Shown here: in pieces, positions 1 to 64,000 of the stretch
Position numbering within the stretch: position 1 is the stretch's first letter
Layout: each line of letters opens with the position of its first letter
DNA from: Dimorphilus gyrociliatus
Taxonomy: Eukaryota; Animalia; Annelida
Assembly: GCA_904063045.1 (NCBI GenBank)
Contig: CAJFCJ010000003.1
Location: forward strand, 2,029,106 to 2,093,105
Reading direction: 5' to 3'
Length of the DNA stretch: 64,000 nucleotides
Made by a program: the position numbers and the translations under genes
Notes under the pieces: generated by a model
Told to the model about the DNA's origin: nothing
Databases searched by the model: none
Seen by the model: the letters and a program-made list of their open reading frames with translations, nothing else

Positions 1-599
1 GGTTGTGCTTCTTTAATTCAAAAAATAAATGCGGAAGTACCGAGACATAGGTTAACATTCATGAACATAATTGTAAAATCTTTTAAAAAAATATCTAAGT
101 AAATGAAAAAATAACATTAAAATATTTATTGCAACTGTTCAATAGGCTTATTCTCTTTTTTTTTCGTTATCTTTTCTTTAAAATAAAAAAGAACGATAAT
201 TAGATGTTTTATACTAGAGAGCATCGTCTCAAATAAGCATGTAAATAAACGTTAAAAAAACGATAATGCGTGCCAGGAATTAAAGAGCTTTAACCAATAG
301 AATCATTAGTTGTTTTTGTTTTTTCTTTCTATCTCTTTTCCATGAGGTTCAAAGGATCGAAAGAAACTTAATCAAACATAATAAATTTTTAATTGTCAAA
401 GAAATAAACTGATAATGTAAATACAAAAAAAAAACGAAAATGAAATAAAAGTATGGAAAACATTAGGCTATATCGTATTACAAAGCTTCGCAATGTTAAG
501 TCACTAATGATTTGAATATCCGCCTCGAGCACTCATCGAATGAGATCTACCCACGTTAAGCAAACTCGTTCAAAAAATTTTGAACAATAAAACACCAAA

Positions 600-802
600 T
601 AATCCGAAAGGGATTATCTGTGAGAATGTGTGAGAAAATACCGGAAATAAAACTCTCTTAATTTGCATATCGGCGTCAAACATATTTACACATATATATC
701 AACATATATATATATATATATTTAAATGCGTCAAATAAGGCCTAAACACGTTTCGCAAACTCGCGCCAACAATAAGAGAAAAAAAATCTGAAACGCGGAT
801 TA
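600..802. promoter_or_regulatory. K50 homeodomain (Otx/Dmbx/bicoid-type) binding sites
   Basis: TAATCC 600-605, GGATTA 611-616 (inverted pair) and GGATTA 797-802 upstream of Dmbx. Confidence 0.4.
704..721. repeat. (AT)n microsatellite
   Basis: Direct dinucleotide run. Confidence 0.9.
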
Positions 803-1893
803 TCGGTGAGAAGGAACATGTAAAATCAACAAAGCCTTATGGCGCATTTTCGGCTAGCAAATCCGTGTGTTTTTTGGCACCTTTGTGCGCGTAATTCGAG
901 CCGAACACGTCGTAATTATTCCAACACGTTCTAGGTGCACGTTTTGCTAAGGCACTTTCAATAACTGATCCGAACCTATTCAAATATATCATGTCTTCGT
1001 CTCCTTTAAAGGAGTGCTTGTCAGTGAGTAATGTACCATTGGCTATTACATAACGATTTAGCATTAACATAATAGACACTCAACTGAACTCATATTATGG
1101 GATTTTTACGACTTTTTATGTAATTCCAGTCTTACAGCGTATCACAGAGCATTTCGCCGACAAAGACGTGTTCTTAGTCCGCGTAATGCGCTTAGCGCTA
1201 ATTTTTTTACATTACCCTAATAACTATCAAAGAAAGGGGTCGTTGAAATTTTCATAGTCACGAGCTTCTCACAGCAAGAAATGGCATTTTTCACTTAGTC
1301 GCTTAAATATGTGGTAAGCTGAATAAACGCCCTGAGCGTCACTTCTCCGACGCCTTATTTGCCGAAACGCGAGACGGTCTCGGTCAATACACTAAAGTCG
1401 AGAGTTCTATTTGATCTGGATCGGGCGTCCCTTTTTTCTATTAGAAAAGGTGCGAAAATGAATAGGTCATGTGACTTGACAATCAAGCTTTCGGTTATAT
1501 TTCACACAGGCCCCGGATATAAGTTATTTTTTTCAAATAAGTATTTCCCTTTCATTCAGTGTGTTGTAAACAGATAATTGGTTGATTTCTCCGAGGCATC
1601 CTTCAAAGTTATGAAGGCGACATTTAGAGAAAATTAGATTTATAACTATGCTAATTACCTAATATTCTAAATAATTACTCCCACGAGATAACGATTTGAA
1701 ATTAATAGACTAAATCCTCTTAACGATGCGCCATCTTTGTTTGTTTGCTAATCGATTGGGGATGATCTGTAAACTGAACGAAGATGGAATGGGTGTATTT
1801 TGCGCGATTTACGAGAGTCATGACTATTTTAAGCGTCTAAATCATTTCTTCCAAGATTTAATAATTAAAGCTTTATTTGTCATTTTCCAACAG

Positions 1894-3136
1894 GCCAAGT
1901 TTAAATTTGCAACCAAACTTTCTCCAATCATCAGTTCAATGTGCTATTTCGCCTTTCTACGGCCACCAACCTGCTTCGTTGCATACATTAACTTTGGCGG
2001 AGCGTCTTGCTGGTGAATATTTTTTAAATAAAACTAAAACATGTAAGCATGTTAATAAATTATAATTTTCAAGCAGATATCATCGTTGAAGCCCGGTATG
2101 GTGCTCAAAGGAAACAACGTCGGTCAAGGACAGCATTTACTAATGCTCAACTAACAGCTCTTGAAAAAACGTTCGCAAAAACTCACTATCCCGATGTGGT
2201 TATGAGGGAGCGTTTAGCCATGATGACTCATCTGCCAGAATCAAGAATTCAAGTGTGGTTTAAAAATCGGCGAGCAAAATTTAGAAAGAAGCAGAGGGGA
2301 AGTAAACAAATTCAAAATGTTCCAAAGGAAAGAGATGAGGAAAAGAAGGAAGATTCCGAAGGTAAGGGGATAAAGTAAGGGTAATTCTAAGCTGCGCTGT
2401 AGGGGCTTTACATAGCCGCCAGATTGATTCTTTCCCTTTCGAAAAAGGATTCAGATGAATTTCAGACTTTTTCCTAATAACTAAAGAGCCCTCAAAAAGC
2501 TAGCACTTAGCACAGCAGAGTCTAAATATTCTTATTAACGTATGCATTATGCATTATGCCTAACGTATAAGCTTATCATTAAATAGTATTAAGTACTAAA
2601 TTTATTTTAAAAACTTTGAAAAAGTCTTAAGCGCAATAAAGGAATGTGTAGAAAAATATTTTTTATCCTAATTTAAATATTGAATGTTTTTCCCAGAAAA
2701 ATTTAGTTCTAAATCGGATGACAATGACGAGGAGGCCAAGAGTGATACTTCTGAAACATCACCAACTAAATCAGATTCAAATCAGAGTGAATTATTTTTC
2801 TCAAATAGCTCAGGTAAATTCGGATGAATAATTTTCTCATTTTCTTATTATAGAAATTTTTTATTAGCCAACGCAAGACCTTCCGTCAATCCACAATTCT
2901 TCAGTAGTCCTCAAATGAATCTACTGGAACAGCAAATGACGCAACCAGCACTTAACCTACTTCAGCGTCACCTACTAACTCAAAGCGGTTATTTGAGTTG
3001 GCCATCTTCAATCTCTTCACCCCTGCCTGTGCCGTCTGCGAACTTTCCACTATTTGGAAGTTCTGTTTTGAATGGAAGAAATTCATCTTCACTTGGGTTT
3101 TTTCCCACAACTAATCGGCAAAAAAGTAATCCATAA
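1894..3136 (+). CDS. DMBX1: Dmbx (diencephalon/mesencephalon) K50 paired-like homeobox protein; first coding exon unresolved
   Basis: Exons 1894-2012, 2077-2361, 2697-2813, 2868-3136 splice in frame. LTLAERLA|DIIVEARYG precedes homeodomain [11 protein letters not shown]...[12 protein letters not shown]...[15 protein letters not shown] (K50), matching the Dmbx signature. Confidence 0.9.
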
Positions 3137-3716
3137 AAGAAAAGACGTAACGGCGAAGTAACTTACTTCCAAAGTTGTAGAATAAATATTCACAAGAAAA
3201 AAAACTCTTTTTTCATAATTCAGTTTGTATTTTATTAGTTTATTTCTGTCTTTAAGCAAAAAAAAAATGATAAAAAAATGTCCTAAATTACCTGAAAATT
3301 CTCTTTCTAGCTGATAGATAATGATGTTATCACACAGTATGAATATTTAACTGCACATAAATTAGCTATTGAGATTTATTTCAAATTTTGATCTTTGTAA
3401 TATGTAGTTTATTGTCATTGTTAAAGACTTTATTATAGTGACCTATAAAATACCGTATACTATACTTAAAGAGAAAAAAACCAAATATTTAACATTACTA
3501 TTTCTATTGCTTTTTTTCTCTTAATTAAATATTCTTAGCTTATTGGTTTTAAAGAAAATTAATAAATTAACTTGATTTCTACGATGTCTGTCGATAATTT
3601 TCTTCAGTGTATAGACTTTTAAAAGGGATTTTTTTAAATCAGAAAGATGGCGTTGTTATACATATCTGACTGTTTCGCTAATAGTTGACAGTCTGTGATC
3701 TTTCTAACAGCGCAAA

Positions 3717-4688
3717 ATGCCTATTTCCAGCCCTGATGAGCTGGAAACGGCGCTGGTAGATCTTACTAACAACATGGAAAAGGTATTAGAAACCACAATG
3801 TCAATTTGGAATGAAACAAAAGACGTTTATGAATTTATAAAAAATCCAGGAAAATTAAGTAAAATGGGAAGTCTTATCGGACTTTACCACCAGTTTTTCA
3901 TTCATTGCGAAATAGGTAGTCTAATGGACTTAGAAAGGATCTTTAAACAGTTTTATACAAAATTATCAGTTCAGGAAGCAGTTGCAGGTGTGTTTTAAAT
4001 ATACTGTATTTATTTATCTTTTCCATTCTATCACTTGATAGACTACGACTTCGTTGAAAGAAAATGGAACAGATTTCTTGAAAATATTGATGATAAACTA
4101 AATCCATCTTATTATAGAATATCTACTGTAAACTCCATTGCACCAATAGAAACACGGTTAAAATCTCTAGATGGACAAACTGTTTTATTAAAAAATCTTG
4201 TTGAAAAAAGTTCAAGTACTGTCTTGGTCCTATTAAGACATCTTGCTTGAGTTCCGTGACGTCGACATGTCGTCGAACTTACTAACAATATGCATAAATT
4301 TTCAAACTTGGAAACAAACATCATTGTTATTTCGTTTAGTGGAATGGAAGGTGTTAAACTTTGGAAGAGAGACACCGGTTGTGAATTTCCAGTTTTTGTT
4401 GACGAAGAGAGGATTCTTTACAAGACAATTGGTCTAAAAGTGACTGTTGCAAAAGTTTGGAGCTCAACTTCATTAGGTTACTACGCCGAAGTCTTAACTA
4501 ATGGTGGAAAATTAATTAGCCCCTATTCTAACATAAAAGATGACCCTAATCAAATGGGCGGCAACGTGATAATTGATAATACAGGAGTTTATCGATTTAT
4601 TTATAAAAGCAAAACGCCACAAGACAGACCTAGCATGGAAGAATTAGAATCGTCAATTAAATCCTTGCATATTGTTAGTCGAATTTAG
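3717..4688 (+). CDS. SELENOL: Selenoprotein L (thioredoxin/AhpC-TSA-like fold, UxxU motif), about 305 aa
   Basis: Exons 3717-3987 and 4042-4688. ORFs 4035-4250 and 4290-4688 share a frame, bridged by LLRHLA-TGA(4248-4250)-V-P-TGA(4257-4259)-RRHVVEL. C-terminal DPNQMGGNVIIDNTG..F.YKS typical of PRXL2/SelL/SelU; SECIS in the 3' UTR. Confidence 0.9.
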
Positions 4689-4699
4689 ACTGAATAACA

Positions 4700-4769
4700 G
4701 TATTGAGTCGAATGACAATCGAATATGAAAATCAATTGATGTATTCGATTTGATAATCTATTCCAATAC
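4700..4769 (+). promoter_or_regulatory. SECIS element (type II) of SELENOL
   Basis: Core AUGAC 4712-4716; 10-bp stem AATCGAATAT/GTATTCGATT; unpaired AAA with mini-stem ATCA/TGAT; 3' core UGAU 4751-4754; lower stem GTATTG/CAATAC. Confidence 0.9.
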
Positions 4770-4818
4770 ACCATTTTTAAAATTAGGTAAAATAAAAAAA
4801 ACTTTGTATAAAAAAAGT

Positions 4819-7800
4819 TCACTTGCAAATTCCGTTCAAGTATAACGTGGCACTTCCTTTTTCGCAGTAGCAAACCATTCGAGCTGTATATTCCCCCGCT
4901 ACTGGTGGGGAGAAAGTGACAGGCAAACTTAAAAAATGCCCGTTTCTGATTGTAACATTCGAACATTTTAAAGAGAAAGGTTCGGAAGGTTTATCAAAAG
5001 TCATTTTTACGGATTTTTTACAACGATTCTTAATGGCCAGCTTTTTAGTTTCGGATTTACCAATACTTGTACAAAAATCAACCGAATTAGGACCGATTGA
5101 AACACCTTGTATAACAGTTGTTGAATCCGTCGATTGAGAAGATGGTGGTACAGATCTAGCAGGGGCCGTAGCTGATAATAATTCAAACGATTCTCCTTTC
5201 AACGTCACTCTTGAAACACTAGTTTTCCATCTATTCTTGCATTTTACTTCCCATGTTTGAGTAAATAATCCAGAGTCCAGAGGTCGAAATTGAACAGTTA
5301 TCTGATTACAAAAACAATACTATTAAAAATAGTAGTTCCTTATATTTAGTACTTTTACCTTACAAGTAGAGTTACCCTGAGCGATACCTGCTACTTTTGA
5401 AAACTGAAAAACAACGTAAGTCACTCGAAAATAGTCTCGACTGTTAGATGCTTTTGAATAAGGGGGAGCGAAAGGACTCAAACTCCATTCTACAATATCT
5501 GTTGTGGTATTCTGTAACTCAAATTCTAACTCCTCAAGCCTGCCAGATTTAGCACGACCAAAGTCAACCATTGGTTGAAAAACGAGTAGAGAAGAATTTG
5601 AGGCTACATTGGTTGGTGCTGCCTTTCGAGAGTCATGGCGATGTTGTGTCGGAGTGGTCTGACTGCCTTCAACAATTTCGACGTCAAATTTCTAAAAAAC
5701 ATACAGATTAATGATGATAAATGAAAAAAGGAAAATCTTTGTAAAGCAAACCTTTGTCTCTTTATTGCAAACAACGAATACGGAGCCTGTCCACGGAAAT
5801 GTTGTAATATCAGCATCTTCGACAACAGAAGCCCTTAATGCAACTGAGGATTTTGGTGAGATATGACCTTTTCCAGGATATATATTAATTGTATGAGCAG
5901 GCCAGTTTGCGTCGAATCGTAAAGTATGAGATGAAGAATTTATAAGTTTTACAGTACTACAGCCTAAATCAGATATTTTGTTTGAACTAATTGATATGGA
6001 TTTGGGTTCTAGTTGCCAAGATGGTTCATCAGTTTCCCAATAAGCAGGTGGCAACTCCGTATCTTTGGATGAGTCACGTCTAATAGTTGCGCTTAGCATC
6101 CTTGCTTCTTCAAGAGCTGTAACATCATGAGAAGCCTGTAGTGGCTGAAATCGTTGTGTGTCGTTTAGATCAAAGGTTATCAAAAACTTTATCCTTTTCA
6201 AGTCTTGAATAAAAGTCTTAGAGTCAATACGAATTCTAGAAGGAAGCGACTTTTCGGCTGTACAAGAATCCTCATTTCTAAAGTTTCCTGTAAAATTCGT
6301 ATCCGCAAGAATATCATCTCCTTTTATATGAGATCCTGAGCCGTAAGTTTTTTTAAGCATCCTCCTTGCGAATTCCTCCCCATAAAAAACGCACAAAACT
6401 CCACATACAGACTGTTTATCAACAACGAACATCTCATCTACCTTCAATTTGATTTGAATTTCCTTTACTTGATTGGGTAACAGGCAAAATTCATAATTTT
6501 CCAACTCAATGTGTTCAAACTTTTCTTGACAGTCAGTGTCTCTAAATGCCAATATTTTATTGAAAGAGCACATATTTCCTGCATTTTTTAAAGTCAGGTA
6601 GCATGTGCCTTTTCCATCGGGCCGTATAGTTTCAATTTGTATCATCCCGAAACCATTGTCTGGTCGAAATCTGGTTCCAGGAGCGACAAGTTCAGCGGAA
6701 CCAGAGTAGGCATACAACGGTAAAAAACAATTCGTGTGCCAAGATTCCTTAACGGACAGGCCCCCTTCTATGAATATATTTTCCAATTTGCCTGACTGAT
6801 TAGAACAGGAAAGGCTGATTTCTTCTCCTTTATTAGGGGAAAGTACTAGTTCATCAGTACTCTCTACTTTAAATCCGGAACCGCTTTGATGTTTGACACT
6901 CAATCGTATATCGACTTTCTTTTGACTAGTTGTTTTCAATATTAGTTCTCTCCTCTTAAGCTCTCCTTTCGTGATTCTACCAAACATAAGAGAATTCTTA
7001 TTGGCTTCAATAGTTGGAATTGGTTTAACAATTGCCATTGCATCTATTTCAAAATCTTTATCTCCAGGCTTTCTCCTTAGAACTATAGCACTTTTAATTT
7101 CTGAATTTTCTTCTTCATTTCCAATACAGCTAAATTTGACAGTAATTTCACATTCGTCTTTCGGATTTAGTCTGAAATCGTTAGGTTCAACACGGAAGCA
7201 ATTATTCTCAGACATAGTATTAACCTCAATGGGTATAGTTCCAGAATTTTTTACCCTAAATTTCTGTCTAGAAATACTCTCTTTTTCTCTCTTTCCTTCA
7301 AAGACTATAAAACGCAAACTTCTTGTATTTGTATGCAATATAGGACTTCCGACTAATGCCTTTAAAGATATTCTTCCCAAATTTAATGAACTACCAGGTG
7401 TATCTAAATCCAGAGAGAGTATTGCATTCAATTGTAAAGGATTCTGATTTAGGGCGTCCACTAAGGAACATGTACAAAACACAAAGATATGGAGAACATT
7501 TGCGTCAGGTCTTGAATTGTCAGCCTTTGGAATGACGTAGCTGTCAGTCGTCGGTCGATTCACGTTCGAAGGAGCAAAATAAAAATGTTTTGAATTTTCT
7601 ATAGTTAATTTAACAGGTAGATCACATTTAGAATAATTTCTTAAGGTTAAAAACTTATTTTCACACACATCCCAACACAAGTTTCCGAAATTTAATTCAG
7701 CAGAAGGGGCAACTTCTATAACAGGTAGTTCAGCTTCAGCAGAAATATATACATAAGTAGCAAACCCTGAAGTGGTGTTTCTTTTTGCAGCTGGAACAAC

Positions 7801-10137
7801 TTCAATTCGAATCTCTCCGACATATAGACCAGCAATTTTTGGAACAAATAAAATTCTTACGTCACGGGTACACCCAGGCTCTATAGTGTCACTGCTCTTA
7901 AATAAAAATGGAACTTCCGAATCTGAAAGTGTTTTACTATCCAGGGTTATTTTGCTGGCAAACAAGGAAACTGACAACCATCGAGAAGTAGGATTTGTAA
8001 TGGAAATTAAACTACTGATACTCATACCGACACAAACATTACTATCAAATATGAGTTCTTTAGGAATAACATCTATAAAAACTGGTCCACTTGTGTTCGG
8101 AGGGGTACTTAAAACAGCAGGCGTGCTTTGCCACTGAGGAGCGAATGGTGTATCTGGACTTGGAGTATAATACGAATCTTCAGGCGGGAGAAGTCCAATA
8201 CTTAACTTCGTGTCTGGAGCCAATGCTCCCACAGTAAGTTTACTACTTTCAGTTTCATCGTGATATCTTCTATACGAATCATTTGCATTAATAAATCCTG
8301 ATGGCGTCGGTGGAACTTTCATTGTATTAGGAGTGCTAGTCATCTGTTTCTCTCCACTGTTCCTCCTCATGTGCAAACTATGTTCTATTAAATCCTGCTC
8401 TTGTCTCTTGTCTCGTTCTTTCATGCTACCCCTCAAACCTATAGCACTAGGACGAGGCGAAGCCCAATGGCGATCTTCCTCTTTTTCTAAAGCCAGTTCT
8501 ATCTCTTTCTTTATGGCTTCTACTGTTGAGTGAGGTATCTTTTTTTTCTCACTCCTCTCTACCGATGCTTTTTTGGATTTTATCAATATTTCGATAAGCT
8601 TTTGAATATCATCTTCTTGATCAATAACTTCATCTGTTAAATTTTGTGAGGTAACAGGATTTTCCAGCGATAAATGAGGCTCATTCGTCTGATTTGACCA
8701 CACAGATGTAGTTGATGTAATTTTACTATCTCCTGAATCTTTTCTGGTGCAATCGTCAGACGGCTTCGATTCAAGACTTTCAGTACTTAATCGGCAAACT
8801 TTCTCGGAATTGCAAGAGAGGCGATGTTCACTCCATTTAGAATCGTTGAATACATCACTATTATTCATATGGTTATCTAAAGGGGTAGGTGTCAATGGTC
8901 TCTTGAATGGATCAACTTCATCCTCATAATCTAATGCTTTAATACAATTCTCTTTGTCATCACCCTCATTGCTTTCTTTATAAGATGTAGGTTGGTCAAT
9001 GAGCGGGGTGGCTTGTCGATGGACAGGTGGAGAAACTATTTCCTTTCCCCAGCTGGGTCGTCTTATTAGATCATTAGCAGTAAGCGAGCCTAGAGGTTCC
9101 GACTTGCTAAACACAGCAGCTTGAAAAGCCTTTTGACCATCAATTTTATCAGATGATGTATACCATTCTTCCCACGAGGCAGCAGTATGCGTTGATCCAC
9201 CCAAAAATTTCGAAACTTCACAGCTATCGTCCTGCTCCTCCGATTCAAGAAATTGTCTCTGTATAATTTATAACTAAAAAAAATGATTTGGTAAAAACAA
9301 CACATTACTTCTAGAACTGGATGATCCTGTTTTACTTGTTCTTCGTCAGCATCGAATATCGCTTCGTAATTTTCGCCTGTTAATAATCAAAGAGTGAACG
9401 AACTAAAATACTATTTAACTAATAAATTACCTGAGCAGAATTTTTCGTCACTTTGCTGAGACATATTTTCACCATTCTCATCAAAAAACCCTCGATCGTC
9501 TGCAAAAAGAAATATTAACACGACTTTTAAAATTATTGAAAAACCTTTACCATATTCCTCACTACCGTCTGATCGCAAATCAATCAGATCCGGTTGAACA
9601 GGTTTTAACGAAACGTTTGTTTTCTCAAACATCATTGAATCCAAACCTCCCTCAAACATAGATGATTGATCTGCTTTGTGATATGTTGGTTGTAAATACA
9701 TAGCAGCCATTCCAGTCTTACTCTGTTTATTATAATTATTATATTGTTATACTTTTATTTTTGTATGTCATCACAGCAAAACAAACTATTAAGTACCTCA
9801 TCAATTGTTTCATCTTTTGATTGCTTTTCAAATATGCTCTTGAGATCCATATCATTTTCGCTATTTTCTTCCATAATTAACTTCCAATCAATTTTAGGGA
9901 GCTTGATTTTTCCTTCAATGAGCGAGGGCTCATTTGAGGCGGTTGCATCTGTATTGTCTTTTAAAAAAGTCATTCAGATGAACTGAAACTATGTAACGTG
10001 ATATATTTCTTACCAAGCGTCGAGAAAGATGAAGTGTCCGCATTTCCTATAAAATCATCTCTGAAATGATGCACACTGACTTTTGAAGATTTCTTTTTCG
10101 TTCAAATGTTGTCTACCTACCCTGAAGCTTCAGCCAT
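4819..10137 (-). CDS. CEP192: Centrosomal protein CEP192/Spd-2
   Basis: ATG at 10137; several short acidic N-terminal exons, an exon of about 3.4 kb (ORF 5692-9204) and C-terminal exons with repeated ASH/Ig-like domains, including the WSLSPFAPPYSK...FRVTY..F motif. Confidence 0.85.
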
Positions 10138-10730
10138 AGTTATATCTGACCGCTACTTGTCAAGTGTTATCAACAAATATTCAACTCGGATAATATTGTT
10201 ACTTGATTAAACTCGTTGTTAGGCTATTATCTGCAAATAAATTTGCATATCACTCAAGCGGCAATATAAACAAAACGAATAACTTATGATTTGAATAAAA
10301 ACTGAAATAATTGAGGTGAACATTTACCTGAAGAACTTTACTAAAATTTTGGTTGCATAGTTAATATTTTTTCCGCTTAGATTTTAAAAAAGTCGTTTTA
10401 AAACGTAAAATTTGATATATCCTCTTCAAAATTTCCTCAATAGCCAGTTCCGAGCTAAATAAATTATTAACTCTGATTGGTCTAAAATGGTCAAACCATG
10501 TCAAGGCGCCATCTTCCGATTTGAAAAAACGCGCGAAATAGACCAACCAGTTTCATGCGAAGTATTCCTACGACCATGTGGTTACAAAATATCAAGTACG
10601 ACTGAGAATAATTTTATTTATATTGACTTCAGTGTATTTAAATTAATATGAGCCCTTTATTAAACTTCAATTTTTTCACTTGCATAACGTAGTGGAGTTT
10701 TAATGTTATTAACTTTTTCATACATTAGGT

Positions 10731-11307
10731 TTAACCAATTAGTCGGAGTGAACAACTCAATATCTTCCATGTGTTATTGTCAACTGCTAGCATAAATTGC
10801 GAACTAAAAAGCTGCCTATGTCCATAGTCAAATATCACCACACCACCAACTGACACTAGTGTCATTGAGCTCTGAATTGCGTCTGAAAAATTGATATTTA
10901 ATTTGGACTTTTTGTACGCTAAATACAAACCAAAGTTAAGAGAAGTTACTGGTTGCACGTCAACAACGTCTACCATATGTTGCGACTCCGGTAAGTTTTG
11001 AATAAAGCTTGCAACATGTCCTCCTTTGATCGCTGCACCACACCATAGAAGTTCAGAGGTCGGTAGAAAGAATCTACCTATAATCTATTCAAAGTTGTAA
11101 TGATTATTCTGGAGAAAAAGATTCTAAAAAGAAGTTTTTACATGTCTCTGACGGTCAAAACTCTTGTAAAAGAGCTGAACAAACTCGAGTCCGGTTTCAT
11201 TCGCTGTTAAAAAGTCTAATGGGTTCTGTATACGGTAAATTATTTTACAATTTTTGACATCCTAAGATTAATTAGAACTCTACCCTTTCAATTTTCAGCA
11301 TTCTCAT
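10731..11307 (-). CDS. NXT1/p15-like NTF2-fold protein, paralog A
   Basis: Spliced: ...TANETGLEFVQLFYKSFDRQRH|IIGRFFLPTSELLWCG...VDVQPVT..|..SVGGVVIFD...LFSSQFML..NNTWKILSCSLRLIG; resembles NXT1 (EFV..YY..MD.RR, VDCQP, WKI.S..FR). Start codon approximate. Confidence 0.7.
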
Positions 11308-11754
11308 AAAGTTACTATATCGAAAAAAATGCTACATTAAAATAATTCCTGAATACTATATACCAGTTAATTTTACTGACCCAAAAGACAGTAGCGCTTA
11401 CTGCGGGATTTGCTAGCACTTAATTATTGCTTTCCAAACTATTTTTATGCTTTTAGCGATACCATTAAAAAGTTTAAATCAATTCATAACTTTGGTAAAA
11501 AATTTTTGAATTTCATATTTAAATGTTGAAGAATTTTGGCGAAGAAATTGACTTAATTAAAATTATTAATTGTTAAACTATAACATGACATATAGATGTC
11601 ACTTTGTTGAATAAACTTTTTATTAATTCACACCAATATATAGAATATATTTCAAAAGGATTTTTATTCAATTTATTATGAAAATTATGAGAGAAAAATT
11701 ACAGTTGACACTTTAATACTTTTCACTTTTATTTCTTAACAGAATTTTCTGAAC

Positions 11755-14271
11755 TCACGTATTTAGCCAATCATCTAAATTTCCTTCTGCCATTAGGTCG
11801 TCTAATTTATCATCTAGAAATAGGAGAACTGCTGAATACTTGATTTCAAAATGTGATACTTTTAAATACATACCTGAAAATAACTCAGCTTTTATCTCCG
11901 GAATTTTCTTTGGTGATTGGGCTATAGGCTTTTTAAAACTGAATGATTTTTCCATGCACTTATCTGATAAAACAAAACATTGAATAAAACATTGTAATTT
12001 TTTTTTTAAAAAGAATGAGTAATTTACTATTAGCACTGGTGTCTTCTCTTTTCTTTTTCTTAAATGGACTCAGATGAGCGTCAATCTTTTCTGAATGATC
12101 AACAAAAACATCTTTAGTAAGCATTGTATGAAATATTGTACGAGTTACTACTTAAGAATGATTCGCTCATAGTTGCATCAGTCGCACTTTTTCTATCACG
12201 CTTGCGACTATTATCATTTTTTTCAGAGATACGCACATCTCGAAGCAGAGATGTAGTTGTTTCTTTTGTACTCTTGGCTTTATTGAAATTTTTAAAATTA
12301 AATTTATTAGTTTTCCCATCGGGTACTGCTTCTATATTGTGAAAATAAGAGCATTTTTAAAGATGAATCTCCAATAGTTAATTTATAAACCTATTATGGA
12401 ATCATTTGAGGCTTCCTTCTTTATTTGAGTTTGTGATATGACCTGGAACTGTGATGCAGAAAATTTTTTCGTCTTAACTTTCCGGTTTTGAGTTGAAGAA
12501 GGTTCCTTCTCTATTATAAAAGTTCATTTTAGAATGATTATATATAAAGGAAGATAGTTCAACCTTTAGAGAATGAATTCATGTCCAGATCTTGCACGAT
12601 CGTTTCAAAGTCATCATCTGAAATTGCGCATTTAGATGGATAATCAACGTTTATAATGTATTACCATCAAATACTTTGGAGACATCTGCTTGACTCTTTA
12701 CTTTTGGTGGCGAAGATTTTGACCTAAAATTAAACTTTGACGGGATATTTTTTGAATTTGTAACATTCGGAAGATCGTTGTTTGTTGGTTTTGTTATTTC
12801 GTTTTGTAATTTTGATGAAGACATAGAATCTACAAGGTATTTAATTTTAGCATATAGTTAACCAAAAAACGTTATTTTACCTGTTGCCATTGAAGCAGCT
12901 ATAAAATCTTCATCGGTTAGCATCTTAAATTCATCGAAATTATCATCTATAAGTAGAGAATTAAGCATTAAAAGATTCTCTCACACTAAGACATAAATAC
13001 CATCAAAAAAATCAGCTTGAACTTGTTGAGAGGCAACCGCTGAAGGAATTTCTTTTGAAGAAATTTCCTGATCAGCAGTCTTCTCATTTGATTCAGCCCT
13101 AATTATATCTTGAACATCAATAGTTTGCAGCTCCTTTACATCAATTTCCCGTTCATTATTTAATGCGTAAATCCTTACAAAATTCCAAGAGTTTAAAATC
13201 ACATGTGTTCGTAGAACAGTTACCTATCAAAGAACCTCGAATAATAATAATTAAAAAGTATTATACTTTATACATCTTTAAGCAAAAGCACGCCACCATG
13301 TTGAAAATAATGTGAATAAGCTTCGATAACGTCTCTGTGGCAGAAAGCTGTAATTTCGGCGGCTGCAATAAAGATTTAGTATTAAGATATTTCAACATTT
13401 CGCTACCGTTATCTAACTCTTACAGCTATCGTCCTTCAATATAATTCGCCCATCTTTCCCACAAATATACTCTTCAGCAACAACATATCCAACTAACCAT
13501 GACAGTTTCGTCCGTTTCATATTAATTTGATCAAAGATGGAGGATATATTATTTTTTCTCATAAATGAAAGTATTTCAGGCTCCAATTTATTCTTAATTT
13601 TTGACCAGAAATTATTGTCCGCGGTAGCTTGTGTATTTGGCAATTGAGTTGAAACCCTCGTTTCAGGCTATGGAAATAACAATAATAATAAATTGTTAAA
13701 TAATATTAAATAGGTACCATTCGAAAATTTTTCCATTTTTGTAGTTCTGGTACTGAGTGCTGAATCTAAATAAATTGAAGATCTTAATAAGTCTCTTATA
13801 AAATGACTTTATATACCGATTTAGTAATGACACCTGCAGGGCCGGGGAAGTTACTTTTCCATCTAGAATTTTCTGTTTCTGTTTTCAAAACAGTAACTTC
13901 CTCTTTACAATAATCTTTTTTTTGTACAATGCTTCTCTCGGGCGTCTTTTTTGTATTATTAACACTTCTTGGTACAAGAAAGCCACTATCTTGAGTCAAA
14001 GTAGCCGGAATTTCAAAAATATTTTGTGAATTTATGGAAGAAGTTGAACGATTCTTATCTAAAAAACTTAGTTTCTGAGAATTATTGGTTGGTTGTGACT
14101 CTTTAATAATTGTTCTATCTTCTTTAGAATTTATTTGTTGATCGTCAGTGTCAATACTCCCTATAAGCTCCTGAAATAATTTTAATTTACTATATTATGA
14201 GCAATATAAATTTTAATTACTTCAATGTCACTATCTTCGTCAGAGAAACCGCTTCCAAATGATCTCTCCAT
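11755..14271 (-). CDS. HROB: Homologous recombination OB-fold protein (HROB/MCM8IP/C17orf53)
   Basis: ATG 14271; FPGPAG motif (ORF 13796-13999); OB-fold segments ending ..RIILKD and QHGGVLLLKDV; long low-complexity tail ending DDKLDDLMAEGNLDDWL. 3' end approximate. Confidence 0.75.
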
Positions 14272-14511
14272 TTTTGCTATAACCTTCCTTAAAAATTTAA
14301 AATTCCGAAAAAACTCAAATTTAATTAACGAAATATTAAAACTTTTGATCTTTTAAATCATGATTATTAGACTTTTTAATCCGAAATCTTTCGAAAGAAA
14401 GTTTAGTCTTGAACTCAAAATTACAAAATTTTGTCCAACCGGAAGCTTTTCAAAGGAAACTCTTTGTAGACAACCTTAGACAAGATGTAAGCAAATTTTC
14501 AAAAAATCAAA

Positions 14512-14786
14512 ATGGCTACTAAAAAAGATTTAGCTGCTTATAAAAGTTTTGTGGAACTTTTAAAGGAAAGTACGTATATTATATTTAAGTAGCAAATGTG
14601 TCGGAGTATCATTATTTCCGTCATACTATTTATTAAAATGTGTGCTTATATTATTATCCATGAGAAAATACAAGCTTTTGTAGTCATAGCATATTAATCA
14701 TTCTGGATCTTATTTCTACAGACATGTTCTACGCATATACGGTTAAAAAAATAACGCATCAATGGTTAATTTATAAAACGTCATGA
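14512..14786 (+). CDS. Candidate 40-aa spliced microprotein (MATKKDLAAYKSFVELLKENMFYAYTVKKITHQWLIYKTS)
   Basis: AAAATGG context at 14512, GT donor 14570, TTTCTACAG acceptor ending 14721, phase-1 join open to TGA 14784-14786; head-to-head with HROB. No homology recognised. Confidence 0.3.
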
Positions 14787-14878
14787 ATTGAATATGTAAA
14801 GGATTCTTTAATTGAACATAATATTATTTTATAGATAAAAAAATTGAATAACTATTAACATAATCACTTTTAACAAAA

Positions 14879-16335
14879 TTACATAGAATTAGATGACCTC
14901 GTTATCTGTTCCCTCAAAATCAAAATACTTTGTCTTTGTTCTGGTGGGAGCATGCTAATTTGTTCATCCGATAATTGTAAAACTTGCATTATTAAGGCTG
15001 TTTTTTCGTCTTCGGCTTGAGAAGGCGGTGTAGATTCGTTTCTTGTTGTTACCGCTGCCCTGGCTCTAGGATCAGCTGATGCCATTTGCCGTCTAGGATC
15101 TGAGAGTTAAATATTTCAATAGATTCACAGGCAAAGTAAAAAGGCAATAAGAAACCTCTACCTCTTGTCTCCGAGACATCTGCCGGACGTCTTGGCTCCT
15201 CAGGAGCCGATATTCTTCCAACAACTAAATCGCCTCCAGCAGCCTGAGCAAAAAAAGACAACTATTTAATTAGATATAGATAAGACTATCAGATAGCTTT
15301 ACCCTTGTAGTATCGGGCATTGGTGAATTGGTATTTGACGGTCTCTGAGGAATAAACGGCATATCACTTGCAGAAATAACACTTGACGGAACACTTTCAG
15401 GTTGTCTATGTAGCATACCTTTAGCAACCTAGTCAAAGTTTAATAATTTAAAATTTTATTGATCTTTTGATTTTTTTTTCACTTTGTTTGAGTTTTACCT
15501 GAGGGTCGATAACTTTCATAACAATCTGAACTTGTAGCAAAGCATATGCTAATTGTGGATTTTGAAGTAAGGCATTTCTAGCCTCATTTGGATCATTTTG
15601 TATACATAATTTCATTTGTTTCATCAATTCTTGCATTTGCTCTGGTGGTAGAGATGCAACAATCTTAGAAATAGCTTCTGGTGCTTCGTTTGGCTCAACG
15701 GTCGGTCCATAGGGTGATTCAAACTGGGGACCTGGTACGGGTTGTTGACGAATTTCATCCTTGAAAGGTACATCTCCTTGAGCAACACCAACTCTTAGAG
15801 CTCTGCCATGATAATCGTGGTTATTGAGATTTCTCATTGCCGATTGGGCAGTTTCGGCATCTTGATACTCGCAGAATCCATAACCTTTCGGCTTACCAGA
15901 ATCTCGATCATAAACCAACCTGTAAAAATGGAGTACATTAATTTAGAAAAGTGACCAGATTTTAAAAATTAAATGTAAATTATATAATAATTTTACGCAA
16001 AGGCTTTTTTGTATCTAAAAGGAAGATGTATCTGACCTGAAGTTTAGAACAGTTCCAACTTGAGCAAATATATCTCTAAGACTATCTTCTGTTGCTTCAT
16101 AAGGTATGTTTCCCACTAATTTGAAAAAAAACGAAAAATATGAACTCCTTGAAATTATCGGTTAAAACTTGCCGACAAAACGAAAAAACACTTAAAGAGA
16201 ATTTATTTTTCACTGTTTGCATTTTTGACAAAAGAAACATAAATTTTATAAAATTTTACTACCGAAAACCGATCTTGCAGCCCTTTCTGCTAAGAAAGTG
16301 GGATTATTTGTTCCAAAAAAGTCTCGCATCGCCAT
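14879..16335 (-). CDS. CSTF2: Cleavage stimulation factor 64 kDa subunit
   Basis: RRM RSVF|VGNIPYEATED...DRDSGKPKGYGFCEY, hinge PEAISKIVASLPPEQM...NPQLAYALLQ, C-terminal EKTALIMQVLQLSDEQISMLPPEQRQSILILREQI. Confidence 0.97.
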
Positions 16336-16517
16336 CTTGAAGGGTTTTCGTAAACAATGTAAAAAAAAAATAAAAAAACTATGTTTCTTTGCTTCCTGCT
16401 AAATATTAAAGTTGCTAAACGTATTTTTTCATGCAAAAATATATAACCGTAAAACGGAAGTGATATATTTAAACTCGTTTCCGTAGCAGACTTCATCCAA
16501 ACTGCTATATCTTTAAA

Positions 16518-17940
16518 ATGTCCAATTCGCCGGATAAAAATATAGATGACATATTTCAAAGAGATTTTGAAAAGGCTGTTTTAAGATATGGAAATCGTTT
16601 TATTGAGATTAGGTAAGTTTTCTTTCGCCTCTAATTTACAGAACTTGTTGAAAGCACGTGGTGCCAAATAACTCGAGAGTGATAATTTCCGAAAGTTTTT
16701 CGAGTTTTGAAAAACTCGTTTTCCATATCATTGTGTATATTAGAATTATATACACTGATAGATACTAATATTCTGTGTATGTTTTTAATCGTCATGCAAC
16801 ATCATTTTTAGGGATGACAACGAACGTTTGCGACAAAAGAAGAAATGCTTGAAGTCAGAAGTAAAATCACTAAAATCCCAAATCATTTCACTACAGGAAA
16901 AACTAGAAAACAATGATTATATAATGGAAAATGAAATTCTTAAGGAGAAAAACTCCATGTTGAAGTCTGAGCTAAAAGCTTTGAAGAAGAAGTATGCTAG
17001 TCTGGAAGAACAGAGTTCAGATAATCAAGACAATGAAGCAGCCATGAAGGAACTATACGAAAAAGTTCGAATCTTTTCCAATTATAATAATATTTAGAAA
17101 TTGTTTAAATTCAAATGTTACATACGATGGATGCAATATAAAAAAACTTACTAATACTCAAAGTACTTTTTACAGGCAAAGGAAAGAAAAGAACTATTAC
17201 GCAATGAAGAGAAAAAGTGTAAACTTCTAGAGGAATTTCATGCAAAACTAGAGAAACAAATCGAAGAGCTACAAGATGAAAATCATAGGTTATGGATATA
17301 TGTTAATGATCATAAAGAGCCAAAAGAAAACTTGAAAAAACTATCTAATGGAAAGAAAGCATCATCAGTAAAAAAGGATAATGACACTCACAACTTTTGC
17401 AACTTTTGTCAGGTGCTTTGTGAGAGTGATGAAAAGTTTCAGCATCACGTACAGCAGCACTTAGATAAATTAAAACCAATAATAAGTTCAAATTTTGCTT
17501 TTTATGCGAAAGGGGATAATAATGAAACATTAATCATGTGTGAAGTTTGCCAACATTCCTCGACGACATCTGCAGGAATTTTGAAGCACATACGAAACTC
17601 TCACTTGAATAATGTCCAAATTCCTAATGTATGCCCTATCTGCTTGCTGGAATTTCAGAGTTCCAGACCATCATCTAATGCCCAATCGCTCATTAGGCAT
17701 ATCAAAACGTATCATGGTAGAATGGAAAAATGTGATCATTGCAAAGACACGTTCATTAATGAATTTTTGAGAGATCGACATATTTTTGATAAACATAGAA
17801 ATGAAATTTCAAACAAGCGCAAGGCAGATTCATCTATGGTTGATAACGATGCTAAGAGGTCAAGAATAGAAAGTCCTCATCAGTCTTTTGCTGAATCGAC
17901 AACTGTTGAAGATGTTGTTTTCTTTGAAGAGAGTCAATAG
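16518..17940 (+). CDS. Coiled-coil plus four C2H2 zinc-finger protein
   Basis: Exons about 16518-16613, 16812-17064, 17176-17940; heptad-rich N-half; CxxC..H..H fingers CNFC, CEVC, CPIC, CDHC. Confidence 0.8.
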
Positions 17941-18117
17941 TATTTCAGAGCTATAGATATTCTATTATGTCGAAAAAATGTTTCTTTATTGTAAAATATA
18001 TACTGTAATCTTTTTTAAGTCATGTGTTACTAAAATCTTTATGATCAAATTATATACACTGTACACAAACATGCTTCTGTTCGACACTTTTCAAAACGAT
18101 TGACAAGAAGACAACAA

Positions 18118-18708
18118 TTAATCAAAGAGTCTAATAGAAGAGTTCAAAACTTTCCAAGTGTTGTTTTCAGCAATTAATATAAACTGAGAACTGAAGAGTT
18201 TTAATTTATCATCATTAAAACTGACAGTTCCACTAACAGAAACGATCGTAGAGGGTTTCCCTGATCTTTCGGCTGCAATGAGAACTTTGAAAAATTATTT
18301 TCAAAATAGAGCGAGTCATACCTGCACATGTTATCGGTTGTGCATCGACGCATTCAACGTTGTGCTTGGAAGTTGGAAATTTTTCAAAATATTTACTAAT
18401 ATTATCCCCCGTCACCTTCTCTCCTGACCATACCATTTCAGACATCGGTAAAAAGAATTTATTCAGATTCTAAATTGATTATATCATTAGAAAACTAAAA
18501 TACTATTATTACATATACTATTTTTGTATTACATGACGCTGCCGATCCATTGCTTCGTAAAATAATTCAACAAACTTTAAGCCGGTTTCATCAGCCGTTT
18601 CAGAAGTAATTATAGATGCCTCCTGTGAGCGATAGCAAAGTATATTAAGTGTGTACAATCAATCAGTATAGCTTGAGATAATTTTCATATAATAATTACC
18701 AGACTCAT
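18118..18708 (-). CDS. NXT1/p15-like NTF2-fold protein, paralog B
   Basis: MSL|EASIITSETADETGLKFVELFYEAMDRQRH|NLNKFFLPMSEMVWSG...VDAQPITCA|AERSG..VSVSGTVSFND..LFSSQFIL..NNTWKVLNSSIRLFD*; all introns GT-AG. Confidence 0.75.
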
Positions 18709-18862
18709 TTTGAAGAATTATAAATAGTTTAACTTCCACTTTTGGACCTAAAAGTAGTTCGATTATTTCGATATGGTAGAGAGCTTAGTTTGATAAAAAC
18801 TGGTAGAAGTGTCGCTGTGTTTTGTCAAAACTTCCGGTTTCTAGCCTCTAGTTCCCCTGATA

Positions 18863-19671
18863 ATGGCGTTCACATTCGCTGCTTTTTGCTACATAGTTGC
18901 ATTAATACTGTCAGCGTTTTTAATCTTTTTCGTTATTTATCACGTAAGTAAAGCTTAAAGTTATGTGCAGACGTGTAACATTTGATTTTTGAAAGTTTAC
19001 CGACGAATTTTAAAGGAGTATGATCAAACTACTCTTTTACCTTACCGGTTTTTTGTAACTGTTCTTACTTTTTTCTTTATTTACAGATTATTGCTTTTGA
19101 TGAACTGAAAACTGATTATAAAAACCCAATCGACCAATGTAACAGTCTAAATCCGGTATGTAGCTATATTGAGCTTATTATTCTTGTTAATTTACTGTTT
19201 CATTCTTTTAGTTGGTTTTACCCGAGTATGGAATACACGTATTCTACAATATATTATTTTTATTCGGCTATCAATGGGGAACTCTTATAATGAATATACC
19301 ACTTATTGCCTATCATATTCATCGCTACAAGAATCGTCCCGTCATGAGTGCGCCTGGATTATATGATCCCACTACAATCATGAATGCTGATCAATTGAGT
19401 AGAGCGATGAAAGAAGGATGGATAAAACTGGCATTTTACTTGTTGTCCTTCTTTTACTATCTTTACAGGTTAGTATAATTGGCAATACAGCTGCTGTTAT
19501 AATTCCAACTGGACTAGGCGTAGTATATATTTAATTGAATTTTTCTAATTTAAAAGTTTGCCTTGAGTTGTTGGATCAATAACATTAGCACTTTCAATTA
19601 TTAAATTAAAAGAACGTACAACTTAATTCAATTTTTTTTTCAGTATGATTTATGTACTGGTTTCTTCATGA
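18863..19671 (+). CDS. CNIH1: Protein cornichon homolog
   Basis: MAFTFAAFCYIVALIL..|IIAFDELKTDYKNPIDQCNSLNP|LVLPEY...PGLYDPTTIMNADQL..KEGWIKLAFYLLSFFYYLY|MIYVLVSS. Confidence 0.97.
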
Positions 19672-20098
19672 ATACATCAAGTCTAATAGTAAATAATGAA
19701 CATTTTGAACAATCTTTTAATATTTCATGTGTATTAGAAGTCTATGTAACAAGTATCATTGTGTAGGATGTTTAAAAGAAAATAAAATTTTTCGAGTGAT
19801 CATACTATGTATTCAATCAAAAATTTCAAAAATATTAATGAACGAACTCAATACGACACAAAATATTAGATTTTTCCTCCTCACCTAATTCGAGAAAGGA
19901 TGTATTATTTGCCATTAATCGAGGAACTGCTAGGTCTACAGGCCTGTAATACTAATTAAGCACACGGGATACATCAATGTTAATACTAATTTGCAGTTCC
20001 GCTGCTTCTTATTTTTTTCGTAAGCAACCTAACACCAAATAATTAATTATATGGGTAAAAAACAAAACGGTAATGTTCAAACATATTGTTTAAGTATT

Positions 20099-23594
<3,496 letters not shown>

Positions 23595-24470
23595 TTTGCT
23601 CTGGTTGTTTAACCTAAATTAGCAAACATTAAAAAAATTATAAGCAAACTATTTACCTTCAAATTATTTTATTCTTGACGAAAGATATCAACTAGCGAAT
23701 TGAAGTTGCAGGCCAAGGTCGCAGTGCACTTGACCTTGAGAATACCCTCTCGTCCTACAATTTGTTTAATACGTGAGTATATTAATTTTTATCATTAAAA
23801 CTTTCGTTTGATATTTTTTAAAAATTAAAATACGATCTAAAATAGCTGAATTACGCAAAACCAGTTTTGTTTTTGGGGCCATCTGGTGAGTAATTTAAGA
23901 AAATATATTCAAATTTCTTCTTTGAAGTATTAACTTATTTCATTTCAATCTTAAAGAATCTTTAAAAAAATAATATACAATATCAAAATTACTTATCACT
24001 ACTTGAATTTATCCTTTCAAGTATACCACCGCCAGATGGCACACTTTGATATACTAAGTTGTTTCTATATGTATTTAAAAGTAACTAATAGGGCCTAGGA
24101 ATTGAATTACTTTCTATATTATTGTAAAAATTTTTAAATAATAAATATTATTGATTTTTATTTTAGCTTTTACATTTTGAGGGAATTGTATGGCGACATA
24201 TATACATTAATTGAAAGTATTTGTCAAGAAATGAGCCGTTTAATAATCTATATATATTTATGGAAAAACAATAAAGAAAACAGATTTTGACTTAGACTTC
24301 TAACAACAACACGACTTGTTTATTAAAACAGGCGCCTATAGTTTGTTTAACCAATCACGATAATTTTTACATACCTCAACCAATCAACAAAAGCTACACC
24401 GACATCGAATGACATATTTACTCACACCAATTTTGACGTCCGATTTAGTTACACGAAAAAATCAAAAATC

Positions 24471-25101
24471 ATGGCAGAGAACTTATTGACTTTTTCTAAT
24501 CCCGTCTTTGCTCAATTTGCATATTATTCTGCAATTAGCATCGGGAAGATGTTTGCTATAGTACCTATGATAGTTTACAGACGTTTTTCCACCGGGGTAA
24601 TATACAGAATAACTAGGTATCTCTAACATGGTCTTATATTTTGACCTCTTCAGACTTTTGCAAATAAAGAAGACGTTCTCTCCCGAGACAAAAAAGGAAA
24701 CCCAACTGCTAAAGTTGGAATCAACGAATCAGTAGAAAGAGGCCGAAGGTTACTTTTCTTTAGATATAATTTATGTTGCAATTATTTATAAGAACTATGC
24801 ATTCAGAAATCACTTGAATGATATGGAGAACATTTTCCCATTTGTTCTTATTGGATTCTTCTATGTTCTAACAAAGCCTGACTTGAATGTTGCAACCTGG
24901 CATTTTAGAGTGTTTGCTTTCTCGAGAATCGTCCACATGCTTGCTTATCAAGTAAGTAGCTATAAATTGATTGTTTTGCTTGTGTAATTCATTTTACTTT
25001 TATAGATTCCAATTAAACAACCAACAAGAGCGTTGTCATTTGGTGTTGGGATGGGAACCATGCTGTCTATGCTCTATCAAGTTCTTACATATTCAGCCTA
25101 A
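24471..25101 (+). CDS. MGST1: Microsomal glutathione S-transferase 1 (MAPEG)
   Basis: Four exons, not in the ORF track: MAENLLTFSNPVF..|TFANKED..VERGR|RNHLNDMENIFPF..HFRVFAFSRIVHMLAYQ|IPIKQPTRAL.. Confidence 0.92.
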
Positions 25102-25700
25102 GCGTTTCGTGGAATCGTCTAAAATATAGTGATATGCTATCATAATAGACCTATAACTAAATGTTTCCGTAACAAGCTGTACAATATTGTCATTTGTGAT
25201 TAACCGTGTGAGCAATGTGCTTAGCTCAACATCAGTTTTAAGAATATAGTAGATTTATTCAATGCTCGATAGTTGATATTAAAATTTAAAAGCACAATAG
25301 TTCCATAAACATTTAATTAACCTGAACAATTAAACTTAAAAAAAAAGAGATAAAAATGACTAGAAAAAAATATACTGATAAGATTGGGAAAGAAATCTTC
25401 ACTTAAACTATAGATCAAATGAAAAAAAATACTACTAAACCATGTATCTATGTGGCACCAAAAATACACATTTTACCCAATGTTTCCAATCAAATTGTTA
25501 ACTTGAATTTGTCTCTCAGATATATAATATACATGCTTGTAGCTTGAAATATCAGAAGTTTCGTACATTTCTTCATGTGTGAGAAGAAAAGTAGTCATAA
25601 ATTATGTTTCTTTATCCAAATCATCTCATGTGGCCATGTTTCCTGTTAATAGTAATGTAATAGCTATAAGGAATGCTGGAATAAGTGTTTTGAATTAATT

Positions 25701-27426
25701 TTACTTGAATCCTCTGTAGTGAAATCTCAGATGTGTAATTGCTAGATTTCCTTGCGTGAAAACAACTTTCCCACTAAGAAATGATAGATAGGGTTGCTTC
25801 AATATCTTATTGGGATAACACTGCTTGGATGATCCACCAAGACCGCCGAAAGGTCCAATTTTTCTTTTAGGTGTTTCGAATTGTAAAGAGTCGATCAGCC
25901 AACCATCTCTCGCCTTCACTCCAATAATGTCTTCACCCTCATCTAAATCGAAAGAATGGCTATTGAAAAAAAAATGTTTATAATTTATCGACAGTTTTTC
26001 GAAGAGCTACAACTCGAAAACTAACCTTTCTCCTTGCCTACCTCCGTGTAATTTACTTACACTTGAACCGTAATTGACAAGCAGACCTGATTATTGAGTT
26101 TAAAACGAGCACAATAACTATTGTGAAAATTTTCGTTATATATTTATACCTCCGACAACTGGACGGTTATCCCATAACCGAATATAAATAGTCAAACCAG
26201 TTATTCTTTGCTATAAAAGTATATATTTATTGCATTCAATTGAAATCGAATTTGACTATTTACCTTATCTGTTCGATCTTCATCATCAAAACAGTCAACT
26301 TCGTGTGATATGAAATTTCTTCCAGCTAAAGGCTCGTGAGTAAAGGTTCCAATTTCTTCAATAAATTTAAAAATATTATATGGAAATGAAAAATGAAAGA
26401 AATAATAACTACGAACCAAAACCTCTAGGAACAAAATTAACGTATGTCTTGTTAAAACATTCCAATAGTAGGGGTTTCGCTTCTGGATCATATTTTTTTA
26501 ATAGAGCCTCCTTATCACTTTGAGAGAGAAGATTGAATTTGACACGATCAAAAAGTTTTCGATAGTATTCCTTTGTTTTTTCAATGCTTAATTTTTCACT
26601 TATTTTTTTCTTGTTTATATATTTCTCGATAGTCTTGAAATAAATTGTAGAAAGTAGATAATAAAAACTTTTTTCTTATATAAAAACAAATGAAAATGCT
26701 TACTCGAATAACAAAAATTTCTGATAATCCTTCTTCAGGTACAAATAAAGTTACTTCAAGCAGACTAGCAAACTAAAAATACATTTTTAATATAAGTCTA
26801 TTCTAAAGAACAATTTTATAAATACAAACCATAGCAAATGGTAATGAATAAATAGTCTTCTTTTTTGTTAAGGTTACAAATTTTTCGATTATGAATACCT
26901 TACAATCATTTTTAGTGTTATCTGATAAATTGTATAAGTCGACAACTGCCAATATTTCTATTTCATTGGAAAGTTTTGGTAATATTATTAGCAATTAGAG
27001 TGAATTGTTAGTAAAATACAAACCAAGACAATTATCAATGGTCAAATTCTCTATCAGAAATGTACTGCATTTCTTCTTTACCAATGCAATGTCTAAATAA
27101 TCTGCTGTCTTTAACATATTTAAATAATTATCTCCATTAATCCTTAATGCAGAAGAACCGCAGGAATAACCTAAAATATCTATAATGCAATTTGCACAAA
27201 CATTCTCTGATGACATTCTGCCAACATTATTTCTTCCATCTTTAAACTGTGATTGAAATATAGTTCTAAAATACCCACTGATACCGTATAATACGGTTTT
27301 ATGGCAGTTTATTGATCTTGTAGTTTCTCCAGGATAGCAAACTATTATTACATAATCCGTCAATAATTCATTCCTCCATAAATCGTTGAGTCCTTTAATA
27401 ATTTGCGATTGGAGAGCTTCAGCCAT
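25701..27426 (-). CDS. BTB-BACK protein with C-terminal jacalin-like lectin domain
   Basis: BTB (LTDYVIIV..HKTVL..SGYFRTIF..ADYL), BACK-like exons (DNCL|EILAVVDLYNL..C..FI; LFDRVKFNLL..VPRGF), then in-frame exons ..LHGGRQGE|SHSFDLDEGEDIIGV..GWLIDSLQFET..GPFGGLGG. All introns GT-AG and phase-consistent. Confidence 0.8.
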
Positions 27427-27717
27427 AATAACAGCACTCTTCAAAATTTGGTAGCTACAAAATAATTTGCTTTGTCTCGGGTGCCGTAATTTTTATCAGC
27501 TTGAAAACCTAAATGATGCAGAATATACAAGCACAGAATGCATAAGAGAATCGAGTGTCGCAATTTACATACAAAACAATCTCTTTCGAGATAGATTCCA
27601 ATTAAGTGCAGAGTCCAGTTTTATATATACTGTATATAAAGCCGAATATGAAAACTCCAGCTGCTAACGTAAACCAAAGGAAGAAGAAATAGCTTCATGT
27701 TACAATAGCCGTTCATT

Positions 27718-30670
27718 TTAAGCTATTGTGCACAAGAATACTTCAAGTATAAGTATCCCAAATAATATGTAAATGGGTAAAACGTAATACTCTTTTATAT
27801 TAACTTTATAAATACCAAATAATGGAACAAACGACTTATTCGTAATTTGCTTTGAATCTTTCAAATTATATATACTTTTATTATCAATTACTTCACCCTC
27901 AAGATTTAAATTTAAGCTCCTTTTATTCTTAGCAGTATGTTCCGTTTTAAAATCTTGAAAAAATTCTTCAGAGTTGAAATATTCGTCATTTATATATTTC
28001 GTATATTTTCCCAGATCAATTGGCTCATTACTTTTTCTATGCCATTTTGGAAATACCTCGGAATCATTAACACGAATTTTACAATGGAACTTGCTGTCCG
28101 AACCTTCGATAGCATAAAGTTTATTTTCGCATTTCTTGCATTTCCTAGAACCATACTCATCCGAGTACGAACCCGGTTGACATTTTCTACAAAACTTTTC
28201 ATGTAAATCTGTAGGACTTCGATAATATCCTGGCTTACACGGTATGCAAATTAAAACAAAAGGATCGAACTCGCTTCCTGCTCCGCAATAGAAATCATCT
28301 GAACTATCTCTATTTGAATGCTCTTGAAAGACGTTTTGTGTCAAAGAATATTTTATTTTCTTTTTAAAAGTATTAAGAGGAATTTTAAAATATTCTACTA
28401 CTAAGCAGTAAAGTTTCGAAAACCAACTCTTTCCCCCATCACCAGTTTCTTCAATAAATTCTTCGAATTTCCTAAACTCTTTCTTTGTATAGTAATTTGC
28501 TTTTAAATATTCAGTGTAGATGTTTTGAAAATTAGGATCTATTTGTACTGATGAGTAATTTTTTGTACATTTTTCTCTAGCTTTCATACTTTCTAAAGGA
28601 TAGATAGTAAAAGAAAGTACCAAACTGCCCGATGGAATTTGTTTCCATTTCTGACTTTTTTTTTTCATCCACTTCATTTCGGGTTTTTGTATTGAGAAAA
28701 TATCAGCAATTTCAAAAGCTTTTAGATTGTTTCCAGAACTATCTGTCCAATTTAACTCACGTTCAGTTGATTTTTTAACTATTTCAGCAATTATTCTCTT
28801 ATCAATTACACATTGTAAGTTTACATATACACCTTTTGCCAAACAGTTACCTATACATATTTTACTTAAGATGTCAGCTTTAATTATTTCAATCTTTTTT
28901 GATAAAAATGATTTATTGAAATATTTACAGCTTGAATATAATTTGTAGCCGGGAATTGGTTCCAAAATCGTTACTAATTCTTTCCTTATAGGTATTTCAA
29001 AGACAGTTAATAAATGACTAAAAGTTAGATTGATCATATTTGAATAAATGATACAATTATACAGCTGACTATCTGCCAAAGAAGCATCAAATATACTCAA
29101 TTCTTTTCCATTGTTAGTAACTTGTATTCTACTTGTAGGAATTACTCTTGCTCCACTTTCTGTTTGCCATTCGTAGCCAATGTTGGAAGGAAGTCTAGTC
29201 AACGAGAAAGCACAGATTGAAATACATAAAATGTGTTGTTTTTACGTTAAATAACAAACTGTGGGTATTGATAAGATTTATTGGCGCAGCTTAATTTAAT
29301 TCGACTGCCAACATACGCAAAGCTATGTGGAATTTTTCTACTAGCTCTTAGAATGGAATTAGAGCATGCTATAAGTTTATTAACACTACCCCAAACCGCA
29401 ATATTAGATTTTGTAACATTTCTACAATTAATACAGTTGAGTGCACCCTCTCTCGAGTTGTAAGTATATGGGGGGCATGTAAAACATTTATTGGAGGTTT
29501 TTGTAGGAATGAAGTGATAGCTTCCTCTAGGACACAGTATGCACTTATCATTTGTCATATAACTTCCGGGAATACAAATAGATTTATATATATTACGACT
29601 TTTTCGTAGGAAAATAGCTTTTAAATCTAATTCTGGCCATTTTTCAAAGTCTTTTAAGGATGATATTATGTAATGTCGACCTTTTTCCAATTCGTCAGAA
29701 ATGCGAACTATTTATTTAAAATTAATTTCATATTTTTAATTAAAGCTCAATAGTTAATAAGAATCAAATGGATTGATAGTACCTGTAATATTATAGACAT
29801 TTCCACCGCTCCTAAATTTAGAATTCATCAAATATATCTTTCTTTGTAAAGCAGTTGAAAAGATCATTTTTCTAATTTTCTCTTCTCCAATTGAGTAACA
29901 ACGAATTTTATACTTCAATTTATTCAGGAAAATGTTTGAAATAATCTTTTGATGTTCTATTTCATTATATAGTTGTAACATATATTTAGCGAATAAATTC
30001 CTTCCAGGTAGCTCTTTGCAAGATAAATGTGATAAATATTCATGGCTTGTCTCCACAGTAGATACAGTCATTGTTAAATTTGGTTTACTAACTACATGTT
30101 TTGAATAATGAGTATGCACATGTAAATCGTTTAATTCTTTTTCAAAAACTGTTAAAATAATACAGTGAAAGGATGTTAGGTTTGTCCAGAATGGTTCAAA
30201 GTAAAGTATTGCCGAGTCGTCAATCATTTGGAAGAGGAATTGATTTCCCGAGAACATTTCATCTATAGGAATTTAGAATAGGTAAATAGTATCTTGATTA
30301 AAATAGTTAATTAAAAAATTAATTAATTACCTTCATCTGAATAGCGAAAAGTTATATTTCCCTTTAAATAACCATAAACAAAAGGTATATTATCACTTTT
30401 ATTACACATAGTAGAATTTTGACAATGAATAATTAGATATTGACCAATATAATTAATTTCAGGATTTTGTCCAAATGACAATTTATTAAGACACGGTACA
30501 CTTACCCTCTGGTAAGATGACGATTGCAACTTTACTAATCCATGATATGTAACATCTCTCGTCACATTACTATTTGCCGGAATGAAAAGGGTGTGTATAT
30601 CATTTATATCTAGGCCCCAAATAAAATGGGATACACAACAGGATAGAAAATAATATGTTCGTATGAGCAT
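27718..30670 (-). CDS. Membrane protein with two Ig + Cys-rich (GCC2/GCC3, ephrin-receptor-like) modules, ZPBP/Sp38-like
   Basis: Signal-peptide-like start; Ig motif LSIFDASLADSQLYNC; Cys repeats CIPGSY..CILCPRGSY..CPPYTYNSREGALNCINC and CIPCKPGYY..CQPGSYSDEYG..CKKC; C-terminal hydrophobic segment. ZPBP similarity is from memory; the last exon is uncertain. Confidence 0.65.
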
Positions 30671-30932
30671 TATTACTCAGATTTAAAAACAAACTTGAAT
30701 TTTCTTCTGGAAACGTTACGTTTATTTAAGCTAAATAATAATGAATATTTTTTTAAATATCTATACAAAAACTCTTTAAATAAACATCAAAGTTCAATAC
30801 TCATTCTTCTTTGCAAACCATGACTAGTTTATAATTCTCGTCAAAAATCAATCCGCCAGAGGGCGAAATACTAGTTTTATGTTTTTTTTTCTTTTTTATC
30901 CTTCAACGGTTTAGTAATAATCTTAGAAAGCC

Positions 30933-31689
30933 ATGTCGATTGGAGAAGACATTATTTTTGAATATCTTCATATGGAGATTGTAAACGTTGTCGCAGGTCG
31001 GGAAGGAATTCATAACAAGGTACGAGAAGCAAAAAATAAGAAGTATAGATCTAATTTGTATATTATCGCTCACCAGGATTTAATTGTGAGCAAACTAGAG
31101 AAGATGGGTCATCGCGTTGGTCAAGGAATGATAGATAGATTTACAAAAGATTCACCAAGATTTAAAGATGAATTAGATATAATGAAATTTATATGCAAAG
31201 ACTTCTGGACAGCAGTATTTAAAAAACAAGTAGATAATTTAAGAACAAATCACCAGGTATTTTTTGTAGAAATCGAGTCTATATTATGAATAGACTTTTA
31301 TTTTATTTTTGTTTTCAAACTTCTTGTCTGACTCTTTTAAGTTGCATTTGCTAAATAGTTTTACATGTAGATTCTTGTTCAGGGAGTTTATGTTCTGCTG
31401 GATAAAAAATTTCGTCTGCTAACACATCTATCAAGTGAAAAAGAATACGTCGAAATCGCACCAAAAGTATATTCCCTTATAACTTTAGTAAAATATAACA
31501 TTAACCATTTCAGTTTATTGCGTTTTCCTGCGGCCTTATAAGAGGAGCACTATCTAACTTTGGTTTAATCAGTATAGTGACAGCAGATGTAAATTCTCTA
31601 CCAGAATGTACGTAAGCGTTTACAGTTGATTCATTAATTTACTTTTTACTTCTTTTACAGGTAGGTTCCAAGTTCAAATTCATCGATAA
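30933..31689 (+). CDS. TRAPPC6B: Trafficking protein particle complex subunit 6B
   Basis: FEYLHMEIV, LEKMGHRVGQG..RFKDELDIMKFICKDFW..KQVDNLRTNHQ|GVYVL..AFSCGLIRGALSNFG; five exons. Confidence 0.95.
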
Positions 31690-32610
31690 ATTATGTTTTA
31701 TGAAATATTTTGTGTTGTTCATTTTTTCCAATGGTTCGTTTACCTTGAAATTATTTTAATATTTTTTATTGTTAAAAGCCGAAAAGGAACCATTAATTTG
31801 TAGGAAGATATTTACAATTAATTAGTAGTTCAGTATCGAATACAAAAGTAAGACTACTTGTACAATCATTACAGTTTTATTAATGTTATCAAGTCAAGAA
31901 TATCGTGGTTCATCGTCTAAGAACAATCAATCTTCTTCTCTTTGCCAAAACTTCATTTTGTCTTCTTATAATCCTACACCTTTTTTGCAGTTTATGATAG
32001 ACCTTCTTTAAGTTTCATTCCTGATAATTCTTACTCCCAAAATTACATTCTGAAAAAAACATCAAATTAATGTTCCGTTTTCTACTAAGACATAATTTTC
32101 AATCACATCAACTCTCGAAAACGTCCAAACGTCTGATACTGGTTTACAGAAATGTCTAGAACAGACATTTACAGTAAAGCATCATAAATTTGAAATTATT
32201 TTCCACAACTGTAACACAATCAGCAATAGTAATTGCTGCTGTTGACTACGTTATGGTTTTGTACATGCTTTCGAAAAATCGCTCATTTTTCATACTTTCG
32301 AGACATTAGAATATCATAAATAATTTTATTTGATTGTGTATAAAATATACCTTATCAAAATTATTCTGATTCTTCCCCTTGGATAACGATTTTGTAGATT
32401 CGAGAGGATATTTTTTGAATAAACGTGGGTAACAGCAAGTTGACTGAAAGTAATCATGATGTCACGTGTCCCAATATCACGTGATAGTATATGAACCAAT
32501 AGCATACCGCCGAATGGCGAAGTTAAATAGCATTTTGCTATTTTTCCCCTCCTTATGGGTAAATAGAACATTAACTTCATTAAACATGTTGTTTAAAATT
32601 ATGTATTTGC

Positions 32611-33199
32611 ATGGTTTATACTGAGTTATCATTTCTCTTCATTTCCATGTCTTTTGTATTACTTATATATTTTTTCAACACGTTCATTAATTTCGATCAT
32701 GTTTTCCTAGATAACTGTAATAAGCGGGGAGCAATTGTCTGGATCCGAGTGTTCCAATAGAGGCTTTTCAACGAATTTGTTATGTAGTTCCTGTAAAACG
32801 TTAGGAGATTTCAAATTAGATTTTCTATCGGAAGACTGTCATCAATGTTGTCACAAAGACACTGAAGATGAACAGCAAACGGTAGTTTATTATCAAAATA
32901 ACTAAAATTAATCACATTTTATGTAAATAAAATTCAATACTTATTTATTTTTGTAGACATATTCGTTTGCTCGTTTAGAAGTGTGTGGATGAAAATTGGG
33001 AAGGTTTCCACAAATTCAAGCATTTGTCAAAAGTGATAGGGTTAAGAAGCATGCTGGACTTAAAGTAGAATATGTTCGTGGCGCTGACCCTATAATGCAC
33101 ATGATGGATGAAAATAAACAAATAGTGGAAACCTTGGCCATCGATAAATGGAACACTGACTCAATCGATGAATTTTTGTCAGTTAGACTTCGAAAGTAA
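32611..33199 (+). CDS. SELENOF: Selenoprotein F (Sep15), CGU motif
   Basis: Exons 32611-32655, 32711-32881, 32957-33199: signal peptide, Cys-rich GF..NLLCSSC..DCHQCC domain, ARLEVCG-TGA(32990-32992)-KLGRFPQIQAFVKSD..VRGADP..KWNTDSIDEFL; SECIS downstream. Confidence 0.95.
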
Positions 33200-33364
33200 T
33201 AAAGACAATTTTGAACAGTTTGTTGTTGTTTTCTCGTTTACGTTATTAATTGTTTAAAATTTAGTTAAACGTTTATATATATATATATATGTATACCATC
33301 GAAATTGTTTGATTTTACATTTTTTTTCAATGCATATTTCTGTTGTAAACGACTGAAGGCAACG

Positions 33365-33445
33365 ACATGTCCATTCGAGACCTATGATGATAATTTGTGA
33401 AAAGTCATTGACTACAAGTTATTTGATCCTTTCCGTATGTGACGC
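33365..33445 (+). promoter_or_regulatory. SECIS element (type II) of SELENOF
   Basis: Core AUGAU 33384-33388; 11-bp stem GATAATTTGTG/TACAAGTTATT; AAAA then mini-stem GTCA/TGAC; 3' UGAU 33424-33427. Confidence 0.85.
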
Positions 33446-33711
33446 TGTTCTTTTCCATATATATCGAATAAACTTTAAAGTTTGAAATTCAATTTTATTG
33501 CAAAATATAACATTTCTATTATTATTATCAAAAGGAATAGAAAAATATATGATATTTTACAAATATAATTTTTATTATGTCAAAGAAAATGTCTTTGACA
33601 CCTAATTTAATTTTTTTGCTCGAAAAAAATTTCTAATGCTCAAACTCACGTCACATAATCTACACTAACGCCATCTAGAAAAAAGTTTACATTCTGGAGA
33701 AAAACCGGAAA

Positions 33712-33721
33712 CTCTTCCTTT
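33712..33721 (+). promoter_or_regulatory. TCT initiator / 5'TOP tract of RPL13A
   Basis: CTCTTCCTTT just upstream of the ATG, preceded by ETS-like CCGGAA. Confidence 0.7.
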
Positions 33722-33730
33722 ACTTCCGCC

Positions 33731-34989
33731 ATGGGCTTATATTCAAAGGTTTATATTTTCGCTCATAAATATCTAAAATTTTCCGTTATAAAATAATTTT
33801 TTTGTATTTATTTCGGTCTGATGTTTGTAGTAAAAAGTCATTCTACGTATATGTACAAGAAGTTATGTAAAATTTCTTTTAATTCAAGAAAAAATTTGAT
33901 ATTGTAAATTTTCAAGATGGCAGCTAGAAAGCATGCCGCGTGTTCCAGTCACATTTTCATGAAATTTTCATTTCTCTTTTTCTACAGCCGTTGCTTATCG
34001 ACGCCCGAGGCCACCTTTTGGGTAGGCTTGCTAGTATCACCGCTAAATCTTTGCTTCAAGGGCAAAGGGTTGTCGTTGTAAGATGCGAAGGCATAAATAT
34101 CTCCGGAAGCTTCTACCGAAACAAGTGTAAGTTCGACTCTAGAATAAAGATTATTTTATATTAAACCAAAATATTGTTTCGTTTAGTGAAATATTTGGAT
34201 TTTCTCCGTAAGAGAATGAACACCAAACCAAGCCGGGGTCCTTTCCATTTCCGTGCACCCAGCAAGATTTTCTACCGTACTGTCCGCGGTAAATATTTTT
34301 CGCTGCTATTAGCATCTTCACATATATGATGAAAAATCTATCCTTACCTACATTGGCTGAAATTCATGATAGGACAAACCTAGTCTGATCCCTGAATATT
34401 ATCTTGTTTAAATGGCGAAATGTTTACAATGTTACTAATTTTATCTTCTTTTAGGTATGATTCCCCACAAAACTACTCGTGGAAAGGAAGCTCTTGGTAG
34501 GCTAAAGGTTTTTGAAGGCATACCGCCACCTTACGATAAGAAGAAGAGATTGGTTGTTCCATCCGCTCTTAGAGTCATCAGATTGAAGCAAAGACGAGAT
34601 GTAAGTATTTTTCATTACAGATTCTGAAGTACAGTGTTTCTAAGCTGATGATCCGTTAGCCATAGTTTGACTCTTAATGAAAAGAGAAAAACACGTCATG
34701 CACCACCATCTGATTCTCATTTCATAACTTAAAACTTTTCTTTTCTTTTTCCATTATTCTTAAACGCTTTTCCTTTTTTCAGTTCTGTGTTTTGGGCCGT
34801 CTATCTCACGAAGTCGGTTGGAAATATCAGGGCGTAATGTCGACTTTGGAAACGAAAAGGAAATTAAAGTCCAAGAACTATTACCAGAGAAAGGTTATTC
34901 TTGAAAAGATCAGAAACAAGGCCCGCACTAACGTTGCTAAAAAGATCGAACCGTACCAGAAAGTGATCACTGGCATGGGATTTCGTTAA
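33731..34989 (+). CDS. RPL13A: 60S ribosomal protein L13a (uL13)
   Basis: Exons 33731-33748, 33988-34126, 34187-34288, 34455-34600, 34783-34989: [56 protein letters not shown]. Confidence 0.98.
34322..34399 (+). ncRNA. SNORD34: Box C/D snoRNA, SNORD34/snR62-like, in RPL13A intron 3
   Basis: C box ATGATGA 34326-34332; guide CCTTACCTACATTG 34342-34355 complementary to LSU rRNA CAAUGUAGGUAAGG; D' CTGA 34357-34360 puts the +5 base opposite the U methylated via U34; D box CTGA 34392-34395 with ATAT/ATAT terminal stem. Confidence 0.85.
34641..34717 (+). ncRNA. SNORD33: Box C/D snoRNA, SNORD33/snR55-like, in RPL13A intron 4
   Basis: C box CTGATGA 34645-34651; guide CATGCACCACCA 34697-34708 complementary to SSU rRNA UGGUGGUGCAUG; D box CTGA 34710-34713; the +5 rule targets a U as for U33. 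Confidence 0.85.
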
Positions 34990-35709
34990 ACAGAGACATT
35001 AAGCGGTGTAGAAAAAATACACTTCAATGTTTGAAATATTAAACGATTTGCCCTTCAGACATAATCTCATAGTTTTTCCTTTCGCAGCTTCAGACGGGCT
35101 ATAACAACATTTATAATACTTAGTTTGCTTTACGTCGTTAGTAAAAGAGAGTCTTATCTTTGTTTTTTTCCGCACAATGCTATGCAAAACAAGTATTTAT
35201 TAAACGAAAAAGAAATCGATGAATAAGAAACGGTTTGTCCACAAACACGTGATCAGCGTACGGAAATGATAGGCGGCTTAGTAGAATTTACGACTTAAGT
35301 TAACACTAGATTGATGAGCTTTCTGTATAAAGCGTCTTTGGGACATTTCTTGCGGAATTTAGCTGGTCTCTAGTTTGTATTATTTATATTGATATCCACT
35401 GATTAATTACGGCGCGTTAGTAATAGTTTGCAAAATCCAATTCTCCTGAGACGAACGTTTGTAAATTGTTTTTCATTGTAATTTGGCACTGATTTTTCTG
35501 TAGGCCTAGAATTTTCGATTTATTGATTACCTCTTGCTCATTTAGCACCTAATTAGATTTGTCGGTGTGTATAAAGAGTAGTAAGAAAAATTAATTAAAA
35601 TATTTGGTCTAGAGAGCGCTACCTTTTGCCGTAGCGTCACTGCAGTTTTGCAGAACGCGCAGGCCGTTCGAATTCCCTGTCAGAATTCATTGCGGATTTG
35701 GGCGAGGAG

Positions 35710-36522
35710 ATGCGTAAGCTGATTTGTTTACTGTGCTGTTTACAAACGGCTCGCTCGGCTTTCGACGTTAGAGTGGAGTGTTGGGCCATTGGACGATTTC
35801 TTAGACGCTACTCTACCCCAGTTTTTCGACTAAATGATTTTGGTACAGTTAAGTTTGTTTTTGATGTTCCTAAAGTTAAGCAAAGCTGTTACCATAAAAT
35901 ACAATTCGAACTTACAAGTAATGTGTCCGAAGTGGAAAGCATTGCTTTCAGATGGACGAAATGTGTTCGAATGGTAAACTGTATTGCTAATTGGACTGTA
36001 GATGAAATAAGTGACGGTTATTCAAATAGACCGTGGCATGTGACTATGCAGCATTATCTGCACCCTGATGTGTCAAACATAGAATGGACTTTTCATGCTT
36101 ATTCCGAAGGAATAGAAAATATAGAACGGGGTGAATCCGAATCGTTCAATATAGAGCGAAAAGTGTCAGAAAGAAAAGAGAACATTTTATCCTCCACAGA
36201 TGTTCTGTTTACGCCAAGAAAATCGGATTTAGGGAATATCGAGCCGTTCATCTACTTCGACGTCTCTTTTCTGACAGTTTCACTTTCGAACGAACCGTTT
36301 CTGTCTTTCGAGTTCTTAGGCACAAATATCTCAGAGGTTTTAAAGATTTCGCTAGATGATGAATTTTGCGGTTGTGATGTGGAAAATGTGGAGGGATTGG
36401 CGCTGTACTCATGCCAGGCGGGTAGGCGTATAGTTGGTGACACTACCGATTTATTGCGCGTCGTTGGCAAATCTTGCGTGACCGACGGCATATCTGTCAA
36501 CTATACGTTTACGACATTCTAG
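35710..36522 (+). CDS. Intronless secreted protein of unknown function (270 aa)
   Basis: ATG 35710, signal peptide MRKLICLLCCLQTARSA, uninterrupted ORF with N-glycosylation sequons and Cys residues; visibly more GC-rich than its flanks. Confidence 0.7.
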   Translation: MRKLICLLCCLQTARSAFDVRVECWAIGRFLRRYSTPVFRLNDFGTVKFVFDVPKVKQSCYHKIQFELTSNVSEVESIAFRWTKCVRMVNCIANWTVDEISDGYSNRPWHVTMQHYLHPDVSNIEWTFHAYSEGIENIERGESESFNIERKVSERKENILSSTDVLFTPRKSDLGNIEPFIYFDVSFLTVSLSNEPFLSFEFLGTNISEVLKISLDDEFCGCDVENVEGLALYSCQAGRRIVGDTTDLLRVVGKSCVTDGISVNYTFTTF

Positions 36523-36954
36523 AAAGCCTCAAGTCAACAAGCAATCTATTTCTATTCGCCAGCGGCGTCGCTAACGAACAACTCAACTAGGATGATCGGT
36601 CAAGCTTAATTTCTAACGGAAAGACATTGGAAGAATCGATTACGAAGGCCTGAAATTTATATATAACTTAACAACCCTTTGGTCGTTCGACCAAATAAAA
36701 AACTACTCTTTGCCTGTCATCGAATAGCTCCAAACGGCTTTTCCTACAATACTTGACCTAATAAGACACGAACGCTGCTCATCAAGATTTCAGTATTTTT
36801 CACGGTGTACGAAATATAATTTGTATTAACTATAAGGAAAGCAATTTCAGATTCTTTCGATTACCGTTCTTTGTACCATCAATTTACATATATCATAACA
36901 TAAATCAGAGCACGAGATAACTCTCCCGCGCCATCTGTCTCCTACAGCAATATA

Positions 36955-37522
36955 TTAGTTCGATTTTTTCTCTTCTGCTGCTTTTTCTTTCAGTTGTTTT
37001 TGCCAATCTAGTCCTCGTTTATGTAAACTATCTCCTTCTTTCTATAAACGAAAATGATACGATTGTTTAAAAAAAAAGCTGTTTTAAATAAAAAATAATT
37101 TAACGGTGAAATGGCCTATTTTTAAAAGTAAACTTGGAAAGCATACTTACCATGGCTTTTTTGCCTGAGTATACCATGATAATACAACCAAAGAAGGTTG
37201 CTAAACACATTCCCAAACTAACTCGAATTCTGAATAAATCCCTAGCCTTTTTAATTTGGCTGCTTGTAACAACTTCGGGAACCTCAGCAGCTGATTTATA
37301 CATTTTGGCATAAACCAACATCTTCTTATCAAAGTCTGATGGTCTGTGAGTAGGTCCAACTGAAAATTGCAACAATGACATAAGGTGATTTGATCAAGTA
37401 CCAACCTTACTTGTACTGTCTAAGCGTCTCACTGATGTGTTGAAGCTCCTTCTAATTGAAGATTGTTGCAAGTTTCGCAAAGTGGGCACAATATTGCGCA
37501 TTATTTTACTGGCTGAATTCAT
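36955..37522 (-). CDS. FAM162: FAM162/DUF1075-like mitochondrial membrane protein
   Basis: Arg/Ser-rich transit peptide, HRPSDFDKKMLVYAKMYKSAAEVPE..ARDLFRIRVS, one TM, GKKA..GDSLHKRGLDWQK. Confidence 0.75.
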
Positions 37523-37789
37523 GATTCTAACTGAATGAGGTTGTAACAAAATTTCAAACGTGACTGAGGCGAAATGTAACCTTGACCTTACTTCAATGTC
37601 AGACAGCCCGTACCGAGTTCTACACAAGTCTTTCAAAAAGATTATTGTACTCAGAGGTCGTTCCCAGCTAAAATATCACGTCTAATCGAAATGAGTTTCG
37701 ATACAAACGCGGTGTCCGTAACTTGCAACCATTTCTGTGTTTTTACGACACCTTAGGTTCTTTCCTTCTAACTAACTAAGCAAATTATA

Positions 37790-40062
37790 ATGGAAAATCA
37801 CAATATATTGGCAAGTGCGACCACATCAGCACTATGCCATATGATTTACCAAGTTTGTAAACAATTTTTACATTTCCGTGTGAATCTTTAAGTTCAAGTT
37901 TCTTTTAGTTTATGTTTAGAATGTCATCTTTCATTCTAAATACATTAATAATACGTCAAACATCAAAAGAGTTACTAGGAGTTGTAAATGTGAGGTAATC
38001 AATGAGCACATTCACGTTCCTATCATACATCAATTGAAATCATAATATTAATTTAGGTTGACTTTGTTATATACAACTTTATTGTTTGTTACTCAAGAAT
38101 GTTTCAAAAAAGCATGCACTAATCGAAATAGTGTTAAAAATAAACCTTGGTCAGAAATCAACAATGTTTTATGGTTGGGGTTAGTTGCAATAAAATGAAT
38201 ACTTTCTAAATAATAATGCCATGACCGTATTTTGTAGAGTGCCCGCAAGCATCTTTTGTGTTTTAATTCTCTCATTACTGTGGATTTTTGGATTTAAGCA
38301 ACCGGTTGAGCCATATTATACATTCGCAGTGCTAGCTTTCGGAGTTTCTGTGGTAATAGAGTCATTCTCTTTGCCATTATTCGTATTAGGACAACTTCAT
38401 TTGTACGTTAAATTAAGAGTACGTAAATAAAAAGTATTTTAAATAATCAATTTAAATATTAATAACATTTTTAAAGGTTGTAATTGAAGGATTGGCCACA
38501 TTCATTCGAACTTTTCTAACGATTATATTAGTTTTTTATTTTAAAAATTGGGGATTAATTGGTTTTGGTTTAATTCAGATATTTTTCAGCTCTTTCGTAA
38601 CTTTATCCTATTACATTTATTTCTCATCAAGAATAATAAAAAAGCAAACAACCGAAAAATTTCCAATAAAGGATCTCATTGATTTTCTACCGAGATTTTC
38701 TTCAGTAATTTCAAATTTCCTTGGAATAAGCTCATTGTATTTAGCAGTAACTTTTTCTATTTTTGCTTCTTTAAGATAAATTTTGAATTATTACAACTTT
38801 CTTGGAGTTTCTTTAAGCAATCATGCTTAAAACAATTATTAACAGAGGGTGAAAGATACGTTATGACTATATTCCATGTATTAAATTTTCAAGACCAAGG
38901 TAAAGTTTTCTTACTTTATATATCCAACATTACGATCAATTTCTTGATTATATAGAATATATTTAAATTTTTCAGGCAAATATGACGTTATAAATAACCT
39001 AGGTTCAATGGTGGCTAGATTTATATTTATGCCAGTGGAAGAGAGTTCCCATCTATTATTTTCTCAAACCCTCACAAGAGGGAAAGATGCAAGTAGTCAG
39101 CCAAAAGTAACGAGTTCCCCTTTTCTTTAAACTGCAAAAAAATAGCTTATAATTTTCAGAAAGATCTTGAATTAGCTTCATCGTTTCTGGAGAATGTGCT
39201 TAAATTTGTTACTACCTTAGGATTGTTAGCTTGCGCTTTTGGGCAGGCTTATTCCTTTCTAGCGTTAAATTTGTATGGAGGAGAACTACTTAGTTCGGAT
39301 TCAGGTTTAGTTTTATATTGCTGACATAAATATTATTGATTAGATCTTCGTAAAAAATCATTAGGGCCTTGTCTCTTGAGAACTTTCTGCGTTTATCTTT
39401 TATTATTAGCCGTTAATGGGGTAACGGAAAGCTTTGTTTTTTCGGTTATGAAGAAAAACCAAATAGAAAGGTAAATTCCAATCGAAATAAATAACATTGT
39501 AGATTATAATTACGTATACTATTTATAGCTATAACCGAAAAATGTTACTATTTTCTATTATTTTCGTCATTTTATCATTAATATTAACTAAATTACTTGG
39601 GGGTGTTGGGTTTGTCTGGGCGAATGGCGCCAATATGCTGGCTCGTATTATCCATAGGTATTGATAATCCAAAATTTAACCAAGTACGCATAAATTTTTC
39701 GTTGACAGCTTTTTATACATAAGAGAGTTTTATAAAAGTTCGAATTATAGTCCGTTGAAAGGAGTTTATCCTACTAAAGCCTTTGTTATTTCTCTTCTAT
39801 GCTCACTAGGAATTACTTGCGCGTCCGAGGTAATTGGTGCTCTTTCAAACGGAAATCATTTTTATTTATTCCTAATTCATATTATTAATTTTGGCAGAGA
39901 TTGTTCTATCCGGTCTCAACCTTAACTGTTCTCATTCATGTCTCTATTGGTGGTGTTTGCTTAGCTGGAGTTTTATTAACTCTATGGCTAACCGACAAGG
40001 CATTTATACAATTTATGTTGAATTTTGTGAGAAACAGATCAAATCCTAAGAAAATAAATTAG
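37790..40062 (+). CDS. RFT1: RFT1 (Man5GlcNAc2-PP-dolichol translocation protein)
   Basis: [76 protein letters not shown]; multi-exon. Confidence 0.93.
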
Positions 40063-40160
40063 AAAGACTATTGTACAAAAATTTATTATTTTTATATAAA
40101 AAATCGAATTGTATGGGGAAAAAAGTAATAAAGTAGAAATAAAATATTTACTGTAATAGA

Positions 40161-43100
40161 TCAAAAAGCGGTCTGTAAACTGGAAAGAGCGTCTTGTAAT
40201 TTACGCAATTTAGTCTCAGTTGCTGCTTTGGCTTCTTCAGTGTCCTTTAGCAATTCCCTCATTTCATCTTCGACTTCTTTTACTCTAGCTGATCGGTCAG
40301 CTATTTCTCTATCCTTTTCTAAAATTCTTTGCCTCATTTCTGATTCTAACAGCTCTTTCTGTGCGACTAACTGTTTTCGAAAAGATTCATCAGCCGCTTG
40401 TAAATTTTTTCGGCTTTCTTCGGCAGATTGGACGGCAGTATTCTTCTCTTCGTTTAATTTTTTATGCTTTTCATCCCATACAGACTTTAATTTACGAACT
40501 TTCTCTTCTAATTTGACGATCAAGTCGCATTTTTCACTCCATTGGGACTTGATCGCATTATGAGATCTACGCCAATTTTCAACTTCCTCTTCTAATTCAG
40601 AGACTCTCTTTTTTAGGTCATCTTTTCGATTTCTCATTCTCTCTAATCTATCATCATAATCTTTCTGAACACAAGCGTCATTTTCTAAATGATCATGTAA
40701 ATCTCTTTCGGAACGAAGGGCATCACTCCTTGCTTCCTTAACTTCAGCATCCCTCTCTAATAAAGCTTCTTTAAGTTTAGCTATTGTTGACGTTTGATCT
40801 TGAATTATAGCCGTTTTTATTCTTACTGTATCAACTTCAGACTCTAGTTGTTTTGCTAAAGTTGCATTTTCATTTCTCAAAGATTCGATTTTAGCCTCTA
40901 GCCTTCCCCTTTCTTGAGCTAAACTTGACCCCTGCTCGGCAAGTTCTTCACTCCAAACTTTTCTCTCAGCTTTCAGACCTTCGTTAATCGATTTAACAGC
41001 TGTCAACTGAGCCAATAAGTCATTTCTCTCCTTTTTTACTAATTCTAACTGTATCATTCTTCGCTTAGCCTCATCTACATGTTTTTCCAGTTCAGTTATA
41101 CGGTCTTTCATATCCGATGCTTGCTCATGCTTGCATTTATTTAGTTCCGTTAATCTCCCTTTTTGTTCTTTCACCAATTGGGTTAGTTCGTTAATCATTT
41201 TCGAAGACTTAACATTTTGTTCTGTGGATTCTTTTAGGGCTTCTCTCGTTTCTGATAATTCATTTTTATTAGTCTCTAATTCTTTTACGATTTTTTCTCT
41301 TGTCTCTGCCTCTATTACAAGAGCAATTCTAAGTTCATCTTCGAGCCTACTATATTCGTTTGCCAACATATCGATTTTCATCTTTTGGGTGCCATCTATT
41401 TTTTCATTGGAAAGTCTTAAGTTTAATTCTTTTTCGTATTCTTCCTTTTTAGCTTTTAACTGCGCTTTCAAATCAATATTCTCTCCCTTTAGGATTTCAA
41501 CCTGTCACGGTTAAAAAGATACGTTAATGTATAGGATATCTACCAAAGACATTTAATCTATTTAAAGTATTTAACTGCTCTCTATTGTACAACTGCTCTT
41601 AAACGAACGAATAAACGAACTTGTTGTGAAATAGTAAAATTTTCTTTCTGATTTATCTTCAATTCTTTATTCAATTCGTCGAATCGTTCGGCGTAGTTCT
41701 TTTCTAGTTCCCCATTACTTTTCTCTAAATTGATGCATTTACTATGTAATTGATTGATATATTCGGAAGACTCTTTTAGCTCCAAGCGCATTGTTTCTAA
41801 AGAATTCTCGCATTCTATTCTCTTGTCTCGTTCCTCTGAAAGGGTCTGCTGTAATTGACGAACCATCGAAGCTAATCTATGGGATGCAGCTTCAGCTTGG
41901 TGAAGACGATCGTAATCAAATTTTATACGTTTCTCGTCCATCTTTTCCCTTTCAATTCTAAATGAATAAATAACTGAAGTATCTATACAACAAAAAAAAG
42001 AATGTTATTACCTTTTAGTAATATTTTCAGCCGGTTTTTTGGTTCCTTGAAGAAAGCATATAATATATTTTAGCAACTGTCCTACTTTTTTTTTAAATTA
42101 ACTGACCGTTGACAAAAGCTGATCGAACTTCATTTTTATTTCTATTTGTTTCAGTTTGAGTGCATGAACTAGTAGTTGTAACTCTTTCCTAAAGTATAAA
42201 AAATGGATACTATGCAATTACAATTAATGCTACTTTTTGCTACTTTTAAATTATCTTTATCTAAAATTCTTAGCTATTCATTACCTCTTTCAATTTTGAC
42301 TTTTCGAGTAGATCGGCCAATTGTTTTTCAATATTTTCTAATCTCTCTTTACTTTCGACTTTCTATTTTTGTAGAAATGAATATAAAAAATTTAATTATC
42401 AAATATTTTCTACTGTTTTGTTTATACCAATGAAGTTTTATTTCTAGTTTCATCTTTCGATGGTTCCTCGCTTAGAATAGTTGATTCATTGCTGCTTACA
42501 GTGGATATTTCTGGCGTTTTTACTCTTCTGCTACGGAATTTTTCTAGTGCAGCATCAATCTTCGGCGTCATTATTCTAGAATCTAAGATTGATGTATCGG
42601 ATGAATTTGAATGAAGAAATTCTGAAAATTCGTTTAAGTGAGGGGAGAACGAAAACGTTTTTTCAGCTATTTCTCCATTTTTAGTCTTTCCATCTAAAGA
42701 ATGTAGATACGGTAGAGTATTCCATATTGACTTTTGATAATCTGAAGAAAAAACTTAATTCTACCCATTGTCATTTAAATTGAGTTAACCATTACCAGAT
42801 TCACAGCAAATTGCATTTGTAGCAGATCCTTGATTAAATAATAACTCTTTTAAGTAACGACATGCCTCTAAACAGGCTAAGACGTGCTCAAAATCTGTCA
42901 ATGTATTCCCAGAGGCATTTAAGATACTAAATTTGGTGGATGGAATACTTCTCAAACCAGATAAATCACTTATCTTATTATGCGAAACATCTAACTTTAC
43001 AAGATTCCTATAGGCCGTTGATAATAATATTTTAATATTTCATGTAAAAAGGAAACTTACTTTGTATTATGTAAACCTGTAACCGTCTCGATCTTGTTAC

Positions 43101-43329
43101 ATGATAAATTCAGGTTTCTAAGGTTAACGAGACTCTCTAAGCCTTCGATATATTTTATTTTATTTGATGAGAGATCCAAAAATTGTAAACTAACAGCTGC
43201 TTTTAAGTTTATAATACGATCAATCTTATTAGAATGGAGGTTAAGAGAAACTAAATGTCCTGTTATTGATAAAGAATGAAGATTTGTTATATTTCTATCA
43301 ATGAGATTAATTTCGCGTAATTCATCCAT
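40161..43329 (-). CDS. LRRCC1: Leucine-rich repeat and coiled-coil domain-containing protein 1
   Basis: N-terminal SDS22-like LRRs (LNLHSNKI, LDLSSNKI, LNLSCNKI) then long coiled coil with ERKVWSEELAEQGSSLAQERGRLEAKI. Confidence 0.85.
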
Positions 43330-43596
43330 CTTTATTAATTTACCAATCTGAAACTTTTTATGATTTTATCACAGTATAAGACTTATAACAGAGTTATAAA
43401 TGACAAGACACTTTTAAATTTTCAGAAAAATTAAATTGATTGATGAGAAAAGGTAGTAAAAGGGTAATTTCATGTTCAAACACAATCCGAACCGGATGTT
43501 GATCCAGATTTCTGCTAAAAGCCGGACTTGAGTTCCGCACTCGAACAGACTTAAGGAAAGCATTTGCTGCGGTCTGATCTGATCACGTGCCTACAC

Positions 43597-43608
43597 TTTC
43601 GCGCCAAA
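43597..43608 (+). promoter_or_regulatory. E2F site in the MCM6/LRRCC1 divergent promoter
   Basis: TTTCGCGCCAAA, the canonical E2F element, 83 nt upstream of the MCM6 ATG. Confidence 0.7.
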
Positions 43609-43690
43609 ACGGAAACATGGCGTCCTAAGATCCACTGGATTGAGTTATAAGTCTGCTTGCAAGCGAAGATCTTCACTACTTATCAGAAAC

Positions 43691-46901
<3,211 letters not shown>

Positions 46902-47162
46902 TAAAAATAATAAGAATAATTATTTAATTTATCGTCATTTTTTTATTAGTAAAACTGTAGCATCTGCATTTATATTTAATAAGTTTTTAGGAAACAGCAA
47001 AACCAGCAAAATAACCTACTGCCTACTGTGTGTTCAATTTAACATATTATTACTTATTGATGTTTTTTGTAACTTTTATTCATTTGTTCGACCAGACTAT
47101 GCATTTACGGCTGTACAAAAAACTTAGTTGTTTTAACATTTTATACATTTATATATGTAAAT

Positions 47163-47187
47163 TATATATATATATATATATATATAT
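47163..47187. repeat. (TA)n microsatellite
   Basis: Direct dinucleotide run. Confidence 0.9.
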
Positions 47188-47603
47188 CTCACTGTAACAA
47201 GAACTTATTATTGTTTTATCAAACACGGCACCATAAAACCTTGAAATAAATACAAAAATATATCTATACGTATATAAAATTTTGTCTACATAGCCAATAT
47301 CCAATTTTCCAAAATTTATCATTCCAATATTAGATATAGTGAGGAAACTTTATGTATTAATCGTGTCTGCTGTCAAACATAACCTTTCAATTGAGTTCCT
47401 TGATAAAAATGGCGAATAGAAAAGTAAACATGTTCAAAATTGTGTAAACCTATAGAAAACTTGTTGCTCTGATTGCTTAATTTGTTGAGGATATTTGTAA
47501 TTTCCCGTATTAGATAGGTTAAATAATTATCATTAAATATAAATATATATAGAGCAAATTTCAAGCTATTGCACTTGTCAATTGCAAAGTATTAGAGGGA
47601 AAA

Positions 47604-49438
47604 ATGAAGTGTTTACTTGCGTATGTTGCTTTGTCGGCTATTGTTTTTTGCGAAGCTAATTTGCCAGGCTTACCGTTTCTTCAAAGTGCCTTATTTAAAA
47701 AGAGATCGTCCGGTAAACGTTTCACGGTTGAAGAGGCAGCTGATGCCGATGCTCAACTTCAACGTCGAATTCAAACAGAATGTTACCCTAAAGTTATGGT
47801 AAGTGTTCTCTTTTGATAAATAATAATTCTCATTGAATGTCATCTTAGGCTTGTTGTGCTGGAAATCCAAACAGCTGCGCTCAATGCGAAAATGATATGA
47901 CCAAATGTGTTCATAGAATCACAAGTGAAATCTATGCCTCTTACAATTACGTTTATCCCGATAGTGATAAGAAGAGATCTGCACATCAGCTCGTAGCTAG
48001 AGCAGTAGAGAAGACTAAGAGGCAAATATCTAAGGCCGATATTTTAACTGCTCAGAAAAATTCCCAACAAAGGGCAATGACAGAATGCAATCAACCAGCT
48101 CAGGTAATGTATTATTTTGAACTTTTAAAGACAAATTCATAAGTAAACTATAAAAATAATAGGAGTTTTTTATGAACTGCCTATCAAGCGGAAAATCGCA
48201 AAACCAATGTAGCAGTGAAGTCGAAGCTGTAGTTGCTGAATGTTCAAAAAAAATTGCCATAGAAGAATTCTCTAAATTTGGGATGACTATACCTTCAAAA
48301 CGAGGCATAAAGAGACAAATTTCGAACGCCGATCTTGAAAAGATGCAAAGAGTTGTTACTCAAAGAGTTAGGGATGAGTGTAGTGGACCAGCTCAGGTAA
48401 AAAACAGTCGTTTTTATTCCTTGTCCTTGAAAAAATTCAATCATTTACTACACAGGAGTCATTTATGAAATGTTTAGGAAGTGGTAAATCTCAAGGTCAA
48501 TGTTCATCTGAACTTGAACCTATGGTTGTAGCCTGTTCAAACAAAATAGCTATGAAAGAATATGCAAAGTTGGGTATTACTATTCCTGGAAAGAGAGATC
48601 TTAAGAGACAAACTTCCCAGGCTGATCTTCAGCGTGTTCAACAAATAACCACTCAAAGAGCAATGATTGAATGCCGTCAACCAGCTCAGGTAAAAATTTA
48701 ATTATTATATTCAAGACAATAAAAACTAAATGTAAATATAGAATTTCTTCTTGAGCTGCATGGGAAAGGGTCAAAGCCCTGAGCAATGTTCTTCAGAAGT
48801 TGAAGCCATGGTTATGGAATGTTCTACAAGAATTGCTCAAGAGGAATATGTTAAAATTGGCATTTCTTTGCCATCAAAGAGAAACGGACATAAGAGAGCG
48901 GTTAGTGAAGGAGATATTCAAAATGCCCAAAGTATTGCATCTAACCGAGCCATGACCGAATGCAGGAAGCCTACACAGGTATCTATATCGAGAGCACTCT
49001 TTAAATTAAATAAGAAAAAACTGCTATTACGATAGGATTTCTTCATGGACTGCTTGCGCAAAGGTAATCCCCAAGAACAATGTTCAAGAGAAGCAGAATC
49101 CGTAGTTGTGGAATGTTCAAATAAGATTGTCCAAGAAGAATTTGCCAAAATAGGCTTTAATTTACAATCGCTATCAAAGAGAGAAGAAATAACTTACGAA
49201 CAGCAGATGGCAATCGCGCAAGAAATTCAAGAAAAATGCTCTCCGCAATCAGATGTATTTAAGAAATGTTCATAATCATGATGATCCCTAATTTATTTTT
49301 TTATACTTTCAGGCCTGCTTTAAATCTTGCCAGGATTTTCAATGTTTTGATAAATGTCAATTAGAACTTTCTGCTTGCACCGCTGTAATCTATCAAAACT
49401 ATGGAATCGAGATAATTGACAAGAAACGATCGCTTTAA
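47604..49438 (+). CDS. Secreted tandem-repeat polyprotein precursor (499 aa) with dibasic cleavage sites and six Cys-patterned units
   Basis: Exons 47604-47798, 47849-48103, 48163-48396, 48456-48689, 48742-48978, 49036-49254, 49313-49438, all phase 0; signal peptide MKCLLAYVALSAIVFCEA; repeated KR/KKR sites; four internal units with C-X10-C-X9-C-X10-C. Confidence 0.88.
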
Positions 49439-50605
49439 GGGAATCTTGTTAGATATTTAATTGATAAATTATATTTTCCTATAAGTATGTTAGTATAGAG
49501 CAAATAAAAAAGTTCAAAGGAAACACATGGATATATAATTTGAATATTAATTTTTTGTTATTTGGCTGGTTATTTAGAAATATACATTATTATATATTGA
49601 AAGTATTCAATATATATACAGTATATATATATATTGATAGCAAACAATGATAAAAAACATGGAAAAAATTTAATAGAACAAGAATTCCTTTAATTATATT
49701 TAATAGTTGTAATTTCGATAGTTACTATCCCGACAAACACATTTACACACTCTATTTGTAAAAATATAAATATAAAAGCAGAAATATATAACAGAAAAGA
49801 GATGTTGTATATGTAATAAAAAGTTGAAAGGGTAGTCTAACTACCTAGAAGATTCCAACGAAAGGAAATCTTTCTAACCTACTGGAAAATGAAAGATGAG
49901 AGAAAGGTATCTTAGATGAAGTCAGTTGAAGCATGAGGAAGTTGATTTATGCGATTGCATGCGAAAATATTTTCAGTTAAATAGACTTTTAGTACCGTCT
50001 ATAAAATTCAGAGAGTAACTGTATCAAGTTAACTTAAGCCATCTCAAGTAGGTTTTTTTCATTTGAAACATTTTTATATGCCAGATAACTTATAATCGGG
50101 AGAGTAGGGAAAGAAAAAACAAGAGAGAGAGAGAATTGAGTAAATCTTTAAGTTTTTCCTACATTACAATAAAAAACGAGAATTTTGAATATTTGAACTA
50201 GGTTAGCAGTTTTTATTTCATATATAAAAAATATTTCTTTTATTCTTCCAATTACTAATTGACCAAACATTTTAAATTCGATATCTGTGCTAATTGTATT
50301 TCTTTCTGGTGCACTTTAGACAGTGAACGATGCAAGATGCGTAAAATGGGGAAATGAAAATAAAATTCACGCTTTCCAATAATTTACCAAACTGCATGAT
50401 GTCAATATCATAGTGTTATAGTACAGTGCAACTAGCAGGTTTCATTTTAAAATTATAAGTCATCAGGAGGTGATGTATTTTGTTTTTGTAAAAGAAAAAA
50501 AGTTTGAACGTAATAAACTCATGGAGAGTTAAAAAAACATGTTTAACAGATCAGTTAATCTCACAGTAAAGCCGTAATTGATTGATATAAAAGCCACATT
50601 TTTTT

Positions 50606-51608
50606 TTATTCTCCAGGTTTATATGGATTATAATCTGTTTTCTTCATAGATCCTAATGTATGATTGACAACTCTATGGTGAGCTTCATCTGCCCTTATTG
50701 CGAGAGTTACATCCAAAAGAGTAGCTGTTGGTTTTAACTTCCAATACGTTATAGCGACTTTAGGAGCTGGAGTAGTTTTCCAATGTTTTAAACAACCGTT
50801 TTCATTCTCTATATCGAGTAAACACTTTGTATACGTAACTACGGCTTCTTCTTCTAAATAACCCACAAAACGATGGCAATATTTCGGCGAGATGAGGTAT
50901 GCCAAAGAGAAAAATGTAACAAAAAAGCCTTGAGTCCCTACAACTCCAGCTCTAAACATCCATGATGGCTTTTTCAATTGCAGAGCGGTCATCAAGTGCA
51001 TTCTTTCATTCTCGGCCTCCTCTAACAATGTATGTATCCATCCGTGATCTCTTTCCATTCTTCTTAAACTATTCAAATGTCTAACCATTGCTATGTAAGG
51101 AAACGAACAAATTTCAAATTTAAAAAATATTAGAATTTTTCTTAACTGACAAATCTTTACCTGCAACCATTCCCGGCACTCCTGCAACTGTTTCCAAAAA
51201 TGTGATTCTATTTATCCAAACGCCTTCGTCGCGTTTTCTGTTATATCCAGACAATATATCAAAACCCTTTCTTAAAAATTGAACTGTTAGATAAGCAGAC
51301 CAATCAATAAAGCCTTTTGGTTGTCGATGGGTGATTGTGATGGATCTCACTTCGTCATCGCTCCATATTGGATGAGGCAACGAGGATGCTCCAATAGGTG
51401 GTTCATGGGCCGATTTTGTTTTACTAACAAAATTGTCTCCAGTATTAATTTCGGAAATTTGTTCTTGAACTCGTTTATCGAAATCAGCTTGCGAATATTC
51501 TTTCTTGCTACAAAGTACTTGAGAGGAATAAGAGAGTTGACGAAATGATGTTATAACAATATGCTGTTTAAGTATTCTTCCAAGCACTATTGTTGGACGA
51601 GATATCAT
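50606..51608 (-). CDS. AOX: Mitochondrial alternative oxidase
   Basis: Exons 51161-51608 and 50606-51090: FLETVAGVPGMVA|AMVRHL.SLR, LEEAENERMHL, FVGYLEEEAV.TY, IRADEAHHR.VNH, C-terminal NPYKPGE. Confidence 0.97.
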
Positions 51609-52678
51609 CTTTCTGTCTCCAATCGATTTGAAATTTCAATTGATATTTTCGAGTTTCTCTTGTTTATATTTGCTGCGTCCCTCTATTTTATAAAAATAAT
51701 GTGAATGTCATAGGGTGGTCCCTGTCGATTCGTTTTAATTTTCTTAACATTTTCATTCTGGCAATAATAGAACGGAATATGACTCCATGCTCCTAAATAA
51801 ATCATGAAAGAATTTCATCATCACGAAATTGTCATGAAAATGCGAAGGGCGTCTAGAGGGTAAAACGGAAATAAATACAATCACGCTTTTACCCGCCGTT
51901 CAGGTTAAGCCTCAAATAATAAACACCCCCTTGATAAAATTGACAAAGATTTCTTTGAGTTATACAAAATATTGTTGATCGACTTGCAAAATCTAGAATA
52001 ATAAAAGAAATAGTGGGATTTTGTTTTCTTTGGTGTGATATTATGAAAATGAGAGTACCTCCTTGTTAGTAGTAAGGAAAGCTTTGTAGTTTTCTTCATA
52101 GTTGAAAACCTTTTAAGCTTGTTGATAAGTTAGACACTGAATACTGTTAATTTAAAAAAGAGTAAAATTCACAGAAGAAAGCTCATTACATACAAGATTT
52201 CGTATAATCGAAGTTTTATCCTTAAATATTGTAAATTTCTTAATATTTTTTAAAATTTAGTTGTAAAAATTGAGTTATTGTTATTAAAATCAAGGTAACA
52301 AATATGGGATGTTCCATTTTTTATCAATAAAAACCTTCTGGAGTGCATAAGGAAATTATTAGATTATTATTATATGTACTCATATATTGGCTATTCTCTA
52401 TTTGCTTTATTCGAGCTCGCATTTCTTTGTTTGGTATTGGTAAAGTCATTGAGAGTCGATATCAAATGTTACTTTTTTTGAATTGTTTCATAGTTATCTG
52501 AGCTTGGTAAATTATCTAAGGTTGACCTCGTTAAGATAAAATTTAAATATTAAATCTTATGATATATTGTCATATATCATATCTTAGAACAAGAGATAAA
52601 CGGAAGAGGGCTAGAATCTTAAAAAATGAAAATGTGGGTAACAATATCCGGAATATATGTAATAGAACCATACACAAA

Positions 52679-54961
52679 ATGGCGGAAAGAGACTTATTTG
52701 AAAATTTTGCAAAGTTACAAAATAGCTTTTACCTGGCTGTCTCTCGGGTAAAATCAATAAATTTTATTTTTATCATTTTTATATAAAGACTTTTGGAATT
52801 TCTCTTTTGATAAAGATAGTTTTAACCTTATTTTTCAGACGATTGATCCTAATTTCAAACAGAATATTGAATGCGCGTTCCGTATTGTTGGAAATTACGG
52901 GATGATATCGTTGTTTGCTGATTGGTTTGGTAGTCAACTGTCACTCTACTTTAAAGATACACTTATCCCTAATTTAGACAATGAATTTAATTCAAAAGCG
53001 ACTGATCAAACAAGTAGAGTGTATAGAGGCCTAGACGTATTACACTCCGGTTTAAAATCTTTATTTGACTATTGCAATTTATGTGACACTTTTATCGATA
53101 GTAACAATTTCACAATTATTTTACAATCAAAAATTGAAAGCTGCATTCTGCCTAATTTATCCCAGCCTTTCCTTGATCACATAATGAAATTATATCAAGA
53201 TATTTCCGATGAATTATATTCGCTGGACGAAAATTTTTCTTTCGAAGTATTCAATCAAACAAAAGCAAACCAATTTCGCCAAATGAATGCTCAAATGTAA
53301 GTGTGTTTATTTTTCTGAATAGGTGTTGGTACTAAACAATCATTGTGTTCTGTAGGAAAGAAATTAATTTATGGAAAAATATGTGTTATTGTTATGCCAC
53401 AGAAGCTTTTCACGAAACGGTTGTGAAAACGGTGAAAAGCCTGTCATCTAATGAAAAGCTTATACATTCTCCACTTGTCCCTCGCCTTTCTCAATGGTTA
53501 TGTGCGTTTAGAAATAAATATTCTCGGCTTATCGGCGAGGAGGCGTCAACTAGTGTTGAAAACGTTCCGTTGTATGTTTTGTTTGAGGCTGTCGCCAAGG
53601 AGCGAATACGAAACATCTTCAAACTTATGGTTCATTACCCAGATAGTTCCAGATCGTTGATAGAGTTGAAAGACTGCATCGATCGTGTTCCGAAATTAAA
53701 GCCGGTTTTAGCGACGGAGATAAAGACCGCAATCAGTCGAAGACTTCTTCATGCGGGCGTTGCAACAACGGAAATTTTAACGGCATACGTAGCTGTCGTT
53801 AAAACTTGTCGCTTATTACTAGATTTGGATAGTGTTGTAGCATCTATAACTCGACCCATAACAGATTATTTACGCAAAAGAAACGACACAATTCGTTGTT
53901 TGGTTATTAGCGTTGTTGATGAAGACAATGACATTGATTTGTCTTCTTTTGATTCTCTAAACTATTCGATGGATTTCTGGAAAACGTGGCAGCCCCCAAG
54001 CACACATATTGATAGTATAGATTTAGAAGAATCACACAAAGACACTTTCAATGCTCTAGTTGACGATTTGGGTGGTGCTGATTTATTAGTCAAAGAGTAC
54101 GCAAAACAATTAGCTGAAAGAATGCTTGCTTCGCCTGGTGATTTGCGGGTTGATGACGAAATCAAAAGGATCGAAACCCTCAAATTAAAGTTTGGTGAAC
54201 CAGCATTGTCAGCCTGTGATGTAATGATGGTGGACTTGAAAGAATCTAGTCGTATAAGGAGCTGTTTGAAGAAAGAACAGACCAATGCTCTTATTCTGTC
54301 AGAACACTATTGGCCAAAATTACAGGAAGAGGAAGTTGTTCTCCCTCCCGAGATAGAAAATCGTTTTGAAGAATTTACCAATGACTATCAAAAAGTTAAG
54401 GAGGGACGAACACTAAAATGGCACAAGCAATTGGGTACTATAAATATGCGTTTGGAATTAGGAGATAAGAGCTTAAATGTTGCAGTTAGTCCAGCTCACT
54501 CTGCTCTTCTGCATTTATTTACTGTAAAGGATGAACCATGGTCACTTGGCGATCTCGCTAGGGAATCTGGTATGACTAGCGCGGCAGTGAAAAGAAGGAT
54601 GAATTTGTGGTTGAAAGAAGGTGTCATTTCCCCACTGCCAGATGATAGGTTCGAGCTCAATACTACCTCAACAAGGGCTGCTGTCAATGAATCCATGGAA
54701 GAAAATCCGGAAGAAGAAGACGAGAAGGAGGAAGCGGCAAAAGCGCCTAGTCCAAAAAAAGGAAATGTAAATACTGTCTGGATGTATATTCAAGGTGTTT
54801 TACGAACTATGGAATCTGTTCCGAAAGACAAATTGCTAAAAATTCTCGCAATGTTTTCTGCTCATTTTTCTCAATTGGACATACAAAATCTTCTTGCGAA
54901 CAAGGTGAAAAACGGGCAATTAATCTTCAGTGACGGAGTTTACCGCCTTCCGACCTTATAG
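52679..54961 (+). CDS. ANAPC2: Anaphase-promoting complex subunit 2
   Basis: RRLLHAGVATTEIL..Y, YLRKRNDTIRCLV, KEYAKQLAERML, LKLKFGE..CDVMMVDLKES.RI, ILSEHYWP, KEGRTLKWHKQLG, C-terminal WHB domain. Confidence 0.93.
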
Positions 54962-55242
54962 AAACAGATGCTGCTGATATATTTTATATTATGAGAGGTA
55001 ACTGGCCTATTGCATAATGAAGGTTAATACCCGCTTATTTACGCAGGTGCACAAACTTAATTGCTGTGGAACTAGGCGGTTTGTTTTTCTTTTTCTCCTA
55101 TGCATTAATCGACGTGAAATATTCTGAAGAGGTTTAAATTATTTATAATGCAGTGCAGGATTTTGTGTATTAGGCAAAAACGAGGAGAAGGAAAACAAGT
55201 AAAACGATTTTTTTAAAACAAGAAACAAAATTGCTCCCTCTC

Positions 55243-55246
<4 letters not shown>

Positions 55247-55273
<27 letters not shown>
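55247..55273. repeat. (CT)n microsatellite
   Basis: Direct dinucleotide run. Confidence 0.9.
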
Positions 55274-57499
55274 TTTCTTCAGCAAATGCCTTCAGCCGGC
55301 CACTTCAATTGTCGAATTAAGCCTATAAGACGTATAAGAAGAGAATATGTTTTAATTTTACTGCAACTCGCGTAATAAAATGATATTTATACCTCCTTTC
55401 CCTTTTGCATATCTGCCATAGCGTTCGAGCTGTAGAAAAAGAATTATTATTTTTTTTTTGACATAATAAACACTTGCGGAATTGTTGCCTGTCAAATCAA
55501 CGTTTAAGTATTTTTTTTTCAAGCAAGTTTTATTTGTACAAAATAAAAAAATCGTCGATTGATTGTCCTGTTTTTTTTAAACAGAACTTTATATCCTCTA
55601 CTTATCAGCCTATATTAAATATTTTTTAGGATCTAAGTTCACTTGATATAATTTGCCTTTTTTTTAAGCTATCGTGTCTGCTAAACCTTCAGCTTCCTTG
55701 AAGAAATCAATACTCTTAGAGATAAACATACTAAAATTCCCTTTTCATACAAAAAAGAAAATCTTTCAACTGACAAGGATACAGTATTCCAAATTTGTAC
55801 AATTTACTTTTCTTGACATTAACAATTTCTCACTTGTTTATAAATTGTATACTAGGATTTACTTTTTTTTTCTTATAGTTATTTTATTTCAATAATTGTA
55901 TTGTGTTTTTTTTGTATTCTTTGTCTTTTTTTATCATAAACTATTTATATATTTTTTGCTGTTAACAGTAAAATTAATTTCAAAAAGAGTACTTTTAATA
56001 TTGTTTCTATACATTTGGCACTTTTCTGAAAGCGATAACAACTTGCGATTTTCGTGTTGTTAAATGGGAGAGTATCGCGTTTAATATTAAGGTGAAAGTA
56101 TATGCTAAGCACAGTCAGTATTATTTTACTTTGTTCTTGAGTTTCGACTTATTTAAATGTAAAAAAGAACATAAAAAGGTTGACGGACAAGAGGTTTACT
56201 GGAAAGAAATGCAAGCAAAATAATGCTAAATACTTCACCTTTCCAATAACCTTTTCTTCCAGTCAAATCTTAGGAGGCCGTTACGGAAATATTTTATCTT
56301 TACCATCATTTTTTTTTCTTATAGCTTAACGCGAAAAACATTACTCACTCTAAGATCGGGAAGCGACGATCTCCAGCCAATCATATGTGCTGTTGTTCTT
56401 GGAATTGGTCGAGGCGAGGGCAACACCTGTTTTAATAACAATTCTAATTAAAATGTTGTTATGAATACGAAAAAGTAAATAGACTGAGAGTTGTATGAAT
56501 CATTGTATAATAAATTGAACAGACCTTAACCCTTTCTTCTATTGGTGTGATTTTCGGCAATTTAGTTTCTTGGTGAGCTTTTTCTTTCACCGGAAATTCT
56601 TCTTTTACAAGCTGTTTTTGTAAAATTCGTTATTTTAAAAACGTCTCCGTGATAGTAGAAAGTGTAACGATGATCATAGACGTTTTAGTACGGCATATAA
56701 ACCCGTCCGGGGTGTTTGTGCAGCAAACAGAGCAGACCTAATTGGGTAATTTGTTTGCTGTTTACATTTTTTTATTGCTACTAGGCAATTGCGTAATGAT
56801 TAACAATTATCTTTTAATGTAATAAATCACAAAATTGAAGAAAGAAAGAGGGGTAGAGTTAACAGAAACTTCTGGTAATTGATTTTCTTGCTAAAGGGGA
56901 GAATGTGATAAAACCTGATAATTTCGGTAATAAATTTAAAACTATATTAATCATATGACCCGAGGAATGTTAAAAAAAAGAGTTTGATAAGTTTTATAGT
57001 TAAAAAAAAAGTATCTTCGGTTAAAAAAATTCTGTATTTTTTATGTAATCAATCCTTACGTCGCGATATCTTGTTGTCATGAAGTTCCAATTTCTCGGCC
57101 ATGACTTCGCAGCTTTCGTTTCGTGATAGACGTGAGATTTCCTAGTGAATTATCACAGTACGTGTTAGAAATTCTTCAATTAATTTTTCAATCTTACCAA
57201 ATATCGTCTTGACCAACGTAATTACATCTAGCAACAGCTAATCCTTGATCTGGACGGGCCATTTCCGTTAGGATATGTATAATTAGTAAACTAACTTCTT
57301 TGAAATACTGTCTGCAATAATTAATCGAAATCTATCGCACAGTTCTATTATTCTCCTTGTTGTCATAGCAACTCTGATAATTTTGAACTTTGTGTCAAAA
57401 TTTCTATGTCATACTCTCTTAAATATTTTTAGTAGCTCGTCAAAAAAGATCAAACGTTTTTAGCAGCTTTTTCCAGCGTTTGACAATAAACGCTCCCCA

Positions 57500-57610
57500 A
57501 GAACGCGCATGCGCAGACACTTTCCTCTAATGAACCAATCGGTCTCATTCAAACTAGCTTAAAAACCAATCAGTACGATAGTTATCGGAAAAAAATCGAT
57601 TGGTAAATGG
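57500..57610. promoter_or_regulatory. NRF1-like palindrome plus CCAAT boxes (probable promoter)
   Basis: GCGCATGCGC 57505-57514; CCAAT 57535-57539 and 57566-57570; ATTGG near 57599. Confidence 0.45.
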
Positions 57611-59463
57611 TAGAAGTGACTCATAAGCATCGGCAGCATGTCGTCAAAATGCGAGTGCGTGCGTAATGGCCCGCTAATCCTCCTTATAATAGGTTTGTTT
57701 ACGAAAAGCGTGCATTCGCGCCCAGTATAAGATTCACCGAATGTTTAATGGAATAACGTATTTAATCTAGCCAAATAATATATTGAAATATTCTTGTTGG
57801 TTTTAAAAACTAACATGTTTAATCATTTTCAGAATCGTGTTTGGTGTTACGGTCCGCTCAAGGTAAGGAACCTTTTTCATGATTGTATAATTTCAATAGT
57901 GAAAGTCTAGACAGCTTTATGGTTAGCTCGTTTGTCTAGCCTAAACCGCAAAATAAACGCGTTGGAGAACAATGTAACCAATGCGTCTTTGGTGCCAATG
58001 CCATTAATATTTATTCCCGTATAGGATTTCAGTAAAAACACGCAACGGTTAATGTTCACTTTAATTCGCCGAGGCAAACGTGCACGGCATGTGTTTTACA
58101 TTTATGTCATTTGGAAAAAGTTTTTCAGGTTGCTACCGAACCGGGAATTGTGTTGAGGTGTGAGGGTACATGCTCTATTGCACATACGCAATGGTTATCC
58201 ACCTGTACCGCAATAATCTTTATTTGTATAGTCATATACAGTTTAACGTGTAGAGATATGTATAGATATATACTATGTGTAAGTTTATATATGACTATCT
58301 ATCTATATCTATCTACGTACTAGTGTCTGCGTCTGTGCGCAAATCTGTGTTCGCGACCAAGCTTGTCAGTGTTTTCTTACGGATGAGAATGTAACAATTT
58401 TTTATTGCATAGACCAGTAGGCTACTGCGCATTTAGGCGTGTAATGTGGATAGAACGTTAAGTAAACGATAATGATTTATCAACACACCTATATTTGAGA
58501 GAAATTGTTACATGGCGTCTCAGGCCTATTTATTTGACTGGAAATATATATCAGTATCAAAGAGGGACAGGGTTAAGGCCAAATGTTTGAATTTCTTCTT
58601 CCATTTCACGTCCCATTCAGTTTCCCTGTCTTGTACGCATGCGTACGGAATCAGCACGTTTTTATGATGACGTCACGGACAAAATGTAGCAATTTAATCT
58701 CAAAACGCGGACGATCCCCAGGCGCCTTGTTTATTCTGACTGTGAGTAAATTGTTATGATTTACAACAGCGTCTTTTCTTAAAAGAGAAAAGTTGTTACA
58801 CTCGGCAGGCCAACCTATTTGTTGTCATCTGTCTGTCTATCATTCTCTCTGTTCCTAGTTCGTCTTTCGCGACCTTTTTTGTTGACCTTTTGACTAATTG
58901 ACACCCGGGGAGTTATTTGAAATTCATAAAGGTTTGACGCATTGCAAACTGGTAAGTGATGAATATTTGACGAAATTATTCAAATCGTGATATTACTCTA
59001 TGTAGCTTCAATTTACTCTGAATAGAATTAGTCGAGTGTTTTCCGCTTCCTGATTGAGTAATAAGTTGATAATTAGGTCGTAGACAGTGGTGTGTAGACA
59101 CGGCGCTCAATGGCTTACTGCAGACGTCTGGATGTTTTACGAGGATCAATTGTAAAATGTATAATAGTATTTTTTTTCTAGTCACGTGACATTTCATATT
59201 ATGTTACATACCTGAATTAGCTTTGTATTTCCCCTATTCATTTTCGCACCATAAACTCAGTATTAAAAATTCCAGCATGGTTATACATACTGGTTCTCTA
59301 AAGGCGGTAAATGGCAGATTTTTGAGTAGTTAAATACAATGCAAATGATTGAAATTTACATATCTTACTTTTTGATGTATTGCTTTTATTTAACTATCAT
59401 TTGACGAGAAGAGCGGCTACCTTGACTATTGAATTTAATTACCCAACTTTTTTGTTATCACAG

Positions 59464-60711
59464 ATGATAAGGCATGCGACGCTATAACAATTAGTAAACA
59501 AGAGCTCATCAGGCCTTCGCCTTCTTGCCTAATCTTCTTACGTTCTTCCAATCATCACTTAAATCTCCTATTCAACGCTTCAGATTGCTGCCGGGCATCA
59601 ATCGAAATCCAAGAGAGGCCTTTGACAAATTCAAATTTCACTGCCGAAAAATACGATTTGTCAGAACAATTGGGTGTTGAATTTAAATGGGCAACGCGAA
59701 AGTCAAAGAAAATTTGGAGCGTCGTCTACAAAGTGCGCTTAAACGACTCATGTGGATGTGAAGCCTTGTGTATAAACGATCGGAGGTTCTTATGTGAAGA
59801 AAAAAAGACAATATCGTCTAAAACTGCTTTATTTGGCTGTCTTGCTATGGCTGTCTGTTTAGCATTCGCCTTCTCTCTAGTGCTATTGTGCAGAAGACAA
59901 AGAGCAAGGAGGGGAAGCTTGTTACCAGCTTCTCTGTCCTCCCAGCAAACTCAGGTAAATGATAATAATATATAAGTGATAAAACTTGCCCGCAAAAACT
60001 AGGCCTACAATCCGTCCGTCTAGCGCACGTCTGGATTTCCAGGCTAATAAATATGCATTAGTGACGTCATTCATATTCGAGCGCGCTGATTGGCTGAACT
60101 CTAGTGAAATCCCCTATCTCTTTTGTAACTGCTAGCCGACCGTCAGTGTCGGACGAGTAACAGCGTAGGAAATGTCTGGGCGAACTTATTGCGCTCAGAA
60201 ATTTCTATGCTTTTTAGAAGATTTTGTTAAGAGGAAGGAGAAGTCCGTAGAACGAAAACACCTTCGACAGCCACGATCAAAGCAGATCAAACACGCAAAA
60301 CGCGTCTCTAGTCAGTGTAGTAAAACGACCGACGTAAGTTTGTAATGGAAATCTCGCACTACAGTCTCTTGTTGTTTTGATTTTTGATTATATTTCGTTC
60401 TTAATTCTTCATTTTCCTTTCAGGTTTCGTATTCGCCAATTCGTCAGCCCTGCCACGTAGCGAGATCCGGTGACGGTGAGGGTTTTTCTCATGACCCTTC
60501 AGATGTCGTCGTTGACGACGGAGCACGCTTCCCGACCGTCATAGCCCCTCCAAATGTTAAAGCCGAAGACGCCCCTCCTCCCTACAGTCGGATACCAGTC
60601 GTGAATACAACCAGGCACAATTCATTGTCAGGTCTACGACGATCTCGACCTGAAGAACCTCCTAGGAGCAATAGTGTCAGTGTTGGTTCTCCTCCTCCAT
60701 ATAGAGCGTGA
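59464..60711 (+). CDS. Single-pass membrane protein with Cys-containing ectodomain and two PPxY motifs; 5' exon(s) unresolved
   Basis: Exon 59464-59954 is open throughout and includes TM ALFGCLAMAVCLAFAFSLVLLC followed by RRQRARR; phase-0 splice to exon 60424-60711 with APPPYS and SPPPYRA*. Confidence 0.75.
60062..60093 (+). promoter_or_regulatory. CRE plus CCAAT box inside the intron of the PY-motif gene
   Basis: TGACGTCA 60062-60069 and ATTGG 60089-60093. Confidence 0.5.
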
Positions 60712-61196
60712 ATACGGTCTTAGACCGATCTTCCTCTTCTCCCAAATGTACGAATGAACTAGTGAGTTTCCCGGTCTTCAAAAGGCCAGTGAGATTGTGC
60801 TATTTATCTCGGTGTAAAAAACTTCTTTATTGTACAGTCTAAAGAAATGACGCAAAACAACAATTTTTCTTTTTTTTTGACAAATGATCTGCCGCCTTTA
60901 AGCGGTCTTGTTATAATTAAATTTAATAATGAAGCAAGAAAATACAGTTTTTTGTTTAAGGCTGTTAAAGGTCACATGTTTTAGGTGCATAACGCATTTA
61001 ATACGCTTAAATATACAATCGGTGTTTAAAAATCAATTTTTTTACAGTTTATCAAAAGATTGTACGTCTTTTTTAATGAAATTCACAAATGGAAAGCGTC
61101 ACATACAACTGTATCAAAGCACTTGTATTTTCCTTAGAAAAGATCAACAAATAGTATTCTAACATCATAGCAACGTATTATTTCAGAATTCTTCTA

Positions 61197-63660
61197 TCAT
61201 GTTCCAAACTGTTTCTTTCTCAGAGCAGCTGGGAAATTGTTTGCTATTCTATCAGGTGTTTGTTCAACGACAACCATTTGCCCATTGAAACTTTGTCCAT
61301 AAAGAATGTACTACAGGAAGAGAAACAAGTAAGTAAGCATTTGACATTATGTTTTAGTATATACCTTAAACTCTTTACATTCGTGCAAACCGTCTCTTTG
61401 GGTTCCAGATGGATCAATAATGGAAATCGTTGAGTGCGTTTGAAGAATTATCTTATTGTTATTTGTCTCGTACTGAATATTCACGACAACATCTCCCAAA
61501 AAGCGTCTAGACCGCCAGGTGTCGTTCAAAACTAAGGCTCTTTGAGTATATTGACCTTTCTCAGAATCGAATTCAAATATCTAGGGAAAGTAAAAAAAAA
61601 ATCGATAATTTGAGGATTTAACATTTGACTTATAGTAAAATGAAGCAAATTCAACTACTACACATGCAAAAGTGGGGTTGTTTTTCAATATGTTTGCGTA
61701 TCTGTATATGCAATATATCGCGGCTTAATTTAAAAGAGCAAAAATAGGTCAGTTATTGAACGCTTTTCCGCTTCTGGTGATTAATGGTTCTAATCCGATT
61801 GCTGATAATTTTCATGATCAATCTTAATCAGAGTGAATAGACGTTTAATTAGCACCTAGACTAATAATAGAAATAGGAGACGCCGGAAGTGAGAACGACG
61901 GCGTCTCGGGGTGCCTTCGAACAAAGAAACGGCTGTATAATGTATACTTAATTAGCATTTAGCTAACCTTCTCGTCCGAATAGCTGGCGATTAGGAGCGG
62001 AAGTTGCGGATGAAAGGCCATTGCGGTCGGTTGAGCAGTGCTGTATTGCGGTAGGTTGTAGACCATCTGAAAATATGATAATTCATTTTAATTCGACTGT
62101 CACGTATTTCATATAAATATGACAAAATTGCCTATTTTCGTCTCGGCACTTGTCAACTGACTTTATTGTTCGATAAAATATACCAAAGATAATATATAGT
62201 AGATATTCCACTTAGCAAAACACCGCCCTCCAACGATCTGATCGATTGCAAACAACACACAGCTTCTTTTATCAATAATGAATAGGAATCACATAGTTTC
62301 CAATCGAGCCAACCGTTGGAAGGAGGCTTAAGCATAAAATTTACTGGAACTCGTAGACTTTTAAATTGGTGTAATAGAAGTTAACCAAAATCAGAACGAG
62401 GATTTTAAGTAAATAGAGTTAAAAATAGAAAAAACGGTCTGGATTTGTGAACAATCGCATATTGTCGTTTTTTTTATGACTTAGCCGTGGTGTTTTTTTA
62501 CTTGAGTTTTTGTTTATTAGGCGTTAATGTCATATCGCTGTTGTACAGGGTAACTCTTTTTAAGAGTTTTTAAAGAATATTCGAATCAATTATAATTGGA
62601 TTTTTTGTCTATGTGACAATCAGATGATACTTTGCTCATCTCTAAGACACTAATCTTTAATAATCCTTATTAATGTAAATGAACTCATACTTCTCTGGTT
62701 TTGACGTCGTAAACCTCAATGTTGGATCCATGATCTCCCAGTGCAAAATACTTTTCATCCTCACTAGTCTTTAGTACGGATATGACATCTCCTACAAAAG
62801 AATATGCATTTATACAAGAACAAATTAAAGATGTAGGCTATTATTTATATAAGATTGTCGGAGATCTGACATCAAAAGCCAACGCATTTCACACCTTTAC
62901 TATATTCTTTCATTAGTTATACTTGTTAATGTAATGGAATACGCTTATGTAGTCTCCTTATGACAAAACACCTAAGGGGTGTGGCTTTCAGTCAGATTCA
63001 TCAAAGAAGACCATTTTGTTAGTTCATATTACTGATGGAGTTACTTACCACCCTCCTTTATTGTAAAAACTTGACAGTCGTCTCGAACGTCAATCAGTAA
63101 GACTTTGCCATGTGATTGACAGCAGATAACGGCGTCTGCTAACACCAAAATTTTCCAACTAGGGTCTAGCGGCTTGGTTAACCTGATTTTTGTTAATTTA
63201 CTTCCACCGCCTTCTAGGGTAAACAAACGGGAATTTTTCGTATCAGAATAGGCTAACATCGTTCCCGACTTGCAGATATGGGAGCAAATTACGAACTTCT
63301 CGCCTCGGGCATTCAACTTTATCAACTTTTCCGCTTTTCGAATCAAGGACAGCGTCTGGAAGTGAAATAAAGCGGAAATGTGTTATAAAAATATACAAAG
63401 ATTTATAAAATTCATATAGCTGGAAACACGGAGATGCTCAATTACGACTAGAATACATGATATGCGCCCTTCCGATTACATGATTTCTAAAAATTAAATT
63501 GACAATATTGGTTAATTCGCTTCGGAAAAACTCCAGGAAATCAACAGGAGTGTTGAGAAAATTGAAATAAAATTTGCTTTTTATATTTTTGTGGTATCCG
63601 AGTACGGTGAGCAATGCAACAATGAGTTTTTGGATAATAGTATATTGCATTGGCTGTTAG
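61197..63660 (-). CDS. UTP4: U3 snoRNA-associated protein 4 (cirhin), 3' part; 5' end probably beyond the window
   Basis: WD-like exons KFVICSHICKSGTMLAYS, YFALGDHGSNIEVYDV, YNLPQY..PTAMAFHP..IASYSDEK|IFEFDS; C-terminal MVVVEQ..PAALRKKQFGT* matching the UTP4 KKKFGT end. Exons above 63350 not resolved. Confidence 0.8.
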
Positions 63661-64000
63661 AACATTTCCACATTCTATTCATAAAATCGATATTTACGCA
63701 TTAAATATCTCAACAATTTACTCAAAGTGAAATCTTTTCATTCTTTCAAAGTGCAATTAGGCTGCAGAATTCGTTAAATGACATGAAACTTTCGCTATTT
63801 AGAATCTTAATTCGAAATATTTATATAACAATAAATATCATTAATTTTTCAATAGAGGAAATTTAGTTTCTAATTGCTAGAATGACAGAATGTACATATT
63901 CCGAAGTATAAGCACACTGAATAGTCCTTTTGATACCTTCAAGGTTATTTACAGTCCATGAAAAAAAAACACAGCAGTTTTGTAATTTATACATGAAACA

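What the first reader, a model, noticed from the sequence alone, without database searches (positions are those of the whole stretch)
25701..27426. BTB-BACK-jacalin fusion: a possible glycan-recognising Cullin-3 adaptor
Seen in sequence: the ORF track suggests a truncated BTB ORF and an unrelated lectin fragment, but short GT-AG introns join them in frame. After the BACK-like region and the PR motif that normally precedes Kelch repeats (VPRGF), a 61-nt phase-1 intron (26356-26416) leads into a jacalin-like domain (HSFDLDEGEDIIGV, WLIDSLQFET, GPFGGLGG). There is no signal peptide. Established: BTB-BACK proteins are CRL3 substrate adaptors, and F-box lectins (Fbs1/FBXO2) target exposed glycans for SCF ligases. 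Inference: a CRL3 counterpart that ubiquitinates cytosol-exposed glycans (damaged organelles, ERAD substrates, microbes). I do not know this architecture from animals.
Basis: partly seen in the sequence, partly recalled or inferred. Interest (0 to 1): 0.75.

Follow-up and report, generated by a model that had tools for sequence, protein, structure and literature searches.

The report
BTB-BACK protein with lectin-fold tail
This is one real spliced gene of the small marine worm Dimorphilus gyrociliatus that joins a Cullin-3 ligase adaptor front to a jacalin-type lectin-fold end; relatives with this layout occur in cnidarians and, by one database cluster, probably molluscs, and none has been studied, so the idea that it marks sugar-bearing targets for ubiquitin is plausible but untested.

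Summary
On the minus strand, eight exons (27426..25701) joined by seven GT-AG introns of 53-70 nt give an open 429-residue frame. The 61-nt phase-1 intron is at 26356-26416, as reported. The model equals residues 361-789 of the public prediction DgyrCDS2363.

Exon 1 is a BTB domain with the Cullin-3 contact motif (F61-K62-D63). The middle folds like a KLHL/KBTBD BACK domain. The end is a jacalin-like beta-prism, closest to ZG16 in fold and to griffithsin in sequence.

The layout is not unique. At least 16 database clusters have BTB+BACK+Jacalin. The named ones are all cnidarian, one cluster is mostly molluscan, and one relative is a single uninterrupted ORF. I found no paper on it.

The canonical jacalin sugar site is degenerate. 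The pair equivalent to griffithsin site II (GWLID plus GPFGGLGG) is almost invariant in the family.

Best reading: a cytosolic CRL3 substrate adaptor with a lectin-fold receptor. The gene and architecture are near certain, the adaptor role is likely, and a glycan ligand is possible but unshown.

The public model also fuses the upstream gene, which is probably an artefact.

The parts
27024..27426 (-). Exon 1: ATG at 27426 and the BTB/POZ domain (residues 1-134, plus the first base of codon 135)
   Evidence: Pfam BTB E 2.9e-12, residues 13-127. PDB sequence matches to A55, KBTBD2, BCL6 and KLHL11 BTB domains. In the relative L001 the ATG is conserved and preceded in frame by two stop codons.
27238..27246 (-). 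Codons F61-K62-D63: the phi-X-D/E Cullin-3 contact motif of the BTB alpha3-beta4 loop
   Evidence: The HMMER alignment to vaccinia A55 (6i2m_A) puts F61-K62-D63 on A55 F54-I55-D56. That triplet is the motif defined in bioRxiv 10.1101/461806 and, for KLHL3 (M83-S84-E85), in PMC3616122.
26830..26957 (-). Exon 2: start of the BACK-like helical region (3-box region)
   Evidence: Family profile positions 147-184, directly after exon 1. It aligns to the BACK start of the relatives.
26704..26772 (-). Exon 3: BACK-like region, 23 codons
   Evidence: Open in phase 0 with a GT-AG frame. 74% amino-acid identity to L001 in the same frame. Too short to be placed by the profile on its own.
26417..26633 (-). 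Exon 4: rest of the BACK-like region, ending in VPRGF (R270 is a family-invariant Arg)
   Evidence: Profile positions 221-259. The Arg of the PR motif is invariant in alignment A4. On the contiguous public protein, BACK aligns over residues 133-239 but scores 15.9 bits, below the 20.9 cut-off.
26356..26416 (-).
   Evidence: GT...AG. Both sites are conserved in L001. The same junction ('PRGFEIGTF') is in the public protein P0169.
26264..26355 (-). Exon 5: first strands of the jacalin-like domain. The N-terminal 'GG loop' is degenerate here (PLAGRNF)
   Evidence: Profile positions 303-324; alignment A4.
26150..26210 (-). Exon 6: family signature (W)IRxWDxRPV (here YIRLWDNRPVVG)
   Evidence: Profile E 5.5e-8, positions 331-349. 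R and W are invariant in A4.
26026..26086 (-). Exon 7: strand plus the second GG-type loop (HGGRQGE)
   Evidence: Profile positions 352-368. The HG is invariant in A4.
25701..25959 (-). Exon 8: last 85 codons of the jacalin-like domain and the TAA stop (25703-25701)
   Evidence: Pfam Jacalin E 9.8e-5; griffithsin E 3.4e-5; family profile E 1.5e-30.
25890..25904 (-). Codons G363-W-L-I-D367: GXXXD motif, equivalent to griffithsin G66-D70
   Evidence: Alignment to griffithsin. G and D are nearly invariant or invariant in the family. Asp70 is a mannose ligand of griffithsin site II (PMC6723950).
25833..25856 (-). Codons G379-P-F-G-G-L-G-G386: GG loop, equivalent to griffithsin G83-G90
   Evidence: Same alignments. 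G379, G382, G383, G385 and G386 are invariant or nearly so. Gly90 is a ligand of griffithsin site II.
25621..25704 (-). Optional 3' intron (25704-25643, 62 nt) and mini-exon (25642-25621) used by the public model. They replace the TAA stop by KHGHMR-stop
   Evidence: Mapping of P0169 onto the window. L001 has a consensus GTAAGT donor at the same position. There is no RNA evidence either way.
27439..27891 (-). 453-nt 'intron' by which the public model DgyrCDS2363 fuses the upstream cysteine-rich ORF to this gene; probably an annotation artefact
   Evidence: Mapping. It is about seven times longer than this gene's other introns. It skips the continuation of the upstream ORF. No relative has such an N-terminal extension. 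L001 has in-frame stops just before its ATG.

Best explanation
The locus is one protein-coding gene of the annelid Dimorphilus gyrociliatus. It has eight exons and encodes 429 residues (435 if a 3' mini-intron is used). The protein has no signal peptide and three parts. The first is a BTB domain carrying the phi-X-D/E Cullin-3 contact motif. The second is a helical BACK-type region like those of KLHL/KBTBD adaptors. The third, in the place where those proteins carry a Kelch propeller, is a jacalin-like beta-prism I domain. The gene is a divergent member of a conserved but unstudied invertebrate family found in cnidarians, probably molluscs, and this annelid. The most likely mechanism is that the BTB-BACK half dimerises and docks on Cullin-3, while the beta-prism acts as the substrate receptor, so whatever it binds is ubiquitinated. 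The ligand site is most likely the surface formed by the near-invariant GW(L/M)ID and GPxGGxGG loops, which correspond to mannose-binding site II of griffithsin. Shown here: the gene structure, the domain homology, the predicted folds and the motif conservation. Inferred: Cullin-3 binding, ligase function and the nature of the ligand (sugar or not).
For: Gene model: open frame with 14 canonical splice sites. All sites are conserved in the syntenic orthologue L001, where exons are better conserved than introns. Non-synonymous divergence is 0.18 against saturated synonymous divergence of 0.74, so dN/dS is about 0.07. The model is identical to residues 361-789 of the public protein DgyrCDS2363.
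Architecture is not an artefact of splicing: relative P0006 encodes BTB+BACK+Jacalin in a single 1335-nt ORF on a 5.8-Mb contig. In total 16 representative clusters carry all three Pfam domains. Named members come from Actinia, Actinostola, Xenia, Sanderia and Rhopilema. One Atlas cluster with the three domains is mostly molluscan.
Domains in the window's own protein: BTB 2.9e-11 and Jacalin 3.4e-8 at 34.4 bits against a cut-off of 22. The AlphaFold2 model has pLDDT 91.6. Its front half matches Cul3-bound KBTBD2, KLHL22, KLHL11 and A55, and its end matches ZG16 with TM 0.81 and rmsd 2.9 A. The family profile hits griffithsin at 2e-13, banana lectin at 8e-9, ZG16 at 5e-8 and jacalin at 6e-5.
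Cul3 motif: F61-K62-D63 aligns to A55 F54-I55-D56.
Ligand site: the GXXXD and GG-loop residues are invariant or nearly so across about 80 family sequences. They align to griffithsin Asp70 and Gly90.
Against: No binding or ligase data exist for any family member. BACK is below Pfam's cut-off in this protein (15.9 against 20.9 bits) and rests on the model and on colinearity with relatives. The canonical primary jacalin site is degenerate: the N-terminal GG loop reads AGRN, and the C-terminal GXXXD reads Q-G-N-L-A-I, in the whole family as well. In the conserved site, the residues that stack on or bond the sugar in griffithsin (Asp67, Tyr68) are Trp and Leu here. The loops could therefore be conserved for fold stability or for a non-sugar ligand. 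The orthologue in the relative carries two frame-breaking indels, and the one in exon 7 is seen in two runs, so the gene may be dispensable in that lineage. The public annotation joins the gene to the upstream ORF, which would change the N-terminus if real.
Confidence: 0.6

Rival explanations
1. It is a CRL3 adaptor, but the beta-prism binds a protein or peptide degron and not a glycan. On this reading the lectin fold has been re-used as a generic receptor, as Kelch and MATH domains are.
For: The primary sugar site of jacalin-related lectins is lost in the whole family. In the retained site the griffithsin Asp67 and Tyr68 positions are Trp and Leu/Met. The protein is cytosolic, where few glycans occur. 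The domain scores only modestly against Pfam Jacalin, at 23-47 bits.
Against: The two motifs that are most conserved in the family are exactly the sugar-contacting Asp and Gly-loop of a known mannose site. Nucleocytoplasmic jacalin-related lectins and F-box-jacalin chimeras exist in plants (PMC6389600).
Confidence: 0.28
2. It is not a ligase subunit. The BTB-BACK half only oligomerises a cytosolic lectin to make it multivalent, for cross-linking or sequestering glycoconjugates.
For: BTB domains are dimerisation modules in many non-ligase proteins: BCL6 and ZBTB BTB domains are among the sequence matches. Lectins commonly gain avidity by oligomerisation. In some family members the phi-X-D/E position is not canonical, for example in the P0006 group and P0027.
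Against: The best structural matches are Cul3-bound BTB-BACK adaptors and not transcription-factor BTBs. The BACK/3-box region, which mainly serves Cul3 binding, is retained in all members. The phi-X-D/E motif is present here and, by my reading of the alignment, in at least half of the relatives.
Confidence: 0.08
3. The true gene is the longer public model DgyrCDS2363 (795 residues), in which a cysteine-rich, ephrin-receptor-like N-terminal part is spliced onto the BTB-BACK-jacalin part.
For: The public annotation has this join. Donor GAA|GTAATT and acceptor AG|AGT are canonical and phase-compatible.
Against: The joining intron is 453 nt, against 53-70 nt for the gene's other seven introns. 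It cuts out the rest of an upstream ORF, which runs on through a hydrophobic stretch to its own stop at 27718. None of about 20 full-length relatives has such an extension, and each starts shortly before its BTB. In the relative L001 two in-frame stops lie directly before the conserved ATG, and the 5' flank is only 44% identical. An extracellular-type Cys-rich module without a signal peptide, fused to a cytosolic adaptor, is topologically odd; only a weak Pfam hit supports that module.
Confidence: 0.12
4. Gene-model artefact: a truncated BTB gene and an unrelated lectin fragment that merely lie next to each other.
For: The mechanical ORF list shows only separate pieces. There is no RNA evidence from this animal.
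Against: All the evidence under the best explanation applies, in particular an intronless relative with the same three domains, conserved splice sites and purifying selection on every exon, and colinear exon-to-profile mapping.
Confidence: 0.02

Closest known systems
BTB-BACK-Kelch Cullin-3 substrate adaptors (KLHL and KBTBD families; for example KBTBD2, KLHL22, KLHL11, KLHL3, and vaccinia A55)
   Same: An N-terminal BTB with the phi-X-D/E motif is followed by a helical BACK region and then a C-terminal beta-rich receptor domain. These are the best structural matches of the front half, at Foldseek E 1e-14 to 3e-9. The conserved Pro-Arg after BACK is kept.
   Different: There is no Kelch propeller; a roughly 160-residue jacalin-like beta-prism I takes its place. 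BACK is shorter and below Pfam's cut-off in this member. Cul3 binding is untested.
Jacalin-related lectins (griffithsin, banana lectin, ZG16/ZG16p, jacalin, PPL3)
   Same: Homologous by sequence profile, at E 2e-13 to 6e-5, and by fold, with ZG16 at TM 0.81. The GXXXD plus GG-loop pair of griffithsin site II is conserved.
   Different: Intracellular, and fused to a ligase-adaptor module. The primary site (N-terminal GG loop plus C-terminal GXXXD) is degenerate. Sugar binding is untested. ZG16, jacalin and PPL3 are secreted single-domain proteins.
Sugar-recognising F-box proteins (Fbs1/FBXO2, FBXO6, FBXO27) and plant F-box-Nictaba / F-box-jacalin chimeras (PMC6389600)
   Same: The logic is the same: a cullin-RING adaptor module fused to a lectin-type receptor in the cytosol. 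Plants even combine an F-box with a jacalin-related domain.
   Different: A different cullin system (CUL1/SKP1 via an F-box against CUL3 via BTB). Fbs proteins use an unrelated FBA sugar-binding fold. There is no homology in the adaptor half. This is an analogy, not membership.
Other animal jacalin chimeras (natterin-like / Dln1 aerolysin-jacalin; the MACPF-jacalin hit P0097)
   Same: A jacalin-like domain used as the targeting module of a larger protein.
   Different: Those are pore-forming effectors. Here the partner is a BTB-BACK module.

Membership tests
BTB-BACK Cullin-3 adaptors (KLHL/KBTBD type) | BTB/POZ domain | tested here: met
   Pfam PF00651 E 2.9e-12 on exon 1 and 2.9e-11 on the contiguous protein.
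BTB-BACK Cullin-3 adaptors (KLHL/KBTBD type) | BACK domain / 3-box after the BTB | tested here: inconclusive
   Pfam PF07707 aligns over residues 133-239 (profile positions 1-96 of 103) but scores 15.9 bits against a 20.9 cut-off. The AlphaFold2 model matches KLHL11 and A55 BTB-BACK structures with TM 0.61-0.74. Relatives pass Pfam clearly.
BTB-BACK Cullin-3 adaptors (KLHL/KBTBD type) | phi-X-D/E motif in the alpha3-beta4 loop | tested here: met
   F61-K62-D63 aligns to A55 F54-I55-D56. The motif is defined.
BTB-BACK Cullin-3 adaptors (KLHL/KBTBD type) | C-terminal Kelch beta-propeller | tested here: not met
   No Kelch hit. The C-terminal domain is a beta-prism I. The protein is therefore not a KLHL/KBTBD member in the strict sense.
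BTB-BACK Cullin-3 adaptors (KLHL/KBTBD type) | Physical binding to CUL3 and substrate ubiquitination | not testable with these tools
   Needs pull-down or ITC with the CUL3 N-terminal domain.
Jacalin-related lectins (Pfam PF01419, beta-prism I) | Sequence membership above Pfam's gathering score | tested here: met
   34.4 bits against a cut-off of 22 on the contiguous protein; 23.2 bits on exon 8 alone. The family profile matches griffithsin at E 2e-13.
Jacalin-related lectins (Pfam PF01419, beta-prism I) | Beta-prism I fold | tested here: met
   A model of the window's own protein (pLDDT 91.6) matches ZG16 7o4p at E 6.4e-9, TM 0.81 and rmsd 2.9 A, and ZG16p 3apa at TM 0.81. Relative P0006 gives the same result.
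Jacalin-related lectins (Pfam PF01419, beta-prism I) | Primary sugar site: N-terminal GG loop plus C-terminal GXXXD | tested here: not met
   The N-terminal loop reads PLAGRNF. The C-terminal motif reads Q-G-N-L-A-I with no Asp, and the family consensus is QGxLxIT. The Pfam match stops at profile position 107 of 136. Which motifs form the primary site is from my own knowledge of Heltuba, banana lectin and ZG16p.
Jacalin-related lectins (Pfam PF01419, beta-prism I) | A secondary site like griffithsin site II (Asp70 with Gly90) | tested here: met
   G363-W-L-I-D367 and G379-P-F-G-G-L-G-G386 align to griffithsin G66-D70 and G83-G90. They are invariant or nearly so in the family. Residue roles are from PMC6723950. 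The Asp67 and Tyr68 positions are not conserved.
Jacalin-related lectins (Pfam PF01419, beta-prism I) | Measured carbohydrate binding | not testable with these tools
   Needs a glycan array or ITC on the recombinant domain.
Sugar-recognising F-box proteins (Fbs/FBXO2 family) | F-box domain and FBA sugar-binding domain | tested here: not met
   Neither F-box nor FBA appears in the Pfam scans of the exons or of the contiguous protein. This is a functional analogy only.

The most novel reading that the evidence does not exclude
An ancient invertebrate family of Cullin-3 adaptors (in cnidarians, probably molluscs, and annelids) reads cytosol-exposed mannose- or glucose-type glycans through a griffithsin-like site and ubiquitinates the glycan-bearing target, such as ruptured endomembranes, retro-translocated glycoproteins, or invading microbes or symbionts. 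This would be a CRL3 counterpart of the Fbs/FBXO2-FBXO27 system that arose independently.
Probability: 0.3. Interest if true: 0.8.

Novelty: new variant of a known kind. Interest (0 to 1): 0.5.

Why it matters
Cytosolic recognition of sugars by ubiquitin ligases is so far known for SCF ligases (Fbs1/FBXO2, FBXO6, FBXO27, plant F-box lectins). There it serves glycoprotein quality control, clearance of damaged lysosomes and antibacterial defence.

A Cullin-3 adaptor family with a lectin-fold receptor would point to a second, independent solution. It is conserved from cnidarians to lophotrochozoans, it is under purifying selection, and its sugar-site residues are the most conserved positions. It occurs in animals where host-microbe and host-symbiont interactions (corals, anemones) are central questions.

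The family is small, soluble and well modelled, so the hypothesis can be tested directly with recombinant protein.

For genome annotation, the locus also shows that the public model DgyrCDS2363 probably merges two genes.

Tried and rejected

2. Exact look-ups of the 429- and 435-residue products in transcript and genome assemblies found nothing. The word search with the window's own protein found no relative of 0.55-1.75 times its length. The only close relative seen is the genomic locus L001/L002.

3. My first guesses for the organism (rotifer, then cnidarian) were wrong. Earlier notes of this scan and then the NCBI record showed Dimorphilus gyrociliatus.

4. Literature searches for BTB+jacalin, jacalin+cullin, and jacalin+BTB with invertebrate terms returned plant papers and one false match, 'BTBP' in a rotifer lectin paper. 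No description of this architecture turned up.

5. No paralogue of any exon lies in the window.

6. Alternative splice choices that would rescue the two frameshifts of the L001 orthologue were considered by hand and rejected: their phases do not fit, or they delete the conserved HGG loop.

7. Handling of the spliced model. The spliced model was sent to no search or fold tool as typed letters. Exons were searched one by one by reference. A script concatenated the exons to check the frame and printed the translation, and another compared it with the public protein. The contiguous protein was then used only through the public id, as P0169:361-795, as P0169:361-789 and as the domain piece P0169:626-793.
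Full report
**What is in the sequence**

The region lies on the minus strand of an AT-rich window (about 29-32% G+C here). The mechanical ORF list shows only pieces: a 149-residue ORF with a BTB-like sequence at 26995-27444 and a 72-residue ORF at 25701-25919.

Reading the minus strand, I placed eight exons: 27426-27024, 26957-26830, 26772-26704, 26633-26417, 26355-26264, 26210-26150, 26086-26026 and 25959-25701. All seven introns start with GT and end with AG. They are 66, 57, 70, 61, 53, 63 and 66 nt long. The joined frame is open for 429 codons from the ATG at 27426 to the TAA at 25703-25701.

**Is the splice model real?**

Four independent lines support the model.

- *Orthologous locus.* L001 is a 3.3-kb Logan contig (L002 is an identical piece from a second run). 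It aligns from start codon to stop codon at 66% identity and shares the downstream MAPEG neighbour. All 14 splice dinucleotides are kept at homologous positions. Exons are 64-79% identical and introns 45-60%.
- *Selection.* Over 389 codons compared exon by exon, non-synonymous divergence is 0.18 while synonymous sites are saturated at 0.74, so dN/dS is about 0.07. This holds for the BTB, the middle and the lectin exons alike.
- *Colinearity.* A profile built from full-length relatives places the exons, searched one at a time, in strictly colinear and abutting order: positions 21-144, 147-184, 221-259, 303-324, 331-349, 352-368 and 373-455. Only the 23-residue exon 3 is too short to place.
- *Public annotation.* The genome's public annotation, DgyrCDS2363 of Dimorphilus gyrociliatus (GCA_904063045.1, contig CAJFCJ010000003.1), contains exactly these 429 residues as its positions 361-789.

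**Domains**

Searched exon by exon, exon 1 is a BTB domain (Pfam E 2.9e-12). Exon 8 reaches Pfam's Jacalin threshold (23.2 bits against 22, E 9.8e-5). Against solved structures, exon 8 matches griffithsin (E 3.4e-5), banana lectin and ZG16. Exon 1 matches A55, KBTBD2, BCL6 and KLHL11.

Once the public protein was in hand, I used its residues 361-795 by reference. This gave BTB 2.9e-11, Jacalin 3.4e-8 (34.4 bits), and BACK aligned over nearly its whole profile but below the cut-off (15.9 against 20.9 bits).

An AlphaFold2 model of this protein, built with an 81-row family alignment, has mean pLDDT 91.6 and pTM 0.76. Foldseek matches its front half to Cul3-bound BTB-BACK adaptors: KBTBD2 at E 1e-14, KLHL22, KLHL11 at TM 0.61 and A55 at TM 0.74. 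Its end matches ZG16 (7o4p: E 6.4e-9, TM 0.81, rmsd 2.9 A; 3apa: TM 0.81).

The N-terminus is the first BTB helix, with no hydrophobic leader (judged by eye).

**The architecture is not unique**

A full HMMER scan of 1.84 billion representative proteins with exon 8 gave 145 hits. I tested 18 long proteins in which the match lies at the C-terminal end. Sixteen carry BTB, BACK and Jacalin by Pfam. With my own family profiles the count of BTB+jacalin representatives is 18. A further 52 short hits look like exon fragments of the same family.

The members that carry a name are all cnidarian:
- Actinia tenebrosa XP_031567854.1, labelled 'actin-binding protein IPP-like'
- Actinostola KAK3754501.1
- Xenia XP_046853135.1
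- Sanderia malayensis
- Rhopilema esculentum

One 90%-identity cluster has 312 members. The ESM Atlas has a 67-member cluster with BTB 100%, BACK 88% and Jacalin 87%, most commonly from Mollusca.

The relative P0006 (444 residues) is encoded by a single uninterrupted 1335-nt ORF in a 5.8-Mb contig, with two paralogues on the same contig. The fusion therefore does not depend on any splice prediction.

The window's protein is a divergent member, only 23-29% identical to the full-length relatives. A word search with it found nothing closer. I found no paper that describes the architecture. The nearest published concept is the sugar-recognising F-box proteins, including plant F-box-jacalin chimeras (PMC6389600).

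**How it probably works**

*The ligase side.* The HMMER alignment to vaccinia A55 puts F61-K62-D63 on A55 F54-I55-D56. This is the phi-X-D/E motif, whose hydrophobic residue inserts into a pocket of Cul3 (bioRxiv 10.1101/461806; KLHL3 M83-S84-E85 in PMC3616122). By my reading of the alignment, at least half of the relatives have a canonical version: F-I-D, F-K-D, W-E-E, W-K-E or M-K-E. With the BACK-type helices retained, Cul3 docking is the most economical reading, but it is inferred.

*The receptor side.* In about 80 family sequences the invariant or nearly invariant positions are concentrated in two loops (window protein numbering):
- G363-W-L-I-D367, family consensus GW(M/L)ID
- G379-P-F-G-G-L-G-G386, family consensus GPxGGxGG

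The two loops align to griffithsin G66-D70 and G83-G90. In griffithsin, Asp67, Tyr68, Asp70 and Gly90 form mannose-binding site II (PMC6723950). The Asp70 and Gly90 equivalents are kept. The Asp67 and Tyr68 positions are Trp and Leu/Met.

By contrast, the motifs that form the primary site in typical jacalin-related lectins are degenerate here and in the family. The N-terminal GG loop reads PLAGRNF, and the C-terminal GXXXD reads Q-G-N-L-A-I. The assignment of those motifs to the primary site is from my own knowledge.

So a ligand site at the griffithsin-II position is well supported. That the ligand is a sugar is plausible but not shown.

**Points that complicate the picture**

- *5' fusion in the public model.* The public model is longer. 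At the 5' end it splices the upstream cysteine-rich ORF (donor after 27892) onto an acceptor 12 nt before the ATG (27438), through a 453-nt intron. I think this is a merge artefact, for five reasons:
  - The intron is about seven times longer than the gene's other introns.
  - It removes the continuation of the upstream ORF, which runs through a hydrophobic stretch to its own stop.
  - No relative has such an extension.
  - In L001 two in-frame stops lie directly before the conserved ATG.
  - The 5' flank is poorly conserved.
- *3' end in the public model.* The public model uses a 62-nt intron (25704-25643) whose donor overlaps the TAA stop, giving six more residues (KHGHMR). L001 has a consensus GTAAGT donor at the same place, so this may be real. 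It does not touch the domains.
- *Frameshifts in the orthologue.* The L001 orthologue has two frame-breaking indels: -1 near the end of exon 1 and +1 in exon 7. The exon 7 indel is identical in a second run. Either that copy has recently become a pseudogene or both contigs share an error. The long-term signal is purifying selection.

**Verdict**

The gene and its BTB / BACK-like / jacalin-like architecture are real (about 0.95). A Cullin-3 adaptor role is likely (about 0.7). A glycan ligand is possible (about 0.35-0.4).

The layout is not new to animals: it is a conserved, unnamed family present in public databases and in this genome's own annotation. Relative to what has been described and studied, it is a new variant of a known kind, a CRL3 adaptor with a lectin-fold receptor that is analogous to lectin-type F-box proteins.

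The spliced model was sent to no search or fold tool as typed letters. Exons were searched by reference, and the contiguous protein was used only through the public id P0169. A script concatenated the exons for the frame check and printed the translation, and another compared it with P0169. The scan's earlier notes gave me the organism's name, which I confirmed from the NCBI record.

Noticed in passing
window 27439-29037 (minus strand) with 25621-27438: The public gene model DgyrCDS2363 (795 aa) fuses a cysteine-rich, weakly ephrin-receptor-like upstream ORF to the BTB-BACK-jacalin gene through a 453-nt intron. It starts at an internal Met of the upstream ORF. This is probably two genes merged by the annotation.
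   Followed up: partly
window 27718-29202 (minus strand): A 494-codon ORF directly upstream. Its start looks Ig-like (LSIFDASLADSQLYNCII). It has a cysteine-rich stretch with weak Pfam hits to Ephrin_rec_like, NCD3G and TNFR_c6, and a hydrophobic, transmembrane-like stretch just before its stop. It probably has further exons upstream and has no clear family.
   Followed up: partly
window 25621-25704 (minus strand): A possible 62-nt intron whose GT donor overlaps the TAA stop codon, so splicing would swap the stop for six extra residues (KHGHMR). The relative L001 has a perfect GTAAGT donor at the same spot and the same final AGA-TGA.
   Followed up: partly
L001:60-1764 and L002:1-930: The syntenic orthologue in a related, unnamed organism (Logan runs SRR23372231 and SRR23372232) has two frame-breaking indels: -1 near the end of exon 1 and +1 in exon 7. 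The exon 7 indel is identical in both runs. All splice sites are kept and identity is about 68% at the amino-acid level, so this may be a recent pseudogene.
   Followed up: partly
window about 24470-25130 (plus strand): The convergent downstream neighbour is a MAPEG / microsomal glutathione S-transferase-like gene (public call PF01124). Its last exon (25004-25101) is 73% identical to L001:2525-2622, which shows conserved synteny with the BTB-jacalin gene.
   Followed up: partly
L003:3001-4335: The relative P0006 is an intronless BTB-BACK-Jacalin gene. Two paralogues of 71-74% identity lie on the same 5.8-Mb contig of an unnamed ENA assembly (ERZ25073285), which indicates a local expansion of the family in that organism.
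   Followed up: no
protein P0097 (hit): A 682-residue protein combines an SNTX-type MACPF/CDC-like pore-forming domain with a C-terminal jacalin-like domain. This is another animal-type chimera that uses the same lectin fold as its targeting part.
   Followed up: no

Follow-up and report, generated by a model that had tools for sequence, protein, structure and literature searches.

A Dimorphilus gyrociliatus gene predicted to encode a Lys-Arg-processed precursor of six disulfide-stapled helical mini-proteins

The gene at positions 47604–49438 (+ strand) of a 64,000-nucleotide stretch of DNA (the window) from Dimorphilus gyrociliatus, a small marine annelid, encodes a 499 amino acid chain, and with moderate confidence it is read here as a convertase-processed precursor of six tandem paralogous mini-proteins, predicted to be all-helical and disulfide-stapled. 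If the units are released, they would represent a new cysteine framework for stable helical mini-proteins, CX10C-X9-CX10C in ~72 residues, and the gene would represent a novel kind of multi-product precursor in animals, between the short neuropeptide precursors and the domain-sized protein hormones. An uncatalogued family of secreted ligands would be traceable in D. gyrociliatus because of its 70-Mb genome and its catalogued neuropeptide and GPCR sets (PMC7854359). If the chain is not cut, the finding is an ordinary one, a further example of an orphan secreted repeat protein rich in cysteine.

The residues encoded by the seven exons number 65+85+78+78+79+73+41 = 499. All exon lengths are multiples of three and therefore every junction is phase 0. 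Exon 1 (47604–47798, residues 1–65) comprises the leader (47604–47657), a 13-residue peptide (47658–47696), the segment KKR-SSG-KR, and the helix that opens unit 1, which holds that unit's first Cys. Exon 2 (47849–48103, residues 66–150) has the remainder of unit 1, KKR, a 13-residue spacer, KR and the first helix of unit 2. Three repeat exons follow: exon 3 (48163–48396, residues 151–228; 59% identity with exon 4), which has the unit 2 hairpin, KR-GI-KR and the first helix of unit 3; exon 4 (48456–48689, residues 229–306), with the unit 3 hairpin, KR-DL-KR and the first helix of unit 4; and exon 5 (48742–48978, residues 307–385), with the unit 4 hairpin, KR-NGH-KR and the first helix of unit 5. 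Exon 6 (49036–49254, residues 386–458) carries the unit 5 hairpin, a single KR and the first helix of unit 6, and exon 7 (49313–49438, residues 459–499 and the stop codon) carries all but one of unit 6's six Cys, KKR-SL and TAA. These and all features given below are on the + strand.

The six introns are 50, 59, 59, 52, 57 and 58 nt in length (47799–47848, 48104–48162, 48397–48455, 48690–48741, 48979–49035 and 49255–49312, respectively); all are phase 0 and have GT..AG ends. The G+C content is 35%–42% in exons and 13%–29% in introns, e.g. 26% in intron 1. Five of the six introns display in-frame stops (two in intron 1, one in intron 5, and one at 49273–49275 that would be read if intron 6 were retained); the remaining one, intron 3, is free of such stops, but its 59 nt are not divisible by three and its retention would shift the frame. 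A pattern scan shows a TATA-like sequence at 47538–47551 (TATAAATA at 47538 and TATATATA at 47544), a putative core promoter ~55–65 nt upstream of the start codon. An AATAAA at 49503–49508, 65 nt past the stop codon, is a putative polyadenylation signal. Neither tandem repeats at the DNA level (Tandem Repeats Finder) nor tRNA genes were found within the window.

A profile built from the repeat exons retrieved DgyrCDS2370, an uncharacterised 499-aa D. gyrociliatus protein at NCBI, from 1.84 billion representative proteins. It matches all seven exon translations at successive offsets. Its gene lies on scaffold CAJFCJ010000003.1 and spans 1835 bp, as does the locus found here; the public annotation thus gives the identical protein independently. 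The seven phase-0 exons and 499-aa precursor proposed in an earlier note on this DNA are borne out by the reading of the DNA, by exon-by-exon translation and by this identity. The annotation pipeline for D. gyrociliatus gave a tenfold weight to transcript alignments (PMC7854359). The 90% cluster of DgyrCDS2370 has one member, the genome record only, and the identifier was not found in the papers and supplements searched. So far as protein searches show, the gene appears to be single-copy and lineage-restricted.

The N-terminal leader displays a hydrophobic core at residues 4–15, with a hydropathy peak (Kyte-Doolittle, 10-residue window) of 2.38 that starts at residue 5, and has small residues, Cys and Ala, at positions -3 and -1 before Asn19. 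By these heuristic measures it looks like the signal peptide that had been proposed, and it is treated here as putative. In the AlphaFold model the leader is a helix at residues 4–17 with a low pLDDT. The additional 13-residue peptide that separates the leader from the first KKR was not mentioned in the earlier note.

The six units are 60–74 residues long. Units 2 (48023–48297), 3 (48316–48590), 4 (48609–48876) and 5 (48898–49176) have four Cys each in an exact C-X10-C-X9-C-X10-C spacing. Unit 1 (47721–47968) and unit 6 (49183–49420) have six Cys each, with gaps of 6-0-6-2-6 and 6-3-4-3-6, respectively. A recount of the gaps matches exactly the cysteine spacings given previously for all six units. 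The mature chain has 28 Cys, distributed 6, 4, 4, 4, 4 and 6, i.e. an even number in each unit. The spacers reported earlier, SSG, the 13-residue SAHQ..EKT, GI, DL and NGH, are all present with KR or KKR on both sides. Two further points were added here: units 5 and 6 are joined by a single KR without a spacer, and the chain terminates with KKR-SL.

An AlphaFold2 single-sequence model of the protein has a mean pLDDT of 65 and a pTM of 0.25, with values of 70–93 in the unit cores. It predicts helices at positions 127–144, 146–158 and 163–187, and the same arrangement is seen again in units 3–5. A four-residue turn lies between C2 and C3 in the model and is flanked by both Cys. The cysteine gaps together with this model support the six cysteine-patterned helical units of the earlier note. 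Its description of these as helical hairpins holds in part: a helix-turn-helix is predicted, but it is not a bare hairpin, since each 72-residue unit is predicted to have three helical parts, the stapled hairpin being preceded by a helix of 18 residues. Helix-loop-helix cores stapled C1-C4/C2-C3 are established for twin-CX9C proteins (PMC3848088) and for plant alpha-hairpinins (PMC7191063).

The repeats are old and are under purifying selection: between repeats, dS is 1.4–2.0 (saturated) and dN/dS is 0.21–0.33. In each of the six units an intron is placed five codons past the first Cys, with exon ends at residues 65, 150, 228, 306, 385 and 458 and first Cys at residues 60, 145, 223, 301, 380 and 453.

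Twelve KR dipeptides are observed vs 2.25 +/- 1.40 expected, and none of 20000 shuffles reached 12. None of the 12 lies in a model helix, though helices make up 70% of the mature chain; all are at unit borders, and the linkers that bear them have a pLDDT below 50 in the AlphaFold model. The KR pattern is beyond chance. A KR..KR pair is invariant across repeat exons 3–5. Read from the sequence, the sites are plain dibasic ones without Arg at P4, and do not form a furin consensus. The pyroglutamate and amidation signals pointed out earlier are present in part: Gln starts units 2–4 (three of six units) and unit 3 ends in Pro-Gly before KR (the only Gly-KR end, one of six), and therefore neither is a conserved feature.

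The proposed sequence of events is as follows. The leader would be removed after about residue 18 with entry into the secretory pathway, and in the ER the modules would fold as helix-turn-helix hairpins pinned by nested disulfides. In units 2–5 a C2-C3 bridge would lie beside the four-residue turn and a C1-C4 bridge eleven residues (about three helical turns) farther out, with the 18-residue helix in front; units 1 and 6 would have three nested bridges each. A Kex2/PC-type subtilase would cut after every KR and a carboxypeptidase would trim the basic residues. This would release six mini-proteins of 60–74 residues, the N-terminal peptide of 13 residues and the short spacer peptides. In units 2–4 the N-terminal Gln may cyclise, and unit 3 may be amidated. 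The products would act extracellularly, perhaps as ligands of a hormone, pheromone or cue kind. With pI values of 4.1–7.8 and net charges of -8 to +1, the units are acidic to neutral, and for this reason signalling is held to be more likely than an antimicrobial role. It is also favoured over membrane attack because the units are hydrophilic and acidic to neutral.

D. gyrociliatus is equipped for neuroendocrine processing: the proteins listed for this species include the PC2 helper 7B2 and about 50 precursors processed at KR (PMC7854359 Supplementary Data). Its multi-copy neuropeptide precursors, e.g. FMRFamide-like, pedal peptide and WI, display a signal peptide, repeats flanked by KR or KKR, and short spacers (PMC7854359 Supplementary Data), as does the gene described here, in which the signal peptide is putative. 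The products of those precursors, however, are 4–20 residues in length and mostly Cys-free, usually with a Gly next to them for amidation, whereas the products of this gene would be folded mini-proteins of 60–74 residues, of which only one has a Gly-KR end. It should be noted, against the processing reading, that units of this size are far longer than typical neuropeptides. The gene is missing from the genome paper's inventory of neuropeptide precursors in D. gyrociliatus, a list that was itself made with a cleavage-pattern script (PMC7854359).

Both the unit size, which is that of a domain, and the absence from the list also fit a chain that is secreted but remains uncut, i.e. six domains as beads on a string, with the basic linkers serving as flexible charged hinges. 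Such a protein could belong to a mucus, cocoon or cuticle matrix or could be a multivalent binder. This reading is the less likely of the two. No cleavage product is known, and the KR sites lack the P4 Arg of furin sites. Orphan cysteine-rich repeat proteins are common among the secreted structural proteins of invertebrates. Yet the linkers look like processing sites, with paired KR-xx-KR that is invariant in exons 3–5 and a 5-fold KR excess that is confined to them, and KKR also stands after the short N-terminal peptide and before the last two residues of the chain, where a hinge is unneeded. Nor does the protein have N-glycosylation sequons or a low-complexity, mucin-like or adhesive composition.

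The earlier note had recognised no homolog and had named a confident match to a characterised family as evidence against its interpretation; such a match was searched for in Pfam, PDB, Foldseek and large protein collections, and no characterised relative was obtained. Pfam searches with each exon, with DgyrCDS2370 and with ISF_04504, a fungal protein described below, yielded sub-threshold noise only at E ≤ 10, and at that threshold the attractin, nematode polyprotein allergen, neurotoxin B-IV and saposin families were not returned. PDB sequence and profile searches gave nothing below an E-value of 1. A Foldseek comparison of the whole 499-residue model with the PDB gave generic or designed helical repeats only (best E-value = 1.2, to designed helical proteins); whole-model Foldseek is uninformative for loosely linked small domains. 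Homologue searches across 5.8 billion clusters of proteins and 1.84 billion representative sequences found no characterised relative. DgyrCDS2370 and ISF_04504 as queries each found itself alone, and the repeat-exon alignment found nothing. A pattern scan of metagenome contigs gave 600 matches, none of which was confirmed. No sign of an origin in prokaryotes or viruses was seen. Literature searches on secreted CX10C proteins and helical-hairpin polyproteins gave nothing specific. A match to a 4698-residue protein (E-value = 1.7e-5) was rejected as a summation artefact: it is composed of 17 stretches of ~0–2 bits without the 10-9-10 cysteine pattern.

Several known systems resemble parts of this gene. 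Aplysia attractin and nemertean neurotoxin B-IV are small secreted helical proteins with stabilising disulfides, and nematode polyprotein allergens (ABA-1 type) have tandem helical units that are freed at basic sites. None of these matched the worm protein in the Pfam, PDB and Foldseek searches, and the likeness is one of analogy. Twin-CX9C/CHCH proteins have a core of two antiparallel helices joined by a loop, in which each helix bears two Cys about three turns apart, as is predicted for the worm units, and CX8C or CX10C variants are known among them (PMC3848088). They are, however, single-domain intracellular proteins of ~10 kDa that have no signal peptide and are oxidised by Mia40, whereas the worm protein has a leader and six units in tandem with linkers that bear KR. 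Among the CHCH-type Pfam families none is significant for the worm protein; the sole related family is NDUFS5, at an E-value of 6.4.

A parallel in layout is found in plants. Type-2 alpha-hairpinin precursors have a signal peptide, 5–12 tandem two-disulfide helix-loop-helix modules and a short C-terminal part, and their modules are released by proteolysis (PMC7191063). Precursors such as wheat Tk-AMP-X and chickweed Sm-AMP-X have four Cys per module bridged C1-C4 and C2-C3 (PMC7191063), a layout like that predicted for the worm gene. Alpha-hairpinins display CXXXC-Xn-CXXXC in ~30–40 residues, whereas the worm units show CX10C-X9-CX10C in 72 residues with an extra leading helix. CXXXC is absent from units 2–5 (10-9-10), and unit 6 alone has two C-X3-C steps, inside its six-Cys pattern. 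The plant precursors are cut by plant proteases and not at KR pairs, the sites predicted for the worm. No sequence similarity between alpha-hairpinins and the worm protein was detected with Pfam.

This equal layout raises the question of host defence, in which the same processing would yield antimicrobial, antifungal or deterrent products, and the gene would match in an animal the alpha-hairpinin cassettes of plants. A surface that is hydrophilic throughout is known for at least one alpha-hairpinin (PMC7191063), and the hydrophilic worm units would be comparable in this respect. Defence is nevertheless a very doubtful role for the products, whose net charges and pI values are unlike those of cationic antimicrobial peptides, and which lack the defining CXXXC of alpha-hairpinins. 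Genes for secreted cysteine-rich proteins that are restricted to a lineage and evolve fast often serve in defence, but by protein searches this gene has one genomic copy and is not part of an expanded diversifying family, and dN/dS between its repeats is below 1.

That the locus is an annotation artefact or a decaying pseudogene is extremely improbable: the public cluster has the genome record as its one member and the tandem repeat is too diverged at the DNA level for Tandem Repeats Finder, but there are seven open phase-0 exons with canonical splice sites, an exon/intron G+C contrast, 28 mature Cys that are even in number per unit and conserved in spacing, a dN/dS of 0.2–0.33 across repeats with saturated synonymous sites, a TATA-like box and an AATAAA where they are expected, and a pipeline that weighted transcript alignments tenfold (PMC7854359).

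One weak match remains. ISF_04504, an uncharacterised protein of Cordyceps fumosorosea grouped here with the fungal Kex2-processed repeat proteins described below, was found with a profile E-value of 8.5e-5 against the 1.84 billion proteins. Its score of 39.0 bits (vs 2.0 +/- 3.0 for shuffles that preserve Cys and segment composition; z ~12) sums five near-identical repeats of 3.5–10 bits each, and therefore overstates the independent evidence. Overall identity with the D. gyrociliatus protein is 18%, and hhalign gives a probability of 15% over 30 columns. Like the worm protein, ISF_04504 has KR-punctuated repeats, and four of its units display the identical C-X10-C-X9-C-X10-C. Common to both are Phe-Phe-Leu/Met just ahead of C2, a turn that contains Gly, and a second helix with hydrophobic residues on its Cys face; these are the residues needed by the interface of a stapled hairpin. 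In contrast, the ISF_04504 units are shorter (~62 vs ~72 residues in worm units 2–5), and its repeats lie in one exon with a lone intron near the N-terminus, so that no intron position is shared with the worm gene. The two proteins belong to different kingdoms, and neither has any further relative. The AlphaFold model of ISF_04504 is helical, with a pLDDT of 50, too poor for a fold comparison.

From these sequences homology and convergence appear indistinguishable, and the identical spacing in a KR-punctuated fungal protein makes convergence vs common origin of stapled helical hairpins a testable question. An extension of the precursor interpretation would make the twin-CX10C unit the module that founds a family, unrecognised so far, of secreted stapled three-helix mini-proteins, made from KR-processed polyproteins and common to an annelid and a hypocrealean fungus by deep ancestry with massive loss or by inter-kingdom transfer; in the worm these would be extracellular signals of protein size, in a class not known before. 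This extension is unlikely as a whole. Fungal Kex2-processed repeat proteins (KEPs) have a leader and tandem repeats between KR or KKR (PMC6339444), and the worm protein is like them in both features.

The polyprotein gene lies at positions 47604–49438 (+), where the list of open reading frames shows fragments only, as the earlier note had said; G+C in the window is about 32%, i.e. AT-rich eukaryotic DNA. A reading of the DNA and exon-by-exon translation confirm its seven exons, all on the + strand and each with a length that is a multiple of three: exon 1 at 47604–47798 (amino acid positions 1–65), exon 2 at 47849–48103 (66–150), exon 3 at 48163–48396 (151–228), exon 4 at 48456–48689 (229–306), exon 5 at 48742–48978 (307–385), exon 6 at 49036–49254 (386–458) and exon 7 at 49313–49438 (459–499). 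The six introns are all GT..AG and 50–59 nt long, which is ordinary here since the median intron of the D. gyrociliatus genome is 66 bp. In-frame stops are present in five of them and the remaining one shifts the frame; G+C is 13–29% in the introns versus 35–42% in the exons. There is a TATA-like box upstream (47538–47551) and an AATAAA downstream (49503). Retention of intron 6 would bring in a TAA after seven codons (49255–49275), and unit 6, the last helical module, would lose five of its six cysteines; the resulting odd cysteine count speaks for the annotated splice as the functional form. No virus-like feature was seen at the locus, and nothing in it is broken.

The five repeat-bearing exons were aligned (A1), and a search of 1.84 billion representative proteins with their profile recovered a public 499-residue protein (P0001), which all seven exon translations match at successive offsets. 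This is NCBI DgyrCDS2370 of D. gyrociliatus, an entry with neither a name nor a Pfam domain, whose gene is on scaffold CAJFCJ010000003.1 (GCA_904063045.1), flanked by MCM6 and an alternative oxidase gene. In the annotation pipeline (PMC7854359), AUGUSTUS was used together with alignments of proteins and of transcripts, and the transcript alignments had a tenfold weight.

DgyrCDS2370 has 28 cysteines after its leader. Between them, unit 1 has gaps of 6-0-6-2-6, units 2–5 all have 10-9-10 and unit 6 has 6-3-4-3-6, as previously written, and every sequence detail that the earlier note gives for the polyprotein is correct. KR or KKR sites are at aa positions 32–34, 38–39, 106–108, 122–123, 196–197, 200–201, 274–275, 278–279, 352–353, 357–358, 433–434 and 495–497, and the pieces between them are, in order, 13, 3, 66, 13, 72, 2, 72, 2, 72, 3, 74, 60 and 2 residues. 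Three features had gone unmentioned: the leader is immediately followed by a 13-residue peptide, units 5 and 6 have no spacer between them, and the chain ends in KKR-SL. The 13-residue peptide (47658–47696, +), from the predicted leader cleavage site to the first KKR, is hydrophobic and uncharged. SSG-KR comes after its KKR, and the peptide would represent a seventh product, free of Cys, or a propeptide.

AlphaFold2, run without an alignment, gives the chain a mean pLDDT of 65.4, with 70–93 in the unit cores and below 50 in every linker. In units 2–5 the model displays a leading helix (about 18 residues, ending at C1), a second helix (about 13 residues, ending three residues past C2) and, after a four-residue turn, a third of about 25 residues carrying C3 and C4; the first two are fused in unit 3. 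C2 and C3 are on either side of the turn, and C1 and C4 are eleven residues (about three turns) further along each helix, on the same face. This modelled geometry fits a hairpin in which C2-C3 and C1-C4 staples may be inferred, as found in twin-CX9C proteins (PMC3848088) and plant alpha-hairpinins (PMC7191063). Foldseek with the whole chain was uninformative.

The best-supported reading, and a somewhat probable one, is that DgyrCDS2370 encodes a secretory polyprotein. The leader would be removed, each module would fold oxidatively, a Kex2/PC-type convertase would cleave the KR sites within disordered linkers, and carboxypeptidase trimming would leave six mini-proteins (60–74 residues) and small peptides. 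KR occurs 12 times, versus 2.25 ± 1.40 in shuffles (12 or more in 0 of 20000), and none falls within a modelled helix, even though helices make up 70% of the mature chain; other dibasic pairs within units are one RR, one KK and two RK. Plain dibasic sites suit neuroendocrine-type convertases more than furin, and the KR sites, being plain dibasic without Arg at P4, fit the former better. D. gyrociliatus possesses 7B2 (a PC2 helper) and many KR-processed precursors; DgyrCDS2370 is not in the published neuropeptide-precursor list of this species. Outside the cysteines, the repeats are best conserved where the third helix begins, in the short tail ahead of the KR pair and in the KR pairs themselves. 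With GRAVY values from -0.30 to -0.54, pI 4.1–7.8 and net charges of -8 to +1, the units are hydrophilic and acidic to neutral, and they lack N-glycosylation sequons; judged by these sequence properties, soluble ligands would fit better than cationic membrane-active peptides.

Alternatively, the modules could stay joined in an uncut multidomain secreted protein, which is rather unlikely. A defence cassette resembling plant alpha-hairpinins is quite improbable.

Exons 3, 4 and 5 have mutual identities of 49%–59% in protein and 58%–67% in DNA. Synonymous sites are saturated (dS 1.4–2.0) and dN/dS is 0.21–0.33; thus the repeats are old and purifying selection has acted on them. This speaks for a functional coding gene; an annotation artefact is very improbable. 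The exons end at aa positions 65, 150, 228, 306, 385 and 458, compared with 60, 145, 223, 301, 380 and 453 for the first Cys of units 1–6. Thus all six introns, which are phase 0, are in the same position in every unit, exactly five codons past its first Cys, and an exon runs from the hairpin of one unit through a linker to the next unit's leading helix. This shows the end units, with six cysteines each, to be divergent versions of the same module in an array that expanded through exon-wise tandem duplication. No extra copy of the module was found elsewhere in the window, and no paralog among the matches of the protein searches.

The earlier note had recognised no homolog, and Pfam and PDB sequence searches likewise gave no characterised family. 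DgyrCDS2370 and A1 found no relative among 5.8 billion protein clusters, nor did a metagenome scan. Attractin, the nematode polyprotein allergen and neurotoxin B-IV, the comparators proposed earlier, are not among the search matches; saposins and CHCH are also absent. The A1 profile search of the 1.84 billion representatives gave one real match, ISF_04504 of Cordyceps fumosorosea (P0003; E-value = 8.5e-5). A giant protein of 4698 aa with Ser/Gly/Val/Thr-rich repeats (P0002; E-value = 1.7e-5) was rejected: its score is reached only by summing 17 stretches of about 0–2 bits each, and the 10-9-10 Cys pattern is absent. This illustrates how E-values become inflated when repeat scores are added together, a point that applies to the fungal match as well.

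ISF_04504 is a hypothetical protein of 339 residues with a leader and units bounded by KR/KKR. Four units have the C-X10-C-X9-C-X10-C spacing of the worm, and a fifth is 10-13-10. In the alignment all four cysteines are in register, together with Phe-Phe-Leu/Met before C2, the turn Gly and the Cys-face hydrophobic residues of the last helix. Its profile score is 39.0 bits, versus 0.7 ± 2.0 for Cys-keeping shuffles and 2.0 ± 3.0 for shuffles keeping inter-Cys segment composition. Against homology, the score is a sum over five near-identical repeats (3.5–10 bits each), the hhalign probability is only 15%, and the fungal repeats are all in one exon. The residues in common are those needed by any stapled hairpin interface. 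We lean towards convergence; these searches gave no other relatives for either protein, and the AlphaFold model of ISF_04504 is poor. Its gene (L002:4001–5078, C. fumosorosea AZHB01000010.1) is interrupted only once, by an intron of about 58 nt close to the N-terminus. Upstream is a gene whose product is related to S41 peptidase and a CPAF PDZ domain, and downstream is an FAD-dependent phenol hydroxylase-like gene.

Public databases already list DgyrCDS2370, as a prediction with no name; no mention of it was found in the literature. Its predicted architecture (signal peptide, tandem stapled helical modules, basic cleavage sites) is known in kind from plant alpha-hairpinin cassettes, fungal Kex2-processed repeat proteins (KEPs) and animal multi-copy precursors. 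In Cys framework, length and leading helix the module is new, and it is in no described family. It is a clean, well-formed orphan, which would surprise specialists only once cleavage or function is demonstrated.

Several neighbouring loci were identified. A gene at 40161–43329 (-) has leucine-rich repeats (43060–43329) followed by long coiled-coil exons, one of which, a 436-codon open reading frame (40164–41471), has no Pfam match; it looks like a putative LRR plus coiled-coil centrosomal-type protein. The last exons of MCM6 are at 46219–46901 (+), where the open reading frame at 46476–46898 matches the MCM6 C-terminal winged-helix domain (E-value = 8e-28); about 700 nt separate the end of the annotated gene from the polyprotein start codon. 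The alternative oxidase gene (50606–51608, -; Pfam AOX, E-value = 8e-70) is convergent with the polyprotein gene; this oxidase is not known from vertebrates and insects and is retained in many marine invertebrates. Anaphase-promoting complex subunit 2 (52902–54961, +), with ANAPC2 TPR, cullin and ANAPC2 domains, is mostly one 538-codon exon, which is typical of this intron-poor compact genome.
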